Shown here: one piece after another, positions 1 to 64,000 of the stretch | Position numbering within the stretch: position 1 is the stretch's first letter | Layout: each line of letters starts with the position of its first letter | NCBI GenBank assembly: GCA_036489335.1 | Contig: DASXFY010000018.1 | Location: 337-64,336 of the forward strand | Source: Steroidobacteraceae bacterium | GTDB taxonomy: Bacteria > Pseudomonadota > Gammaproteobacteria > Steroidobacterales > Steroidobacteraceae | Direction: 5' to 3' | DNA: 64,000 nucleotides | Program-made: the position numbers and the translations under genes | The notes under the pieces: model-generated | The model's input: only the letters and a program-made list of their open reading frames with translations | What the model was told of the DNA's origin: nothing | Database searches by the model: none

Positions 1-672
1 CTCGAGGATCAGCGGCACGCGGGCCTGACTTGCTGAATCGCCGGGAAGGTGTCCTGGCAGGGCATTGTGAAACGCGGAACTCCCAAGCAAAGCTTTTACC
101 TGAGTGCTGAGATGTTTACGGATTTCAGCCGACGCGACGGCGGCCTCGTCTACGAGTTCGGGACGGCCGTCTACGATAGTGGTGATGTCTTCGAGATCGT
201 GGCTGGCTAGGAAGTCTCCATGTCCGCGATCGGCGAATGCTTCCAGTTTTGTCGCGATGAACACGGGGGCGCTGATCAGCCGAATCGAGGTCCCGCTGGG
301 GAGGACGTGGGTGAGGGCCGTACGAACGGCTTCCTCATACCAGCGGTTCCCGAAACCCAGGACCGCCTTGTCAGTCGGCATCACGTCGAGGAGGGCGCTA
401 CCAGCCAGCCACCGGCAGACGGGTGCATCTTGGCTGCGATCGTGACGCAATCCAGCCTGCTCGAGTTGGCGCTCCACCGTGTGGTATTCGCCTAGCGAGA
501 CGGCCTCGACAATGACGTCGACGTCGCGAGTAGTACGCACGGGTGGTGCGCCTGCCTCGGTAATGAGGAGGCCGGTGACGCAGCCGCCGATGAAAACGAA
601 TCGCGGACACAGTGATCCCAAGGCAGCGACGACTGACTCCAACAGCGGTAGGTTGGGGTTCGCGACGCTCAT
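1..672 (-). CDS. Nucleotidyltransferase-fold protein, AbiEii-like putative toxin (partial, C-terminus beyond window edge)
   Basis: Minus-strand frame open from ATG at 672 to base 1. It is absent from the ORF track because it runs off the edge. Hand translation: MSVANPNLPLLESVVAALGSLCPRFVFIGGCVTGLLITEAGAPPVRTTRDVDVIVEAVSLGEYH...ALPGHLPGDSASQARVPLILE. The GG-x(n)-DVDV pattern is typical of minimal NTase folds. ATGA start/stop overlap with the upstream wHTH gene. Confidence 0.6.
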   Translation of the reverse strand, partial: MSVANPNLPLLESVVAALGSLCPRFVFIGGCVTGLLITEAGAPPVRTTRDVDVIVEAVSLGEYHTVERQLEQAGLRHDRSQDAPVCRWLAGSALLDVMPTDKAVLGFGNRWYEEAVRTALTHVLPSGTSIRLISAPVFIATKLEAFADRGHGDFLASHDLEDITTIVDGRPELVDEAAVASAEIRKHLSTQVKALLGSSAFHNALPGHLPGDSASQARVPLILE

Positions 673-1268
673 GCAAAGCGTTCCTCCAGCAGTTTGGCAG
701 CCAAGTTGCGTTCGCGGGCTGCACCTCCGCGCAACGCATCAAATAGAGCGAGGGTCTCGTACAGCGCTGCATCTTTGCGAGCCGCCTGAGGAACCGAAGG
801 GTACAAGGGATAGAAAGCGATTCCACGTCGTTCGCCGTCCGCGGTAGGCCACACTGGTGGTAATTCAGTCTCGGGCTGGACTATCTGATCGCGGAGCGGC
901 GGCGCGGCATAGGCCGTCGGCACGCCGCGTGTCAGTGCACCGACCGTGGCCGGAAAGGCGTACTTCGCCCCATGCAGCAGGAATTCCTTCAGAGCGGCCT
1001 TCGTGACTTGCAACTCACCGGTTGCCAGATGAAGCAATCTGGCCTCCCTTGCCCGGCCCACGCTGCCATGGACCTCCGATGCGGACATCGACAATTCCGC
1101 CGATAGATCCGCGAAGCTGCGGCGCTTATCGCCTGTGCCCAGCAGCTTCAGCAGGACGACGAGGTCCTGTGGCTTGAGGACGATCTGCGGGTTACTTTGG
1201 CGCTTCAACGCATTCTCTATTCGCGATTCGCGAATAGAGAATATAGCGCCCTTCTGGCTCCCCATCAA
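669..1268 (-). CDS. AbiEi-like wHTH antitoxin/transcriptional regulator (start uncertain: ATG 1268/1265 or TTG 1208)
   Basis: 199-aa ORF translationally coupled (ATGA) to the NTase gene. N-terminal wHTH-like segment: LVVLLKLLGTGDKRRSFADLSAELSMSASEVHGSVGRAREARLL. The size and gene order match type IV AbiE modules. A 31-bp palindrome covers codons 9-19 of the longest ORF. Confidence 0.55.
   Translation of the reverse strand: MMGSQKGAIFSIRESRIENALKRQSNPQIVLKPQDLVVLLKLLGTGDKRRSFADLSAELSMSASEVHGSVGRAREARLLHLATGELQVTKAALKEFLLHGAKYAFPATVGALTRGVPTAYAAPPLRDQIVQPETELPPVWPTADGERRGIAFYPLYPSVPQAARKDAALYETLALFDALRGGAARERNLAAKLLEERFA
1212..1242. promoter_or_regulatory. Perfect 31-bp palindrome (15-bp arms, 1-bp centre), candidate AbiEi operator
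   Basis: ATTCTCTATTCGCGA-T-TCGCGAATAGAGAAT, read directly from the sequence. It ends 4 nt upstream of an in-frame TTG (1208). Confidence 0.5.
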
Positions 1269-1406
1269 CCTCTAAGATTCGCCGCAGAGGCGCGGGAATT
1301 TTGCGGGAATCGGTTGTGCTCGGTGGTGCTTCGTCGTGCCAATCGCAACGGGGCGTCCCTTGGCAAGTTATTGAATATAAAGGCTATCTTAAGCGGAGCG
1401 GCCGGC

Positions 1407-1558
1407 TCATAATGCCTGCTTCTGGGAAGGCAGCCGCCGGTCGTCCTCGATCCGGTACGCGCTCGCCACACTGATCGCCGCCTTCGCCGCGACCGCCGCC
1501 ACCGACTCGGTGAGTCTGTGCTCCTCATCTGGTGATCGTTGATGTGTCGGCCGGGCAC
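1407..1558 (-). pseudogene. N-terminal stub of a DDE (rve/Mu-type) transposase, frameshifted and truncated
   Basis: Two minus-strand frames read VPGRHINDHQMR and then ...RLTESVAAVAAKAAISVASAYRIEDDRRLPSQKQAL*. This resembles the MPGRHxTDHQMRLYM...AAAKAxIS..TAYR...RLPSQK N-terminal HTH of a transposase family I recall only from memory. Nothing downstream continues the protein. Confidence 0.35.
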
Positions 1559-1839
1559 GAGGCGGATCCTCTTAGGGAGCGTCCCGTCCTCATACCCGAT
1601 CGGCCACGATCACCGGCAGTCTCGCCCCACCCGGGGCGGACCGCCGCCCCGGTTCTCTCATCCTGATTGACGCGCTGCACAGAGCATCATTCCGGTTAGA
1701 GCCGGCTGCGTGCAACCGGACCACTGACATCGCTGGTCCTCGTAGATGCATGGAGATGCCCAACCAACAGGTTGAGCGGCCGCGCAGCGGCGACCGAGAC
1801 AACGCCCGACGTCGGGCAAAGGCCGCCGGCGCTACTGGA

Positions 1840-1874
1840 CATCATGATGCTAAAATGATAGCATCATGATGCTA
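1840..1874 (+). promoter_or_regulatory. vapBC operator: two copies of CATCATGATGCTA, 22 bp centre to centre
   Basis: Copies at 1840-1852 and 1862-1874. Each contains the self-complementary 10-mer CATCATGATG. The second extends to the 16-bp palindrome TAGCATCATGATGCTA, which ends on the A of the vapB ATG. Confidence 0.6.
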
Positions 1875-2122
1875 TGAGAACAACCCTGACTTTGGACGAG
1901 GATATTGCCGCGCGGCTTCAGGCTGAGTCCCGACGCACGGGCCGGTCCTTCAAGACCGTCGTCAACGAGTACCTGCGAGCAGGGCTTGCCCGGCGGCGAA
2001 CTGCACAAGCCGTCCGATCGTTCCGAGTTGAGCCCGTGCATCTGGGTCCGCCGATTCCCGGGCGCTCTTACGATCGCATCAGCACTCTGTTGGAGGAAAC
2101 CGAAGGAGAAGAGCACCAGTGA
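1874..2122 (+). CDS. vapB: Type II antitoxin VapB-like (RHH/DUF2191-type)
   Basis: 82 aa starting MRTTLTLDEDIAARLQAESRRTGRSFKTVVNEYLRAGL. It overlaps the downstream PIN gene by 4 nt. Confidence 0.85.
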   Translation: MRTTLTLDEDIAARLQAESRRTGRSFKTVVNEYLRAGLARRRTAQAVRSFRVEPVHLGPPIPGRSYDRISTLLEETEGEEHQ

Positions 2123-2562
2123 AGCTCCTGGATGCGAACGTCCTCCTGTACGCCTATAACGCCGATTCTCCGCACCACGCGGTGTGTCGGGCCTGGCTCG
2201 AAAGCGCCCTCAATGATGCGGAGGAAACCGTGGCCCTCCCGTGGCAAAGCGTTCTTGCATTCGTGCGGATCGCAACGAATCCTCGCGCCGTGATCAGGCC
2301 TCTCACCAGTGAAACTGCATGCGCCATCGCCCGGCAATGGTTAGAACATCCGAACGTTGTCGCGGTGGGGTACGGTGAGAGATTCTGGCCCCTATTCTGC
2401 GAGCAAGTGGGTGAGGCCAAGGTGAGCGGAGCTCTCGTCAGCGATGCAGCCCTCGCTGCCGTAGCCCTTGAGCAGGGAGCGACGCTGTGCTCCACCGACA
2501 AGGACTTCCGGCGGTTCGCGGCATTGAAATTGATCGATCCACTGCAACCATCTTCGAACTAG
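2119..2562 (+). CDS. vapC: PIN-domain toxin VapC
   Basis: 147 aa. Starts MKLLDANVLLYAY and has the C-terminal LCSTDKDFRRF motif. GTG start overlaps the vapB stop. Confidence 0.9.
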   Translation: MKLLDANVLLYAYNADSPHHAVCRAWLESALNDAEETVALPWQSVLAFVRIATNPRAVIRPLTSETACAIARQWLEHPNVVAVGYGERFWPLFCEQVGEAKVSGALVSDAALAAVALEQGATLCSTDKDFRRFAALKLIDPLQPSSN

Positions 2563-2570
2563 CAGTTTGA

Positions 2571-3682
2571 CGGAACCTTCGCGGATACGTCCTCCTCCTA
2601 CGCGGCCAGAAAGTATCGCTCGATACCGAGCTCGCCGCGCTCTATGGCGTGACCACACGACGGCTGATTGAGCAGGTCCGCCGCAACAGGAGGCGCTTCC
2701 CCGAGGACTTCCTTTTCGAGCTCACTGCCGCCGAGTTCGCGAACTTGAAGTCGCGTTTTGGGGATGGGTCAGGATATTTTGTTGATCGGATGACCGTTGC
2801 AGACGACTGTCGGCCGAAGCCGCAGCAACGCCGTTGCCCACAGCAGGACGGACTTCGGATTCGAGCCGGCGCGGCTGCTGCGAAACATCTCTCGGAGCAA
2901 TCGGCACATAGATTCTATGGAATTTGTGGTATGCGGTAGTCCGAGATCGGGGTGGGCGAGATAGGTACGGCAGTACGCGATAGAGTTGAGGAACTCCCGG
3001 ACCCATGGCCTGGATGCGTTCCGTCCCGCAGTCGCCTTGGGATAGACGGCGCAGCCGATGAACCACCGCATTGAGCTTGCGCCCATCTGGCAACTCTAGC
3101 CCTTGGCGGATGAGCCGGTGGATCTCTTCGCGCACAGCCCCGCCGCGGAGGCGGTGGCGCACTCGACCGCGTTGTGCCTGTATTTTCAGCAGCAAATGGA
3201 AATGACACAGCTAGGAACCAGCGCTGTTGAGCAGCGATCTTGTGCATCCCCGCCGCACCCGAGCCGTACAGCATGGGGACTTCGCATGCATGCTCTTCAT
3301 GCATGTGAATTACCTCAGAACCGACCCTTCAACCCCCTGAAATTGAAGTCCTTCCTCGATTGAGGATCAACAGAATTTCCTTACCCATCCTCAGTTTGCG
3401 ACATCAAGTTGGGGCGGCCGTCGCAAGCTTCCGCTTGCCTTCACGGAGCACGGCGCGATCCAGGCCGCCACCATCCTCAACAGCCCCCGCGCCGTCGAGA
3501 TGAGCGTCTATGTGGTGCGTGCTTGCATGAAGCTGCGGGACCTGGCCTCGAACAAGGTACTCGCCCGAGGACTCGATGAGCTCGAGGCGCGCATCGAGAG
3601 GAGGCTTACCACGCTAACCATCCGAAGTACTTGGACCGCAAGCAGCGGAAAAAGTGTCACCTATTTACGCAGTTCTCAATAG
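2571..3682 (+). pseudogene. ORF6N (KilA-N-related) domain gene, lacking a start codon and split by a 629-bp insertion
   Basis: Part 1 (2571-2761) reads ...LLLRGQKVSLDTELAALYGVTTRRLIEQVRRNRRRFPEDFLFELTAAEFANLKSRF. Part 2 (3393-3682) resumes QFATSSWGGRRKLPLAFTEHGAIQAATILNSPRAVEMSVYVVRACMKLRDLASNKVLARGLDELEARIE. Together they are colinear with the ORF6N family consensus as I remember it. Confidence 0.75.
2762..3390 (-). mobile_element. Internally deleted IS-derived element (IS256/Mutator-like transposase C-terminal remnant) with 26-bp terminal inverted repeats
   Basis: Left end is GGATGGGTCAGGATATTTTGTTGATC (2762-2787). The reverse complement of the right end (3365-3390) is GGATGGGTAAGGAAATTCTGTTGATC, a 23/26 match. 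The minus-strand remnant reads ...YPKATAGRNASRPWVREF...LGLPHTTNSIESMCRLLREMFRSSRAGSNPKSVLL, ends inside the left repeat, and is broken over three frames upstream. Confidence 0.6.
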
Positions 3683-3705
3683 TTAATACCTGGAGTTCTC
3701 AATCC

Positions 3706-4595
3706 ATGGACCGCCTGCTCAGCATGGAAGTATTCGTCGCCACCGTGGATCGGGGCAGTTTCACTGCGGCCGCGCGCGCGTTTCGCATTACGCCTGCCAT
3801 GGTGGGCAAGCACATTCGGGGGCTCGAGGAGCGGCTCGGGGCGCGACTCCTCACCCGCACGACCCGTCACCAGAGCATGACCGAGATAGGCCGCAACTAC
3901 TACGAGCGTTGCGGACAAATCCTCGGGGCTGTCCGCGATGCGGAAGCAAGTGCGGAGGCCATGCGGGTCGCGCCAAAGGGCGAATTCCGAATCACGGCGC
4001 CGATTTCGTTCGGTGCCTTGCGTCTCGCGCCCGCACTCGCCGACTATCTGGCGGCCTATCCTGAAGTCGGCGTCGAGCTCGACCTCACTGATCAAGTGGT
4101 AGACGTCGTCAAGGAAGGCTTCGACGCCGCCATACGGATCGGACCTCTCGCCGACTCGTCGCCAGACGCCTCCAGCCGTATCGAATGATGATCTGCGCCG
4201 CCCCGAGTTACCTCAAGCGCGCGGGCGTTCCGGAAACGCCCGCGGACTTGGCAGGCCACACATGCTTCGCCTTCACGCTGTGGCGAAATTACGGCGGCTG
4301 GGCGCTCGGGCAGACCGGGCGGCTGCCGGTCAAACCTCCCGCATGCCGCCTGCGCTCCAATAATGCGCTCGCGCTCCGCGCCGCTGCGCTGCAAGGGGTA
4401 GGCCTCATCCTCCAACCGGAGGTCGTACTTGCCGAGGACGTGGCGGCCGGCCGTCTCGTCCAGGTGCTATCGAAATATGCGCCGCCGCCCCGACCGATGA
4501 GCCTGCTCTATCCCCGCGATCGCCGACCTACGTCGAAGATCACCACATTCATCGACTTTGTGCTGCGGCGGTTCGGCGAGAGGTTACGTCGCTAG
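3706..4595 (+). pseudogene. LysR-family transcriptional regulator with a frameshift near 4140-4165
   Basis: N-terminal frame: MDRLLSMEVFVATVDRGSFTAAARAFRITPAMVGKHIRGLEERLGARLLTRTTR...AAIRIGPLADSS, running into a stop at 4186. The second frame continues RLVARRLQPYRMMICAAPSYLKRAGVPETPADL... to 4595. Confidence 0.8.
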
Positions 4596-4758
4596 CACGT
4601 AGACCACATCGAGAGCTGTCCGGCCTGTTCAAGCTGACGCGCGAGCGCATGATATTCGAACTCAGCTCAGCGGCGTTCCCTGCTTTGATGTTGCCAAATG
4701 CATCATCAAAGCCCGCTCGATGAGCTCGAGCGCAGCCCGGACGCGAACGCGCGTCCCG

Positions 4759-5181
4759 CTAACCCTTCTTACGCCCCTCTGCCTGCCCCACGGTCGTCCA
4801 ATGAACATGGTCCGTGGACTGTTCGATGCGCAGCGTTACTTTCGTCGCCGACTCGTAGTGATAGATGATGTGCCAGTTCATGTTGCCGGACTTGCCATCG
4901 TACGTCCACGTGCCGCCTGCCACGGTCATGCGCGCAATGAAAGGGCTGCCGCCATCGTCCGTGAACACTTCGTAGTGCCAGTAGCTTTTGTCGCTGGGGT
5001 TGTATGTGCTGATGGCCAGCGACTTCTGCAGGCCGTCGGGCCCGGACATGCGATACGTGGCGCATAGGCTATCATCCAAGGCGGGTATGTCGGGACCGAC
5101 ATGTTGATTCTTCGCGCATTGCTGAACAAGGCCAAACAGACCTCCTTTTCTGCCAATTAGAATGTCTTCGACCAAAGTCAT
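4759..5181 (-). CDS. Hypothetical beta-rich protein (possibly DUF1579/lipocalin-like); start uncertain
   Basis: The ORF 4759-5253 has good codon bias. The longest form and the ATG at 5181 both overlap the divergent GlxA start (5162), so the true start is probably further in. Confidence 0.45.
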   Translation of the reverse strand: MTLVEDILIGRKGGLFGLVQQCAKNQHVGPDIPALDDSLCATYRMSGPDGLQKSLAISTYNPSDKSYWHYEVFTDDGGSPFIARMTVAGGTWTYDGKSGNMNWHIIYHYESATKVTLRIEQSTDHVHWTTVGQAEGRKKG

Positions 5182-6151
5182 CGCATTCGTTCCCTTCGAC
5201 GATTCGCTGGCGCTGAACGTTGCCGGGCCGGCGGAGGCATTCGCCGGTGCCAATCGCTTATCGGGCGAGAGCCCCCCTCTTTATGAGCAAACCTACCTCT
5301 CCACGACCGGTGGTCTGGTGCGAACTGGCTCTGGCATATCGATTCAGACACATTCCATCGCGTCCATCGATTTGAATCATCTCGACACCATCATCGTAGT
5401 TGGCGGGGTCACAGTCGTCGAAGCCATGCGCGATGCCGCGCTAATAGAATGGATCAGCCGCGCATCCGCGGTGGTGCGGCGCACCTGTAGCGTATGCACG
5501 GGCGCATTTCTCTTGGCGAAGGCGAACCTGCTGGATGGGCGCCGTGCCGTGACACACTGGGCATCCGTGGATGACCTGCGCACCCAGTTTCCGACCGTTG
5601 ATGTGCAACTTGACCCTATCTACGTCAAAGACGGCAACATCTGGACTTCCGCGGGCATTTCCGCGGGCGTCGATCTGGCGCTGACACTGGTCGGCGTAGA
5701 TCACGGGCGACACCTCAGCCTTGCGGTCGCCAGGGACCTGGTCGTCTTTCTCCATCGCCAAGGCGGTCAGGCCCAATTCAGCCGTACATTGGCCAGTCAG
5801 TCGAGCGCCGCTGCGCGCAGCACCGACTCGCAGCTCGAAGCTGTGCATGCGTGGATCGTCGAGCATATCGACGAGGAGCTCACCACCGAGCTGCTCGCCA
5901 ATCGCCTAAAAATGGCGCCGCGCACTTTCGCACGCAAGTTCGTCGATTGGTATGGCCGGACACCTGCCAAACTGATTGAAGACCTTCGCCTCGAAACAGC
6001 ATGTCGGCATCTGACCGAGAACGAAGCGCCGATCAAACAAATCGCACATCTTTGTGGTTTCGGCGATGAGGAACGCATGAGACGGCTGTTCATGCGGCGT
6101 CTGCGCATATCGCCTGCTGGCTATAGGAAGCAGTATGGAATGCTCAAGTGA
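5162..6151 (+). CDS. GlxA-family transcriptional regulator (DJ-1/PfpI domain + AraC HTH)
   Basis: 329 aa. N-terminal DJ-1-like region includes CSVCTGAFLLAKANLLDGRRAVTHW. The C-terminal AraC HTH includes IKQIAHLCGFGDEERMRRLFMRRLRISPAGYR. Confidence 0.9.
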   Translation: MSSTKVIAFVPFDDSLALNVAGPAEAFAGANRLSGESPPLYEQTYLSTTGGLVRTGSGISIQTHSIASIDLNHLDTIIVVGGVTVVEAMRDAALIEWISRASAVVRRTCSVCTGAFLLAKANLLDGRRAVTHWASVDDLRTQFPTVDVQLDPIYVKDGNIWTSAGISAGVDLALTLVGVDHGRHLSLAVARDLVVFLHRQGGQAQFSRTLASQSSAAARSTDSQLEAVHAWIVEHIDEELTTELLANRLKMAPRTFARKFVDWYGRTPAKLIEDLRLETACRHLTENEAPIKQIAHLCGFGDEERMRRLFMRRLRISPAGYRKQYGMLK

Positions 6152-6205
6152 CGTTGGCGACACCGTCAGGGCCTATCGGGAGCGACAACGTCGGGCGTCG
6201 TGAAC

Positions 6206-6227
6206 GCGCAGAGCGTACGATCTGCGC
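6206..6227. promoter_or_regulatory. Near-palindrome GCGCAGAGCGTACGATCTGCGC abutting the LysR start codon
   Basis: 7-bp perfect outer arms (GCGCAGA/TCTGCGC) around a CGTACG core. It ends 1 nt before the ATG at 6228. Confidence 0.3.
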
Positions 6228-7157
6228 ATGCGGCACATCAACCTCGACCTCGATACCCTCCGAACCCTGGCCGTCGCGCACTACCGTGGCGGGCTAGCGC
6301 AAGCCGCCGAGCATCTCGGTCGGACTCCGTCGGCTATCAGCCTGCAGATGAAACGCCTGCAGGACGATCTCGGCGTCGCCATCTTTGTAAAGCGCGGACG
6401 ACGGCTTGGGCTGACTGAGAATGGGGAGGTGGCCCTCGCGTATGCACGCAGGATCCTCGCACTCAATGACGAGCTGCTCGATACCACACAGCGCGCTGGC
6501 ATCAGCGGCGCGATCCGCCTCGGCGCCCCGCAGGACTTCGCATCGGTCTTGCCGGAAGTCCTCGCGCACTTCGCCGCGCTCTATCCGCGCATGCAGATCG
6601 AGCTCCTGATCGAGGGTAACGCCAGTCTGCTCGAGGCCGTGCAGAGCGCGCGCATCGATCTCGCCGCGATCATCGGTCGGAATGGCGCTGGGACTGGGGA
6701 GACCATCGGCCATGTCGAAATGGGGTGGATCGCTTCCTCCAGTTTCAGCCCACGAGAGAAGCAGCCGCTGCCGCTCGCGGTCCTGGGTCCGAAGTGCGCC
6801 TTTCGCCGCTGTGCCATCGAGCGTCTAGAAGAGGCCGACATTGAGTTCCGGATCGCCGCCAGCAGCCCAAGCCTCGACGGGCTCTGGGCGGCGCTGCGCG
6901 GTGGGCTCGGTGTGACGGCACGTGCGGCGCTCGATCTTCCCGAGGGGCTTGCTTTCGATCGCATCCTGCACGGCTTACCTGCGCTTGGGAGCCTGCCGGT
7001 CACAGTGCACCGCAACGCGGGTGCAAAGGGGGAGGCCGTGGACCGCATGGCGGCGCTTTTGACGGATGCACTGAAGCCGGTTCTTCACCGTGACCGGAGG
7101 GGCAAGGCTGTGAGGCGGGTGGCACGTCGCGCGTCGGGCCAGGGGGCTCAAAAGTGA
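6228..7157 (+). CDS. LysR-family transcriptional regulator
   Basis: 309 aa. HTH region: LRTLAVAHYRGGLAQAAEHLGRTPSAISLQMKRLQDDLG. LysR substrate-binding domain layout follows. Confidence 0.9.
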   Translation: MRHINLDLDTLRTLAVAHYRGGLAQAAEHLGRTPSAISLQMKRLQDDLGVAIFVKRGRRLGLTENGEVALAYARRILALNDELLDTTQRAGISGAIRLGAPQDFASVLPEVLAHFAALYPRMQIELLIEGNASLLEAVQSARIDLAAIIGRNGAGTGETIGHVEMGWIASSSFSPREKQPLPLAVLGPKCAFRRCAIERLEEADIEFRIAASSPSLDGLWAALRGGLGVTARAALDLPEGLAFDRILHGLPALGSLPVTVHRNAGAKGEAVDRMAALLTDALKPVLHRDRRGKAVRRVARRASGQGAQK

Positions 7158-7226
7158 AGGCTCGCTCAACTATCGGTTGAGAGGAATCAAATTGTCGCGA
7201 CTTCGGAGCCCCATTAGATTGGGCGC

Positions 7227-7712
7227 ATGAGAAAAACCACTTTGCTCCTCGCACTACTGGCGATTGCTCCCCTTACGGCGATCGCCCAGACCCCATCCAT
7301 TGTCGGGACTTGGACTCTCGCCGGAGCGGAGAAACTTCTCCCGGACGGCAGGCGGATTGCCGATTATGGTCCCAATCCCCACGGCCTCGTCATCTTCACT
7401 GCCAACGGTTATTACTCGGTGCAGATCTACCGCGCCGAGCGCCTCAAGTTCTCCTCCGGAGACAAGCTCAAGGGAACGCCCGAGGAATACCGGGACGCTT
7501 CGCTCAGCACGAGCGTCCACTTTGGACGCTATTCGTTGGATGCAGCGAGTCACACCATCACTTTCCGCATCGACCGGAGCTCTTTTCCGAATCAGGACGA
7601 CACCATCCAGGTGCGTCCCTACGAGATGAAAGGGGACGAGCTCTCGTGGAAGGTCGCTCCGCGGCCCGACGGCTCGGTGCCGATTACCATTCTGCGGCGC
7701 GTGGGTGCCTAG
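7227..7712 (+). CDS. Secreted lipocalin-like domain protein
   Basis: Signal peptide MRKTTLLLALLAIAPLTAIAQ, followed by the GTWTLAGAEKLLPDGRRI...GLVIFTANGYYSVQI pattern of lipocalin-like (PF13924-type) proteins. Confidence 0.8.
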   Translation: MRKTTLLLALLAIAPLTAIAQTPSIVGTWTLAGAEKLLPDGRRIADYGPNPHGLVIFTANGYYSVQIYRAERLKFSSGDKLKGTPEEYRDASLSTSVHFGRYSLDAASHTITFRIDRSSFPNQDDTIQVRPYEMKGDELSWKVAPRPDGSVPITILRRVGA

Positions 7713-7736
7713 CGCGACCAGGTGGCGAGGGGCGTA

Positions 7737-10223
7737 TCAACGAACGGGCGAGGGCTTCAGGTTCCAGATCTCGTCGGCGTATTCCTCAATGGTGCGATCG
7801 CTCGAGAACTTACCGCTGCGGGCGACGTTGATGATCGCCTTGCGCGTCCACGCCTCGGGATCCTCGTAGAGAACAGACATATCCCGGTGCGCGCGCGCAT
7901 AGTCGGCCAGGTCGGCCAGGTGCCGGTATGGATCGCCATGCAGGAGCAGCGCGTCGCGGATCGGATTGAATACACCCGACTCCTTGCGACTGAAGTAATC
8001 CGAGAAAATCAGGTCGAGCGCCGCTCGGGTCTCCGGCTCGTTGGCATAGTGCCAGTTCGGGTCATACCAACCGGCACTGTCCGCGACCTGCTGTGCGGTG
8101 AGTCCGAACAGGAACAGGTTCTCCCCGCCAGCCTCCTCCGCCATTTCGATGGTGGCGCCGTCACGGGTGCCGATCGTCAGGGCACCGTTCATCATGAACT
8201 TCATGTTGCCGGTGCCGCTGGCCTCGAAGCCTGCCGTGGAGATCTGCTCAGAGACATCGCATGCCGGAATGAGACGTTCGGCCATGCTGACGTTGTATTC
8301 CGGCAGAAACAGCACCTGCAGCCGACCCCGCACAAGCGGATCCGTATTGATGGTGTCGGCCACGCTGTTGATGAGCTTGATGATCAGCTTTGCCAGCCGA
8401 TAGGCGGGCGCCGCCTTGCCTGCGAAGAGGAATACGCGCGGGGTGAATTGCTGGTCAGGCGCCACGCGGAGCCTGTTGTAGAGAACGACGATGTGCAGCG
8501 CATTGAGGAGCTGGCGCTTGTATTCGTGGATGCGTTTGACGTGACCGTCGAAAATCGCATCCGGGTTGACGATGTGCCCGGCGCTTGCTTTGAGCCAGCT
8601 GGCGAACGCCAGCTTTGCTGTACGCTTGGCGACGCGGAATTCCTCGCGGAAAGCGGGGTCGTCGATGAAATAAAGGAGATCGCGCAGCTCCGCCAGGTCC
8701 GTAATCCAGGACGGGCCGATGGTGCGTGTAATCAGCTCCGACAAGGCGGGGTTTGCCTGCTGCAGCCAGCGACGCGGTGTCACACCGTTGGTCTTGTTAT
8801 TGAAGCGAGCCGGGAACATCGCGCTGAAGTCCGGTAAAACACGTGTCTTGAGCAGCTCCGAGTGGATAGCTGCGACACCGTTGGTGCTGTGTGAGCCCAG
8901 AACTGCAAGGTGCGCCATGCGTACCTTCTTGACGGGACCCTCCTCGATGAGACTCATGCGCTGCGCGCGGCCGGCATCGTCGGGAAACAGTCGACTGACG
9001 TCGGCGAGAAAACGGTGATTGATCTCGTAGATGATTTCCAGATGCCGCGGGATGAGCACTTCGAAGAGCTCGACAGGCCAGCGCTCCAGCGCTTCCGGCA
9101 GCAGCGTGTGGTTGGTATAGGCGAGTGTGCGCACCGTCAGATCCCAGGCGTCGCTCCACGAGAGCCGCGCCTCATCGAGCAGCAGCCGCATCAGCTCCGC
9201 GACCGAGAGCGCCGGGTGCGTGTCGTTCATCTGGATGGCTGCGCGGTCGGGAAGCTTGGACCAGTCGCTGCCGTCCTCACGAAAGCGCGCGATGATGTCC
9301 TGCAGAGAGCAACTCACGAGGAAATACTGCTGCAGGAAGCGCAAAGCTCGGCCCGCGAGCGTGGAATCGTCCGGATAGAGCACGCGGGTGAGCGACTCGG
9401 CGGCGACGTTCTGCATCACCGCGCCTGCGAAGTCGCCATGGGAGAATTCCGCAAAATCGAGCGAGTTCGGCGCGACGGCTGCCCATAGGCGCAGCGTATT
9501 GATGCAGTGCGCGCCGTAACCCACCACCGGACGGTCGTAAGCGATGCCGAGCAGGCTCGACGGGCGGTTGCGCTGCACGGTGATGCCGGCGCCCTGGAGC
9601 ACGAACGAGCTGTTGAGCGGCACGACATAGGTCCGGCTGGGTCGCTTCACTTCCCACGGATCGGTGTTGTGCAGCCAGTCGTCGGGCCGTTCCATCTGCC
9701 AGCCGTTTTCGATGCCCTGGCGGAAGATGCCGTATTCGTAGCGGAGCCCGTAGCCGATCGCCGGGTACTGTAGAGTCGCGAGGGAGTCTATGAAGCACGC
9801 GGCGAGACGCCCCAGACCGCCATTGCCGAGTCCGGCGTCCGGCTCCTCCTCGATGAGTGTCTCGAGATCCCAACCTTCATGCTGCATCGCGTGACGCACG
9901 GTCGGCTCGGCCGCCAGGTTCATCATATTGTTACGTAGCGACCGTCCCAGGAGGAACTCCATGGACAGGTAGTACACGCGCTTGGGCTTCGCTTCGGCTC
10001 GCGATAGCCGCGTCCGTGCCCACCGGTGCGCGACGAGGTCGCGGATGAAGCGAGCGGTTGCCTCGAACTTCTGACGCGGCAGAGCGGCTTGTGGGCTGAC
10101 CAGGTGATCGCACAGCACGTAGCGGTCTATCCACGAGTCCTCGTGGCCCTCCAGCCCCAGGCGCTGAAGGCGGCGATTGAGCGCGGTGTCCGCACTTGAA
10201 ATTCGATCAGCCGTGTCCGGCAT
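7737..10223 (-). CDS. glgP: Glycogen/maltodextrin (alpha-glucan) phosphorylase, GT35
   Basis: Contains EASGTGNMKFMMNGALTIGTRDGATIEM, the PLP-lysine motif. I chose the ATG at 10223 (MPDTADRISS...), which has GAGAGG upstream. The track ORF extends to 10301. Confidence 0.93.
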   Translation of the reverse strand: MPDTADRISSADTALNRRLQRLGLEGHEDSWIDRYVLCDHLVSPQAALPRQKFEATARFIRDLVAHRWARTRLSRAEAKPKRVYYLSMEFLLGRSLRNNMMNLAAEPTVRHAMQHEGWDLETLIEEEPDAGLGNGGLGRLAACFIDSLATLQYPAIGYGLRYEYGIFRQGIENGWQMERPDDWLHNTDPWEVKRPSRTYVVPLNSSFVLQGAGITVQRNRPSSLLGIAYDRPVVGYGAHCINTLRLWAAVAPNSLDFAEFSHGDFAGAVMQNVAAESLTRVLYPDDSTLAGRALRFLQQYFLVSCSLQDIIARFREDGSDWSKLPDRAAIQMNDTHPALSVAELMRLLLDEARLSWSDAWDLTVRTLAYTNHTLLPEALERWPVELFEVLIPRHLEIIYEINHRFLADVSRLFPDDAGRAQRMSLIEEGPVKKVRMAHLAVLGSHSTNGVAAIHSELLKTRVLPDFSAMFPARFNNKTNGVTPRRWLQQANPALSELITRTIGPSWITDLAELRDLLYFIDDPAFREEFRVAKRTAKLAFASWLKASAGHIVNPDAIFDGHVKRIHEYKRQLLNALHIVVLYNRLRVAPDQQFTPRVFLFAGKAAPAYRLAKLIIKLINSVADTINTDPLVRGRLQVLFLPEYNVSMAERLIPACDVSEQISTAGFEASGTGNMKFMMNGALTIGTRDGATIEMAEEAGGENLFLFGLTAQQVADSAGWYDPNWHYANEPETRAALDLIFSDYFSRKESGVFNPIRDALLLHGDPYRHLADLADYARAHRDMSVLYEDPEAWTRKAIINVARSGKFSSDRTIEEYADEIWNLKPSPVR

Positions 10224-10403
10224 CGTGCGAACCTCTCTCGAGCCTGCAATCCAGGGCTCAAGACTAGTCGATCGCGCCGAGTCGCCCAGCGAGCGGGTCA
10301 AAGATTGATGGGCCGGCCTGAGACTTGCGTCACAGTCGCATCACTGAACGAGGACTGACGGGGTTTGACGGAAACTCCGCTACCGTCAGTGGGGGTAGCC
10401 ATC

Positions 10404-10440
10404 CCCCGCGCGTCGCGCCTTGGAACGCGATCGCGCGGGG
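10404..10440 (-). other. GC-rich stem-loop between the TonB-dependent receptor gene and glgP
   Basis: CCCCGCGCGTCGCG / loop CCTTGGAA / CGCGATCGCGCGGGG (one bulge). There is no U-tract, so it is not a canonical intrinsic terminator. Confidence 0.35.
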
Positions 10441-10474
10441 ACGACTTTGCACCCTTTAGGCAAGAATCCCGATA

Positions 10475-13324
10475 TCAGAACTCATATTTCAGGTTCAAAT
10501 AGAAGGTCCGCAGCAACGGGTCCGAAAAGGCGGAGTTGTACCCCGCGGAAAAGTTTATCGTCGTGTTGCTGAACGGCGGGATGGTATTGAAGAGATTGCG
10601 AACGCCGAGCAGCACCGTCAGCCCCTGGATCGGCTTGTAGGCGCCGTAGACATTCCAGGTGGACTGGCTACCCACGGTCCGCGGGTTGCCGTTACCGTCC
10701 GGGAACTGATCGATGTAGGACGAGAAAAAGCGGTTCTCCAGTCCGGCGCCCCACTTATAGCTCAGGCTCGTCCAGTCCAGTCTCAGGGTATGCTGCCAGC
10801 GCATCGCCGGTAGATTACCCTCGTTGAACCAGCCTACCAGGTTCAGCACCGGGCCCCCGGTGTACTCCTGCAGCCGAAATTGCGTAATCGCGGTCCCTTC
10901 CAGATCCTCGTGAAACGTCCCCAGAAAAGTGTGCTGCAGGTATTGGACGCTAAGGTCCACCCCATCCGTCGTGATGCCGCCGGTGTTTTGGAAATCCTGC
11001 AGAATGTAACCGCAGGTCGAAGCGGTGTAGGGCGTGCAGGCCGAGCCCAGCGCAATCGAGGGGGTTAGCGTGCCGGCGCCGTTTAACACGTATTGGCCCG
11101 CGAACTCGGTCGGGTTGCCATAAATAGCGGTGTCCGGAATGGATCGAATGGCCTCCTTCACGAGGATCCTATAATAATCCAGCGTGATACCGAGATTACG
11201 GATCGGCTCGACGATGACGCCGAAGTCGAAGTTCTCCGAGGTCTCCGGCTTCAGGTTCGCGTTACCTCCGACCAGCCCCAATCCTTGCGACGTGCAAAGC
11301 GTGGGGGTGAATTCCGTGTTATAGGTCGCGGGCGTACAAAATGGATTTCCTCCCTGGTTGATCGAGCCTCCGGTTGCGGCAATCGTATTGGGTTGATAAA
11401 GATTGAACAAGGAAGGTGCCCGGAAGCCGGTGGATGCCGAGCCTCTGACGGTCAGCATATGGAACGGCTGATAACGCACCGACAGCTTGCCGTTATTGGT
11501 CGTGCCGAAATCGCTATACCGATCCTCCCGGTCCGAGATGTCGACATCCAGCTGCTTGGACATCGGCACATCAAGTTCCGCGAAGATGGCCTGTTCCTGG
11601 CGCTCGCCGTGAATCACAGTGGGCGTGAATGCGGTCGCAGCAGCCAGGAGGTTGTCCAGAGGAGTGGTTGCCACATCGAAACTGTCCCCCTCCATGCTGA
11701 AGCCGACCGCCACGGTTGCCGGAGTGCCCGCATTGAACGCATCCCCCAGCTCATGACTCGCGTGTCCGCCAGCGCTCCAGCGCTTCATCTTGCCGTGGAC
11801 GTATGGGCCGTTCAGATACGTGCTGTTGATATACGCTTGTCCGGCAGCGGTCTCCGGGCCGAATGGATTGATCAGGTCGTCGAGCACGCCGCCAGGCGCA
11901 AATGCCGGCGCGCCAGCGCCGAACTCATTGGGATTGCCGCCAATGGTGAGCTGCGTATTCCCGTTCTGACTGTAGTTGAGGTCGATGCTATAGTCCCAGC
12001 CGGCATCGCTGCCGGAGAAGGTAACCAGCGCCCGCTGCTCACTATTGATGTTGCCCAGGAATCGGCTGTTACCCGGGTCGGTCCAGATTGCCGTGATGGG
12101 ATCGGTGAGATCGGGCGTGGCGCCGGCACAACTCTGGTGTAAGGGCGCCGCGATACAGCTCAATGCGGAGGCCGTCGGGAAATAGGGCTGCCCGGGGTTC
12201 ATCGTGAAGTCGTAGAAAGTCGGGCCGGTATACGCGGTCGTTGTCGAGCGCGTATAAAAATACTGGATCGCCACCTGATTGTTCGCCGGCAGAGTCTTGG
12301 TGAATTCAGCCATGCCTGATGCTTCGCTGGAATCTGGAATCACATCCGTGGCGGCTGAATATTCGTAAGCGCAAGTGCTTTTGTATCGGACCAGGTACGG
12401 ATTGCCCTGACACGCCGGATAGCCATACTGCCAAACGTAGTTGTTGTTGTCTTCTACCGTACCGGGCCAGGTTCCCGGATTGTTCGTATTCGTGAGTCCC
12501 AGCGCCGGATCGAAGCCAGTGGCGGAGAATGACCGCTGTGTGGCCCTGAGCTCTTCCTGCTTGCTGTAACTTCCCGTGATCATGAAATTGTAGCCATCGT
12601 CGAGCAAGTTTCCGTGTCCGAAAACGGCATTCACGTCGCCTGAGCTGCCACCGACCTGCTGTGGGTGGTTGACGTCGGCGTCCACTTCGCCCCCTTGATA
12701 GTCCTTGCGGGTAATGAAGTTGATCACGCCGGCAATCGCGTCCGAGCCGTAGAGCGAGGAGGCGCCATCCCGCAGCACCTGGATGCTGGAGAGAGCCGAG
12801 AACGGGATACCGCTCAGATCGACCGCTTCGCCAGTATTGGCGTTGTTCGCCAGACGCTGCCCATCCAGGAGGATCAAGGTGCGGCCCCCCTGCAGATCGC
12901 GCAGGTTAGCGAAAGTTCCTCCGGCGGTGAACGAGCCAATCGACTGGGCAATATTCACTCCCGGAACGTTGGCACTGATCTCATCGATCGCCTGCTCCAC
13001 GTTCACGATGCCCATGTTCTTCAGGGCCGAAGTCTGCATGATGGTCACAGGCTCCGCGGTCTCCGCCGCGGGTCTTGCGATCATGGTGCCCGTGACCACG
13101 ACGGTTTGCAGCTGCACGGGGGTGGGTGATGTCGGTGCGGCCGCGGCTGTCGCGGGCGGCGGGGTTGATTGTGCGCTCGCTGGCGAAGATGCAGCAGCGT
13201 CCTGCTGCGGATTGGCCGCAACACCACCCGCAGCGCAGAAGGCGAGTAACGCGATCGCGAGCAGACGCTCGACTGATTTGCGCGCCCGCGCGGACCAAAC
13301 CCATACCCCAAGCATTGCTCTCAT
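10475..13324 (-). CDS. TonB-dependent receptor
   Basis: 949 aa. Signal peptide, then a Pro/Ala/Ser-rich linker, a plug-like region (VVVTGTMIARP..., DGASSLYGSDAIAGVINFITR), and a C-terminal ...YLNLKYEF with terminal Phe. Confidence 0.92.
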   Translation of the reverse strand: MRAMLGVWVWSARARKSVERLLAIALLAFCAAGGVAANPQQDAAASSPASAQSTPPPATAAAAPTSPTPVQLQTVVVTGTMIARPAAETAEPVTIMQTSALKNMGIVNVEQAIDEISANVPGVNIAQSIGSFTAGGTFANLRDLQGGRTLILLDGQRLANNANTGEAVDLSGIPFSALSSIQVLRDGASSLYGSDAIAGVINFITRKDYQGGEVDADVNHPQQVGGSSGDVNAVFGHGNLLDDGYNFMITGSYSKQEELRATQRSFSATGFDPALGLTNTNNPGTWPGTVEDNNNYVWQYGYPACQGNPYLVRYKSTCAYEYSAATDVIPDSSEASGMAEFTKTLPANNQVAIQYFYTRSTTTAYTGPTFYDFTMNPGQPYFPTASALSCIAAPLHQSCAGATPDLTDPITAIWTDPGNSRFLGNINSEQRALVTFSGSDAGWDYSIDLNYSQNGNTQLTIGGNPNEFGAGAPAFAPGGVLDDLINPFGPETAAGQAYINSTYLNGPYVHGKMKRWSAGGHASHELGDAFNAGTPATVAVGFSMEGDSFDVATTPLDNLLAAATAFTPTVIHGERQEQAIFAELDVPMSKQLDVDISDREDRYSDFGTTNNGKLSVRYQPFHMLTVRGSASTGFRAPSLFNLYQPNTIAATGGSINQGGNPFCTPATYNTEFTPTLCTSQGLGLVGGNANLKPETSENFDFGVIVEPIRNLGITLDYYRILVKEAIRSIPDTAIYGNPTEFAGQYVLNGAGTLTPSIALGSACTPYTASTCGYILQDFQNTGGITTDGVDLSVQYLQHTFLGTFHEDLEGTAITQFRLQEYTGGPVLNLVGWFNEGNLPAMRWQHTLRLDWTSLSYKWGAGLENRFFSSYIDQFPDGNGNPRTVGSQSTWNVYGAYKPIQGLTVLLGVRNLFNTIPPFSNTTINFSAGYNSAFSDPLLRTFYLNLKYEF

Positions 13325-13649
13325 GATTTGCCCCCAAGTTTGGAATCGAGTGAGGCAATGATGCTAACGAGTCAAACGCAGCGACCGCAACGCAACGCGC
13401 ACGAGCGGGATTGTGAAGCGCATGAGCGGCGTCAACTCGTCACTACAGGGATGTCTGAGCGCCAAGCGTTTTGAGTGTGCGCTGCACACAACAGTGAAGC
13501 GCATGCGAATGCGGCCGCGGCGCATCCCGCTCGGCCGGGATTTGGTGCCGCTCGTGCATCGGGAATCCGCGGCTCAGCGCGCGCCCGTTGTCAGACAGGC
13601 GCTATCTTGAATACCGTATCGGCGCTGCTGTTGGTGTCGGAGACGGCGC

Positions 13650-14639
13650 TTGTACCTGCTGGATCACATCGCCCAATGCCGAGAACCCCTGGTGGTCCGC
13701 AATCACAGCGGGCAGATTTGGCGGTTGCCGGGGGCTGCCGACTTCGCCGCGCGGCTGACGCAATGTCCTCTGCGTTATGTGCTGGCGGACGACCTGGTGC
13801 GCATCTGCGTGGAGCTCGCGTACTCCGAAGGCGACGACCTGTCGAGCTGCATGGACCTGGTGCGCTTTCCCGCGGAGCAACTCTGGCTGGAATGGAACGA
13901 GCCGGTACGGGTGGCGGAGATATCGCGTGCGTTGCGTGACTGCGCAGTAGCGCCCGCAACGAGCGTGCGCGGCGGAATATTGATCGCCGCCGATTCGACT
14001 GGACGATCGGCGGTCATGCGTACCTTCTGGCTGTCGCGCGACGAACCGCGGGAGCCGGTGGTTGCTGCCGGAGAAACGATCATCGATCTCGATCACGCGC
14101 CGCCGTGCGCGGATGAGGCTGCGATGCTCCTCGAAGGTTCTGCCGTGCGTGTACGCGATCCGGCGAACCCAAATTTAGATGGACTGTTGCATTGCGCGGG
14201 CTTCCGATTGGATCCCAGCTGGCACCGCTACTATGCAGCCGGGCTCCACTCGGAGGTGAAGCGAGACCTCGTGATCGCGTGCACTTTGGGTAGCGTGGCC
14301 TTTGATGTGCCGTGGGTGCTGGCGCTGCTGATGCTGATGCGCTTGCAGTCGGGATTGACTCATCGAGCGGTATCCTCTGCGCGAATCAATGCCAAGCGAG
14401 CACGTCTAGGCCGCAGCGCGCTGCTGGACCACATCGAAGTTTCCTGTCCTCTGCTGAGCGGGGCACAACCCTCGGGCAGCGCGGATTTCGATGTTCCGCG
14501 TCAGGGACCGAGACTGCACCACGTCCGTGGGCACCTCGTGCGTCGCGATGATGTGGTCTTCTGGCGTCGGCCCCACTGGCGCGGGCACCTGCGTCTCGGT
14601 TGTGTCCGCAGCCGTACCGTGAAGCTTCGGGCGTACTGA
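13650..14639 (+). CDS. Hypothetical protein (orphan, His/Arg-rich C-terminus)
   Basis: 329-aa ORF with genome-typical GC3 bias. TTG start with GGAGA 8 nt upstream. I recognise no family. The C-terminus reads PRLHHVRGHLVRRDDVVFWRRPHWRGHLRLG. Confidence 0.55.
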   Translation: MYLLDHIAQCREPLVVRNHSGQIWRLPGAADFAARLTQCPLRYVLADDLVRICVELAYSEGDDLSSCMDLVRFPAEQLWLEWNEPVRVAEISRALRDCAVAPATSVRGGILIAADSTGRSAVMRTFWLSRDEPREPVVAAGETIIDLDHAPPCADEAAMLLEGSAVRVRDPANPNLDGLLHCAGFRLDPSWHRYYAAGLHSEVKRDLVIACTLGSVAFDVPWVLALLMLMRLQSGLTHRAVSSARINAKRARLGRSALLDHIEVSCPLLSGAQPSGSADFDVPRQGPRLHHVRGHLVRRDDVVFWRRPHWRGHLRLGCVRSRTVKLRAY

Positions 14640-14652
14640 GTTCGACGGGCCA

Positions 14653-15405
14653 TCAGAGGAGGAAAGGAGCAAGTCGCTCACGATAGCGACGACTCAAATT
14701 GAGGCGTGTTCCGCGCCGCATGACCAATTCACAGTCGCCGTGAAAGAGCGGATGGACCTGGGCGATGTGCTCGATATTCACGAGCGTAGAGCGATGCACA
14801 CGCACGAACAGAGTCGGATCGAGCCTCTGCTCCAGCTCTCTCATCGACTGCCGGTACGTATAGCACTGGCCGCGGGCATGGATCTTTACGTGTCTGCCGG
14901 CTGCCTGTGCAAACTCGATATCCCGCATTTCGAACACCTGGACGTTACCCCGATCGGAGAGTACCAAGCGGTTTAGGCCGGTCGCCCGGCCGGGCTCGCG
15001 GCCGGCGGCTTGCTCTGGAACCGCGGAGCCGGTCGTGGATAGCAACGTCTTGGCGCGCGCAATGGAGCGGGCAAGGCGGTCGTTATCGAATGGTTTGAGC
15101 AGATAATCCACGGCACCCACATCAAAGGCATTCAGTGCGCGCTCCGCACGTGCGGTCACGAAGATGACGTATGGATTGAGGCCTTGGGCCGCGAGTAGCG
15201 ACACCAGCTCGAAGCCGTCGACCTCTGGCATACGGACATCGAGCAGCAGCAGGCGAGGCGCCAGCTCCCGTGCCTGTTTAGCCGCTGCCACGGCGGAGTC
15301 GAACACGCCGACGATCTTGATCTGCGGGTCGTAGCGCAGCAGATGCAGAAGATGTCTCTGTGCCAGCGGCTCATCGTCCACAATGAAGGTCGGGATGGCG
15401 CTCAT
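14653..15405 (-). CDS. LytR/AlgR-family response regulator (receiver + LytTR DNA-binding domain)
   Basis: N-terminal receiver (FIVDDEPLA...LLLLDVRMPEVDGFEL). The C-terminal LytTR region includes FVRVHRSTLVNIEHI. 4-nt overlap with the kinase gene. Confidence 0.92.
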   Translation of the reverse strand: MSAIPTFIVDDEPLAQRHLLHLLRYDPQIKIVGVFDSAVAAAKQARELAPRLLLLDVRMPEVDGFELVSLLAAQGLNPYVIFVTARAERALNAFDVGAVDYLLKPFDNDRLARSIARAKTLLSTTGSAVPEQAAGREPGRATGLNRLVLSDRGNVQVFEMRDIEFAQAAGRHVKIHARGQCYTYRQSMRELEQRLDPTLFVRVHRSTLVNIEHIAQVHPLFHGDCELVMRRGTRLNLSRRYRERLAPFLL

Positions 15406-16586
15406 GGCCGCGCCCTGAGAGGCACTTCGCCTCCAACATGGCGCCGCACCGGTAAACTCAGAATGGCGGCTGTGTTACCTTGCTCGTCGGGGCCGACGGC
15501 GAGTCGCGCAGCCCCGCCATAGGCGGCATTGAGTCGCAGCGCGACGTTGGAGAGACCGCAGCCATACTCGCGCGCAAGTAGCTGCGCGGTAAGGCGAGGC
15601 CCGCTGTTGAAGACCACGAATCGGAGGTGTTCGGCGACGACCTCGACTATTACGCGGAGCACGAGTGGCTCGCCGCCTACCCCCCTGCCGTGCTCGATCG
15701 CGTTTTCAGCCAATGGCTGCAGCAGCAAGGATGGCACGGAGAGCTCGAGCGCGGCGGAACTTACATCGAGGGTTACCGTCAGTTGCTCGGAAAAGCGCGC
15801 GCGTTGCACTTCGAGGTACGCTTCGAGTCCCGCAAGCTCCGTGGCGACACTCACCCAGGGCGTATGGCTCGTCTCCAGAGCGTGGCGGAGGAAGTCGCCG
15901 AGACGCGCCACCATCGTCGCCGCGTCAGCGGGACTCTCCTCGATTAGGCGCGTTATCGCGTGTAGGGAGTTGAAGAGGAAGTGCGGCTGCAGCTGAGCTG
16001 ATAGGGCGGACAACTGCGCCTCCGCATAAGCGGCGCTCAACCGTGTCGCCAGCATGGCTTCGCGCTGGCTGCGCTCCGTAACCTTCACTAGAGCGATAGC
16101 GCCCAGGCCCATGAGATACGGCGACAGGAAGAAACAGAGCGCACTGCCCCAAAGCCCGACATACCATAAGCGCCAAAGCTCCGCCAGGGTATCCCACATG
16201 TCCGCAGTGTGCCCGTCGACGAATCCTATTACCATGGCTCCGGCGATTCGGGAGGAAAGAACCACGGAAAGGGCAAGCAACACGTCAACGAGCACGATGC
16301 GCACACGAGTCGTGAACCCCTCCTTCCATCCGACCGCTAGCGTAAGGCGATAGGCACAGACGGCTATCGGGAACACCACCATATAGTCGAGTATCCGTGC
16401 GGGAGTACTCATAAAGTAATAGGCGCCATCGAGAGTCCTGCCGCTGAGCGGCAGTCCCCACAGCACGACCGATCCGCCTGCGATCAGCCAGCATGCCCCG
16501 CCGGCGACCCAGATGAGTCGCCACTCACCCCATTGGAGGCCGCGTAGTGCGAGGTCTGCTTCGGAGTCTGCGCCAGGACGCCCCAT
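15402..16586 (-). CDS. LytS/YehU-type sensor histidine kinase
   Basis: Multi-TM N-terminus. Has the LQPHFLFNSLHAI H-box of the His_kinase (PF06580) family and a C-terminal HATPase region. Confidence 0.9.
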   Translation of the reverse strand: MGRPGADSEADLALRGLQWGEWRLIWVAGGACWLIAGGSVVLWGLPLSGRTLDGAYYFMSTPARILDYMVVFPIAVCAYRLTLAVGWKEGFTTRVRIVLVDVLLALSVVLSSRIAGAMVIGFVDGHTADMWDTLAELWRLWYVGLWGSALCFFLSPYLMGLGAIALVKVTERSQREAMLATRLSAAYAEAQLSALSAQLQPHFLFNSLHAITRLIEESPADAATMVARLGDFLRHALETSHTPWVSVATELAGLEAYLEVQRARFSEQLTVTLDVSSAALELSVPSLLLQPLAENAIEHGRGVGGEPLVLRVIVEVVAEHLRFVVFNSGPRLTAQLLAREYGCGLSNVALRLNAAYGGAARLAVGPDEQGNTAAILSLPVRRHVGGEVPLRARP

Positions 16587-16688
16587 GGCCCCATTTTAGA
16601 GCGTGGAGCGCAAAAGGAAACTCGAGGCGCGCGAACGGGACTTTTGAGCGCACCAGTGGCTCTCGCCCGTGCGGGAGGGCGAGTTAAG

Positions 16689-17906
16689 TTACTGACCGTA
16701 ATTGCCGCTCCACGGTCTGCCCTCGAGCCGCGCGCGTACCCACGCGAGCTGCAGGCCGATGGTCTTCTCCATGAGTGGATCATGATCGAGGCCCGGCCGG
16801 TGCACGAACTCGATCGGCAAGCGCAGGCGGCAAGCCCGCGCGACACCGGCCTTTATATTGGCGAAATTCACGGAGAGATCGTCGTCACCTGCGAGGACCA
16901 TGAGCGGTCCGCGGATGGGCTTGTCGGCGCTGCGGCTGTCTCGATTGTAGCGGGCGAGCTCGGGCGCCTGGTTCCACCCGGGCCGGACTGCCGCCTGATG
17001 ACCGACCTCGGCGGCCGCGGCGTAGTCGTAGTACCAGCATCCCTTCCTCGTCATATCCTCGTAGCGCGCCAACATGGCCGGTGAAAGCATTCGCGCCACG
17101 TCGAACGAGGGATAACTCGCCTTCACGCCAAATGCCGTCAAGGGCCAGTACATGTTCGTGATTGTGGCGAAGTCGCGCGCGTCGTGCGCCTCGAAGCCCT
17201 CATAACTCATATCGCCGGCGACGGAAATCGTGCCTCGATAGTCTGGATCCCTGAGTTTCACTTCGAGCTCGGCAACACCCCACACCGCGACACCACCCTG
17301 AGAATGCCCGATGGCGACCCAGGAGCGACCGAGTGACGGCACCGCGGCGTGAGCGGCGGGAACCGAGTAGACCACATCCCTGGCCTGCGGAATCTTGTCA
17401 TCGTACTGATGAGCGCCTGGTGTCCCGAGGCCGGCGTAGTCGGTCGCGATGACGGCGAAGCCCGCAGCTACCATGGGCATGAGACCCTCACTGCCGTATT
17501 CGATATCCTTCATGAGTGACGGCGCGCACATGCGGGCAACGCCGCTCGTGCCATGTGCCCAAGCGATGACCGGCCAGCCGCCGCGGGGTGGTGAACCGGC
17601 GGGGATCAGCACGACTCCCGAGACTGCATCGCGCGCACCATCGAGTGCGCGCGAAACATAGAGGATACGCACCGCATGCGCCCCCGGCGGCAGGCTGTAT
17701 CCATTGAATGGTACAGAGCGGATGAGCGTGCCGGGAGTGCGCTTACCGAACGGCGGTGGCTGATAGAAACGCGTGAGCGGCAGAGCGTCCTGGGCTTCCA
17801 TGGCGAGCGCCTGCGCCCGTGACGTGGGCATCACGTCATCGGCGGTCGCGGCGACGGTGGCGAGCAGGCCCAACGCAGCGATCAAGACCGGGACTCTCAT
17901 GTTCAT
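16689..17906 (-). CDS. Secreted lipase-family alpha/beta hydrolase (LIP-like)
   Basis: Signal peptide MNMRVPVLIAALGLLATVAATA and the nucleophile elbow GHSQGG. Confidence 0.8.
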   Translation of the reverse strand: MNMRVPVLIAALGLLATVAATADDVMPTSRAQALAMEAQDALPLTRFYQPPPFGKRTPGTLIRSVPFNGYSLPPGAHAVRILYVSRALDGARDAVSGVVLIPAGSPPRGGWPVIAWAHGTSGVARMCAPSLMKDIEYGSEGLMPMVAAGFAVIATDYAGLGTPGAHQYDDKIPQARDVVYSVPAAHAAVPSLGRSWVAIGHSQGGVAVWGVAELEVKLRDPDYRGTISVAGDMSYEGFEAHDARDFATITNMYWPLTAFGVKASYPSFDVARMLSPAMLARYEDMTRKGCWYYDYAAAAEVGHQAAVRPGWNQAPELARYNRDSRSADKPIRGPLMVLAGDDDLSVNFANIKAGVARACRLRLPIEFVHRPGLDHDPLMEKTIGLQLAWVRARLEGRPWSGNYGQ

Positions 17907-17976
17907 GGACTCCTCATCGGCATGGCCTCACGTGCGCGGCCGAATTGCCTATTGTATATATGTGTATAGGGTATTC

Positions 17977-17990
17977 TATATGAACATATA
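17977..17990. promoter_or_regulatory. Inverted repeat TATATG-AA-CATATA in an AT-rich divergent promoter region
   Basis: Read directly. It lies within 17951-17990, an AT-rich patch that is unusual for this sequence, between the lipase start (17906) and the Rieske start (18013). Confidence 0.35.
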
Positions 17991-18012
17991 AACGCGGCAC
18001 AGAAGAGCTTCC

Positions 18013-19180
18013 ATGACCTCCCGTAAGGGCTCGATCGAGCCTGCCTCTGGCCGGCCAGTCGCACGTGGGCTGCCCGCGTGGGTGTACTCACATCCCGAGC
18101 TGACGCGACTGGAGATCGAACGAATCCTCCGTCCGAGCTGGCAGATAGCGGGTCATGTCAGCCAGATTCCGGTTTCCGGCAATTACCTGACATTCGAGCT
18201 TGGCTCGGACAGCGTGGTCGTGCTGCGGGATACCGCCGGCGGGATACGCGCCTTTCGCAACGTGTGTCGGCACCGGGGTACGCGACTGCTGGAAGGGACC
18301 GGCCGATGTCCGGGGCGCATCACCTGTCCTTATCACGGATGGACGTATCGTTACGACGGCTCGCTCCTCGCGACGCCGGCGAAGGACAGTTTCCCCGAAA
18401 TGAATCCTCAGGAGCACGGCCTCGAGCCGGTACGAGTGGAGGTGACGCTTGGATTCGTCTGGGTTTGTCTTGCCGGCAGCCCGGATCCACCGTCACGGCT
18501 GTGGCTGCCCATCCAGGACGAATTGACGCCTTACAGGTTGGAGGAGTTGGTGCCGACACAGCCCCCGTACCTGGATGTGTGGAACGTCAACTGGAAGATC
18601 GCGATGGATAACTATCTCGAGTCCTACCATGTCCCCGGTGGGACATCCGGGTCTCAACCGGCTGTTCACGCTGGACTACGAGGATCAACGGGGTGTCCCC
18701 GGCATTGCCCGCGGTTTCAGCTGGATGCGTGAGGCCGCCTCATCCCGATGGAGCGAGCGGATTTATCAGAAGTACGTGGGTGCCGTGACTGCGCCCCATT
18801 TGCCCGAACCGAATCGAACGTCCTGGCGGTTCTATAGTTTCTTGCCCAATATCGGCATCGACATACTGCCGGAGCAGGTGAATTTCTTCCAGATTCTCCC
18901 TTTGGGTCACGACCGTACGGTGATTCGCGGCGCCGCGTTCGGAGTTCGCGATGATAGACGCGAAATGCGCGTGGTCCGCTGGCTCGGCAATCGCATCAAT
19001 ATGCAGGTGAACAAAGAAGACAAGTTTCTGTGCGAGCGGCTGCAACGCGGAATCGCAGACAGCGGTTACAAGCCGGGACCTCTTTCGGCAATCGAACATT
19101 GGATGCTCGAGTTTCACGATCTGCTGCGAGCCCGCATTCCCGAAACCCGCCTGCCGAGTTCTCCGGCGCGCTTCCAATGA
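18013..19180 (+). pseudogene. Rieske [2Fe-2S] aromatic-ring-hydroxylating oxygenase alpha subunit, frameshifted at a C-run
   Basis: Rieske motif CRHRGTRL...CPYHGW. Frame 1 ends NYLESYHVP(GGTSGS...). Frame 2 continues (SP)VGHPGLNRLF... to 19180. Removing one C from GTCCCC (18631-18636) restores NYLESYHVPVGHPGLNRLF. Confidence 0.85.
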
Positions 19181-19365
19181 GTGTGTTTGCGGAGCTCCCC
19201 GCACTTGGCTTGGACGAATAGGTGATTGCTGCTATCTTCCAGCCGTCACTTGCTTTGACCAGTTGCCAGGACCCGCTTGGAGCCTTCGCGTGAGCAGGAC
19301 CTTCCGAGCCCTGCCCGAGAGGCGTCTTGGAGAAAGTCTGTAAGGTTCAACCGGCGATATAGACC

Positions 19366-20586
19366 ATGACGCCTCGATCAGTCGCACCGATATGGTTGAT
19401 GGGCCTGACCAACTCGGTGTTCGGCATGTATGGCGGAATCGTCGCGATTTCCATGCCCCAGTTGCTGAGCATGCGTCACGTTCCTGAGACGACCATTGCA
19501 GCCATGTCGGCGATCACAATCTCCCCAGGATTCTGGGCTTTTCTGGTGAGCCCGGTGCTCGACGTGCATTTCAGCAGGCGCTGGTATTCGGTGGCGAGCG
19601 CAGCGATGGCTGCCGTGTTGCTGGTTGCGGCACTGCTCAGTCTCGATCATCTCGCGCTGGTGACGGGTCTGCTGGTCGCGGGCTTCTTCTCGGCGAACCT
19701 CTATCAAAGCGCGCTTGGCGGCTGGCTCTCCAGCATTACCAGCCCGGAACAGGAAAACAAGCTCAGCTCGTGGGTCACGATCGGCAACCTTGGGGCTGGG
19801 GGTGCCATGGCGGTGGCCACAGGTGAGTTGATAAGGAACGTATCGCCGGGGATTGCGGCACTCGTGCTTGGTGGACTAATCCTGCTTCCAACAGCCGTAT
19901 TTCCCTTCATGCCGGCGCCCGGGCCGGATCGACGGCTCGCGGCTGAGAGCTTCGGTCGGTTCTTTGTCGATGTCTTGAGTCTTTTGAAGCATCGAGAAGT
20001 GTTGATTGCCATTGTGCTTTTCATCGCTCCGGCAGGGGCGTTCTCGTTGACCAACTTTCTCGGTGGCATCGGCAATGATTTTCACGCTTCTCCCCATTTT
20101 GTCTCCCTCATAGGGGGTGGCGGGGTCGTCTTGGGTGCGACCGCGGGATGTCTCTTCTTTCGACTCATCGATCGTCTGTTGCCGCTTCGATTCCTGTTTT
20201 TGGCCGTCGGCGTCGCGGGGTCGTTGTTCACCTTCCTGCTCATACTGCTGCCGCGTACGCCTGAGGTCTTCGCGCTCGCTTTCATCGGCGAGAACGCATT
20301 TCAGGGACTGGCGATCACCGTATCCATAGCGATCATCTTTGAAGCCATCGGCCGTCGTAACCCACTCGCGGCCACCATTTTTTGCTTCTTGATCTCGTCT
20401 TACAATGTTCCCATCACATACATGCTGATCGTCGACGGATGGGGATATGGGAAGCGGGGTGTTGCCGGTAGCTTTGCTGCGGATGCGTCGTTGGGTGGTG
20501 TTGCTAGCGTCCTATTGGGAGCGCTGCTGATCTGGATCGCTCGACGTGGTCCAACGGCGCCCACTGGAAACTACCATGCCGCTTGA
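19366..20586 (+). CDS. MFS transporter (AmpG/PAT-like topology)
   Basis: 406 aa, about 12 hydrophobic segments, with a basic loop motif VLDVHFSRRWY after TM2. Confidence 0.8.
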   Translation: MTPRSVAPIWLMGLTNSVFGMYGGIVAISMPQLLSMRHVPETTIAAMSAITISPGFWAFLVSPVLDVHFSRRWYSVASAAMAAVLLVAALLSLDHLALVTGLLVAGFFSANLYQSALGGWLSSITSPEQENKLSSWVTIGNLGAGGAMAVATGELIRNVSPGIAALVLGGLILLPTAVFPFMPAPGPDRRLAAESFGRFFVDVLSLLKHREVLIAIVLFIAPAGAFSLTNFLGGIGNDFHASPHFVSLIGGGGVVLGATAGCLFFRLIDRLLPLRFLFLAVGVAGSLFTFLLILLPRTPEVFALAFIGENAFQGLAITVSIAIIFEAIGRRNPLAATIFCFLISSYNVPITYMLIVDGWGYGKRGVAGSFAADASLGGVASVLLGALLIWIARRGPTAPTGNYHAA

Positions 20587-20765
20587 CGAAGGTGCTGTTG
20601 CCGCCATGAAACCGGCCAATGTGGCCGGCACTGCAGATCATCGGATAGCTCCTGCGGAAATTGGTAAAGGGCAGCGCGCAATGTCACCGGTATGGAACCG
20701 TGGCGCTAATTGAGATGTCACCAGTCCTCAGGTAACTTTTCTCGCATGCCGCGCGAGGAACGACT

Positions 20766-20882
20766 ATGAGACTGCTGCTGACGATCGTTGCATGGGGTGC
20801 GATTTCCTTCCTGTTCAGCTGGCTTTGGGGCACCGCGATTTCACGCGGTGACAGCCCCGCGGATGCGAGTTCCACGAGCTGA
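20766..20882 (+). CDS. Possible 38-aa small membrane protein
   Basis: Below the track cutoff. Hand translation: MRLLLTIVAWGAISFLFSWLWGTAISRGDSPADASSTS. GAGGAA lies 7 nt upstream of the ATG. No other support. Confidence 0.3.
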   Translation: MRLLLTIVAWGAISFLFSWLWGTAISRGDSPADASSTS

Positions 20883-20886
20883 CCGA

Positions 20887-21708
20887 CTAATGCTTGGCCG
20901 AGGATGAGGCCAATAGCCTCGCATGGAGTACTTCCGTATCGTCGTCGGCGGGGTACATGCATTCGACCCTGAGTTCCTGGGCGGCGATGGTTTGCGGAGT
21001 CCCGACAGTGGTGATCAGCGAGAAATAATTCATCGTTGCCCCATCCTTGACGAAGCTGACAGGGATCATCGGCAGGTCACGAGGCATTTCGACCGCCTTC
21101 CAATCCGACTGGACTCCCGGATACTCGAGCAGTTCCGCAAGCAGTTCCTCGGTTTTGTGGTCGATGACATGGCCCACCGCCTCCCGCCGAATGCGCTGCA
21201 GTAAGCTCGTCGCCAGGGATTCCCAGTTGGCGACGAACGGCCGCATCGCCTGAGGATCAAACAGCAGGTGCAGCAGATTGCGGGGAGAAGGCAGCGCCGC
21301 CAGCTCGATGAAGCAGTTGAAGAAGCGCGGTGCTGCATCGTTGGTCAGAAAGACGTTCCAATAGCGATCCATCACGATCGCCGGGTAGGGCTCGTGTTGA
21401 GCGACCATGCGCTCCAGTGCCTTCTTTATGCTCTTCATCTCATTCGAGTTCCAGGCCGCCTCCGAATACAGTGGCGCATAGCCTGCGGCCAGCAGCAGGG
21501 AGTTGCGCTCGCGCAAGGGAATCTCCAGGGCTTGCGCCAAGCCCATCAGAGTGGCCCGGGTGGGAACGCTCCGGCCGCTCTCGATGAAGCTGATCTGCCT
21601 TTGCGAGATCCCGGCATCCAGGGAGATGTCGAGCTGGCTGCGGCCGCGCGCTCCGCGCCACCGCTTGAGCAGGCCGCCGAGCTCGCTGTTCTTTGCTTGT
21701 TTGCCCAT
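20887..21708 (-). CDS. MmyB-like XRE-family transcriptional regulator
   Basis: N-terminal HTH (LLKRWRGARGRSQLDISLDAGISQRQISFIESGRSVP), then HEPYPAIVMDRYWNVFLTNDAAPRFF, typical of the MmyB-like C-terminal domain. Confidence 0.88.
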   Translation of the reverse strand: MGKQAKNSELGGLLKRWRGARGRSQLDISLDAGISQRQISFIESGRSVPTRATLMGLAQALEIPLRERNSLLLAAGYAPLYSEAAWNSNEMKSIKKALERMVAQHEPYPAIVMDRYWNVFLTNDAAPRFFNCFIELAALPSPRNLLHLLFDPQAMRPFVANWESLATSLLQRIRREAVGHVIDHKTEELLAELLEYPGVQSDWKAVEMPRDLPMIPVSFVKDGATMNYFSLITTVGTPQTIAAQELRVECMYPADDDTEVLHARLLASSSAKH

Positions 21709-21809
21709 GAAGACTCTCGCGTTGCTTCATACAGCTCCGGTGCAGCATAGCGGCACCAGCGGGTCCCAGGCGGTAAGACCGGGGACCGCTGGTCACGCCC
21801 GTCGGAACT

Positions 21810-22361
21810 CTACTGCGCGCTCCAGGATTGCTCCTGGAAGGCGCTTTCCAGAGGCGGCCGAGTGACGCTGCCGGTGTAGTTGGTGATCGTGGACGCGGCG
21901 ACCACGGCGATCACCTCCAGCAGGAGGGCCTGGTCGAAGCCGGCTTCCAGGAACCGGGATATTTCCGTCTCGTCCAACCGGCCGCGCTTCTCGATCAGGG
22001 TCCGAGCCAGCGTGGACAGTGCCGAGTGCTTCGGGTTACTCGGCGCCCGGCCTTCGCGGATCGCCTTCACATCCGCCGGGTCGACGCCTTGCTTCAGCGC
22101 CAGAAAGGTGTGGAACGCGACCGCCCAGGTGCAGGCGTTGGTCACCGCATTGGTGAGCAGGAGGACCTGTATCTCACTTTCGGAAAAACTGCCGGTGTGA
22201 ACCTTCTGGAACATGCTGACCAGGCTGCCGACGAGCACTGGGGAGGTGGACATGGCACCGGCGATGTTCGGGATCATGCCGAAGGTCCGCTGCAGCGCCT
22301 CGAGGGAGGCCTTGGACTGTGCTGGAGCGGACTCAATCGTGTGAACGAGAAAGGCTTTCAT
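21810..22361 (-). CDS. Carboxymuconolactone decarboxylase (AhpD-like) family protein
   Basis: 183 aa. Starts MKAFLVHTIESAPAQSKASLEALQRTFGMIPNIAGAMSTSPVL; overall CMD-family look. Confidence 0.8.
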   Translation of the reverse strand: MKAFLVHTIESAPAQSKASLEALQRTFGMIPNIAGAMSTSPVLVGSLVSMFQKVHTGSFSESEIQVLLLTNAVTNACTWAVAFHTFLALKQGVDPADVKAIREGRAPSNPKHSALSTLARTLIEKRGRLDETEISRFLEAGFDQALLLEVIAVVAASTITNYTGSVTRPPLESAFQEQSWSAQ

Positions 22362-22756
22362 TGCTTCGACCTCTGCAGTAGGGGGTGGTTGCGAGCGGCT
22401 GCGGAGGCAGCGTTGCTGCGCGGTCGAAATGATAATGATCGCCAGAATGCCGGCAATTACACGGGATGTAATCGGACACCCGCGCCCGAGGCGATATCCT
22501 CGTCTACCTGCTACCGCCCGCCCGATGCGCGATCCGGGGCAGTCTGATCATCGTCTGCTGGGCCATCGTGCCGTTGGAGATGATAACGATGTGCGCGTAG
22601 AAGGTCAGCAGCAGGACCCAGATGAGCAGGATTGCGAGATGGCCCAGAAAGGAAAGAGTGATTTGGTCGATACGCTCGGACCGCTCCTGTTGGAGTGCCT
22701 TGCCGAGACTCGATGGGCCATAGTGGAGGTACGCCGGGCTTATGCTCGAGTCTACG

Positions 22757-24280
22757 CTACTGCCCGGGCCTTTGTCGCCAATCGACGGCCCCGAGATCTT
22801 CCTCGCCGATGAACGTGTAGCCTATGTTCAAGGTCGTGACCCGCTGGTGCGAGTTGGGTTCGCCAACGTAACGCCCATCGCGATTCGATACACGGTACCG
22901 CACGAAGATGCCCTGCTGGCCGTAGACACGCACCGTCAGACCGACATCGAGTCGCTCTATTGTCTCGCTGCCCGTGCTTTCCGTTGCGCCGAGTCGGCTG
23001 ATGTAGTAGCCGCGTGCGGTGGTGTCGAGCGCCGCCCGCTTTGCCAGGATCAGACGCAGCTCGAGCAGAGATTCCGGTGTGACCCCGTAGTGGTAGTTTC
23101 GCTGCCCGCCGCCGAGGATGCCCGGAGGTGCAATTCCTGCACCATGTATGACCCCGCCTCCCGCGTAACCGATGCCAATCAGTGCTGTTTCCTGCAGCGC
23201 CAGGCGTTGCGACAGCCACCACTGACCTGTCGTGCCAAACGCGCCCGCGGTGCTGGAGACTCGGAAGATGTTCGGCGCAGCATAGTCATAGAGTCCATAC
23301 AAACCCCAGACCCCGCGGTAATTCCTCCCGCTTGCGTAATCGTTGCCGTAGAGCAGGCCGCGGCTGAAGACGGACTCCACGCCGGTCGCGGTATCCAGTC
23401 CGACGTCGAGGTTGAAGTAGTCGAACGGACGATCGTAGGTGTAGTCCGCCCGCCCGGGCAGTCCATAGGCAAGCGTGAAGCCGGTGTCCGCCCTGGCGCG
23501 CTCCAGGGTCTGATTCGAGGGCGGGGCACTTGGATCCGCGTTCACATTGACGTCGGAGGTGTAGTGCGTAAACGCATTGGCGCTGACCTCCGTGGCGGTG
23601 AATACGGCCGGATGATTGCTCGGGAAGATCGGTGTGAAGCGATCACCGAACACGAGACGATTGAAGGCCGTGGGGGGCGAGACGATGCCCACCGCCAGCT
23701 CGCGCCACCAGCGAGGCTGGTCCGCGTCCTGCTCGAGAAGAAGGCTCGCGATCCGAAACAACGGTTCACCGAGAAAATTGCCGCCGATGCCGGTGACGAT
23801 CTGGTCGTTGATGGAGGGCGCGGTGTTCTCGCCGGCCTCCTCCCACAGCAGGCTGCCCGCGAACGTGTAAGCCGACGCCTGCCAGAAGTCCAATCCTGCC
23901 GAGCGAGCGAGGCCCTGATAGATCGATCCCGAATAGGGGTGCAGGAATTGGTTGGTCGAGAACTTGTCGTTGTCGACAACCCAACTGCGATGCAGATTGG
24001 CTCTGAAGTTATCGATGGGGGAGGGGTACGTCGCCGCGCCCTCCAGATAGTGGTCGGTGCGATTCAGGAGCAGCTCGTAAGTGGGGATTTCGAGTGCGGG
24101 AATGAGGAAGCTGCGCGACTCGTCACTTCCCCTTGCGTTCGCGCTTGCCTGCTGAGGTGAAGCCGGGACGTCCTCGGAGGCGGCGTCGAGCGGCGGCTGT
24201 GCGGCGAAAGTCCTGGTTGCAAAAGGCAGGACGACCGCAGCGAGGATTGCCAGCGCAAATGAGTTGAGGCAGAGATTCAT
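22757..24280 (-). CDS. DUF3943-type exported/outer-membrane protein
   Basis: Signal peptide. The N-terminal region WVVDNDKFSTNQFLHPYSGSIYQGLARSAGLDFWQASAYTFAGSLLWEEAGENTAPSINDQIVTGIGGNFLGEP matches my memory of the DUF3943 signature. The C-terminal half is beta-rich. Confidence 0.7.
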   Translation of the reverse strand: MNLCLNSFALAILAAVVLPFATRTFAAQPPLDAASEDVPASPQQASANARGSDESRSFLIPALEIPTYELLLNRTDHYLEGAATYPSPIDNFRANLHRSWVVDNDKFSTNQFLHPYSGSIYQGLARSAGLDFWQASAYTFAGSLLWEEAGENTAPSINDQIVTGIGGNFLGEPLFRIASLLLEQDADQPRWWRELAVGIVSPPTAFNRLVFGDRFTPIFPSNHPAVFTATEVSANAFTHYTSDVNVNADPSAPPSNQTLERARADTGFTLAYGLPGRADYTYDRPFDYFNLDVGLDTATGVESVFSRGLLYGNDYASGRNYRGVWGLYGLYDYAAPNIFRVSSTAGAFGTTGQWWLSQRLALQETALIGIGYAGGGVIHGAGIAPPGILGGGQRNYHYGVTPESLLELRLILAKRAALDTTARGYYISRLGATESTGSETIERLDVGLTVRVYGQQGIFVRYRVSNRDGRYVGEPNSHQRVTTLNIGYTFIGEEDLGAVDWRQRPGQ

Positions 24281-24736
24281 TGATTCGACTCATTCTCCAT
24301 GCCGGCACGGACGCTCGTGAGGGGAGGGTTGTCGTGCAAGGGCGACAGGTCGGCTCACACGTCCGCGCGCCGGTGGTGCTGAGACGGCAACCGGCATGCC
24401 CGGGGAGCGGTGCGGAGTGAAAGAAGTATGTCGGGAAGTGGCCGGCGAGCGGAGGGCCTGCTGATGTGCTTCGAAGGCCCGGCCCGTGACAGAACGCGCA
24501 CGGCGTTGCGCGGCGTCATTGCCCTTCACCAGGGCAGCGCCTCGTGCTATCGACCCAACTGGTTCGTACGCCGTTATACAGCCCAGAGCGCAGCGGCACT
24601 TGGCCGCGCCGACGGCATGCTTGGTTGCTGCGCAGCGGCAGCTCCGGGCGCGACCGCGCTGGCCCAGAGAGCAATGCTTGTGGCGATGAAAACCCCGACG
24701 ACCCACGGCGTCCGGGCAACACAATGTTTACGGGAT

Positions 24737-24769
24737 GATCCCGCACTCAGTCCCATCGAGTGCGGGATC
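24737..24769 (-). terminator. Perfect 12-bp stem / 9-nt loop hairpin downstream of the RRM gene
   Basis: GATCCCGCACTC-agtcccatc-GAGTGCGGGATC, 64 nt past the stop at 24833. Only a weak U-rich tail follows on the minus strand. Confidence 0.45.
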
Positions 24770-24832
24770 ACCGGTTCCAGGAGCCGTTGTCGGCTGCCAG
24801 CCCTGATGGGAGCGGCGCCGATTGGGGGAACG

Positions 24833-25132
24833 TCAGTAGCGGCGCGAGCCGCCGCCGCCATGGCGGTTGCCGCCGCCACCGCCGGACCGTTCGCGATCCT
24901 GCGCCTCGTTCACCTTTAAGGAGCGGCCGTCGAAGTCGACGCCGTTCAGCGCCTGCGTCGCCCGAGAGGCGTCTGCATTCGACATCTCAACGAAACCGAA
25001 GCCGCGCGGGCGACCCGTCTCGCGGTCAGTGATCAAGGAGACTTTCTCGACCGTGCCATGCTTGGAAAACAGGACGCGCACAGCCTCTTCGGTGGCCGTG
25101 AAGGGGAGATTTCCAACGTATAATTTCGTCAC
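24833..25132 (-). CDS. RRM-type RNA-binding protein with Gly-rich tail
   Basis: (V)TKLYVGNLPF (RNP-2) and RGFGFVEM (RNP-1), with a C-terminal GGGGGNRHGGGGSRRY tail. I chose the GTG start at 25132; the track ORF extends to 25192. Confidence 0.88.
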   Translation of the reverse strand: MTKLYVGNLPFTATEEAVRVLFSKHGTVEKVSLITDRETGRPRGFGFVEMSNADASRATQALNGVDFDGRSLKVNEAQDRERSGGGGGNRHGGGGSRRY

Positions 25133-25298
25133 TTCAGAATACCCGTGCAAGAGAGAGATATGGAGCGACGAATCTTGATCGGGTAACGGCACTTGCGCAA
25201 GCCGTACGGTTGCGCTTGGGGGCTCCAGGGCAGGGACGGAGATTACAAGCCCAATGATTTCAGTAAGTTACTGAAACGGCTGCCGGCGGCGATTACGC

Positions 25299-27248
25299 TC
25301 ACCGAGCCGGGGCCGGAGTCACCGTATAGCGGAATTGCGCTTCGCCGCAGGTGATGACATCACCGTGCTCCAGCCGGGCACAACGGACGCGACGCTGATT
25401 GACGAGCACGCCGTTCGTGCTGCTCAGGTCCTGTACGAATGCAGTTCGGAAGGCGGGAATCAGCACGGCATGATGACGGCTGACCGACCGCATCGCGAGC
25501 GGAAGGTCGTTGTCACGATCGCGGCCGATCGTGGTCCGCCCACGCAGCACCACGCTGTGGTTCTGGCCGCCGTCGATGCGTGTCAGGATGCTCACCTGAG
25601 GCTGAGCCGACGCGCTTCCGGATGCGGTCAGGGTACGGCCTAGATCGTCGATGCTCGTTTGCACCCGCCCGAGGGCATACGCGTTCATTGAGGCCATCTG
25701 CGTGGCTCGTTGCAGCTCAGCGTCGCGCTCCGCCAGCAACGTATCCAGCTGTCCAACGGTGGAGCGCAGCTCCGAGTTCATCGACTCGAGGCGGATGAGG
25801 CGCGCATCGCCATCCGCCAATGCCTTCGTCAGTGTGCCGACGCGCTCCTCGAAGGCGCGGCGCTCCGCTTCCGGTGTCGCCAGTCGGACGGTCAGCTCTT
25901 CGACCTGGCCACGCAACTTCGCTACGAGTGTGACTTGCTCGGTAAGACTCGCGCTCATGGTGCTCGCCGCAGCATCCCGTTCCTCGAGCTGACGACTCTG
26001 ATCGGAGAACATGGTCTGGCTCTTCAGCAGCGCCGCCGTCAGGTCTGCGAGCAGCGCACGGTTGCGCTCGATCTCGAGCCGCGCGCCGCTCAGATCCGTC
26101 TGGCTCGTGGCAATCTCCGACTCGAGCCCGCGCAATCGCGCCGCGGCGGCTCCGCTTGCAAGGGCTTCGGTCTCCGCACGCTGCTGCGCTGCTGCGAGCG
26201 TCGCCTCCAGCGCAAGGAGTTGTACGGAGGTGCCGGCACGCTGGGAAGTCAATTCGGCGAGCCGCGCTTCCAGCGCGCCGCGCCTGCGCTCGTCTTCACC
26301 GCGCTCGGCGACGCGCTGGGTGATTTCCGTGTCATGTAAGTGTTGCGCCCGGTCACGCTCCCGGACGGCATTCTCGAGCCGCTGATCGCGCGATTGCAGG
26401 TCGGCACCGAGTTCACTGGCTCGTGCCTCCAGCTCGGCGGTCCGGGCCCGCGCAGTTGCGAGCTCTGCATCCAGCTCCTGCAGAGTGCTCTCGTAGATCG
26501 CACGATACGATTCGCGGTTGTGCAGGCTTTCGACGCAGTTCGCCAGCTGAACCTGCAGAGGCTCGATCTCCGCCGCGAGACGCTCCCGGGCGCGGGTCTC
26601 CTGTTGCAAGCGTTGCGTCAGGCCGGCATGAGTTTGGTTCTGCGCCTCGAGGGTCTGTTGTGTCTTGAGCTCGCGCGCTGCGCTGTCGCGAAGGCGGGCT
26701 TCGAGCTCGGCAAGCCGATGCGCCTCTCCCTGTCGCGCGCCGGCCAGCTCCTGCACGAGTCTGGCGGCCTCGGACCGCGACGCATCCAGCTCAGCGGCGT
26801 GAAGCTGTGCCGCCGCCTGCTCGCTGGCCAGCTTGTCCGCAAGGGTTCGCTCGAGCTGACTCAGGGCATCGAGATTCGCTCTCGTATCGGCGAGCTCGCG
26901 ACTCAGGGCGTCGGCGCGCGCTACAGCGGTTGCGCGTTCACGTTGTGTAAAACTCAGCGTTTCGTGTTGGGCTCGCAGCTCCTCGGTCTTCTGCACGATC
27001 CAGTGCTCGACGGCAGACATGACGTCCGAGTCGACTGCGGGCGGCGCAGTGTCGCGTGAACGAGGGTCGGGAGCAGAAGGTCCGGCTGCCGGGGGATCCG
27101 ATTCCTCGTCGCCAGCCCGGGTGCCCGATCGTTCCGCAGGTTCCCGGGAAAGCACTTCCGCCTCGTACGCGGCGGTGTCCAGAACAGGAAATTCGTCTGT
27201 TGCGTCGAGGTCGACCGACGGTCGAGCCGGCGTATTCGCGGTTTTCAT
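25299..27248 (-). CDS. Long coiled-coil protein with C-terminal FHA domain
   Basis: ATG at 27248 (MKTANTPARP...). Acidic N-terminus, about 450 aa of Ala/Glu/Arg/Leu-rich coiled coil, then an FHA signature: VVLRGRTTIGRDRDNDLPLAMRSVSRHHAVL...STNGVLVNQRRV. Confidence 0.85.
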   Translation of the reverse strand: MKTANTPARPSVDLDATDEFPVLDTAAYEAEVLSREPAERSGTRAGDEESDPPAAGPSAPDPRSRDTAPPAVDSDVMSAVEHWIVQKTEELRAQHETLSFTQRERATAVARADALSRELADTRANLDALSQLERTLADKLASEQAAAQLHAAELDASRSEAARLVQELAGARQGEAHRLAELEARLRDSAARELKTQQTLEAQNQTHAGLTQRLQQETRARERLAAEIEPLQVQLANCVESLHNRESYRAIYESTLQELDAELATARARTAELEARASELGADLQSRDQRLENAVRERDRAQHLHDTEITQRVAERGEDERRRGALEARLAELTSQRAGTSVQLLALEATLAAAQQRAETEALASGAAAARLRGLESEIATSQTDLSGARLEIERNRALLADLTAALLKSQTMFSDQSRQLEERDAAASTMSASLTEQVTLVAKLRGQVEELTVRLATPEAERRAFEERVGTLTKALADGDARLIRLESMNSELRSTVGQLDTLLAERDAELQRATQMASMNAYALGRVQTSIDDLGRTLTASGSASAQPQVSILTRIDGGQNHSVVLRGRTTIGRDRDNDLPLAMRSVSRHHAVLIPAFRTAFVQDLSSTNGVLVNQRRVRCARLEHGDVITCGEAQFRYTVTPAPAR

Positions 27249-27461
27249 ATTCTTCTTCTTCAGTGTGCCGCAAGCCCCTTCGCCGTTCATTTAACCGCAA
27301 TTTGGCTCGAAACGCACGGCCGCCTGAGCTGCAGCTGGCCTGCCGGTTCTGGGCTAACAGAACTTCAATATTTTCAATTAGTTACCAATATGGCTGGCGC
27401 TTCCGCCGTGTTAGAGTCTGGTGCTGTGCGGAGCGCTCATCTGTCGAAACGGGGAAACGCC

Positions 27462-28201
27462 ATGAGACTGCAATTTGACAATAGGACCGTTGCCGTAAGC
27501 GGTGCGGCGGGGGGGCATCGGAAATGAGATCGCGAAGGGGTTTGCGTCTCTGGGAGCGTCGGTGTTCGCGTGCGACATCCGCAAGGACGGCCTGGCCGGG
27601 TTGGTGACCGACGGGATTGAAATAGAGAGTGTCGATCTCGCGGACAGAGAGGCTGCGGCGGCCTGGATTGCGGGTATCGAGAGCCGCTGCGGCGGCGCGA
27701 TCGACGTGCTCGTCAACAGTGCGGGCGGTGTCGCAGGTCAGGTTGGGCGGCCGCTCGAGGATGTGAATGACGCGGACCGGGACGAGGTCATGGCGATCAA
27801 CCTTGGAGCGGCGTTCGCCCTGAGCCGTGCGTGTGTGCCGGCGATGAAGCGGACGAGGCGAGGGTCCATCGTGAACGTCACCTCAGGCGCGGCGACGAAC
27901 CCTTCATTGACGGGCATACAGTCGTACTGTGCAAGCAAGCATGCGCTATTGGGACTGACCCGGCAGTTGGCGCACGAGCTGGGGCCTCATGGAATCCTCC
28001 CGGACTCATGCTGACCAACGAGGCCACCAGGCGCCAATGGGCGGCCTATGGCGCCGACCGGCAGCGGGCTCTGCTGGAAGGCATCGCGCGCTGCGCAGGC
28101 TGGGCCGCGCCGAGGACGTCGTCAACGCGGTCATGTTTCTGGCATCGGATCTGTCGAGCTTCATCACCGGGCAACATCTGCCGGTGGATGGCGGCAAGTG
28201 A
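27462..28201 (+). pseudogene. SDR-family oxidoreductase with three frame-disrupting lesions
   Basis: MRLQFDNRTVAVSGAAGG is followed by a G7 run (27509-27515) that shifts the frame before IGNEIAKGF. The catalytic YCASK motif is present. A second shift plus a short deletion follows ELGPHGI (about 27997). A third shift near 28085-28092 precedes [36 protein letters not shown]. Confidence 0.85.
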
Positions 28202-28575
28202 TCTTGCGCTCTTAGCCGCCCCAGCGCGCCTGCGGCTGTCTGGAACAATCTGGCTCCATCGATTGGGCTGCGCTTGGCACCGTTATTTGCGCGGCCGCAA
28301 CATCAGGTCTGTCTAAGACATCCAATATTCGCACGGACACCACATTTTTCTAACTCCAGCGACAGGCAATCCAACCATCGTTCGCCGCGTTTGCGGTTCG
28401 CTTCACCGAGTCAGATCGTAAACCGCTAGACGGGCCGGGCGTTCTTTACTATAAATCCGCGTCTCGACAGCGGCGGCCGGCACACATCGCGAGTGCGGAG
28501 TGACTGACCGCGTGCGCGCCCGAATTCCAACTTTCGGGCGCCACGCGGCTCTCTACTACATTTAGGGGAGAAAAT

Positions 28576-30666
28576 GTGAACGCCTATCGGAAATCACCCG
28601 TCCCTGCATCCGTGCGCAACCGCCAATCGCCGCGATCGTGGCGATGGCCAGCGATTTCCGCCGTGGCGGCGCTGTGCGCCTTGTCGCCAGGCAGTCAGGC
28701 TCACGCTGCCAGCGGGCAATACATTGCGAACAGCACACCGGCCTTCGTGACGACAGCCACGAAGGTTGGCGCCGCCACCGCCGCGCAGCGCATCGAGATC
28801 AGCCTTTGGCTCAAGCCGCACAATCGAGCCGCCATGGATGCGCTCGCGCAGCAACTTTACGATCGCAGCTCGCCGAATTACCGCCACTGGCTCAAGCCAG
28901 GTGATATCACCGCGCGCTATGCGCCGACCGCCGCTGAGGCGCAGGTCGTCAGGCAATTCCTGCAAGCCCACCAGCTGACGGTGTCACGAATCGGCCCGAG
29001 CAACTTCTACGTGCGCGCGAGCGGAACGATCGCCCAGGTGGAGCAGGCGTTTGCGGTGCAGATCAACAACTACATTCTCGACGGACGAGCCATGCGGGCA
29101 AATTCCGCCGATCCTTACGTCGAGGGCCCGGCCGCTGCCTTGATTCAAGCGGTCTCGGGACTCGACGATGTCGGGTTCGAGAGCCCGGGGATGCAGCGGC
29201 CGACCATCGTGGCCCAGGGGCAAGCGACTGCCATGCAGCGACTCGCTCCTGCCACCCAGGCACCTACCGTCTCCGGGTTCCAGTCGCAATGTTTCCCGGG
29301 CGCCGTTACCGTGCGCCGGACGACCTCTGGCGGCTATCCCAAGGCGACCTACACCGGCAATGACTACAGCGGCAGCGGGGGTGGCTGTGCCTACGCACCG
29401 GCGGACATTCGTGCCGCCTACAACCTGGATGCGCTCTACGCCGAAGGCTACGACGGGCGGGGGCAGACGATCGTGCTCGTCGAGGATTGTGGCTCACCGA
29501 CCTTGCTCGACGATGCGAATACCTTCTCCGAACGCTTTGGACTTCCACTGCTCACCCCGTCCAAATTCAGCATCATCAGCATGGGCACTTCGGTGTGTGC
29601 CGGATACTACCCGAACATCAATGCGGACGTGGAGTGGGCGCACGCGATCGCACCCGGTGCGGCGCTGGCAGTGGTCTACTCCGTGTCAAATGGCGCTGAG
29701 GATGTCGATGAGGCGATGTTTTATGCGGTGAGCTTCGACCTTGGTGCCGTCATTTCCGATGACAACGCCTTCTCCGAGACCCTGGTACCGGTGACGGAGC
29801 TGCAGAAGGAAAACCTCATTTCGGAGCTCGCCGCGCTCGAAGGCATCTCCGCGAACTATCCCTGTGGATTCAAGGCAAGCGAGCTTTTCTTCGGCTCTCC
29901 CATAACAGCTCCCGCCGACGGTCCGTACGCGACCGCAATCGGTGGCGTCACCCTGGCGCTGGCCGCGGGTGACTCGATAGCGTTCGAGACCGGTTGGGAG
30001 GACCACGTGAGCGAGGTACTTGCGCAAGGCACGATCTACGACCCGGCCTTTTCGCCCGTGATCGGTGGCTTGCTCGTCGGCGGATTGGGCGGACCCAGCG
30101 CGTATTTTGCGAAACCTTCCTTTCAGAGCAGGGCTGTCGCCGGCTCACAGCGCCAACAGCCGGATTTTTCCTGGGTGGCTGATCCCTATACCGGCCTGAT
30201 CGTCGTCGCGACCACGGGCGCGCAGGAGCCACCTCAGTCCTGGTTTGCCTTCGGCGGCACGGACGTGGCGACTTCGATGTTCTCCGCGCTGTGGGCGATA
30301 GCCGATCAGAAAGCCGGCGCCGCCCTCGGTCAGGCCGCGCCTTATCTGTATTCACTGCCTGCGACGGCAGTGACAGATGTGGTGCCCCGGTCGTCCCCGA
30401 ATGATGTGGTTGCGACGGTGCAGGAGACCAGCTCGACGAGCACCAGATTCACTGCGGCCCAGACACTGCTGGTGACGCCGCCCTTCAGTCCATTCTACAG
30501 CGCACTGTGGCAGAACCCGGACGGTGTGGAGAACACCGCGTTGGTGCTCTCCTTCGGCGGAGACTCCGTGATGAAGACGGCGGTCGGTTGGGACGAGGTT
30601 ACGGGAATGGGCACCCCGCGGGATGCCAAGGCATTCGTGGATTGGGTGGGAGGTAACAATCAATGA
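28576..30666 (+). CDS. Sedolisin (S53)-like secreted protein with pro-kumamolisin-type activation domain; catalytic residues substituted (predicted inactive)
   Basis: Signal peptide, a prodomain (SLWLKPHNRAAMDALAQQLYDRSSPNYRHWL), and an S53-like domain. It reads NINAD instead of E-x3-D, CGF instead of SGD, and GGTD instead of GGTS. Confidence 0.85.
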   Translation: MNAYRKSPVPASVRNRQSPRSWRWPAISAVAALCALSPGSQAHAASGQYIANSTPAFVTTATKVGAATAAQRIEISLWLKPHNRAAMDALAQQLYDRSSPNYRHWLKPGDITARYAPTAAEAQVVRQFLQAHQLTVSRIGPSNFYVRASGTIAQVEQAFAVQINNYILDGRAMRANSADPYVEGPAAALIQAVSGLDDVGFESPGMQRPTIVAQGQATAMQRLAPATQAPTVSGFQSQCFPGAVTVRRTTSGGYPKATYTGNDYSGSGGGCAYAPADIRAAYNLDALYAEGYDGRGQTIVLVEDCGSPTLLDDANTFSERFGLPLLTPSKFSIISMGTSVCAGYYPNINADVEWAHAIAPGAALAVVYSVSNGAEDVDEAMFYAVSFDLGAVISDDNAFSETLVPVTELQKENLISELAALEGISANYPCGFKASELFFGSPITAPADGPYATAIGGVTLALAAGDSIAFETGWEDHVSEVLAQGTIYDPAFSPVIGGLLVGGLGGPSAYFAKPSFQSRAVAGSQRQQPDFSWVADPYTGLIVVATTGAQEPPQSWFAFGGTDVATSMFSALWAIADQKAGAALGQAAPYLYSLPATAVTDVVPRSSPNDVVATVQETSSTSTRFTAAQTLLVTPPFSPFYSALWQNPDGVENTALVLSFGGDSVMKTAVGWDEVTGMGTPRDAKAFVDWVGGNNQ

Positions 30667-32864
30667 TCACCATGACAATGACGGCGCGCCGATCGAGGCG
30701 GGCGGTGGCGATGACGGCGGTTCTGATGGCGATGGCCACAGTGGCGCCGGCCGCGTTCGCCGCCGTGCAGATCATTGCGCACAACACTCCGCCATACGTG
30801 TCAGCTAGCGCGTATGTGAAGGCGGAGAATCCCGGGACGGCAATGGATGTTACGGTTTGGTTGCAAACGCGCGATCGTGCCGCAATGAATGCGCTCGCGC
30901 AGGAGCTGTATGACAGCCGTTCGCCGAATTACCACCGCTGGCTCAGCCGGCAGGAGATCGCCGAGCGCTTTGCCCCGAGCGCGCGCGACGTTGCGACCGT
31001 GCAACAATTCCTCGAGTCGCATGGTCTGCAGATCGTGGTGGTGGACAACGAGAACTTCTTCGTGCGTGCACGCGGTACGGTCGGTGACGTGGAGAAGGCA
31101 TTTCAGGTTCAGCTCAATGACTATAGGGTTCGTGGCTCGCTGGTACGAGCGAACGACCAGGACCCTCGCGTCGAAGGGGCGGCGGCGCCGTTGGTGAGAG
31201 CGATATCCGGTCTCGACACGGCTGTATACACTCATCCGGTCGTCATGCGTCCCACTGCCGCTTCCGGCGGATCCAGGGCAGCCCTTCCCTTCGCGGCCAG
31301 CCCGCTCCTCCCTGGAGCAGCCGCAACTGCGCAGTCGAGCTTTTATTCCTCGAATTGCTTCACGATCGGAGCGCAGACGCTCTCGACCAACGGCGATGGC
31401 GAGCTGCCAACGGCGACGTACAGCGGGGAGCAGCTCAATCTGGAGACGCTTACCAGCCCGGGTTGCGCTTACACGCCGAATCCCATCCAGGTCGCGTACC
31501 ATCTCAAGGAACTCTATGCCAAAGGGTACACCGGTCAGGGACAGACGATCGTGATCATCGATTGGTGCGGCTCTTCCACCATCGAGAGCGATGCGAATGC
31601 TTTCGCGAAGAAATTCGGGCTGCCGAAGCTCGATGCCTCCAACTTCCAGATCATCTATACGCCCACCCGCAGTGAATGCGTTCAGGAGGGTCAGGTGGAG
31701 ATCAATCTCGATGTCGAGTGGGCGCATGCGATCGCACCCGGCGCCGATATTGCGCTGGTCGTCCCGCCGTCGGCGTCGCTGCAGGATGTCGATGAGGCGG
31801 AATTCTATGCAGTGAACTATGGGCTCGGAAACTCCGTGTCCGGCAGCTATGGCTCGCCGGAATCCCAGACACCGGCGTCGTATCTGGACACGGAGAACCT
31901 GATCGCAGAGATCGCGGCGCTATCCGGGATCTCGACCAACTTCTCCTCTGGAGACTTCGGCGACTACGTCCCGGCCCTGCCCGCGCCGACGGTGAACGCT
32001 CCCGCGGACTCACCTTGGGCGACTGCGGTGGGCGGCGTCAGTTTGGCGTTGAACGCCAACGACTCGATTGCCTGGCAGGCGGGATGGGGAACCGACATCA
32101 CCATGGTCTACACCTTCGGAACCGTGCTCGATCCCCCCAGCTCAGGCGCGCTCGGCTTCGACTTCGGATCGGGCGGTGGGCCCAGCATGTGCGCCTCGCA
32201 GAACGACAGTGCCGGCAATATCGTATGCCTGGGCGGATTCCCGAAGCCGGCGTTTCAGAGCAAGTTGCCGGGGAAGGTGCGGCTCGTTCCGGATGTCTCC
32301 TGGCTCGCGGATCCCTTCACCGGCGTGGCCATCGCCATCTCCCTTCCCGAGCAGGAGCCGGCACAGGTCTGGGAAGTGGTGGGTGGCACGAGCCTCGCGT
32401 GTCCCATGTTCTCTGCGCTATGGGCGATTGCCAATCAGGCCGCGGGCGCGCCGCTGGGGCAGGCGGCTCAATACCTCTATTCGATGCCCGCAGCCACCTT
32501 GACCGACGTGGTTCCGGTCGCCAGTGCGCACAACGTCGCCGCTATCGTCGAGGACGCGAGCGGCACGAAGCCCTATACGACGGCACAGATCTTCGGAAGC
32601 CAGGCGCCGCGCACGTTCGTGAGCGCAAGCGCCAGTTTCCTCAGCAACAATGGCGCGAATTCGCCCTTTTCATCGGCGACGGACGTAATTTCGTTCGGCA
32701 CCGATTGCGCAACGGTTCCTGCAAGTGACGGCTTTGGAACACCCTGCACGCGCGCAACCGCGTTGCACACGGCGCCGGGCTGGGATGACGTAACGGGCAT
32801 CGGTACGCCAAATGCGGAGGCCTTCGTGGATCATTTCATCCCGGGCGCGGCTGACAACCGATGA
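30663..32864 (+). CDS. Sedolisin (S53) family secreted serine-carboxyl peptidase with activation domain
   Basis: Paralog of the upstream ORF. It retains VEINLDVEW (Glu/Asp), FSSGDFG (oxyanion Asp) and VGGTSLACP (Ser nucleophile). ATGA overlap with the upstream stop. Confidence 0.88.
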   Translation: MITMTMTARRSRRAVAMTAVLMAMATVAPAAFAAVQIIAHNTPPYVSASAYVKAENPGTAMDVTVWLQTRDRAAMNALAQELYDSRSPNYHRWLSRQEIAERFAPSARDVATVQQFLESHGLQIVVVDNENFFVRARGTVGDVEKAFQVQLNDYRVRGSLVRANDQDPRVEGAAAPLVRAISGLDTAVYTHPVVMRPTAASGGSRAALPFAASPLLPGAAATAQSSFYSSNCFTIGAQTLSTNGDGELPTATYSGEQLNLETLTSPGCAYTPNPIQVAYHLKELYAKGYTGQGQTIVIIDWCGSSTIESDANAFAKKFGLPKLDASNFQIIYTPTRSECVQEGQVEINLDVEWAHAIAPGADIALVVPPSASLQDVDEAEFYAVNYGLGNSVSGSYGSPESQTPASYLDTENLIAEIAALSGISTNFSSGDFGDYVPALPAPTVNAPADSPWATAVGGVSLALNANDSIAWQAGWGTDITMVYTFGTVLDPPSSGALGFDFGSGGGPSMCASQNDSAGNIVCLGGFPKPAFQSKLPGKVRLVPDVSWLADPFTGVAIAISLPEQEPAQVWEVVGGTSLACPMFSALWAIANQAAGAPLGQAAQYLYSMPAATLTDVVPVASAHNVAAIVEDASGTKPYTTAQIFGSQAPRTFVSASASFLSNNGANSPFSSATDVISFGTDCATVPASDGFGTPCTRATALHTAPGWDDVTGIGTPNAEAFVDHFIPGAADNR

Positions 32865-34949
32865 CTATCTCACCTGCATGTAATCGTCGATCCAGTTGAT
32901 CCACCGCCGAAAGACGTCAATGCTCCGGACGGGGTCTCCGGGGAAATGGCCCGGGACCGGATAGGCGAAGAACTTGACGGTAACGCCGTTGTCCTTCAGC
33001 GCGTGGTACATCAGATACGACTGCGTGATGGGCACGCGCTCATCGGCTGTATCGGCCAGGATGAGCGTCGGGGTTTTCACCTGGCTCGCATAGGTGATGG
33101 GCGACTGCGCGACGTAAGCCGCCATCAGGTTCCTGGTCCAGGGTGAGCCGCCGAAACTCCACCGCTCCGTCACGTTGAAGTCCGAGAGCGCGTAAGCGTG
33201 TACGAGGTCGTTGACCGCGGCGCCGGAAACCGCGGCCTTCCAGAACTGGAAGTGGCCGATCAGCCACGAAGTCATGTAGCCGCCGTAGGACCAGCCGGAG
33301 ACGGCGATACGGGAAGTGTCGATGAAACCGCGGCGCTCGAGCGCCTGAAGACCCGACATGACATCGCGCCCCGGGCCGTCCCCGGCATCGTTGTAGATCG
33401 CGCGCTGGTAGGCGTTACCGAGGTTATCGCTGCCGCGGTAATTCGGCGAGAAGACCACATAGCCGCGTCCCGCGAGGAGCTGCGGCAGCGCATCGAAGTC
33501 CTCCGTCGAGGCGGCCTGCGGACCTCCATGGATATAAAGCACCAGGGGGTACTCGCGTCCTATCTCGAATCCCGGTGGATACACCACGACGCCATCTTCG
33601 GCGAACCCATCGGGACCGGCCCACTTGAGCGTCTCAACGCGACCGAGCTGCCGCGATGCGACCGCATCATTGAAACTCGTCAGGCGCCGAAGGGCGCCGT
33701 CGAGGCTCGGCATGTAATAGAGCTCGTCCGGATGAGTCGGTGTGCTGCCGACCAAGGCCAGGGCGCCCTCCTTCCCCAGGGAGAGGTCGATCCAGAACAG
33801 CCAGTCGGGCTCGACATCGCCCAGATTGAGCTTGCGTGCGGGCCCCTTCAGGGGTTGTACCCATAGACCGACGTGCGTTCCATCGTGTGCCCCAACCAAC
33901 AGCGACTGCCCGTCCGGCATCCAGAAAACGCGCACGATGTCCCGATCGAGCTCACGTGTGACATCGGCTCCATCTCCGCCGGCCACGGGCGTTACCAGGA
34001 GATCGGCCTCGTTGTTGAAATCACCATCGCGTGAGTAGGTGTAGGCGATCTGGGAGCCGTCCGGGGAATAGAGCGGGAAGCCCTCCAGCAGGGGATGACT
34101 CGTCAGCTTGCGAATTCCTCCGGTAGCGACATTCACTATCGCAACCACGGTCTGATCCGAATCCCCATAGGCCGGGGTTCTCTGTTGCACGATCGCGATC
34201 GACCGCCCGTCGGGCGACCAGGAGAGGGGGGAGGATGGCGCGCTCGGTGGCGCTGACCGCGGCAGCGTCCAGCCTCCGGAAGTGATGCGCCGCGGCGGGC
34301 CGCCGTTGGCGGGCACGAGCCAGAGATGTGCGGGCAGGGCGGCCTCGGCAGTGAGATAGCTGTTGTCGCCCACCTCGAATGCATCCTCGTGCTGATCGAT
34401 CTCCTTTTGCGAGGGGTTGTCGTCAGCCATCGTGAAGGCGATCTGCCGCCCATCCGGGCTCCACGCGATCTGTTCGACATCGTGCGCGGAGCCGGTGATC
34501 CGATGAGCCTCGCCGCCATTCATCGGCAACACGTAGATCTGCTCCGAGGGCTGCTTCCAGGGAGTCGAAGACTTCGCGCCCGCTGTTTCCGCGGGGTCGG
34601 GAGAGCCGTCTTCTCCGTCTGCCGATGGCTGCGCGAGGGCGAGAAAAGCGAGGCGGTCGCCTGTGGGAGACCAGCGAGGCGAGAATACGTCCTTTCGCTC
34701 GTAAGTGAGGACCCGCTGCGCTCCGGAGGTAACGTCGATCAGGACGATGGAGGAGTCATAATCATCCTGGGCCAGATTCGGGCGCGAAACGACCAGGGTA
34801 ATCGACCTGCCGTCGGGTGAGAGCTCGGGGTCGGAGACGTGGACGATCTCGGCGACATCCCGGAGCAGCAATCGATTGGATTGTGCGTGGGCGAGCAATG
34901 GAATGAGGGCGGCGGCGATCAGTGCGACGGTCGTCGATGCGCGCGGCAT
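32865..34949 (-). CDS. S9-family serine peptidase (beta-propeller + prolyl oligopeptidase/acylaminoacyl-peptidase catalytic domain)
   Basis: Signal peptide MPRASTTVALIAAALIPLLAHA, with the ATG at 34949 preceded by GAGG. TolB-like propeller repeats. Nucleophile motif GWSYGGYM. The stop abuts the sedolisin stop with no gap. Confidence 0.9.
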   Translation of the reverse strand: MPRASTTVALIAAALIPLLAHAQSNRLLLRDVAEIVHVSDPELSPDGRSITLVVSRPNLAQDDYDSSIVLIDVTSGAQRVLTYERKDVFSPRWSPTGDRLAFLALAQPSADGEDGSPDPAETAGAKSSTPWKQPSEQIYVLPMNGGEAHRITGSAHDVEQIAWSPDGRQIAFTMADDNPSQKEIDQHEDAFEVGDNSYLTAEAALPAHLWLVPANGGPPRRITSGGWTLPRSAPPSAPSSPLSWSPDGRSIAIVQQRTPAYGDSDQTVVAIVNVATGGIRKLTSHPLLEGFPLYSPDGSQIAYTYSRDGDFNNEADLLVTPVAGGDGADVTRELDRDIVRVFWMPDGQSLLVGAHDGTHVGLWVQPLKGPARKLNLGDVEPDWLFWIDLSLGKEGALALVGSTPTHPDELYYMPSLDGALRRLTSFNDAVASRQLGRVETLKWAGPDGFAEDGVVVYPPGFEIGREYPLVLYIHGGPQAASTEDFDALPQLLAGRGYVVFSPNYRGSDNLGNAYQRAIYNDAGDGPGRDVMSGLQALERRGFIDTSRIAVSGWSYGGYMTSWLIGHFQFWKAAVSGAAVNDLVHAYALSDFNVTERWSFGGSPWTRNLMAAYVAQSPITYASQVKTPTLILADTADERVPITQSYLMYHALKDNGVTVKFFAYPVPGHFPGDPVRSIDVFRRWINWIDDYMQVR

Positions 34950-35010
34950 TCGATACCTCAACAGGGGGATCGGTGTGTTGACTATACAATCAAACGGCGA
35001 TTTCGGTTAC

Positions 35011-36483
35011 TCAATCATTTTTTGCGCCGACGCGACAGGCTGTAGCAACCGAGCGGCGATGGCCGTAGCCCCAATATATGACGAGCCCCACGAGCATCCA
35101 CCCCAGGAATCGAAGCCAGGTATCAAAGGGAAGACTGACCATGAGGTACGCGCAGGCGATTGCCCCAAGCGATGCAACGACTGGCGCGCATGGAACGCTG
35201 AACGGCCGTGGTAGCGCTGGTTGCGAGCGGCGAAGCACGAGCACGCTGACGCAGACCGCCAGAAAGGCGAACAGCGTCCCGATCGAAATGAGCTCACTGA
35301 GGAGCTCTATGGGCAGGAGCGCGCCCAGGATTGCGGTGGCGAGCGCCGCTATGGCGATGCCGACCGATGGTACGGCTGTCGCCGGATGCACCCTGCCGAT
35401 AGACATGGGCAAGAGACCATCCCGGGCCATGGAATGGAAGATGCGGCTGAGTGCGAAAAGGAGCACCAGCATGACCGACGTCAGGCCGATCACGGCGCCG
35501 ATACCTACGAGCGGGCGAAGGAACGAGAGCGCCGGACCGGCGAACTGCAGTGCGGCGATCAGGGGGTCCGCGACACCGAGTGCCCGATAAGGCGAAAGGC
35601 CTGTCAGTACAAACGCCACGGCGATGTAGAGCACCGTGCACGCGACAAGAGATCCGAGGAGGCCCAAGGGAGTGTCTCGGGAAGGATTGCGCGCCTCCCT
35701 TGCGGCGGTGGAGACGCAATCGAAGCCGAGGAACGAGAAGAATATCACCCCCGCGGCGCGCAGGATTCCGCTCCAGCCAAAGTGCCCCAAGGACCCGAGG
35801 TTTGGCGGGATGAACGGCGTCCAGTTGTCAGGTCGTACGTAGAAGGCGCCGAATCCTATGAACGCCACGAGCACTGCAAGTTTGATCGCTACGATTACGT
35901 TGTTGACCGTGGCGGAAGCCCGGGACCCCCTCAGCACGATGGCCCCGATCACCAGCGCCATGAGGGTGGCCGGCAGATTGACGATGGCGCCGCTCAGGTG
36001 CAGATGGCGCGACGCATCGAGCGTGACCGGCGCGCTCAGGAAAATGCGCGGTGCATCGATGCTCGCCATTTTCAGCACCGCCACCAGGTAGGCCGACCAG
36101 CTGACGCTGATCGTGGCCGCGGCGAACAGAAATTCGCACACCAGGCTCCAGCCGACGACCCATGCCGGCAATTCCCCGAGGGCGATATAGGCGTAGCTGT
36201 AAGCGCCACCCGAGACCGGGATCATGGCGGCGAGCTCGGCATAACAGAGCGCCGGGCACAGACAGACGGCTGCGGCGATGATGAACGAGAGCACGATCGC
36301 CGGGCCTGCATACTCGGCGGCGGCAGTACCCGTGACGGCAAAGATGCCTGCCCCGACGATTGCGCCAACCCCGAATGCCGCGAGACTCGTGGCGCCGAGG
36401 GATCTATGCAGGGAGCCCGGGGAGTCCGCCTGTAGAGACTCTCCCCGCACATCCTCGACAGCGAGCTTCGACCAGATGCCCAT
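35011..36483 (-). CDS. APC-superfamily amino-acid permease
   Basis: I chose the ATG at 36483 (MGIWSKLAVEDVRGESLQADSPGSLHRSLGATSLAAFGVGAIVGAGIF...). About 12-14 TM segments. The track ORF extends spuriously to 36753. Confidence 0.9.
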   Translation of the reverse strand: MGIWSKLAVEDVRGESLQADSPGSLHRSLGATSLAAFGVGAIVGAGIFAVTGTAAAEYAGPAIVLSFIIAAAVCLCPALCYAELAAMIPVSGGAYSYAYIALGELPAWVVGWSLVCEFLFAAATISVSWSAYLVAVLKMASIDAPRIFLSAPVTLDASRHLHLSGAIVNLPATLMALVIGAIVLRGSRASATVNNVIVAIKLAVLVAFIGFGAFYVRPDNWTPFIPPNLGSLGHFGWSGILRAAGVIFFSFLGFDCVSTAAREARNPSRDTPLGLLGSLVACTVLYIAVAFVLTGLSPYRALGVADPLIAALQFAGPALSFLRPLVGIGAVIGLTSVMLVLLFALSRIFHSMARDGLLPMSIGRVHPATAVPSVGIAIAALATAILGALLPIELLSELISIGTLFAFLAVCVSVLVLRRSQPALPRPFSVPCAPVVASLGAIACAYLMVSLPFDTWLRFLGWMLVGLVIYWGYGHRRSVATACRVGAKND

Positions 36484-36586
36484 GCGTGTCCCGGGAGCGG
36501 ATGCCCGATGAAGGGATTCTGAAAATGCCGAAATCGCTATAGAGTATCTCAAAAGACACTCTGGCTTGAGCTTCGAGGCGGCCGTG

Positions 36587-37564
36587 ATGACCAACCCTTC
36601 CCTTTTGCCTGTGCAGCCCATACGACTCGACGCGATCAGGGAGGCTCGTGCGCGGATTGCGTCCACGGTGACGCGGACGCCGATATTTCGCCTCGAGCTC
36701 GGCGCCGGTTTTCCGGATATCCGGCTGAAGCTCGAGAATCTGCAACCGATCAATTCCTACAAGCTGCGTGGCGCGGTGAACGCGGTTTCCGTGCTTGCGG
36801 AAAGCGCCCGCCAGCGGGGCGTTTGGACGATCAGCGCCGGCAATGCCGGCCAGGGAGTCGCGTATGCGGCGCGCAAGGCTGGCGTGCCCTGCACGGTCGT
36901 GGCCATAGAGACGGCGCCGGCGTCGAAACTGGAGCGCATGAAGGCTCTGGGAGCGACGCTGATTACGGTCCCCTATCAGGTCGCCTGGAAGGCGCTCGAG
37001 GAGCGTTCGTATCCGGGTATCTCGGGCACTTTCATCCACCCGTTCGACGATGACGACTTCATCACCGGACATGCGACCATGGGACTCGAGATACTGGAAG
37101 ACGTGCCGGATGTGCGTGCGCTCATTGCGGCCATCGGCGGCGGCGGTTTGGTGACGGGGGTGGGAAGCGCTCTGAAGGCCTTGAAGCCGGACGTCAAAGT
37201 GTGGGGAGCGGAGCCCGAGACCGCTGCACCTCTGGCGCGCTCGCTCGAGCTGCAATCGGCGCAGGTATTCAAGGAGTGGCAGCCTTCGTTCGTCGATGGC
37301 GCCGGAGGGATGAGCGTGTTTCCCCGCATGTGGGAGCGGATGCGCACCATCGTGGATGGGTCGATCGTCGTCAGCCTGGAGGAAACCCGGCGAGCGTTAC
37401 GCATGCTGGCGGATCGGCCGCGGGTCATCGCGGAGGGCGCCGGGGCCCTGTCGCTCGCCGCGGCGCTGACCGGCCGCGCCGGACCCGGCCCGATCGTTGC
37501 AGTCGTCTCCGGCGGGAATATCGATCTCAAGAAGCTCTGCGAGATCCTTGCCGCGACGGAGTGA
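36587..37564 (+). CDS. PLP-dependent threonine/serine dehydratase-family enzyme
   Basis: LENLQPINSYKLRGA (PLP-lysine motif) and the glycine loop AAIGGGGLVTGV. The start is ATG 36587 or TTG 36566. Confidence 0.88.
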   Translation: MTNPSLLPVQPIRLDAIREARARIASTVTRTPIFRLELGAGFPDIRLKLENLQPINSYKLRGAVNAVSVLAESARQRGVWTISAGNAGQGVAYAARKAGVPCTVVAIETAPASKLERMKALGATLITVPYQVAWKALEERSYPGISGTFIHPFDDDDFITGHATMGLEILEDVPDVRALIAAIGGGGLVTGVGSALKALKPDVKVWGAEPETAAPLARSLELQSAQVFKEWQPSFVDGAGGMSVFPRMWERMRTIVDGSIVVSLEETRRALRMLADRPRVIAEGAGALSLAAALTGRAGPGPIVAVVSGGNIDLKKLCEILAATE

Positions 37565-37581
37565 GCTCCCGGAGAATGCCG

Positions 37582-38082
37582 TCAGACGTGCGTACAGGTC
37601 ACGTGAGACTCTATCGGAGCCCCCTTTGCGCTGGGCATCGTCAGGTCGAAGGTGTATCGGGATGAGCCGAACGTTCTGACGACAGCCCTGCCGCCATCCT
37701 GGGGGTACTCGTCCTGCCACTGTGATCCGTTGAAGGTCGCGGAATGGCTGGATCGTGTGAAGTACGAGCCGTCGGTATCCACGCCGACGATGTTCCAGCG
37801 CTTCTCGCCGGGGTCATAGCCGACGAAAGTGGTCGCTACGTCGCCCGTTGTACCGTTCTGAGGCGGGTACGTAACGTGTACGCGCAGCCATGCACCGAAT
37901 ACGTCATTGACGCTCGTGAACCGCCACTTCTGTCCAGTGCTCTGGCGATTGACACAGTTGTATGTTCCTACCAGCAAATGGACAGCCTGTCCGGCGCTCG
38001 AAGACGCAGGTGTCGCTCCCGCGCTGCATGTAAAGCCCAGCATGCCGGCTGACACTACGAACAGTACCCGCTTACTCCGCAT
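37582..38082 (-). CDS. Exported hypothetical protein
   Basis: ATG at 38082 with GGAGG 6 nt upstream. Signal peptide MRSKRVLFVVSAGMLGFTCSAGA. No family recognised. Confidence 0.65.
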   Translation of the reverse strand: MRSKRVLFVVSAGMLGFTCSAGATPASSSAGQAVHLLVGTYNCVNRQSTGQKWRFTSVNDVFGAWLRVHVTYPPQNGTTGDVATTFVGYDPGEKRWNIVGVDTDGSYFTRSSHSATFNGSQWQDEYPQDGGRAVVRTFGSSRYTFDLTMPSAKGAPIESHVTCTHV

Positions 38083-38248
38083 GGCGACCTCCAGGAAAGT
38101 AGTAGACGGCCGGCCCAGGGCCGTTGGGATACAGTTATGCCATGGAATCCGATCCGGCTGCATGACTCGCGCGGCCTGTTGCGCCCAAGTGCTCCCGCGC
38201 TGCGGCACGTAACAAGTCGCGTGGTGGTGATCGGTGCCAGCGCGGTAA

Positions 38249-39277
<1,029 letters not shown>

Positions 39278-39392
39278 TCACTCGTGATTCGGGCTTTGCG
39301 TGGATTTTGGATCCTCGTAGAATCCGCGGCAATGGGTTTGCGACGGCGGGTCGCCCGGCGCGCTGACGGCTCAACTGCGGCGATCCAAACGC

Positions 39393-40703
39393 ATGCTTGC
39401 ACGAATATTCGACCTCGATGGCCACGGCACGACGGTACGCACCGAGCTCTTCGCCGGGCTGACGACCTTCCTCACGATGGCGTACATCGTCGTCGTCAAC
39501 CCGGTCATCCTTGGCGCGGCGGGCATGCCGATCGCGGGCGTCGCGGCCGCAACCTGCATTGCGGCCGGGTTCGGCAGCCTATTGATGGGGCTGCTCTCCA
39601 ATTACCCGCTCGCGCTCGCCCCCGGCATGGGGCTCAACGCCTACTTCACGTACACCGTGGTGAAAACCATCGGGCTGCCCTGGCAGGTGGCTCTCGGCTG
39701 CGTGTTCCTCTCGGCGGTCGCCTTCCTCCTGCTCACCCTTTCGGGAGTGCGGCAGCTCATCATGGACGCGATACCGCGGTCCCTTTTCGCGGCTGTGAGC
39801 GGTGGCATCGGCCTTTTCATCGCCTTCATCGGTCTCAAGGATGCGGGAATCGTCGTCGCCGATCCCGGTACGACCGTGGGCCTGGGGAAGCTGAGCGCAG
39901 TGACCCCCGCGCTCGCGATCCTGGGCCTGCTGATCATCGCCGTTCTGCAGGCCCGGGCCATCAAGGGCGCCATGCTCTTTGGAATTCTGGGCACCGCCGC
40001 CGTCGCGTGGATCTTCGGACTGGTCCACGTCGCTCCATATTCATATCACCTGACAGACCTGTCGGCGACCGCGTTCCGGCTCGATATTGTCGGGGCCCTG
40101 AACCTCAAGGGGGGCATTGGAGTCTCGCTGGTCGAGATCGTGTTCGTGTTCCTGTTCGTGGACCTGTTCGATAACGTCGGCACTCTGATGGCCGTCACGA
40201 AGCGCGCAGGGCTCGTCGCCGCCGACGGAAAAGTCCCACGCATGAACCGGATTCTGCTCGCCGACTCGATCTCGATGCTCGTCGGCGCGCTCGCGGGCAC
40301 GAGCCCGGTCACGAGCTATATCGAAAGTACCGCCGGGGTTGCGGTCGGTGGACGCACTGGGCTGACGAGCGTCACTGTCGGGGTGCTGTTCCTCGGCACT
40401 CTGTTCGTCGCGCCGCTCGTGCAGGCCATTCCGGCCGTCGCGACTGCGCCAGCCCTGGTGTTGGTGGGCGCGATGATGATGGGCTCGCTCGCGGATGTGG
40501 ATTGGCACGAGCCGGGCGAGGGCATCCCGGCCTTCCTGACCGCCATCATGGTTCCGCTGAGCTACTCGATCGCCAATGGCCTCGCCTTCGGCATCGTGAG
40601 CCATGCCGTGTTGAAGCTGGTCCGCGGGCGGGCCCGGTGGAGTGACTGGCTGGTGTACGTGCTGGCGGCGCTGTGCGTCGTTCGATTTATCTATCTGACC
40701 TGA
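39393..40703 (+). CDS. NCS2/AzgA-family purine (adenine/guanine/hypoxanthine) permease
   Basis: MLARIFDLDGHGTTVRTELFAGLTTFLTMAYIVVVNP is the characteristic N-terminus of this family. 436 aa, polytopic. Confidence 0.92.
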   Translation: MLARIFDLDGHGTTVRTELFAGLTTFLTMAYIVVVNPVILGAAGMPIAGVAAATCIAAGFGSLLMGLLSNYPLALAPGMGLNAYFTYTVVKTIGLPWQVALGCVFLSAVAFLLLTLSGVRQLIMDAIPRSLFAAVSGGIGLFIAFIGLKDAGIVVADPGTTVGLGKLSAVTPALAILGLLIIAVLQARAIKGAMLFGILGTAAVAWIFGLVHVAPYSYHLTDLSATAFRLDIVGALNLKGGIGVSLVEIVFVFLFVDLFDNVGTLMAVTKRAGLVAADGKVPRMNRILLADSISMLVGALAGTSPVTSYIESTAGVAVGGRTGLTSVTVGVLFLGTLFVAPLVQAIPAVATAPALVLVGAMMMGSLADVDWHEPGEGIPAFLTAIMVPLSYSIANGLAFGIVSHAVLKLVRGRARWSDWLVYVLAALCVVRFIYLT

Positions 40704-41289
40704 CCAACGGCTCGGGCGTGGTGGCCGCGCCGTCATTCGGCGCGTCGAAGAAATTCGGGCCGACGGGCTTGTGCTTCAGGATCTCCTCCCTCGTCAGTCC
40801 CTGGATCTCGTGCGGAAAGACCAGCCAGTGGGAAGTCTCGTGCACGAAGAAGTCCGGCACCAGCACGCTTTGCCGGCGCTCGGGCTTGTAGTACACGGTG
40901 GCGATGCGGATCTTCTCCGGCAGATTGCGCCGGCAGCGCCGCCTGAGCTGCGCGATGACCGCCTCGAGGCTGCGCCCGGAGTCGAAGACGTCATCGACGA
41001 TCAGCAGTTCATCCTCCGCTGCAAGACGCGACACAAGGTAGTCGGTCGCGTGCACCCGCACGGTCTTTTGCTGCATGTCGATGCCGTTGTACGAGGAAGT
41101 GCGGATCGCGATGTGATCGCAGTGGATCGAGTGGTACTCGAGCACTTCCTGCACCGCGATTCCGATCGGGGTGCCGCCGCGCCACATGGCGACCAGGAAA
41201 GTGGGCCGCATGCCGCTGGCCACGACCCGCCGCGCCAGCTCCAATGAGTCCTGGAGCAGTTGGTTGGCCGAAATGAATAGCTTTTGCAT
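40687..41289 (-). CDS. Purine phosphoribosyltransferase-family protein
   Basis: PRPP-binding motif LLIVDDVFDSGRSL. 200 aa. The 3' end overlaps the permease 3' end by 17 nt (convergent). Confidence 0.88.
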   Translation of the reverse strand: MQKLFISANQLLQDSLELARRVVASGMRPTFLVAMWRGGTPIGIAVQEVLEYHSIHCDHIAIRTSSYNGIDMQQKTVRVHATDYLVSRLAAEDELLIVDDVFDSGRSLEAVIAQLRRRCRRNLPEKIRIATVYYKPERRQSVLVPDFFVHETSHWLVFPHEIQGLTREEILKHKPVGPNFFDAPNDGAATTPEPLVRSDR

Positions 41290-41576
41290 GATGCTATTCT
41301 TTCACGACGCCGGCCATCTTGCGCAGGCGATCGTTGGCGAAATACTGCGCGTGGCCTTCCTCGATGGCTTGTACGACGAGGCCCGCGACGAATTCGGGTT
41401 TGTCGCCGTCGGTGTAACTGGCGGCGGGTCCGCCGGCCCGGGCGGCGGCACATGAGAAGGCTTGCGGGCGACGGCGTGGAGATCATGCCGATCCTGCCCA
41501 CCCCGGGAGCGTAATGCCGGCTCAGTCCGCCGGCAGCGACGCCCGGTTATGATGGCGCAACCCAGGAGGCGCGCAG

Positions 41577-42275
41577 ATGAAGATCGCCGACATGAATTGG
41601 GCGCAGGTCGAGGCCTACCTCGCGCGCGACGACCGGGCGGTTCTACCCATCGGCAGCACTGAGCAGCACGCCGGGCTGAGCCTCTGCGTCGATTACATTC
41701 TCTCCGAGCGCGTGTCGGTCGAAGCTGCCGAGCCCCTCGGCGTCCCGGTCTACCCGGGGGTCCCTTACGGGATGACGCCTTATTTCATGGCCTATCCCGG
41801 CACCGTCAGCGTGACGGCGGATACGTACGGCCGGCTGATCCGGGACGTCCTCGACAGCCTGACCACCCATGGCTTCAGGCGCATCCTGATCGTGAATGGC
41901 CACGGTGGTAATACTTCGGTGCAGTCGACGATCGCTGACTGGCGCGCGGCCAAGCCCGCAGTGAGCGTGAAGTTTCACAACTGGTACAACGCGCCGGCGA
42001 CCTGGCGCGCCGTGCAAGCCATCGATCCTGTGGCCTCGCACGCCTCCTGGATGGAGAATTTCCCGTGGACGCGGGTGGCGGGCGCCGAATATCCGGCGCA
42101 TCAGAAGCCGATGCTGGACACTTCGAATATCCGCGCCATGCAGCCTCGCGCCATCCGCGAATACCTGGGCGATGGCAACTTCGGCGGCCGCTATATCCAG
42201 TCGGACGAAGCGATGCTCGGTATCTGGCGTACGGCGGTGGAAGAGACGCGCGCGCTCATCGACGGCGGCTGGTAG
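41577..42275 (+). CDS. Creatininase (creatinine amidohydrolase) family protein
   Basis: VLPIGSTEQHAG and ILIVNGHGGN motifs. Confidence 0.88.
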   Translation: MKIADMNWAQVEAYLARDDRAVLPIGSTEQHAGLSLCVDYILSERVSVEAAEPLGVPVYPGVPYGMTPYFMAYPGTVSVTADTYGRLIRDVLDSLTTHGFRRILIVNGHGGNTSVQSTIADWRAAKPAVSVKFHNWYNAPATWRAVQAIDPVASHASWMENFPWTRVAGAEYPAHQKPMLDTSNIRAMQPRAIREYLGDGNFGGRYIQSDEAMLGIWRTAVEETRALIDGGW

Positions 42276-42289
42276 TCGCCGCCGCTCCC

Positions 42290-42733
42290 TCATTGAGCGA
42301 TCTCGGGCTCGACCAGCCTCGCCAGGTTGCGCAACGACTCCTGCCAGCCGAGATAGCAGGCCTCGACCGGAATGGCTTCCGGCAGTCCCTCCTGCACGAT
42401 GGTGATCTCCGTGCCGACGGACACCTTCTTCAGCGTCACGGTGACCTGCACTTCGCCGGGCAGGCCCGGCTCATCGAACCGGTCGGTGTAGCGCAGGCGC
42501 TCGCCGGGGACGAGCTCCAGGTACTTGCCCCCGAACGAGTGGCCCTGGCCGGTCGTGAAATTCCGAAACGACATCCGATGCGAGCCGCCGACCTTGGCCT
42601 CCAATTGATGCACGGTGCAGGTGAAGCCGTTGGGCGGCAGCCACTTGGCGGCCGCATCGGGCTCGATGAATGCGCGATAGACCTTGTCGGGCCGGGTGGC
42701 CAGGACTCGATGCAGCCGCACGGTGTTGGGCAT
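42290..42733 (-). CDS. SRPBCC (Aha1/START-like) domain protein
   Basis: 147 aa. Contains RVLATRPDKVYRAFIEPDAAAKWLPPNGF...GGKYLELVPGERLRYT, typical of the AHSA1-like family. Confidence 0.85.
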   Translation of the reverse strand: MPNTVRLHRVLATRPDKVYRAFIEPDAAAKWLPPNGFTCTVHQLEAKVGGSHRMSFRNFTTGQGHSFGGKYLELVPGERLRYTDRFDEPGLPGEVQVTVTLKKVSVGTEITIVQEGLPEAIPVEACYLGWQESLRNLARLVEPEIAQ

Positions 42734-42820
42734 GATCAGATCTCCTCGTATATCTCAGTCGTGGAAAGGATACTTCGAGGAGTAACCGAACGGGAGCTGC
42801 TCATTTCGACAGGTCGCGCA

Positions 42821-43930
42821 TTACCTCTGGTCTGGAGCGCGCAGCCGATAGACGGACAGGCTGTTGGTCACATCATCCACGACGGCATAATTGGGCCCGC
42901 CGTCGCTGTCGAGCACGGCGTCGAGGCCGAATGCGCCGCCCTGGCCGGCATCGACGTTATATTCACCCACGAAATGCCCGCTTGGCGTGAATTCGACTAT
43001 CTCGCTCGGGTGCGCGGTGTCGCCGTTCACCGCATCGCCGTTTGCAGTCAGAAGGTCGCCGTTCGGCGCGAATCGAAGCGCCAGCGGGCCACGCAGATGT
43101 GAGCTCGCAAATACGAGACGTCCCCGGCCCTTGGTGCCGGCGTGACTGGCGTTGTAAACCGCATAAATGGAATTGTCGCCGGTGGATGCGACGTAGAGTG
43201 TATCGCTGCGGTCGTCGAACGCGAGGCCGGTCGGCCCGACGATTACCGCTGCGACATTGGGTAGTACGGTGTATCCGCTCGCGATGGTGGTCATCCTGAG
43301 GACTTTGAGACCCTTGGCGCCGACCGTCACATCCAGTCTCGAGACCGTGCCGTTCGCCACGTTCGAAACGAAGATCTGCGCAGATCCGCCATGATCCTCG
43401 ATGGTGAGGTCCCATGGACCATCCAGGAACGTGGCGTCCGTCAGCGTCTGCACCCAGCTCCCGTTACGGTCGATGACCTGAAGGGCACCCTGGAAGACCG
43501 GGAATGCGCCACCGGTCGTAGGCACGTTCCCGACCACCACGAAGCCTCGCCGCAGCACCCCGAGGGCGGTGCTGAGCCCCGGCAGCGAGCTGCTGAAGAA
43601 AGTATTCGCCGTCCCGGGAGGTGCCACGATCCCCGCCGGCGAGAAGGAGATGATCGTCGTGCCGTTGCCCTGTATGTTGGATCCGTCGTTGAAATTGCTG
43701 ACGAGCACGTCACCCGACCTGATCTTGCCGCCCCCTGGAAAGCCTTCGGGGACGAAAGCCACGCCGTAAGGATTCTCATCGCCGTTCGCTGGCACTGTCG
43801 TCGTATTGAACAGTCGTGGAATGAAGGCGTCGGCCGCGAATGCGGGCACGTTGATGCTCGCCCCCACGCCCATCACAATTGCCAAGGCTACGTAAGCCGG
43901 TCGCGACCGGCGGGTGATTTTCGTATTCAT
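42821..43930 (-). CDS. Exported beta-propeller-like hypothetical protein (NHL-like repeats?)
   Basis: Signal peptide ending VPAFA-AD. Repeated Gly/Asp-rich beta-strand segments. No firm family call. Confidence 0.65.
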   Translation of the reverse strand: MNTKITRRSRPAYVALAIVMGVGASINVPAFAADAFIPRLFNTTTVPANGDENPYGVAFVPEGFPGGGKIRSGDVLVSNFNDGSNIQGNGTTIISFSPAGIVAPPGTANTFFSSSLPGLSTALGVLRRGFVVVGNVPTTGGAFPVFQGALQVIDRNGSWVQTLTDATFLDGPWDLTIEDHGGSAQIFVSNVANGTVSRLDVTVGAKGLKVLRMTTIASGYTVLPNVAAVIVGPTGLAFDDRSDTLYVASTGDNSIYAVYNASHAGTKGRGRLVFASSHLRGPLALRFAPNGDLLTANGDAVNGDTAHPSEIVEFTPSGHFVGEYNVDAGQGGAFGLDAVLDSDGGPNYAVVDDVTNSLSVYRLRAPDQR

Positions 43931-44047
43931 GAGAGAACTCCCCTAGAAGTCGCGGTGGTAGGTACCGCCACAAGGGAGAAGGGTTTCGCACGGGGCGAAC
44001 GAAAGGGGGCATGGCCAGCGGCGGCGGCCGGGCCGCCCGGCCACGGC

Positions 44048-44605
44048 CTACGTTTTCAGGCCTATCGGCAGAACCGTCCGGCCATAGTCACCATTGATGA
44101 CCTCGGCGGCCGAGAGATAGGCGGCCAATGCTGCGCAGACCAGGCCCAGATAGCCCCCGGCCGTGCGCAAGACGGTCGAGCCGCGCAGCTCGCCCGCCGC
44201 AAGCAGGAAGAAGGTGATCCAGAGTGTCAGGAACACGAGCTGCAGCACGGTGCTATGGCGGAATGAGGCGATCCACATGTAAAGGGTGAACACGCCCCAC
44301 ACCAGGAGGTACCAGCCGACGAATGCCGGTGGCGCGCCGCCGCCGAACTCGTGCGCGTAAGCCACGAACGAGAGCCAGAACGAGCCATATCCGACGAACG
44401 CGACCGTGGCGAACGTGTTGCCGCGGACGAACGAGAGAATCCCAGCGAGCACCTGCGCGCCGCCGCCGAACGCTAGCGCCATGGAAAGAACGATGGACAG
44501 GCTGCTGCTGTCGAACAGTCCGGCGTTGACCATGCTGAGGAGCCAGGTGGTGCTGGCGAAGCCGATCAGGCCGAGCGGAGCGGGATTGGCGAGTTTGGTT
44601 TCCAC
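44048..44605 (-). CDS. satP: Acetate/succinate uptake transporter, GPR1/FUN34/YaaH family
   Basis: METKLANPAPLGLIGFASTTWLL...RGNTFATVAFVGYGSFWLS...GRTVLPIG is closely colinear with E. coli SatP as I remember it. Confidence 0.92.
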   Translation of the reverse strand: METKLANPAPLGLIGFASTTWLLSMVNAGLFDSSSLSIVLSMALAFGGGAQVLAGILSFVRGNTFATVAFVGYGSFWLSFVAYAHEFGGGAPPAFVGWYLLVWGVFTLYMWIASFRHSTVLQLVFLTLWITFFLLAAGELRGSTVLRTAGGYLGLVCAALAAYLSAAEVINGDYGRTVLPIGLKT

Positions 44606-44631
44606 GAGTCCCCCTGTTTGCCATGGATGTT

Positions 44632-44647
44632 ATGGTACCGGTACCAT
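44632..44647. promoter_or_regulatory. Perfect 16-bp palindrome ATGGTACCGGTACCAT upstream of satP
   Basis: Read directly. It lies 27-42 nt upstream of the satP start, in the satP/yfcG divergent intergenic region. Confidence 0.45.
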
Positions 44648-44781
44648 CATCCTAGTCCCGTGCCCAGCTCACGTCAACGTACGGCCCCGGCCCTCTCTCG
44701 AAAGGCCGATTCTGCTCGCGCGCTCGCGGCGCTATGCTCTCCTGCAACGGCCGCTGCACGAATTCGCAATGGAGGTGTCGC

Positions 44782-45495
44782 TTGATCGATCTGCATTACT
44801 GGACGACCCCGAACGGACACAAGATCACGATGTTCCTGGAGGAAGCCGGGCTGCCTTATCGCATCGTGCCGGTCAACATCAGCAAGGGGGAGCAGTTCCG
44901 CCCGGACTTCCTGCGGATCTCGCCCAACAATCGCATTCCCGGGATCGTGGATCACGAGCCCCGGGACGGCGCGCCGCCCGTGTCCGTGTTCGAGTCCGGT
45001 GCGATTCTGTTGTATCTCGCCAGGAAGACCGGGAAGCTGATCCCGGCGGATCCGCGCGGCGAGGTGGAGACATTGCAGTGGCTCTTCTGGCAGGCTGCGG
45101 GGCTCGGGCCCATGGCCGGTCAGAATCATCACTTCACACAGTACGCGCCGGAGAAGATTCCCTATGCCATCGAGCGGTACGTCAAGGAGACGAATCGGCT
45201 CTACGGCGTGCTCAATCATCGCCTTGCTGATCGTCCGTACGTTGCGGGCCAGGCCTACACGATTGCCGACATCGCATCCTATCCCTGGATCGTGCCGTAC
45301 GAGAAGCAACAGCAGAGTCTGGATGACTTTCCACACCTCAAGCGCTGGTTCAACGGGATCAAGGCGCGGCCGGCGACCGTCCGTGCCTACGAGCGGGCGA
45401 GCGAAATCAATACCCAACCTTCCGTCAGCGAGGAGTCACGGGCAATCCTCTTCGGTCAAACGTCGGCCAATGTCGGCCGGGCGACAGTGAAATAG
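44782..45495 (+). CDS. yfcG: Glutathione S-transferase/disulfide reductase, YfcG-like
   Basis: TTG start at 44782 with GGAGG 5 nt upstream. IDLHYWTTPNGHKITMFLEEAGLPYRIVPVNISKGEQFRPDFLRISPNNRIPGIVDH closely resembles E. coli YfcG. Confidence 0.9.
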   Translation: MIDLHYWTTPNGHKITMFLEEAGLPYRIVPVNISKGEQFRPDFLRISPNNRIPGIVDHEPRDGAPPVSVFESGAILLYLARKTGKLIPADPRGEVETLQWLFWQAAGLGPMAGQNHHFTQYAPEKIPYAIERYVKETNRLYGVLNHRLADRPYVAGQAYTIADIASYPWIVPYEKQQQSLDDFPHLKRWFNGIKARPATVRAYERASEINTQPSVSEESRAILFGQTSANVGRATVK

Positions 45496-45580
45496 CGGCG
45501 GGGCGCGCGGCCCGCGCCTGGACTCCGCCGAAGGCCGGCAGTAGTCTCCCTCGCCAGCGAAATGATGGCGGGGGAGATCG

Positions 45581-47272
45581 ATGATCTGGGGAAAAACACA
45601 CCTTTTTGCGATAGCGCTCCTGGCCATCGCTGCGCCCGCGGCCTCGCCGGCCCATGCACAGAGCCGCTCGCAGGGGCGATCGATGGTCATCAGCCGCGGC
45701 GGCATCGTTGCCGCGGAGAGCCCGCTGGCTGCTCAGGCTGGCGCAACCATCCTTGCGCACGGCGGCAATGCCATTGATGCGATCGTAGCAACGAACGCGG
45801 CGATGGGCGTCGTCGAGCCAATGATGAACGGCATGGGCGGCGACCTCTTCGCCATCGTATACATCGCCAAGACCGGCAAGCTGTATGGCCTGAATGCCAG
45901 CGGCTGGTCGCCCGCAAAGCTCACGATCGGGTTCCTGAAGGCCAAGGACGTCACGAAGATGCCCGAGTTTGGAATCGACAGCGTTACGGTGCCGGGCGCG
46001 GTGGACGGCTGGTCGAAGCTGCTGTCGCGCTTTGGAACGCGGAAGCTGTCGGATGTGCTAGCACCGGCGATCGCCTATGCGCGCGACGGCTTCCCGGTGC
46101 CGGAGTGGGACGCGAACTACTGGAATCAATTCGCCGCCGCCCTGCACTCCAACCCAAATCTCTCGCAGACCTATCTGTTGGATGGGCACACGCCCGGCGT
46201 CGGCGAAATCTTTCGCAATCCCGAGCTGGCGCGCTCACTGGGGCAGGTGGCGCAAGGCGGCCGCGACGCCTTCTATAAAGGTGCGATCGCCGGCAGGATC
46301 GTCGCGCTGTCGCAAAAGCTCGGTGGCGCGATGACGGCCGAGGACCTGGCGGACTATTCGAGCCAGTGGGTGCAGCCGATCTCGACCCGCTATCACGGCT
46401 GGACGGTGTACGAATTGCCGCCGAACGGACAGGGGATCGCGGCGCTCATGATGCTCAACATCATGGAGCGATTCCCCCTCGGGCGTTATGGACAGAACTC
46501 CGCCGACGCGCTGCACGTGATGATCGAAGCGAAGAAGCTGGCGTACGCGGATCTGCTGCGCTACGTGGGTGATCCGCGCTTCAGCCACGTTCCCGTCGCC
46601 GCCATGTTGTCGAAGCGCTATGCCGCGGCGCGCGCAGCCCTGATAGACGCGAGCCGGGCCAATTGCAACGTGCCGCCCGGCAAGCCGACGCTGGCCACCC
46701 ACGGCGATACCACTTACCTGACCGCGGTCGACAGCCAGGGCAACATGGTGTCGCTGATCCAAAGCAACTACTGGGAGTTCGGCTCGCGCCTGGTGGCTGA
46801 CCATACCGGCTTCGTGCTGCAGGATCGCGGCGCGCTCTTCAATCTGGATCCCTCATCCCCGGATGCGCTTGCCGGCCACAAGCGGCCGCTGCACACGATC
46901 ATTCCCGCGTTCATGGAGCACGGCAATGACCGCATCGCGTTCGGCATCATGGGCGGCTTCAATCAGGCACAGGCCCATGCGCAGTTCGTCTCCGATGTCG
47001 TCGATTACGGCATGAACATTCAGGCCGCGCTCGAGTCGCCGCGCTTCACCAAGATGACGTTCAATGGCTGCGATGTCGAGATGGAAGATCGGATTCCTGC
47101 GAGCGTTCGCCGGGCACTCACCGCTCGCGGGCATCAAATACGGCTGCGCGGCGACTATACGGAGGACGTTGGCGGCGGCCAGGCCGTGATGCGTGATCTC
47201 GCGACCGGGGTCAACTACGGCGCCTCAGACCCGCGCAAGGACGGCGAAGCGATCTCCCAGCCGGTACCCTAG
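45581..47272 (+). CDS. ggt: Gamma-glutamyltransferase
   Basis: Signal peptide, MNGMGGDLFAIVY, the autoprocessing site HGDTTYLTAVD, and GGFNQAQAHAQ. Confidence 0.93.
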   Translation: MIWGKTHLFAIALLAIAAPAASPAHAQSRSQGRSMVISRGGIVAAESPLAAQAGATILAHGGNAIDAIVATNAAMGVVEPMMNGMGGDLFAIVYIAKTGKLYGLNASGWSPAKLTIGFLKAKDVTKMPEFGIDSVTVPGAVDGWSKLLSRFGTRKLSDVLAPAIAYARDGFPVPEWDANYWNQFAAALHSNPNLSQTYLLDGHTPGVGEIFRNPELARSLGQVAQGGRDAFYKGAIAGRIVALSQKLGGAMTAEDLADYSSQWVQPISTRYHGWTVYELPPNGQGIAALMMLNIMERFPLGRYGQNSADALHVMIEAKKLAYADLLRYVGDPRFSHVPVAAMLSKRYAAARAALIDASRANCNVPPGKPTLATHGDTTYLTAVDSQGNMVSLIQSNYWEFGSRLVADHTGFVLQDRGALFNLDPSSPDALAGHKRPLHTIIPAFMEHGNDRIAFGIMGGFNQAQAHAQFVSDVVDYGMNIQAALESPRFTKMTFNGCDVEMEDRIPASVRRALTARGHQIRLRGDYTEDVGGGQAVMRDLATGVNYGASDPRKDGEAISQPVP

Positions 47273-48378
47273 CCGGCATCGGGCGGGGCGGATTGTCGCC
47301 GGGGTAGAACCAGGCGGAAAAGGGTCCTACCGGCCGCGGAGTGAACCTCGAGGTCCCCGCCGTGAGCGCGCGCAATCGTCCTGGCAATGAAGAGCCCGAG
47401 GCCAAGCCCCTCGCCACGGTTCCCGGAGCGGCGCCCGGAGCCGAATGCCTCGAATATGTGCGGCAACAGCTCGCTGGGAATCTCTCCGTCGTTGACGACT
47501 TCCACACTCGCGCGTAGCTCGTCGCCGGTGAGGCGCACGAGCACTGGAGAGCCGGGTGTACCGTGCTGCACGGCGTTGGAAGTGAGATTTGAAATGACCT
47601 GCAGGACGCGCTGCGCATCCCACACGCCCTGGCCGTCGGCCTCACACTCGAAGCTGATCGTGCGATCGTGCGCGATGGCCTCGACTTCCTCGACGATCTG
47701 CAGGCACAGCGCGCGCAGGTCGGTGGGCTTCGGCTCGATGGGGATGCCTGCGCCTTCGCGCTCCCGCGAGAGGTCGAGCAGATCTCCGACGATGTGCTCG
47801 ATTCGCTTCACTCCGCGGGAGACGATCGCCGCATGCTTGCCCACCGCGCCGGCGGGATCTGCAAGCTCCCGCAGAACGCTGGCGGCGAGCTGAATCGTGT
47901 TGAGTGGGTTGCGGATGTCGTGGCTGACAATGGCGAGAATCCATTTCTCGAAATCCCGGGCGCGCGCGAGTTGCTCCTGATTCTGCCTGTCTCGGGCTTC
48001 CTCGGCCTTGCGGTGCTCGTCGACATCCACACAGCTGCCGACGAAGCCAGCGAACGTTCCGCTGTCGTCCATGAAGGGGGCGCCACGGTCGATGATCCAC
48101 CGGTACACGCCATCATGGCGGCGCAGGCGATATTCCATCTCGAACGGCTCACGCCGCTGGAAATGCTCCAGGTAGTGGGATAGGCAGGAGTCGAGATCCG
48201 CAGGGTGGACGCCCTCGGTCCAGCCGATGCCAAGCTCCTGCTCGAGCGTTCGGCCGGTGAACGACAGCCACTTGCCGTTGAAGAAGTCGCATCTGCCGTC
48301 CAGACCGGAGCGCCAGATCATGACTGGTGAGTGCTCGATCAGCAGGCGATATTCTGTGTATGCCAGCGGTCGAGGCAT
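47269..48378 (-). CDS. PAS-domain sensor histidine kinase (cytoplasmic)
   Basis: N-terminal PAS domain (YRWIIDRGAPFMDDSGTFAGFVGSCVDVDEHR), H-box AIVSHDIRNPLNTI, and a C-terminal HATPase (GLGLGLFIARTIARAHGG). Confidence 0.9.
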   Translation of the reverse strand: MPRPLAYTEYRLLIEHSPVMIWRSGLDGRCDFFNGKWLSFTGRTLEQELGIGWTEGVHPADLDSCLSHYLEHFQRREPFEMEYRLRRHDGVYRWIIDRGAPFMDDSGTFAGFVGSCVDVDEHRKAEEARDRQNQEQLARARDFEKWILAIVSHDIRNPLNTIQLAASVLRELADPAGAVGKHAAIVSRGVKRIEHIVGDLLDLSREREGAGIPIEPKPTDLRALCLQIVEEVEAIAHDRTISFECEADGQGVWDAQRVLQVISNLTSNAVQHGTPGSPVLVRLTGDELRASVEVVNDGEIPSELLPHIFEAFGSGRRSGNRGEGLGLGLFIARTIARAHGGDLEVHSAAGRTLFRLVLPRRQSAPPDAG

Positions 48379-48416
48379 GGGGCATTCTCATCTGATTGCC
48401 CGGGTGCGGTAAAGCG

Positions 48417-50573
48417 TCACCAATCGAGCTCTGCCATTGCCGAGGCGTAGCTGTCGATTCCGTCCCACAGATTCCGCAGGCGCAGATTCTCGTTCGGTGC
48501 ATGCTGGCTGTCGTCGTGGTTGACGATCGGAAGGATGATCACCGGCACACCCAGGATCTGATGGAAGAGAAATAAAGGCACGCTGCCGCCCATCATGGGC
48601 ACGAGGGCCAGGCGTCCGCCCGCGGCGTCACGCGCCGAGATGATGAGTGCTCGAGCCGCCGTCGTGTCGAGGGCGGTACGCAAACCCGGGTAGCCGCTGC
48701 TCCAACTCACCTTCACGATTCTGGGATGTGAGAGGCGGGCGTCGAGATCGGGCGCAGCGGAGACGAGAGTCCACCCCTTGGCGGCCAGGAAGCGCTCGAC
48801 TTCCGCGCGCACGTTCTGCGGCGTCTGATCCGGCACGAGGCGAAAGTCGATCGAGATGTCGGCCTGGGTCGGAATGGCATTGTTCGCTGCTGTGCCGACG
48901 GCGCCGGAGCTGATGCCTCTGATGTTGAGGGCTGGTGCCATGACGCTCGCGCTGAGCCCCGCAGCACCTTCGGTGCGGCCGATGCCGAATTCCCGGCGGA
49001 GTGCGCTCTCCACCGGCGGCAGTTTCGCAATCGCTGCCCGGTCCGCCGCCGTCAGGGGTTGCACGTCGCGGTAGAAGCCGGGGATCAGGATGCGGCCGGT
49101 GCTGTCGCGCAGAGACGCGATCAGCTCTGCCGCCATGACGGCAGGATTCGGCACCCAGTTGCCGTAGTGGCCGTCGTGCAGCGGATGCAGCGGACCGTAG
49201 AGGGTCAGATCGAGCCCCATGGCGCCTCTCGCGCCGAAATAGAGCGTTGGCACGTCCGACTGATGCACCGGTCCGTCGCCGATCAGCAGCAGGTCGCTGC
49301 GCAGCTGCGTCGCATGGTCCCGCAGAATCGCGGCGAGATGTGGCGAGCCGGCCTCCTCCTCGCCTTCCCACAGGACTTTGAGATTGACCGAGGGGGTGCG
49401 ATGTGTGGCCCGCAGCGCATCGAACGCAGCCAGGAACGCAATGATGGATGCTTTGTCGTCCGCCGCCGCCCGCCCGAAGAGCCGCCAATCGGGATCGAGG
49501 GGCGTCTTCGCCTGTCGCCAATCGACCGCGTTGGCTGTTGGCGAGAGCGGCCCATCACGCATCACCGGCCCGAACGGATCGGAGGCCCACTGCGACGGCG
49601 TGACAGGTTGCCCGTCGTAGTGGGCGTAGAAAACAACGGTCCGCTTTGCCCCGCGTACACGATAGACACCGAACACGGCGGGAGGTGAGCCGCCCTTAGC
49701 AGTGAATTGGGTCGTCGCGAAACCACGCGTCCGCAGCTCGTGTTCGAGCCTGTTTGCCGTTGCTGCGAGCGCCTCCGGATGAGCGGCGACGCTGGGCAGG
49801 CGCGTCAGGGCATCGAGCTGGGTTACGATGTCCTTTTCGTGGGTCGCGCGGTAGGCATCCACCCGCTGACGCAGGTCGGAGGCACGTGTCGACACCGAGA
49901 AGCTACCGGCAAGCGCCACCAGCAATGCCGCTAGAGTTGTTTTTATGTAATGTCGCTTGCGGCGACGCGCGCCGGTGCGCCGCCAGACGAGGGTGCGGTT
50001 GTTCGCCGGCATCGACCGGTCCTCGACGAGAGCGAACCCGATCGAGCGCGCAAGCTCATCGACCGCCGCAAAGTCCCGGATGCCGCTATGCGGGGAGCGT
50101 TGCTTGAGCCATTCATCGAACGTGGCGTTGCTCGGGCTGGTGAAGCGGCCGTCGTAGTTGAGGGGACCATAGACGGCGAGTACGGCGTCGGCGCTGAGAA
50201 CCTTCGGAAGCGCCGCGAACAGCGTTCGCACCTCCGGCCAGCTCATGATGTGGAGCGTGTTCGCGGTGAAGACGGCATCAAACCGCGCGTCTGGCCACGT
50301 ACCCGTTATGTCGAGCGCAATCGGCGGCGGCAGGTTGGGTAGAGCCGCTTCGTCGAGCCACTGTCGAATTCCGGGCAGGTTCGCTTCGAGTTCCGAGGTC
50401 TGCCAGATGAGCTGCGGCAGGGCGGCGGCGAAATGCACCGCATGTTGCCCGGTGCCGCTGCCGATCTCCAGGACGCGTTGGCGTTCGGCAAAGTGGTCCC
50501 GCAGGACCTCGAGGATGGGGCCGCGATTTCGCTCGCAGGCTTCGGAGCAGGGCCTCACCAGCCGCTCAGGCAC
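48417..50573 (-). CDS. Single ORF fusing a DUF938-type SAM-dependent methyltransferase (aa 1 to about 200), a signal-peptide-like segment, and an M20-family metallopeptidase (aa about 230-718)
   Basis: N-terminus: CERNRGPILEVLRDHF...VLEIGSGTGQHAVHF...MPANNRTLVWRR. Then GARRRKRHYIKTTLAALLVALAGSFSVSTRA-SDL. M20 motifs follow: FGRAAADDKASIIAFL and WEGEEEAGSPH. There is no stop and no canonical start between the two parts. Confidence 0.75.
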   Translation of the reverse strand: MPERLVRPCSEACERNRGPILEVLRDHFAERQRVLEIGSGTGQHAVHFAAALPQLIWQTSELEANLPGIRQWLDEAALPNLPPPIALDITGTWPDARFDAVFTANTLHIMSWPEVRTLFAALPKVLSADAVLAVYGPLNYDGRFTSPSNATFDEWLKQRSPHSGIRDFAAVDELARSIGFALVEDRSMPANNRTLVWRRTGARRRKRHYIKTTLAALLVALAGSFSVSTRASDLRQRVDAYRATHEKDIVTQLDALTRLPSVAAHPEALAATANRLEHELRTRGFATTQFTAKGGSPPAVFGVYRVRGAKRTVVFYAHYDGQPVTPSQWASDPFGPVMRDGPLSPTANAVDWRQAKTPLDPDWRLFGRAAADDKASIIAFLAAFDALRATHRTPSVNLKVLWEGEEEAGSPHLAAILRDHATQLRSDLLLIGDGPVHQSDVPTLYFGARGAMGLDLTLYGPLHPLHDGHYGNWVPNPAVMAAELIASLRDSTGRILIPGFYRDVQPLTAADRAAIAKLPPVESALRREFGIGRTEGAAGLSASVMAPALNIRGISSGAVGTAANNAIPTQADISIDFRLVPDQTPQNVRAEVERFLAAKGWTLVSAAPDLDARLSHPRIVKVSWSSGYPGLRTALDTTAARALIISARDAAGGRLALVPMMGGSVPLFLFHQILGVPVIILPIVNHDDSQHAPNENLRLRNLWDGIDSYASAMAELDW

Positions 50574-51480
50574 CCGACTGCAGGCTGGTGCCTCGCCTCG
50601 ACATCCAGTGGCCTTTGCGGGCGGTCAGCACGAGCAAAACGACGGCAGCCGACAGGCACACGGCAATCGCGACCACGGACGCCTCGGGACCGAACTTGCC
50701 CCCGGTGAGGAGGGTGCGTCCCGTGAGCGAAACCCAGAAAATCCCCTTGACCGCGGGGCCGCCGGAGACCGATACCCCGAAGATTCCCCCCTCGGTGAAA
50801 TTCCAGCCGAGATGGAGGCCGATCGGAAACCAGAGATTTCGTGTCAGGGCGTAGGCCGCGCCGAGCAGGATCCCGGCTTCGAGGGCGATGGCCACGGTGG
50901 AAACGACCGTAGCGCCCGGGTTCAGGGCGTGCAGTAACCCAAAAACAGCAGCGGATATCAGCAGGGCGGTCGTGGTGCCGGACCTCTCTTCGAGGATGCG
51001 GAACAACGCGCCGCGGAATGCCAGCTCCTCGCCTACCGCGGCGAAGATCGAGGCCACGAGCACCACCAGAGCGACATCGAAGCGCGCGGAGATGCCCTGC
51101 CAGTGCGCGACGCCGATGAGGTAGAGCAATCCGAATACGCTCGAGAAGAGCGCAACGCCCAGGATGATCCCGGCCACGCCCTGAATGGCCCTCGGCGCGA
51201 GCTCGTGGACTGCGCGCTGCTCGATCGAGCGCACGAGCGCGACATACAATCCGAGGAGGGCCGCCGCAAGCACGAGAGTCGCGCCCATTGACATCGGGTT
51301 GGCTTCACCCGCCGGAGCATGCCGGCTGACCCAGATGCTGGCGAGTTGGGCGGCAATATAACCGGCGAGGAGCACCGTGAAGAAAACGAGCAGCCTGAGG
51401 AGCGATCGCCTCTCCACGGCGCCCAGCCAGCCGGTCCTCGGGGGACGTCCGACAGCATCACCGACGCGGTTGCTAGCCAT
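50566..51480 (-). CDS. CPBP-family intramembrane glutamic endopeptidase (CAAX protease-like)
   Basis: Motifs AVGEELAFRGALF, FGLLHALN and HLGWNF. Polytopic. 8-nt overlap with the downstream ORF. Confidence 0.88.
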   Translation of the reverse strand: MASNRVGDAVGRPPRTGWLGAVERRSLLRLLVFFTVLLAGYIAAQLASIWVSRHAPAGEANPMSMGATLVLAAALLGLYVALVRSIEQRAVHELAPRAIQGVAGIILGVALFSSVFGLLYLIGVAHWQGISARFDVALVVLVASIFAAVGEELAFRGALFRILEERSGTTTALLISAAVFGLLHALNPGATVVSTVAIALEAGILLGAAYALTRNLWFPIGLHLGWNFTEGGIFGVSVSGGPAVKGIFWVSLTGRTLLTGGKFGPEASVVAIAVCLSAAVVLLVLTARKGHWMSRRGTSLQSGA

Positions 51481-51540
51481 ACCCTTATCTTAGCCAGTCG
51501 CAGTGATCCCTGCATCAAGACAGGCGCTGCATGGCCCGCC

Positions 51541-53355
51541 TCAGCGCAGCCGGCCGCGCTCGGCCTCGAGCGCCTCCCAGCGCTCGAACTTAGCGAGCAG
51601 CGCGGCCTCGATGTCCTCGAGGCGTTTGCGGTCCGCACGGATCTGGGGCGCACCCTGCTGGTGATAGTCCGGCGTGCTCATTCGCGTGGTGAGGGCCGCC
51701 TGCTCGTGCTCCAGCGCTTCGATCTCACCGGGAAGTGAAGTCAGCTCGCGCTGCTCCTTGTAGCCGAGCCGGGTGCGCGGCTTGGGCTGGCCGGCTGTTG
51801 CCGGGCTCGAAGCGTCCCGCGCCGTCCTGCCGCGGCTCTCGGCGGCCGGCGCCGGGCTTCGCTGTCGCTGCCAATCGCTGTAGCCGCCCACGTATTCGCG
51901 CCACCTCCCATCGCCCTCGGCGGCGACAGTCTGGGTGACGACGTTATCGAGAAAGCGACGATCGTGGCTCACCAGCAGCAGCGTGCCGGTGTAATCCTGC
52001 AGCCGCTGCTCGAGAAGCTCGAGAGACTCGATGTCGAGATCGTTGGTCGGCTCATCCAGCACCAGCAGGTTGGCGGGCTGGGCAAATAGCCGCGCGAGCA
52101 ACAGCCGGTTGCGCTCGCCGCCGGAAAGCATCCCGACGGGGGAGCGCGCTCGTTGCGCCGGAAAGAGAAAATCACCGAGATAGCTCATGACGTGCTTGCG
52201 CTCACCGCCGACCTCGATCCATTCCGATCCAGGGCTGATCATGTCGGCGAGAGTCGTCTGCGGATCCAGCTGCTGGCGGAGCTGATCGAAGTAGGCGATC
52301 TTGAGGTTGGTCCCGAGCCGCACGCTGCCCGCATCGGGTGGCAGCTCGCCGAGTATCAGGCGAATGAGCGTGGTCTTGCCGGCGCCGTTCGGGCCGATGA
52401 GCCCGATGCGATCGCCGCGCATGATCCGCATCGAGAGCTGCTCGATCAGCGTGCGTCCGGCGGCACTTTTGCCGACATCCGTCAGCTCCGCGACCAATTG
52501 GCCCGAGCGCGAGCCCGCGTCCAGGCTCATCTTCATCGTGCCGAAGCGCTCGCGACGGGCGGTCCGCTCCAGGCGCAGCCGCTCCAGACGGCGCACCCGT
52601 CCTTCGTTACGAGTGCGGCGCGCCTCGACCCCCTTGCGGATCCAGACCTCCTCCTGCGCCCAGAACTTGTCGAATCTGCGGTTGGCGATGTCCTCGGCGG
52701 CCAGCTCCTGCTCGCGCGTGGTCTCGTATGCCGCGAAATTGCCGGGATAGGAGCGCAGCACGCCGCGGTCGAGCTCCACGATGCGCGTCGTCACCCGATC
52801 GAGAAAGGCGCGATCGTGAGTGACCACGACGGCAGCCGGTGTCTTGAGCAGCAACTCCTCGAGCCGTTCGATGGCGCCGATGTCGAGATGGTTGGTCGGC
52901 TCATCGAGCAGCAGCAGGTCCGGCTGGGTCGCGAGGGCGAGAGCGAGCGCCGCGCGTTTGCGCTCGCCCCCGGAGCTGGTCTGCGGGGCCGTTTCAGGGT
53001 CGAGCTCGAAGCGTTGCAGGAACTCCGTCAGCCGCGTCTCGAAAATCCAACGCTCGCGCTCGTCATCGAGCGAAGCGGCGCGCGCGCGCTCGAGTAGGCT
53101 CTCGCGCAGCGTACGAGCCGTGGGAAGCTCAGGCTCCTGTTCGACGAGCGTGATGCGCAGCCCGTCACCGACCTGCCGCTCCCCCTCATCCAGGGCACTG
53201 TGACCGGCGATGATCCGCAGCAATGTTGACTTGCCCGTGCCGTTGCGTCCGATGAGTCCGGTACGCTCGCCTGCCTGCAGACTGAGCCGGGCTCCGTCGA
53301 GCAGCGGGCGGTCGCCGAGCGCAAGATGGGCGTCGAGAAGCGTGATCAGCGGCAC
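51541..53355 (-). CDS. ABC-F family ATPase (Uup-like, two ABC domains + C-terminal coiled coil)
   Basis: Two Walker A motifs (GRNGTGKST, GPNGAGKTT), two signature motifs (SSGGERKR, LSGGERNR), and no TM domain. Confidence 0.92.
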   Translation of the reverse strand: MPLITLLDAHLALGDRPLLDGARLSLQAGERTGLIGRNGTGKSTLLRIIAGHSALDEGERQVGDGLRITLVEQEPELPTARTLRESLLERARAASLDDERERWIFETRLTEFLQRFELDPETAPQTSSGGERKRAALALALATQPDLLLLDEPTNHLDIGAIERLEELLLKTPAAVVVTHDRAFLDRVTTRIVELDRGVLRSYPGNFAAYETTREQELAAEDIANRRFDKFWAQEEVWIRKGVEARRTRNEGRVRRLERLRLERTARRERFGTMKMSLDAGSRSGQLVAELTDVGKSAAGRTLIEQLSMRIMRGDRIGLIGPNGAGKTTLIRLILGELPPDAGSVRLGTNLKIAYFDQLRQQLDPQTTLADMISPGSEWIEVGGERKHVMSYLGDFLFPAQRARSPVGMLSGGERNRLLLARLFAQPANLLVLDEPTNDLDIESLELLEQRLQDYTGTLLLVSHDRRFLDNVVTQTVAAEGDGRWREYVGGYSDWQRQRSPAPAAESRGRTARDASSPATAGQPKPRTRLGYKEQRELTSLPGEIEALEHEQAALTTRMSTPDYHQQGAPQIRADRKRLEDIEAALLAKFERWEALEAERGRLR

Positions 53356-53385
53356 GTGAGCAGATATGCCGCAGCGCCGCTGCGA

Positions 53386-53652
53386 TCAGCGAAGCTGACT
53401 GTCCTTGCTGCCGCGGCGGTTGTAGCCGCTGAACTGCCCAGCCTCGCGGTCAGCCGCATCCTGGCAGGCGATGCACAGGCGAACGCCGGGGATCGCCTGG
53501 CGCCGCGCCTCGGGAATCTGTGCGCCACAGTCGGCGCAATGAGTGAGCCCAGGGCCCTGCGGCAGGCGGCTCTGCGCGCGCAGGACACCGTCCGTGACGG
53601 TCGCATCGATCTGATCCTGTACGGCGCCGTCGCCGGCCCAACCTGTTGCCAT
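53386..53652 (-). CDS. ybiI: DksA/TraR-family C4 zinc-finger protein, YbiI-like
   Basis: 88 aa. CADCGAQIPEARRQAIPGVRLCIACQ...YNRRGSKDSQLR is nearly colinear with E. coli YbiI. Confidence 0.88.
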   Translation of the reverse strand: MATGWAGDGAVQDQIDATVTDGVLRAQSRLPQGPGLTHCADCGAQIPEARRQAIPGVRLCIACQDAADREAGQFSGYNRRGSKDSQLR

Positions 53653-53685
53653 GAGCGATATTCTACGCCGCGCAGCCCTGCCCGC

Positions 53686-55167
53686 CTACCCGCTGCGCGC
53701 CCGTCTCACGGCCGTCTCCCAACCCTGAAGCTCCAGCCCGCGTGCGGCGCTGTCGAGTCGCGGCTCGCAGCGCGCATCGGGCTGCCAGAGACGCGCTATG
53801 TCGGCCAGAGAGCGATAGATGCCGCAGCCGAGACCTGCGAGACAGGCAGCGCCGAATGCGGTGGATTCGGTGATGCGGGGCCGCAGGATGGTCACGCCGA
53901 GAACATCGGCGAGCCGTTGCAGGAAGAGGCCGTTTTGCGCCATTCCGCCGTCGACCTTCAGCATCTGCGTGCGCGCACCGTCGGCGGCCATTGCGGCGAT
54001 CAGATCGTGCGTCTGATAGACGACACTGTCGAGACCCGCGCGGGCAATCTCGCCGCGACCGGTGGCACGTGTGATCCCGACGATCGCCGCGCGAGCATCC
54101 GGATCCCAGTACGGCGCACCCAGTCCGGTGAATGCAGGTACGAGGTACACACCGCCGCTATCGGCTACCGAGTCTGCCAGAGCTTCGACCTCGCTGGCCC
54201 GCTGGAAGAGCCCGAGGCCGTCGCGCAGCCATTGTATGGTTGCGCCGGCCGAAAGGACCGAGCCTTCCAACGCATACGTCGTGCGGCCGTCCAACCGGTA
54301 GGCGATCGTGCCGAGGAGACGATGATGCGATGCCACCAGCTTTGCGCCGGTGTTGAGTACCAGGAAAGCGCCCGTGCCATACGTGCTCTTGACGTCACCG
54401 GGCTCGAAACATGCCTGCCCCACGAGGGCGGCCTGCTGATCGCCGGCGATGCCGCGGATCGGCAGAGCCTCGCCGAGCACCGCCGGATCGGTGCTGCCGA
54501 GATCTCCTGCGCTATCCCTCACTTCGGGCAGGCAGGCGGTGGGGACGCGGAACATCTCGCAGAGCGATGGATCCCAACTGACCGAGTTGACATCGAGAAG
54601 CGCCGTGCGGCTTGCGTTGGTGGCGTCGGTGATGTGCAGGCGTCCACCCGTCAGTCGCCAGACGAGAAAGCTGTCAATGGTGCCGAAGGCGAGCTGGCCC
54701 GCCGCCGCCGCCGCGCGCGCGCCCGGCACCTGATCGAGGATCCACGCCAGTTTGGTGGCCGAGAAATAGGGATCGAAACGCAGGCCGGTCTTGCGCGTGA
54801 GCTCCGCTTCGAGCCCCGTGGCGGCGAGCTTGCGGCACTCCTCCGCCGTACGACGGTCCTGCCAGACGATCGCGTTGTGGATGGGCGCGCCCGTGCGACG
54901 ATCCCATACGACCGTGGTCTCGCGCTGATTGGTGATCCCGATAGCGGCTACGCCACGCTTCATCCGCCGCAGCTGCTCCAACACCGAGCGCGTGGTCGAG
55001 AGGACCGTGGCCCAGATGACCTCCGCGTCGTGTTCCACCCAGCCCGAAGCCGGATACATTGCCTCGAAAGGCTGCTGCTCCGAGGCGAGGAGCGTCCCAT
55101 CGGGGGAGAAAGCCATGGCGCGGCTCGAGCTCGTGCCCTGGTCGATGGCGAGGAGGACGTCGCTCAT
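53686..55167 (-). CDS. glpK: Glycerol kinase
   Basis: I chose the ATG at 55167 (MSDVLLAIDQGTSSSRAMAF...). FGGY-family motifs throughout. The track ORF extends spuriously to 55443. The ATGA overlaps the treA stop. Confidence 0.93.
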   Translation of the reverse strand: MSDVLLAIDQGTSSSRAMAFSPDGTLLASEQQPFEAMYPASGWVEHDAEVIWATVLSTTRSVLEQLRRMKRGVAAIGITNQRETTVVWDRRTGAPIHNAIVWQDRRTAEECRKLAATGLEAELTRKTGLRFDPYFSATKLAWILDQVPGARAAAAAGQLAFGTIDSFLVWRLTGGRLHITDATNASRTALLDVNSVSWDPSLCEMFRVPTACLPEVRDSAGDLGSTDPAVLGEALPIRGIAGDQQAALVGQACFEPGDVKSTYGTGAFLVLNTGAKLVASHHRLLGTIAYRLDGRTTYALEGSVLSAGATIQWLRDGLGLFQRASEVEALADSVADSGGVYLVPAFTGLGAPYWDPDARAAIVGITRATGRGEIARAGLDSVVYQTHDLIAAMAADGARTQMLKVDGGMAQNGLFLQRLADVLGVTILRPRITESTAFGAACLAGLGCGIYRSLADIARLWQPDARCEPRLDSAARGLELQGWETAVRRARSG

Positions 55168-56786
55168 GGGTGGGGCTCCAGGTCCGGGTAAAGCGCGATC
55201 ATCGCGCGTGTCACCCCGTTGGTCCATCCGAACCCGTCCTGCAGCGGATACTCGCCGCCGCCGCCCGGCAGGGTGTGCTCGACGTCGTATTTCTCGACCA
55301 GCTTGCCGGTATTGGTGAAGACACGCTGAACCGTGGCCAGCCAGCGGCGGGCGATCTCGTGCGCCAGCGCCGGCTGATCGTAACGGCGAAAGCCGGCGAC
55401 CGCGATCCACTGCAGCGGCGGCCAGCCGTTGGGCGCGTCCCACTGCTGCCCGGAGGTGATGTTGGTCGTGACGATGCCGCCCTGCTCGAGCAGCCGTGTT
55501 TGCGTGACTCCGCCGATCTCATCCGCCTGCTGGATGTAGGCGACACCGGTGAAGAGCGGATAGAGCGTCGCCGCGGTGAGCTCGCCGGTGCGCTTGCCAT
55601 GGCGCCAGTCGTAATCCATGAAGTACCCGGCCTTCGCGTCCCAGAGATAGCTGTTGATCGCCTCGCGGCGGCGGCGGGCGCGGGCGGCGAACTCGCGCTG
55701 GCACGCGGAATCATGGCGCGACTCGCAAGCTTGCGAGATGGCGCTCTCCAGGCCATAGAGAAGGCTGTTGAGATCGATGGGCACGATATCGGTGGTGTCG
55801 ATGGTCGTGAGATGCCGACCGTCTGCGAGCCAGCGGGAGCTGAAATCCCAACCACTCTCGGCTGCGGCACGGAGGTCGCGATACACCTGGGCCCGAGGCC
55901 TGTGCGAGGCGCGTGCAACGACCACATCGTTGCGGTACGACTCATCGCGCGGCGTGTCCGACGCGTCCCAATAGCGATTGAGGAGAGACCCGTCAGGCAT
56001 CTTCACGACGTTGCGTCGTGCCTCGCCCGGCTGCAAACCGGCGGCGCCTGCCATCCAGTAGGCGTACTCGCGTTCGAGGTCCTGGAGGTGTTCCGACCAG
56101 GCGCTCGCCGGATCCTGAGAGAGGAGTCCGACCATGAGGTAGTACATCGGAGGTTGCGAGCGCGACAGATAATACGTGCGCGCCCCGTTGGGAACGTGCC
56201 CGTATTCGCGCACCATGTAGGAGAAATCGCCGACCAGATCCCGGGCCGTATCGAGGTGGCCGTCGGGGATCAGGCCGAGCATGGTGAAGTAGGAGTCCCA
56301 GTAATAGAACTCCCTGAAGCGTCCGCCCGGAACGACGTAGGGCTTCGGCACGTAAAGGAGCGATGAGTAGGGCGGCGGTACGACCGGCTGGCGAGTCAAC
56401 AGCGGCCAGAGTCTGGCGATGTGCGCCTCCAGGCTCTTGTCGTGTTGTGCGGGAGGCGTGCGTGCCTCCACGGGAAAAGAAAAGTTGCCCCTCACGAACC
56501 TGAGAAGCGCCGCGCGCGACCTGGGATGGGAGCGGCGATAGTGTCGCAGGATGACCGGCGGGGGCGCATTCGGCGTCGCATCGGGAAACGCCTTGCCGTC
56601 CGGGAACAGCGCGTCCATCTGCACCTGCACGAAGAGCGGCCCGAAAAGCTGCGCGGGTGTCGGAACGAAGGCCTCGGGGGCGGCGGCATCTGCGGCCGCA
56701 GCGCCGGCCGCGGTGCCCGCCGCAAGCGATGCGAGGACGAGGAGCCCTGGAAGTAAGGCTGAAGAGGACATCCGGCGAGCGAACAT
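55164..56786 (-). CDS. treA: Periplasmic alpha,alpha-trehalase (GH37)
   Basis: Signal peptide. Motifs PGGRFREFYYWDSYF and QWDAPNGWPPLQW (GH37 signatures). Confidence 0.92.
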   Translation of the reverse strand: MFARRMSSSALLPGLLVLASLAAGTAAGAAAADAAAPEAFVPTPAQLFGPLFVQVQMDALFPDGKAFPDATPNAPPPVILRHYRRSHPRSRAALLRFVRGNFSFPVEARTPPAQHDKSLEAHIARLWPLLTRQPVVPPPYSSLLYVPKPYVVPGGRFREFYYWDSYFTMLGLIPDGHLDTARDLVGDFSYMVREYGHVPNGARTYYLSRSQPPMYYLMVGLLSQDPASAWSEHLQDLEREYAYWMAGAAGLQPGEARRNVVKMPDGSLLNRYWDASDTPRDESYRNDVVVARASHRPRAQVYRDLRAAAESGWDFSSRWLADGRHLTTIDTTDIVPIDLNSLLYGLESAISQACESRHDSACQREFAARARRRREAINSYLWDAKAGYFMDYDWRHGKRTGELTAATLYPLFTGVAYIQQADEIGGVTQTRLLEQGGIVTTNITSGQQWDAPNGWPPLQWIAVAGFRRYDQPALAHEIARRWLATVQRVFTNTGKLVEKYDVEHTLPGGGGEYPLQDGFGWTNGVTRAMIALYPDLEPHP

Positions 56787-56881
56787 GAATGCTTGTGCCT
56801 TGCGTGCGGGAGCCGCGCCAACGATTGGTGCCGGGAATTCTACAGGTGAGTCGCCGCCGGAATTGAGTGGTATCGATGGAT

Positions 56882-56906
56882 ATGATATATTTTGTTATTA
56901 TATCAT
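56882..56906 (+). promoter_or_regulatory. Inverted repeat ATGATATA-N9-TATATCAT overlapping the MarR start codon (candidate MarR operator)
   Basis: Read directly. It lies in a strongly AT-rich patch (56876-56906) in otherwise GC-rich DNA. Confidence 0.55.
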
Positions 56907-57375
56907 GACCATGGATCTCAACCGCCAGCTCGGATTCCTGCTCAAGGACACGAGCCGCCGCTATACGCGGCGCTTCGAGGAGCGGGCGCAGGCGCTTTCG
57001 CTCACCCTGCCGCAGTGCCGCGCGCTGCTTCATCTGGAGAACAACGAGGGCGTGAGCCAGAAGCGGCTGTCGGAGCTGACGGAGCTCGATCCGATGGCCC
57101 TGGTGCGGATCCTCGATCGGATGGAGGCGGATGGCTGGGTGCAGCGGCGCTTCGATCCGGCGGATCGGCGGGCCCACACCTTATGGCTGACCCCGAAGGC
57201 CAAGCCCGTTCTCGACCACATTGCTCATGTCATCACCGAAACGCGTGCCGAGACGCTGCACGGACTGTCGAACGAGGAGCGTGCCAGGCTGATAGAGCTG
57301 TTGGAGCGTGTCCATGCCAATCTGGCGGCGCTCGCACCCCTTGCCCCGGAGAAATCGCAGAGGTCGTCACGATGA
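56905..57375 (+). CDS. MarR-family transcriptional regulator
   Basis: MTMDLNRQLGFLLKDTSRRYTRRFEERAQALSLTLPQCRALLHLENNEGVSQKRLSELTELDPMALVRILDRMEADGWVQR. ATGA overlap with the next gene. Confidence 0.9.
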   Translation: MTMDLNRQLGFLLKDTSRRYTRRFEERAQALSLTLPQCRALLHLENNEGVSQKRLSELTELDPMALVRILDRMEADGWVQRRFDPADRRAHTLWLTPKAKPVLDHIAHVITETRAETLHGLSNEERARLIELLERVHANLAALAPLAPEKSQRSSR

Positions 57376-58511
57376 GTGCTACCACCGCCCGCAGCACTGA
57401 GCCTGCCCGGGAGCTGCCGCGCGGTGATGCGCCGGCACCGCTGAGGCCCGAGGGCCTAGAGCCCGCGGCCGCGAAATCCCTGCGCGAGCGCTTGCGCCTG
57501 CCGCTCATGTGGGGGGTGCCGCTTCTCATGGCGGCGGCTGGTTCGTACATTTACCTCACGGGCGGACGCTATCAGTCGACGGAAGATGCGTATCTGCGTG
57601 CCGCGGAGGTGGCGATCAGCACCAACGTGTCCGGGCGCGTCAGCGAGGTCGACGTACACGATAACGAGCAGGTGCACCGCGGCCAGGTACTCTTTCGTCT
57701 GGATGACCGCCCTTTCCGGATCGCCGTCGAGGCGGCGCGGGCGCGCCTGCAGGGGGCGCGACTGCAGGTCGAGTCGCTGAAGGCGGACTATCGCCAGCGG
57801 CTCGCGGATCAGCGCTCCGCCCAAAGCGCGCTCGTCTACGCGCAGCGCGAATACCAGCGTGAGTCGCGGCTCCTCGCCAGCGGTATCGCGTCCCAGTCGC
57901 AGGTGGACAAGGCGCTGCTCGCCCGCAGTGAGGCGCAGCAGGGCGTGGCGGCGGCGGGACAGCAGATCACCGGCTCGGTCGCCAAGCTCGGTGGCCAACC
58001 GGACATCGCCGTGGATATTCATCCGCTGGTGGAGCAGGCGCAGGCCGCCCTCGATCGGGCGCTGCTCGATCTTTCCTATGCGACCGTCAGTGCGTCTGCC
58101 GACGGCATCGTGACCGGCGTCGACCACCTGCAGGCCGGCAGCTATCTGGCGGCCGCGATGCCCGCATTCGTGCTGGTCTCGACGCGCGATGTCTGGGTGG
58201 AGGCTGATTTCAAGGAGGATCAGCTCGCGCACATGCGTCCCGGCGATTCCGCCTCGGTGAAGATCGATGCCTATCCCGACCATACCTTCCAGGCAGTGGT
58301 GGCGAGCATCACGCCGGGCACGGGCTCGGAGTTTTCGGTTCTGCCGCCGGAGAACGCCACCGGCAATTGGGTGAAAGTCGTGCAGCGACTCGACGTTCGG
58401 CTTCGCCTCGAAGGAAGTCTGCCGGCGGTGCGCTCCGGGCTGAGCGCGACGGTCACCGTCGATACCCGGCCGCGCGCAACCGACCGTCCCGCGGACGGTG
58501 TGGGCACTTGA
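57372..58511 (+). CDS. HlyD-family membrane fusion protein (EmrA-like)
   Basis: N-terminal TM segment. Contains STEDAYLRAAEVAISTNVSGRVSEVDVHDNEQVHRGQVLFRLD, a coiled-coil hairpin, and NATGNWVKVVQRLDVRL. Confidence 0.9.
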   Translation: MSATTARSTEPARELPRGDAPAPLRPEGLEPAAAKSLRERLRLPLMWGVPLLMAAAGSYIYLTGGRYQSTEDAYLRAAEVAISTNVSGRVSEVDVHDNEQVHRGQVLFRLDDRPFRIAVEAARARLQGARLQVESLKADYRQRLADQRSAQSALVYAQREYQRESRLLASGIASQSQVDKALLARSEAQQGVAAAGQQITGSVAKLGGQPDIAVDIHPLVEQAQAALDRALLDLSYATVSASADGIVTGVDHLQAGSYLAAAMPAFVLVSTRDVWVEADFKEDQLAHMRPGDSASVKIDAYPDHTFQAVVASITPGTGSEFSVLPPENATGNWVKVVQRLDVRLRLEGSLPAVRSGLSATVTVDTRPRATDRPADGVGT

Positions 58512-60010
58512 GTCAGTCGCGGCATCGCGCGCTCATCACTGCCTCCGTCACGCTCGCCACCGTGCTGCAGGCGGTGGATACCACCATTGCCAACGTCGCG
58601 CTGCCGCACATCGGCGGCAATCTCTCCGCATCACTCGAGCAGATGGACTGGGTGCTCACTTCCTACATCGTGGCGGCGGCCATCATGACGCCGCTCTCGG
58701 GGTGGCTGGCCGGGCGCTACGGCCGCAAGCGGGTGTTGGTCGTGTCGGTCGTCGGCTTCACCGTCAGCTCCATGCTGTGCGGCATGGCGCAGTCCATCGA
58801 TCAGATCGTCTTCTTCCGTGTGCTGCAGGGGCTGTCAGGCGCCGGCCTCGTGCCGCTGTCGCAGGCGGTGCTGCTCGACATCAATCCACCCGAGCGGCAC
58901 GGGCGCGCCATGGCCCTCTGGGGTCAGGGCGTGGTGCTCGGGCCGATGCTGGCGCCAGTGCTCGGCGGCTGGCTGACCGACAACTACAGCTGGCGCTGGG
59001 TGTTCTACATCAACGTGCCGTTCGGCATCCTTTCGGCCATCGGTCTCATCGCCTTCGTGAGCGAAACGAAGACCCGCCGCACGCGCTTCGACTTTCTCGG
59101 CTTCAGTGCGCTCAGCCTCGCGGTCGGCGCGCTGCAGATTCTGCTCGATCGCGGTGAGCTGCGTGACTGGTTCGGCTCGACGGAGATCTGGCTCGAGACC
59201 GGCATCGCCGTCGGCGCCCTCTACGTGTTCTTCGTGCACACGCTGACGGCGCGTGAGCCCTACATCAGCCTCGCTCTGTTCAAGGACGCCAATTTCTCGA
59301 TGGGAAACCTGCTGGTGTTCGTCGTGGGCGTCGTGCTCTTCGCGACGCTCGCGCTGCTGCCGCCGCTGCTCGAGAGCCTCATGGGCTATCCGGTGCTCAC
59401 CTCGGGCATCGCGATGGCACCGCGGGGATTTGGCAGCTTCATCTCCATGTATATCGCCGGCAGGCTCATCGGTCGCGTCGATACGCGACTGTTGATCGGC
59501 ATCGGCATTGCGGTGACAGCCGCCTCGCTCGAGATGATGTGCGGCTATTCGACTCTCATGCCGCAGACTCTCGTCTGGTCGACCACGTTCCTTCAGGGTC
59601 TCGGCACCGGCCTCACCTACGTCACGCTCACCACCGTGGCATTCGCGACTCTCGGCGTACAATACCGTTCCGAGGGCACGTCGATGTTCAATCTGCTGCG
59701 CAACGTGGGCAGCAGCATCGGCATTGCCGCAACCGGAGCGCTTCTGACGCGCAACACACAAGTCATGCATGAGCGTCTTGCGGCTCATATTCTACCCTGG
59801 GGCGGCCAGATCCAGCTCCAGGCGCCGTTCAGCTTCAGCGCGCCTGCCGGCCTCGCCGCGCTGAATGCGGCCGTGACCCGGCAAGCGCAGATGATCGCCT
59901 ACAACGATGACTTCAAGCTCATGTTCGTGATGACGCTGGCATTGATTCCCCTGGTCCTGCTGCTGCGACCCGCCAGGTCCCGCCCGCGGGAACCGGCGGT
60001 GATGGAGTGA
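58508..60010 (+). CDS. DHA2-family MFS efflux pump (EmrB/QacA-like, 14 TM)
   Basis: TTG start overlapping the upstream stop. Contains LQAVDTTIANVALPHIGGNLSAS...WVLTSYIVAAAIMTPLSGWLAGRYGRKRV. Confidence 0.9.
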   Translation: MSQSRHRALITASVTLATVLQAVDTTIANVALPHIGGNLSASLEQMDWVLTSYIVAAAIMTPLSGWLAGRYGRKRVLVVSVVGFTVSSMLCGMAQSIDQIVFFRVLQGLSGAGLVPLSQAVLLDINPPERHGRAMALWGQGVVLGPMLAPVLGGWLTDNYSWRWVFYINVPFGILSAIGLIAFVSETKTRRTRFDFLGFSALSLAVGALQILLDRGELRDWFGSTEIWLETGIAVGALYVFFVHTLTAREPYISLALFKDANFSMGNLLVFVVGVVLFATLALLPPLLESLMGYPVLTSGIAMAPRGFGSFISMYIAGRLIGRVDTRLLIGIGIAVTAASLEMMCGYSTLMPQTLVWSTTFLQGLGTGLTYVTLTTVAFATLGVQYRSEGTSMFNLLRNVGSSIGIAATGALLTRNTQVMHERLAAHILPWGGQIQLQAPFSFSAPAGLAALNAAVTRQAQMIAYNDDFKLMFVMTLALIPLVLLLRPARSRPREPAVME

Positions 60011-60014
60011 AACG

Positions 60015-61508
60015 GTGAGCTTTGACCTCAATCGCGGTCGAGCAGCCGCGGCCGGTTCCGGTCTGGCCGCGGCTGCTCTGCTTTGTGCCTGCACAGTTGG
60101 ACCCAACTTTCACCGTCCGGCCGCGCCGAACACCTCGGCATACCGGCCGGCGGGAGATTCCAATCCCATCGATACGGCCGCCGCGGCTGCCGAGCGGCAG
60201 GCGCCGGCGACCGGCCGCTATGCGCAGCGGATCGTGCTCGGTGCGCCCGCCGTGCCTGAGTGGTGGACGATCTTTGATTCGCAGCCGCTCGATGAGCTGG
60301 TGCGGCGCGCCATCGCCGACAATCGCGACCTTGCCGCCGACAAGGCAACGCTCGCGCAGGCGCAGGAACTGGTGGCGGCGCAGACCGGCCGGCTCTTCCC
60401 ACAGGTGGGCCTGGTGGCCGGCACCGGACGGCAGCAGTATGGCAAGCAGTTCCTCGGCTCGCTGGTTCCCCACGTCGCCCCTTTCACCTACGAGTCATTC
60501 GGCGCGACTGTCAGCTACACGCTCGACTACGATGGCGCCACTGCGCGCTCGATCGAAGAGCAGAAGGCGCTCGAGCAGTACGAGCGCAGTGAGTTGGATG
60601 CCGCACGGTTGACGCTGACAGGGGATGTGGCTTCGGAAGCAGTCGTCATCGCAGCCGCGCGGGGCGAGATCCGAGCGGCTGCGGAGCTGCTGGCAGAGGA
60701 CCGCAACAACGTGAGGCTGGTGCGTACGGCATTCGCCAACGGCTCGGTGTCGAAGCTCGATGTGCTGACCGCGCAAAGCCAGTTGGCAGGCGATCAGGCG
60801 CTGCTGCCTCCGCTGTACCAGCAGCTCGCCGTAGCGCGGCACGCTCTCGCCGTCCTGCTCGGCGATCCTCCGGCGCAGTGGTCACAGCCGGACTTCGAGC
60901 TCGCCGGGCTGCGGCTGCCACCGCAGCTCCCGGTCAGTGTGCCCTCGCGGCTGGTTCGCCGTCGCCCCGACATTCTGGCGGCGGAGGCACAGCTGCACGC
61001 CGCCACCGCCGCGGTCGGAGTCGCGACCGCGAATCTCTATCCGCAGATCGCCTTGACTGCGACGCTCGGTCAGCAGGCGCTGACGCCATCGAAGCTCTTC
61101 GATGCCTCTTCCGCGGCGTGGTCGCTGATCGGAGGCTTGACGCAGCCGCTGTTCGAAGGCGGAACGCTGCGTGCCGAGAAGCGGGCGTCGCTGGATGCGC
61201 TGCACGCCAGCGCGGAGCGCTACCAGCAGGTCGTACTCGATTCGTTCGGTCAGGTCGCCGATCTCCTCGATGCTCTGGATCACGACGCGCAACTCGTTGC
61301 CGCCGAGGCGAACGCCAGGGATACCTCACAGGCGAGCCTGGAGCTTGCGCGGCAGAGCTACCAGGCAGGCAACACAGGCATCCTCCAGGTTCTCGATGCT
61401 CAGCGTGAGCGTCAGCGTGCCGAGCTCGGGTTTCTGCAGGCCCAGTCGCATCAGTACCTGGATACCATCCAATTGCTGCTGGCGGTGGGCGGCGGCCCCC
61501 TCACCTGA
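60015..61508 (+). CDS. Efflux outer-membrane factor lipoprotein (NodT family)
   Basis: Lipobox LLCAC. Two OEP repeats (LTAQSQLAGDQALLP..., RPDILAAEAQLHAATAAVGVATANLYP). Confidence 0.9.
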   Translation: MSFDLNRGRAAAAGSGLAAAALLCACTVGPNFHRPAAPNTSAYRPAGDSNPIDTAAAAAERQAPATGRYAQRIVLGAPAVPEWWTIFDSQPLDELVRRAIADNRDLAADKATLAQAQELVAAQTGRLFPQVGLVAGTGRQQYGKQFLGSLVPHVAPFTYESFGATVSYTLDYDGATARSIEEQKALEQYERSELDAARLTLTGDVASEAVVIAAARGEIRAAAELLAEDRNNVRLVRTAFANGSVSKLDVLTAQSQLAGDQALLPPLYQQLAVARHALAVLLGDPPAQWSQPDFELAGLRLPPQLPVSVPSRLVRRRPDILAAEAQLHAATAAVGVATANLYPQIALTATLGQQALTPSKLFDASSAAWSLIGGLTQPLFEGGTLRAEKRASLDALHASAERYQQVVLDSFGQVADLLDALDHDAQLVAAEANARDTSQASLELARQSYQAGNTGILQVLDAQRERQRAELGFLQAQSHQYLDTIQLLLAVGGGPLT

Positions 61509-61529
61509 GCCGCATGGGCGTTTCAGGTC

Positions 61530-61799
61530 TCAGAGCCGGCCGCTGCGTCGGTTCTTGTCGATGATGCCGACGATGATGATCACGAAAGCCACGAGGCGTA
61601 TCACGTAGGCATACGCCTGCCGTGCTTCATCCGCCGGATGGTTGATTACAGCCAGCACCGTCCAGTTGACGGCCATGCCCATGAAGGCGAGGGAGAAGAA
61701 GGCGAACAGCCGCTCGCGGCTGGCGCGCCAGTAGCGCAGGAAGAAGAGCGCCGCCACCAGACTCGCCATCGCCAGCACGCCCCAGGCAAATATTCTCAT
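61530..61799 (-). CDS. Small 3-TM membrane protein (DUF5985-like), paralog B
   Basis: 89 aa. Contains LVAALFFLRYWRASRERLFAFFSLAFMGMAVN, which aligns by eye with paralog A. Confidence 0.7.
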   Translation of the reverse strand: MRIFAWGVLAMASLVAALFFLRYWRASRERLFAFFSLAFMGMAVNWTVLAVINHPADEARQAYAYVIRLVAFVIIIVGIIDKNRRSGRL

Positions 61800-61808
61800 G
61801 GCGGCGCG

Positions 61809-62069
61809 CTACCGGGTTTCCCAGACGAGTCCGAACACGAGCAGCAGCATGCCCGCCAGCGCCACGCCGGTGCGATACCAGAAGAGATCCGGTAGGGCGG
61901 GCAGTATGACCAGGTCGAAGTAGAGGATGACGTTGTCGACTGCCAGGAGGAGGAAGGCGAGACTGGCCCAGAAGAGCAGGCGCGTGCGGTTGGCGCGGTA
62001 GCCGCGGTAGAGCAGCACCGCGCAGAGGATGCCGGTGAGCGCGCACAGGATGTAAATCGACTCAGCCAC
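61809..62069 (-). CDS. Small 3-TM membrane protein (DUF5985-like), paralog A
   Basis: 86 aa. GTG start inside the upstream gene (8-nt overlap). Contains ILCAVLLYRGYRANRTRLLFWASLAFLLLAVDN. Confidence 0.7.
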   Translation of the reverse strand: MAESIYILCALTGILCAVLLYRGYRANRTRLLFWASLAFLLLAVDNVILYFDLVILPALPDLFWYRTGVALAGMLLLVFGLVWETR

Positions 62070-62484
62070 GGGGGTCGTCCTTCTTCTTGTTCAGCACGAA
62101 AGCGTCGGCGAATGTGTGCAGCGCGGCAGTGCGCAAGCGCTCGATCGCATTCGCGCTCATGAGCTGGATGATCCGGATCGGCCGCTCCAGGTATTCCTGA
62201 GCGAGACGGCCGGCGGCCGCGTCCATACCCGAGCTGGTCGGCCGATAGGCGAAGCGAGGCGCGGGGGTCGCGGCGCTGACCGCCGCCAGTCCACCCGCCC
62301 GGAGGCCCTCGAGCGCCGCGCCGATGAGCTCTTCGCGCACGTGCAGGCGGGCGGCAAGGCCTGCAATCGTCCATTCCTCATAGCGCTCACGCCGCAGCAG
62401 CAGCAGCACCTCGAGCTGTTCGTAGGATTCGATGTGCTCGTGAAGCAGCGAGCGCACATCGTCGGGCAGATCGCCTGCAGTCAC
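62062..62484 (-). CDS. Hypothetical soluble protein with wHTH-like N-terminal half
   Basis: 140 aa. Contains SYEQLEVLLLLRRERYEEWTIAGLAARLHVREELIGAALEGLRAGGL. First gene of a tightly packed three-gene unit. Confidence 0.65.
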   Translation of the reverse strand: MTAGDLPDDVRSLLHEHIESYEQLEVLLLLRRERYEEWTIAGLAARLHVREELIGAALEGLRAGGLAAVSAATPAPRFAYRPTSSGMDAAAGRLAQEYLERPIRIIQLMSANAIERLRTAALHTFADAFVLNKKKDDPRG

Positions 62485-62529
62485 GAAGCCCGGAAGCGCG
62501 ATAGGGCGAGCCGGCTCCGGATGTGAAAG

Positions 62530-62563
62530 CGCCCGCCGTCGGCCTTGCGGCCGGCGGCGGGCG
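62530..62563 (-). terminator. 15-bp GC-rich hairpin downstream of the SPOR lipoprotein gene
   Basis: CGCCCGCCGTCGGCC-ttgc-GGCCGGCGGCGGGCG (one mismatch / G-U pair). Followed on the minus strand by CUUUCACAU. It lies 31 nt past the stop at 62594. Confidence 0.5.
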
Positions 62564-62593
62564 ATGAGAGACGAGTAACGGAGCGGTCGAGCG

Positions 62594-63262
62594 TCAGGCA
62601 GCGCTCTTGACGACTTCGCAGTGCTGGTGAGCCTTACGCAGCTTGGCGCAGGCGGCCTTGGCAGCGTCTTGCGTCATCGGTGCGGAGCGGATCTCGGTGG
62701 TCTTCGACTTGCCGCTGGGCGGCACTTCCACGACGTCCTGCAGATCGCTGCCGTACTTGTCCTTCAGGCGCTGGGCGAGCTTGTCGGCCACAGTCTTCGA
62801 GCGGCTCGAGCCGAGCAGCGCCTGGTAGCCCGTCAGCGTCTTCAGAGCGGCCTGGGCGTCGGAGGCGTGTGGAGAATTCGGATATTTCTGCAGGAAATCC
62901 TGATATCCGGCGGCGGTATTGCCCGACTGCGCGGTCTGCCAGGCGGCATCCTGTTGCAGGCCGTTGACCTTGTCCTGCGCATCGGCGGCATGCATTCCGT
63001 TCGGCGCCTGCTGCAGATACTGCTGGTAGGCATCGAGGGTGTTGGCGCTCTGAGCGGTCGCCCAGGCCTGCTCGTCCTGCAGGGCGTTGATCCGGTTGTG
63101 AGCCTGCGCGACCCGTGAATCATCCGGGTGCTGCTGGATGAACTGCTGATACGCAGCTACCGTATTGCTCTGGTTCGCCTTCTGCCAGTCGGCGGTGGGA
63201 TTGCTGCAGGCCGCGAGCGCACCCGCCGCGATGACGCAGAGAACGAGAAATGACTTCTTCAC
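62594..63262 (-). CDS. Lipoprotein with three tandem ~40-aa repeats and a C-terminal SPOR-like domain
   Basis: GTG at 63262 with GGAGG 6 nt upstream. Lipobox ALAAC. The repeat pattern is AW-TAQS-NT---Y--FL---P. The C-terminus IRSAPMTQDAAKAACAKLRKAHQHCEVV is SPOR-like. Confidence 0.75.
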   Translation of the reverse strand: MKKSFLVLCVIAAGALAACSNPTADWQKANQSNTVAAYQQFIQQHPDDSRVAQAHNRINALQDEQAWATAQSANTLDAYQQYLQQAPNGMHAADAQDKVNGLQQDAAWQTAQSGNTAAGYQDFLQKYPNSPHASDAQAALKTLTGYQALLGSSRSKTVADKLAQRLKDKYGSDLQDVVEVPPSGKSKTTEIRSAPMTQDAAKAACAKLRKAHQHCEVVKSAA

Positions 63263-63457
63263 CGCAAACCTCCGAGCAAACAGCAACATATGATGTGAAA
63301 CAGTAAACCGGTAAGTTACCTCAAATGATGAAAATTTTGCAAGTTCCATGACCTAGAGGAATGCCGTGCGAGTGGCTCTCGGTGAGCGCCCGGTTTTCGG
63401 GTACCACTGCGCGGCGGAGCGGCAAAGGTCCGGCTCAGGCCGGGTCCGCCAACCGGC

Positions 63458-64000
63458 TCATGCGGCGCTCTCCGCGCTGTAGCGGGCGAGCAGCCCGGTC
63501 CGCAGGGCGTAGCGGAATACCCGCGAGAAGAAATATGCCGCGAGCAGTATGTCGAGCAGCGCGATCACGGCCCCGACGGCCAGGCCCGCGGCCGAGAAGG
63601 GCCGCCCGGCCAACACTGCGCGCATGCCCTCGAAGACATAAGTCGGTGGCAGCAGATGTCCGAGCACCTGCATCCAGCGAGGCAGTGTCGCGAGCGGGTA
63701 GAAGACGCCGACGAACGGCGACAGCAGCGCAGGCAGCGGCCAGACCAGCCATTCCGATGCCGGTCCGAGGCGCAGCACGAGCCCGCTCGCCAGAATGCCG
63801 AGCGCAATCCCGAAGCCGAACAGCACCAGGAGGAACGGGACGAGCAGGACGCCGAGCGAGAAGAACGGCAGGCCGAAGACCGCGGTCGCCAGCACGAGCA
63901 TCACCGCCAGGCCCACCGCGCTCGTCGCCACGCTGGTGATCACCAGCCCGAGGATGTATTCCGAGATCGTGAGCGGCGTCGCGAACAGGTTGAGGAAGTT
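63458..64000 (-). CDS. ABC-2-type transporter permease (partial, N-terminus beyond window edge)
   Basis: The frame stays open to the window end. Hydrophobic segments, and ...LATLPRWMQVLGHLLPPTYVFEGMRAVL, typical of the C-terminal region of ABC-2 permeases. Confidence 0.8.
   Translation of the reverse strand, partial: NFLNLFATPLTISEYILGLVITSVATSAVGLAVMLVLATAVFGLPFFSLGVLLVPFLLVLFGFGIALGILASGLVLRLGPASEWLVWPLPALLSPFVGVFYPLATLPRWMQVLGHLLPPTYVFEGMRAVLAGRPFSAAGLAVGAVIALLDILLAAYFFSRVFRYALRTGLLARYSAESAA

Follow-up and report, generated by a model that had tools for sequence, protein, structure and literature searches.

The 64-kb stretch of DNA analysed here (hereafter the window) belongs to a metagenome-assembled genome and carries two consecutive open reading frames on the forward strand, A and B (Table 1). 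For A, the GTG start at 28576 was preferred over the shorter 661-aa call of NCBI, because 696-aa homologs align from residue 1. The A/B junction reads GGGAGGTAACAATCAATGATC: the stop codon of A (TGA, 30664–30666) overlaps the ATG of B at 30663, and a GGGAGG Shine-Dalgarno sequence lies 8 nt upstream of this ATG. Two other in-frame ATGs, at 30672 or 30678, could serve as starts of B; since the stop-to-start distance would then be ≤12 nt, translational coupling would still be permitted. The ORF coordinates and all codon positions given in a preliminary description of this locus proved exact when recalculated by arithmetic from the ORF starts. Genes encoding a secreted S9 peptidase and an amino-acid permease neighbor the pair.

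Table 1. Features of the A/B locus, with positions in the window
Feature	Position	Strand	Remarks
Shine-Dalgarno-like AGGGGAG, 5' of the GTG start of A	28565..28571	+	Sequence reading
ORF A	28576..30666	+	696 aa, GTG start; secreted pseudo-sedolisin (secretion predicted); Glu, oxyanion Asp and Ser nucleophile replaced
Predicted Sec signal peptide of A	28576..28707	+	aa 1-44, ...SQAHA/ASGQ; by eye: hydrophobic core, AxA motif
Pro-kumamolisin-type activation (pro) domain of A	28756..29169	+	aa 61-198; Pfam PF09286, E = 4.8e-25
Ser203 of A, linker between prodomain and catalytic domain	29182..29184	+	Near-invariant His in live homologs; linker alignment
Asn347 of A	29614..29616	+	Replaces catalytic Glu (kumamolisin Glu78); HMMER vs 1t1e, MAFFT
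Asp351 of A (ADVEW motif)	29626..29628	+	Kept equivalent of kumamolisin Asp82; nearly all dead copies keep Asp
Phe432 of A	29869..29871	+	At or near the position of oxyanion Asp164; BLASTP, HMMER, MAFFT
Asp563 of A (GGTDVATS)	30262..30264	+	Replaces Ser nucleophile (kumamolisin Ser278); D, G, E, P or T in the clade
GGGAGG Shine-Dalgarno of B	30649..30654	+	Inside the last codons of A; kept in orthologous junctions
ATGA stop/start overlap of A and B	30663..30666	+	Sequence reading
ORF B	30663..32864	+	733 aa, ATG start; canonical-looking sedolisin, secretion predicted; Glu346/Asp350/Asp431/Ser577 complete
His191 of B, linker (YTH/PVV)	31233..31235	+	Invariant in 11/11 live partners and in 99% of live homologs
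ExxxD catalytic motif of B, Glu346...Asp350	31698..31712	+	E346 31698-31700, D350 31710-31712
Oxyanion Asp431 of B (SSGDFG)	31953..31955	+	Alignment to 1t1e and homologs
Ser577 nucleophile of B (GGTSLACP)	32391..32393	+	Alignment to 1t1e and homologs

The A and B proteins share 43% identity over 720 columns (BLASTP, E = 3e-168). Both match the Pro-kuma_activ family of Pfam above the gathering score (E = 5.6e-28 for B), and neither is recognized by the Pfam S8/S53 catalytic-domain model or by NCBIfam. Their closest PDB match by sequence is pro-kumamolisin (1t1e), a member of the kumamolisin/sedolisin family (MEROPS S53, clan SB). AlphaFold2 models were obtained for A (pLDDT 85.1, pTM 0.87; pLDDT below 50 for residues 1–44) and B (pLDDT 80.6, pTM 0.87), and both superpose on 1t1e (Foldseek E = 2.9e-34 and TM 0.83 for A; E = 9.2e-36 and TM 0.84 for B). 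For each protein 1t1e ranks first; TPP1, kumamolisin-As and sedolisin come next, and the S8 subtilisins appear only after them, which places the subtilisin-like alpha/beta fold of A and B nearest to sedolisins. The two proteins thus have the two-domain build of kumamolisin, a Pro-kuma_activ prodomain followed by a subtilisin-like catalytic domain, and keep its C-terminal GWDxVTGxGxP motif. They are ~150–180 residues longer than pro-kumamolisin, from which they differ in having two insertions (approximately residues 475–530 and 606–668 of A) and a linker region that is long and contains Cys. Together with the signal peptides, predicted by eye, these data bear out the initial view of A and B as colinear paralogs, each with a signal peptide, an activation domain and an S53-like domain.

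Active S53 peptidases possess a Ser/Glu/Asp triad carried by EXXXD and GXSXXXP motifs (PMC7804941, PMC6411800). This triad is complete in B (E346-x3-D350 and GGTS577LACP), as is the oxyanion Asp (D431), whereas A reads N347-x3-D351 and GGTD563VATS and also lacks the oxyanion Asp. Residue equivalence is borne out by each of four independent comparisons, namely an alignment to 1t1e by HMMER, multiple alignments of 122 and of 219 sequences by MAFFT, a BLASTP match between A and B, and the AlphaFold2 models. With HMMER, the N-I-N-A-D segment of A falls on E78-V-E-L-D82 of kumamolisin and its GGTD on GGTA, 1t1e being the S278A crystal form. The oxyanion register of A varies by up to two residues between alignments (P430 or F432), and whichever register is used, the N-Y-P-C-G-F-K-A-S segment is free of Asp and Glu. 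No alignment or model gives A an equivalent of the Glu, the oxyanion Asp or the Ser, and all agree with the original observation that the upstream copy has lost three of the four catalytic residues and that the downstream copy retains them all. As it lacks the triad, A is an S53 homolog but not an S53 peptidase.

With three of its four catalytic residues gone, A could be taken for the nonfunctional leftover of a tandem duplication that is heading for loss, and in a related locus (L083) both genes are frameshifted. However, this locus comes from a long-read metagenome-assembled genome, and frameshifts that hit both genes may be assembly errors. Moreover, the 696-aa ORF of A is uninterrupted, as first reported, and A is far from isolated. 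Among its best 120 homologs, 47 are non-canonical, and the 34 closest (54–100% identity) all lack the Glu and the Ser. In total, 55 distinct dead relatives were found, down to ~50% identity, in Proteobacteria and Acidobacteriota. Pairwise dN/dS values, taken from unsaturated pairs, range from 0.16 to 0.26 for A and from 0.14 to 0.24 for B in the same genomes (A vs B: 0.222 vs 0.206 between the window and L001, 0.201 vs 0.185 between L001 and L012, 0.162 vs 0.172 between L006 and L015). Purifying selection on A equals that on B. The dead copies also remain conserved outside the catalytic core, with a mean pairwise identity of 66.7% in the prodomain (63.8% among their live partners) and an identity of 69% at the C-terminus (63%); the prodomain of A is conserved as strongly as that of B. 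Selection and conservation data therefore effectively refute decay, and a lineage-specific gene on its way out is barely credible.

Comparison of the 55 distinct dead sequences with 163 live ones located the positions where constraint is relaxed. Invariant in live and relaxed in dead sequences are the equivalents of Glu78, Asp164 and Ser278, the Pro of GTSxxxP and a His in the linker, and the same relaxation affects the positions aligned to Ile127/Ser128 of kumamolisin in the substrate strand (Gly394/Ser395 in live proteins) and the residue adjoining the Glu32 equivalent. Identity in the catalytic core drops to 64.8% among dead copies versus 80.9% among live ones. Relaxation in the dead copies does not extend beyond the catalytic core, the substrate strand and the linker His. 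The latter is found in 99% of the 163 live sequences and relaxed in dead copies (S22, H20, N4, others). In B it corresponds to His191, which, by analogy with pro-kumamolisin, probably occupies P1 of the autoprocessing site.

This pattern bears on the idea that A is a hydrolase with a non-canonical or migrated site made, for example, of carboxylates, namely the Asp82 equivalent and an Asp or Glu at the former Ser position. The Asp82 equivalent is indeed kept in almost all dead copies, the former Ser is an Asp in A and a Glu in 20 of the 55 dead copies, and acidobacterial subclades keep an Asp or Glu at the oxyanion position (signatures GDEE, NDDE and IDDE). Within the subclade of A, however, D, G, P or T occupies the former Ser site and F, I, V, A or T the oxyanion site; as these sites vary despite a dN/dS of ~0.2 for the whole protein, no catalytic constraint acts on them. 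At the general-base position N, S, G, I, Q, D or V occurs, relaxation also affects the residues of the substrate strand, and none of the ~10 residues that separate dead from live sequences is acidic or nucleophilic; one of them, Pro346, immediately precedes the lost catalytic Glu. We thus regard a migrated active site as highly improbable.

The preliminary description called for a survey of the tandem in related genomes, and the arrangement recurs well beyond the window. In all 14 loci examined (the window, L001–L004, L006, L007, L012–L016, L083 and L092), from Proteobacteria and Acidobacteriota, the dead gene is directly followed on the same strand by a live B-type gene, while the flanks of the tandems are unrelated between loci. 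By ORF criteria, 13 of the 14 dead copies have an adjoining downstream S53 gene (14 of 14 with the frameshifted L083), compared with only 2 of 16 live A-like relatives (Fisher p = 2e-5). At least one dead-looking relative, L094 (signature EDNG), is solo. The ATGA junction is kept in seven proteobacterial pairs, one of which has CCA instead of CAA as last codon, and in L092; overall, proteobacterial pairs show either this overlap or a gap of ≤17 nt. The acidobacterial pairs have spacers of 97–125 nt and Shine-Dalgarno sequences of their own, so the translational coupling initially deduced from the ATGA holds in the window, the proteobacterial pairs and L092 but does not extend to Acidobacteriota, and is lineage-specific.

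In the other direction the association is loose. B-type enzymes are mostly solo, only 15 of 68 having an S53 gene in front of them, and a tblastn search beside the solo genes detected no upstream remnants. The activity of B-type enzymes therefore does not, as a rule, depend on A. Furthermore, the B partners of dead copies have essentially no shared residues that distinguish them from solo B-like enzymes. These observations would suit a secreted, non-catalytic protein that has an independent task (binding of peptides or polymers, decoy, surface adhesin), co-regulated with B for protein foraging and forming no complex with it. The loss of catalytic residues under purifying selection fits such a protein equally well, and the neighboring S9 peptidase and permease suggest a nutritional neighborhood rather than a dedicated complex. 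On the other hand, linkage in 14 of 14 loci, down to ~50% identity, across phyla and with changing flanks, exceeds what is usual for co-regulation, and the ATGA coupling favors a fixed stoichiometry. Ligand binding through the cleft is also unlikely, because constraint is relaxed exactly at the canonical substrate cleft. An independent role for A therefore seems to us rather doubtful.

We lean instead, with modest confidence, towards A being a zymogen-like pseudo-sedolisin that acts together with the presumably co-expressed, live B. A combines the loss of essential residues in a preserved fold, a wide distribution under purifying selection and a stable genetic linkage, as pseudoenzyme partners do; having lost its catalytic residues, yet being selected and encoded beside an intact copy, it is probably a non-catalytic helper. 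We propose that A and B form an ancient paralogous S53 pair, transcribed together and, in this lineage, translationally coupled, both products being presumably secreted. B would be a canonical acid serine-carboxyl endopeptidase that autoprocesses at the linker His and digests extracellular protein. A would fold with the aid of its own prodomain but, unable to act as a Ser/Glu/Asp protease, could probably not remove it, and would therefore probably persist in a zymogen-like, non-catalytic state. Retention of the prodomain is suggested by the loss of both the nucleophile and the linker His in a protein whose prodomain is conserved like that of B. The genetic linkage in turn points to a physical or functional interaction between A and B, most likely with A as a stoichiometric partner that would regulate, stabilize or target B.

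A precedent for such a mode of action exists in the same clan SB. In Clostridioides difficile, CspA and CspC are conserved S8 pseudoproteases with uncleaved prodomains that regulate the active CspB (PMC7200643). As with A and B, an active protease of subtilase fold is encoded beside paralogs devoid of catalytic-triad residues. The systems differ in that CspA is fused to CspB whereas A and B are separate genes, in family (S8, with an Asp/His/Ser triad, versus S53) and in context (spore germination signaling versus a predicted secreted acid proteolysis); interaction and regulation were demonstrated experimentally for the Csp proteins and are deduced for A and B. Selected dead paralogs acting through a live counterpart are also described for c-FLIP/caspase-8, the Trypanosoma brucei AdoMetDC/prozyme pair and the metacaspase MCA4 (PMC5201418, PMC3220528, PMC10211241). 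Unlike A and B, these are eukaryotic and intracellular, have other folds, and their heterodimerization has been demonstrated.

In the searchable literature we found no mention of a pseudoenzyme, pseudoenzyme pair or heteromer in family S53, in agreement with the remark originally made on this pair, and a helper of this kind has probably not yet been described for the family. A stronger version, which we advance only tentatively, is that the dead sedolisin serves as a regulatory subunit that stays zymogen-like permanently, forms a defined heteromer with its live counterpart and gates the maturation or activity of the latter, pH or a ligand being possible cues. If so, the pair would represent the first S53 protease to be heteromeric and under pseudoenzyme control, as well as a secreted equivalent of the CspC/CspA-CspB signaling logic, conserved in soil Acidobacteriota and Steroidobacteraceae-like Proteobacteria.

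The two S53-family ORFs, hereafter A (upstream) and B (downstream), lie exactly where a preliminary description had placed them, as does the ATGA overlap at their junction (GGGAGGTAACAATCAATGATC), in which the TGA stop of A overlaps the ATG of B; its residue and codon coordinates are likewise all arithmetically correct. The two proteins share 43% identity over their full length (E=3e-168). For each of them the pro-kumamolisin activation domain is the sole Pfam match (E=4.8e-25 for A, 5.6e-28 for B), NCBIfam gave zero matches, and the best solved relative is pro-kumamolisin (PDB 1t1e). The NCBI version of A (P0001, 661 aa), which comes from a Steroidobacteraceae MAG, begins 35 codons 3' of the GTG used here (window 28576-28680), a start that would drop most of the signal peptide; homologues of 696 aa that align from residue 1 support the longer form. 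Both proteins are probably secreted, as judged by eye from their N-terminal hydrophobic/AxA signals. A promoter and terminator scan around the pair returned nothing above shuffled expectation.

Features of the gene pair and its neighbours (window positions)
Feature	Position	Strand	Details
Short-chain dehydrogenase gene	27400-28320	+	just upstream of A; split over three reading frames
Shine-Dalgarno of A			AGGGGAG, 5 nt upstream of GTG
ORF A	28576-30666	+	696 aa, GTG start
Shine-Dalgarno of B			GGGAGG, 8 nt upstream of ATG, within the last codons of A
ORF B	30663-32864	+	733 aa, ATG start
S9 prolyl-oligopeptidase-family protein	32865-34961	-	secreted-looking; PD40 propeller + Peptidase_S9
Amino-acid permease	35011-36753	-	next after the S9 gene

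S53 peptidases are recognized by EXXXD and GXSXXXP motifs, a Glu/Asp/Ser triad and an oxyanion Asp (PMC7804941, PMC6411800). B is such a peptidase by both sequence and fold, with E346-x3-D350 (the ExxxD motif), D431 in SSGDFG and S577 in GGTSLACP corresponding to kumamolisin Glu78/Asp82, Asp164 and Ser278, whereas A falls short of this catalytic pattern and is classed as an S53 homologue. In the HMMER alignment to 1t1e, N347-I-N-A-D351 of A falls on E78-V-E-L-D82 and GGTD563 on GGTA278, the alanine coming from the S278A mutation of the crystallized protein. Aligners differ by up to 2 residues on the oxyanion position of A, a disagreement that is immaterial since the segment NYPCGFKAS contains no acidic residue whatever the register. 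The AF2 models (pLDDT 85.1 and pTM 0.87 for A; 80.6 and 0.87 for B) superpose best on 1t1e over prodomain and catalytic domain, with TM of 0.83 for A and 0.84 for B, followed by TPP1 precursors and mature sedolisins. Alignments and superpositions together indicate that A is a sedolisin homologue predicted to fold correctly while missing the general base, the oxyanion carboxylate and the nucleophile. Four cysteines of A (C239, C271, C305 and C341; window 29290-29598) and their equivalents in B are invariant in 82 homologues, dead or live, from this subfamily of long sedolisins, which suggests two conserved disulfides; dead and live denote here S53 homologues without and with the catalytic Glu and Ser.

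A search of 1.84 billion representatives recovered 309 relatives at E<=1e-30, and 17 of the 94 full-length representatives (~18%) carry non-canonical signatures, written below as the residues at kumamolisin Glu78, Asp82, Asp164 and Ser278 (canonical EDDS). Among the best 120 homologues of A, the closest 34 (54-100% identity) all lack Glu and Ser, and further dead-looking groups (NDDE, IDDE, QEEG, VDDE) are scattered among 73 canonical EDDS proteins. The dN/dS ratios, calculated by Nei-Gojobori for orthologous pairs with unsaturated dS, were 0.16-0.26 for the dead gene, against 0.14-0.24 for its live neighbour in those genomes (for example 0.222 vs 0.206, 0.201 vs 0.185 and 0.162 vs 0.172). A is therefore under selection at a level near that of its live partner, and these ratios together with its conservation rule out a decaying gene. 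The reading of A as a pseudoenzyme, put forward in the preliminary description, thus withstood its own two refutation tests, residue alignment and gene decay.

In every locus with readable surroundings, a gene with a dead signature is followed directly by a same-strand EDDS gene of 710-738 aa. This tandem was found in the window and in database loci L001, L002, L003, L004/5, L006, L007/8, L012, L013, L014, L015, L016, L083 and L092, L004/5 and L007/8 each being two copies of one locus. An S53 gene lies downstream of the dead copy in 13 of 14 cases by ORF criteria, and in 14 of 14 when L083 is included, versus 2 of 16 for live A-like relatives (Fisher p=2e-5, in a test uncorrected for phylogeny). 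The ATGA junction is kept in all 7 proteobacterial pairs and in L092 (once with CCA instead of CAA as the last codon), where the gap between the genes never exceeds 17 nt; in acidobacterial pairs the genes are 97-125 nt apart, and the spacer supplies its own GGAGG. From this spacing, co-transcription of the pair appears likely everywhere, and tight translational coupling would be lineage-specific. Conservation extends to another in-frame ATG, 3-7 codons after the first (at 3 and 5 codons in the window), so B may begin at the first ATG or at a later one.

Several loci depart from the simple arrangement. L002 and L003 lie on the same 79,036-bp contig (Ga0643770_0000086), which carries two separate, divergently oriented dead-plus-live pairs (NDFG and NDVT) ~10 kb apart. 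L014 (1544-8286) holds a triple tandem of dead GDAP, dead SDID and live EDDS copies, with 318 nt between the first two genes and an ATGA overlap between the last two. The orthologous pair of L083 (4001-8085; MAG MFD04434.bin.3.45) has frameshifts in both genes, which could reflect either joint pseudogenisation or long-read assembly errors. The dead-looking copy of L094 (4596-6644; EDNG, with the oxyanion Asp replaced by Asn and the Ser by Gly), one of the 17 non-canonical representatives, is solo, with genes for polysaccharide export next to it; pairing is therefore not universal among inactive S53 homologues.

Comparison of 55 dead with 163 live sequences located the loss of constraint. Live-invariant but dead-relaxed positions are Glu78, Asp164, Ser278, the Pro of GTSxxxP, the substrate-binding-strand positions aligned to kumamolisin Ile127 and Ser128 (live Gly394/Ser395), the residue beside the Glu32 equivalent, and a linker His found in 99% of live sequences. 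This His is invariant in 11 of 11 live partners (Y-x-H-P), kept in the acidobacterial dead copies and replaced in the subclade of A (F-E/Q-S-P-G). Pro-kumamolisin processes itself at a His-Phe site, and on that analogy the linker His probably occupies P1 of the autocleavage site. Mean pairwise identity of dead versus live copies from the same 11 genomes was 66.7% vs 63.8% in the prodomain and 69% vs 63% in the C-terminal region, falling to 64.8% vs 80.9% in the core segment from Glu78 to Asp164 and 71.8% vs 81.3% in the Ser segment. The decay looks stepwise, Glu and Ser being gone in all dead copies and the oxyanion Asp and linker His apparently lost later, on the proteobacterial branch. A re-invented catalytic site is unlikely in the subclade of A, since the former active-site positions vary freely within it (D/G/P/T and F/I/V/A/T). 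Binding of substrate by A through the canonical cleft is likewise disfavoured, as constraint was relaxed at precisely that site.

Sedolisins, among them human TPP1 and kumamolisin, which is applied to degrade gluten, are regarded as self-sufficient, autoactivating acid proteases. A is a folded, selected and catalytically stripped sedolisin paralogue inherited together with a live one. Its prodomain would be required for folding and could not be self-removed, so that A would either stay zymogen-like or be trimmed in trans by B, with which it presumably works. We rank highest, with little better than even confidence, a role for A as a stoichiometric regulatory or stabilising partner of B. Most B-type enzymes are solo, which counts against an obligatory partnership, and the residues that distinguish partnered B from solo B-like proteins amounted to two weak positions with no sign of partner adaptation, a lack that would also count against it. 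Second in rank, and doubtful in our view, comes a stand-alone non-catalytic protein that is co-regulated with B. For the partner role, the closest functional analogue belongs to the sister family S8, the Csp system of Clostridioides difficile, in which active CspB is controlled by two pseudoproteases, CspA and CspC, whose prodomains stay uncleaved (PMC7200643); for A and B we infer such control from the genes. This analogue was the sole find in the full-text literature searched, mostly outside subscription journals and MEROPS; no precedent turned up there for an S53 pseudoenzyme, inactive paralogue, heteromer or link to Acidobacteria, and the remark that no such S53 pair was known stands on that basis, and an earlier report may still exist. 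Pairing of a pseudoprotease with a live paralogue is known; its occurrence in family S53, in secreted proteins and in two phyla appears to be new. The pairing is real and its conservation pattern striking, and from these we infer the mechanism.

A-type and B-type proteins form separate superclades, and the A-type dead copies group with a live A-like clade of mostly solo genes. Two acidobacterial loci, L028 (3713-8322) and L067 (3755-8340), each pair an upstream A-type gene, which still has the full EDDS set and falls within the live A-like clade, with a B-type gene; they may represent the state before inactivation, and the tandem may be older than the inactivation. In some acidobacterial genomes, live genes of the A-like and B-like types occur unlinked, as do L018 and L053 on a single contig. 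Full-data NJ trees recover the dead copies as one clade, and ~10 residues common to them are rare in live proteins, both pointing to a single origin; against it stand a bootstrap for monophyly of only 23/100 and a smaller tree in which they split, so that the A lineage may have seen one loss or several. L095 (2378-7151) carries a pair in the opposite order, in which the live EDDS sedolisin (841 aa) comes first and a dead GEDQ copy follows at a distance of 97 nt; the two are sisters with a bootstrap of 100/100, which points clearly to an independent origin of that dead copy.

If the partner role is true, sedolisins would gain a regulatory or accessory layer in the form of a conserved non-catalytic paralogue always found beside the live enzyme, and the pseudoprotease concept would extend from S8 Csp to family S53 and to enzymes that abundant soil bacteria secrete for nutrient acquisition. 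Annotation pipelines name these genes 'S53 family peptidase' or 'subtilase family serine protease'; given the ~18% of non-canonical active sites, tallies of extracellular peptidases are too high for Acidobacteriota and related MAGs.

Conservation of synteny beyond the pair was ruled out, as the flanks vary in every locus and lineage. The split dehydrogenase has its N-terminal 'MRLQFDNRTVAVSGAAGG' in one frame, its core (PF00106, E=1.7e-36) in a second and a typical C-terminal end in the third, and is either a pseudogene or the product of assembly indel errors. The S9 gene, which is convergent with B and has its stop codon directly abutting that of B (0-nt gap), was found only in the window among the loci examined; amino-acid permeases also adjoin related S53 genes in L009-L011 and L092.
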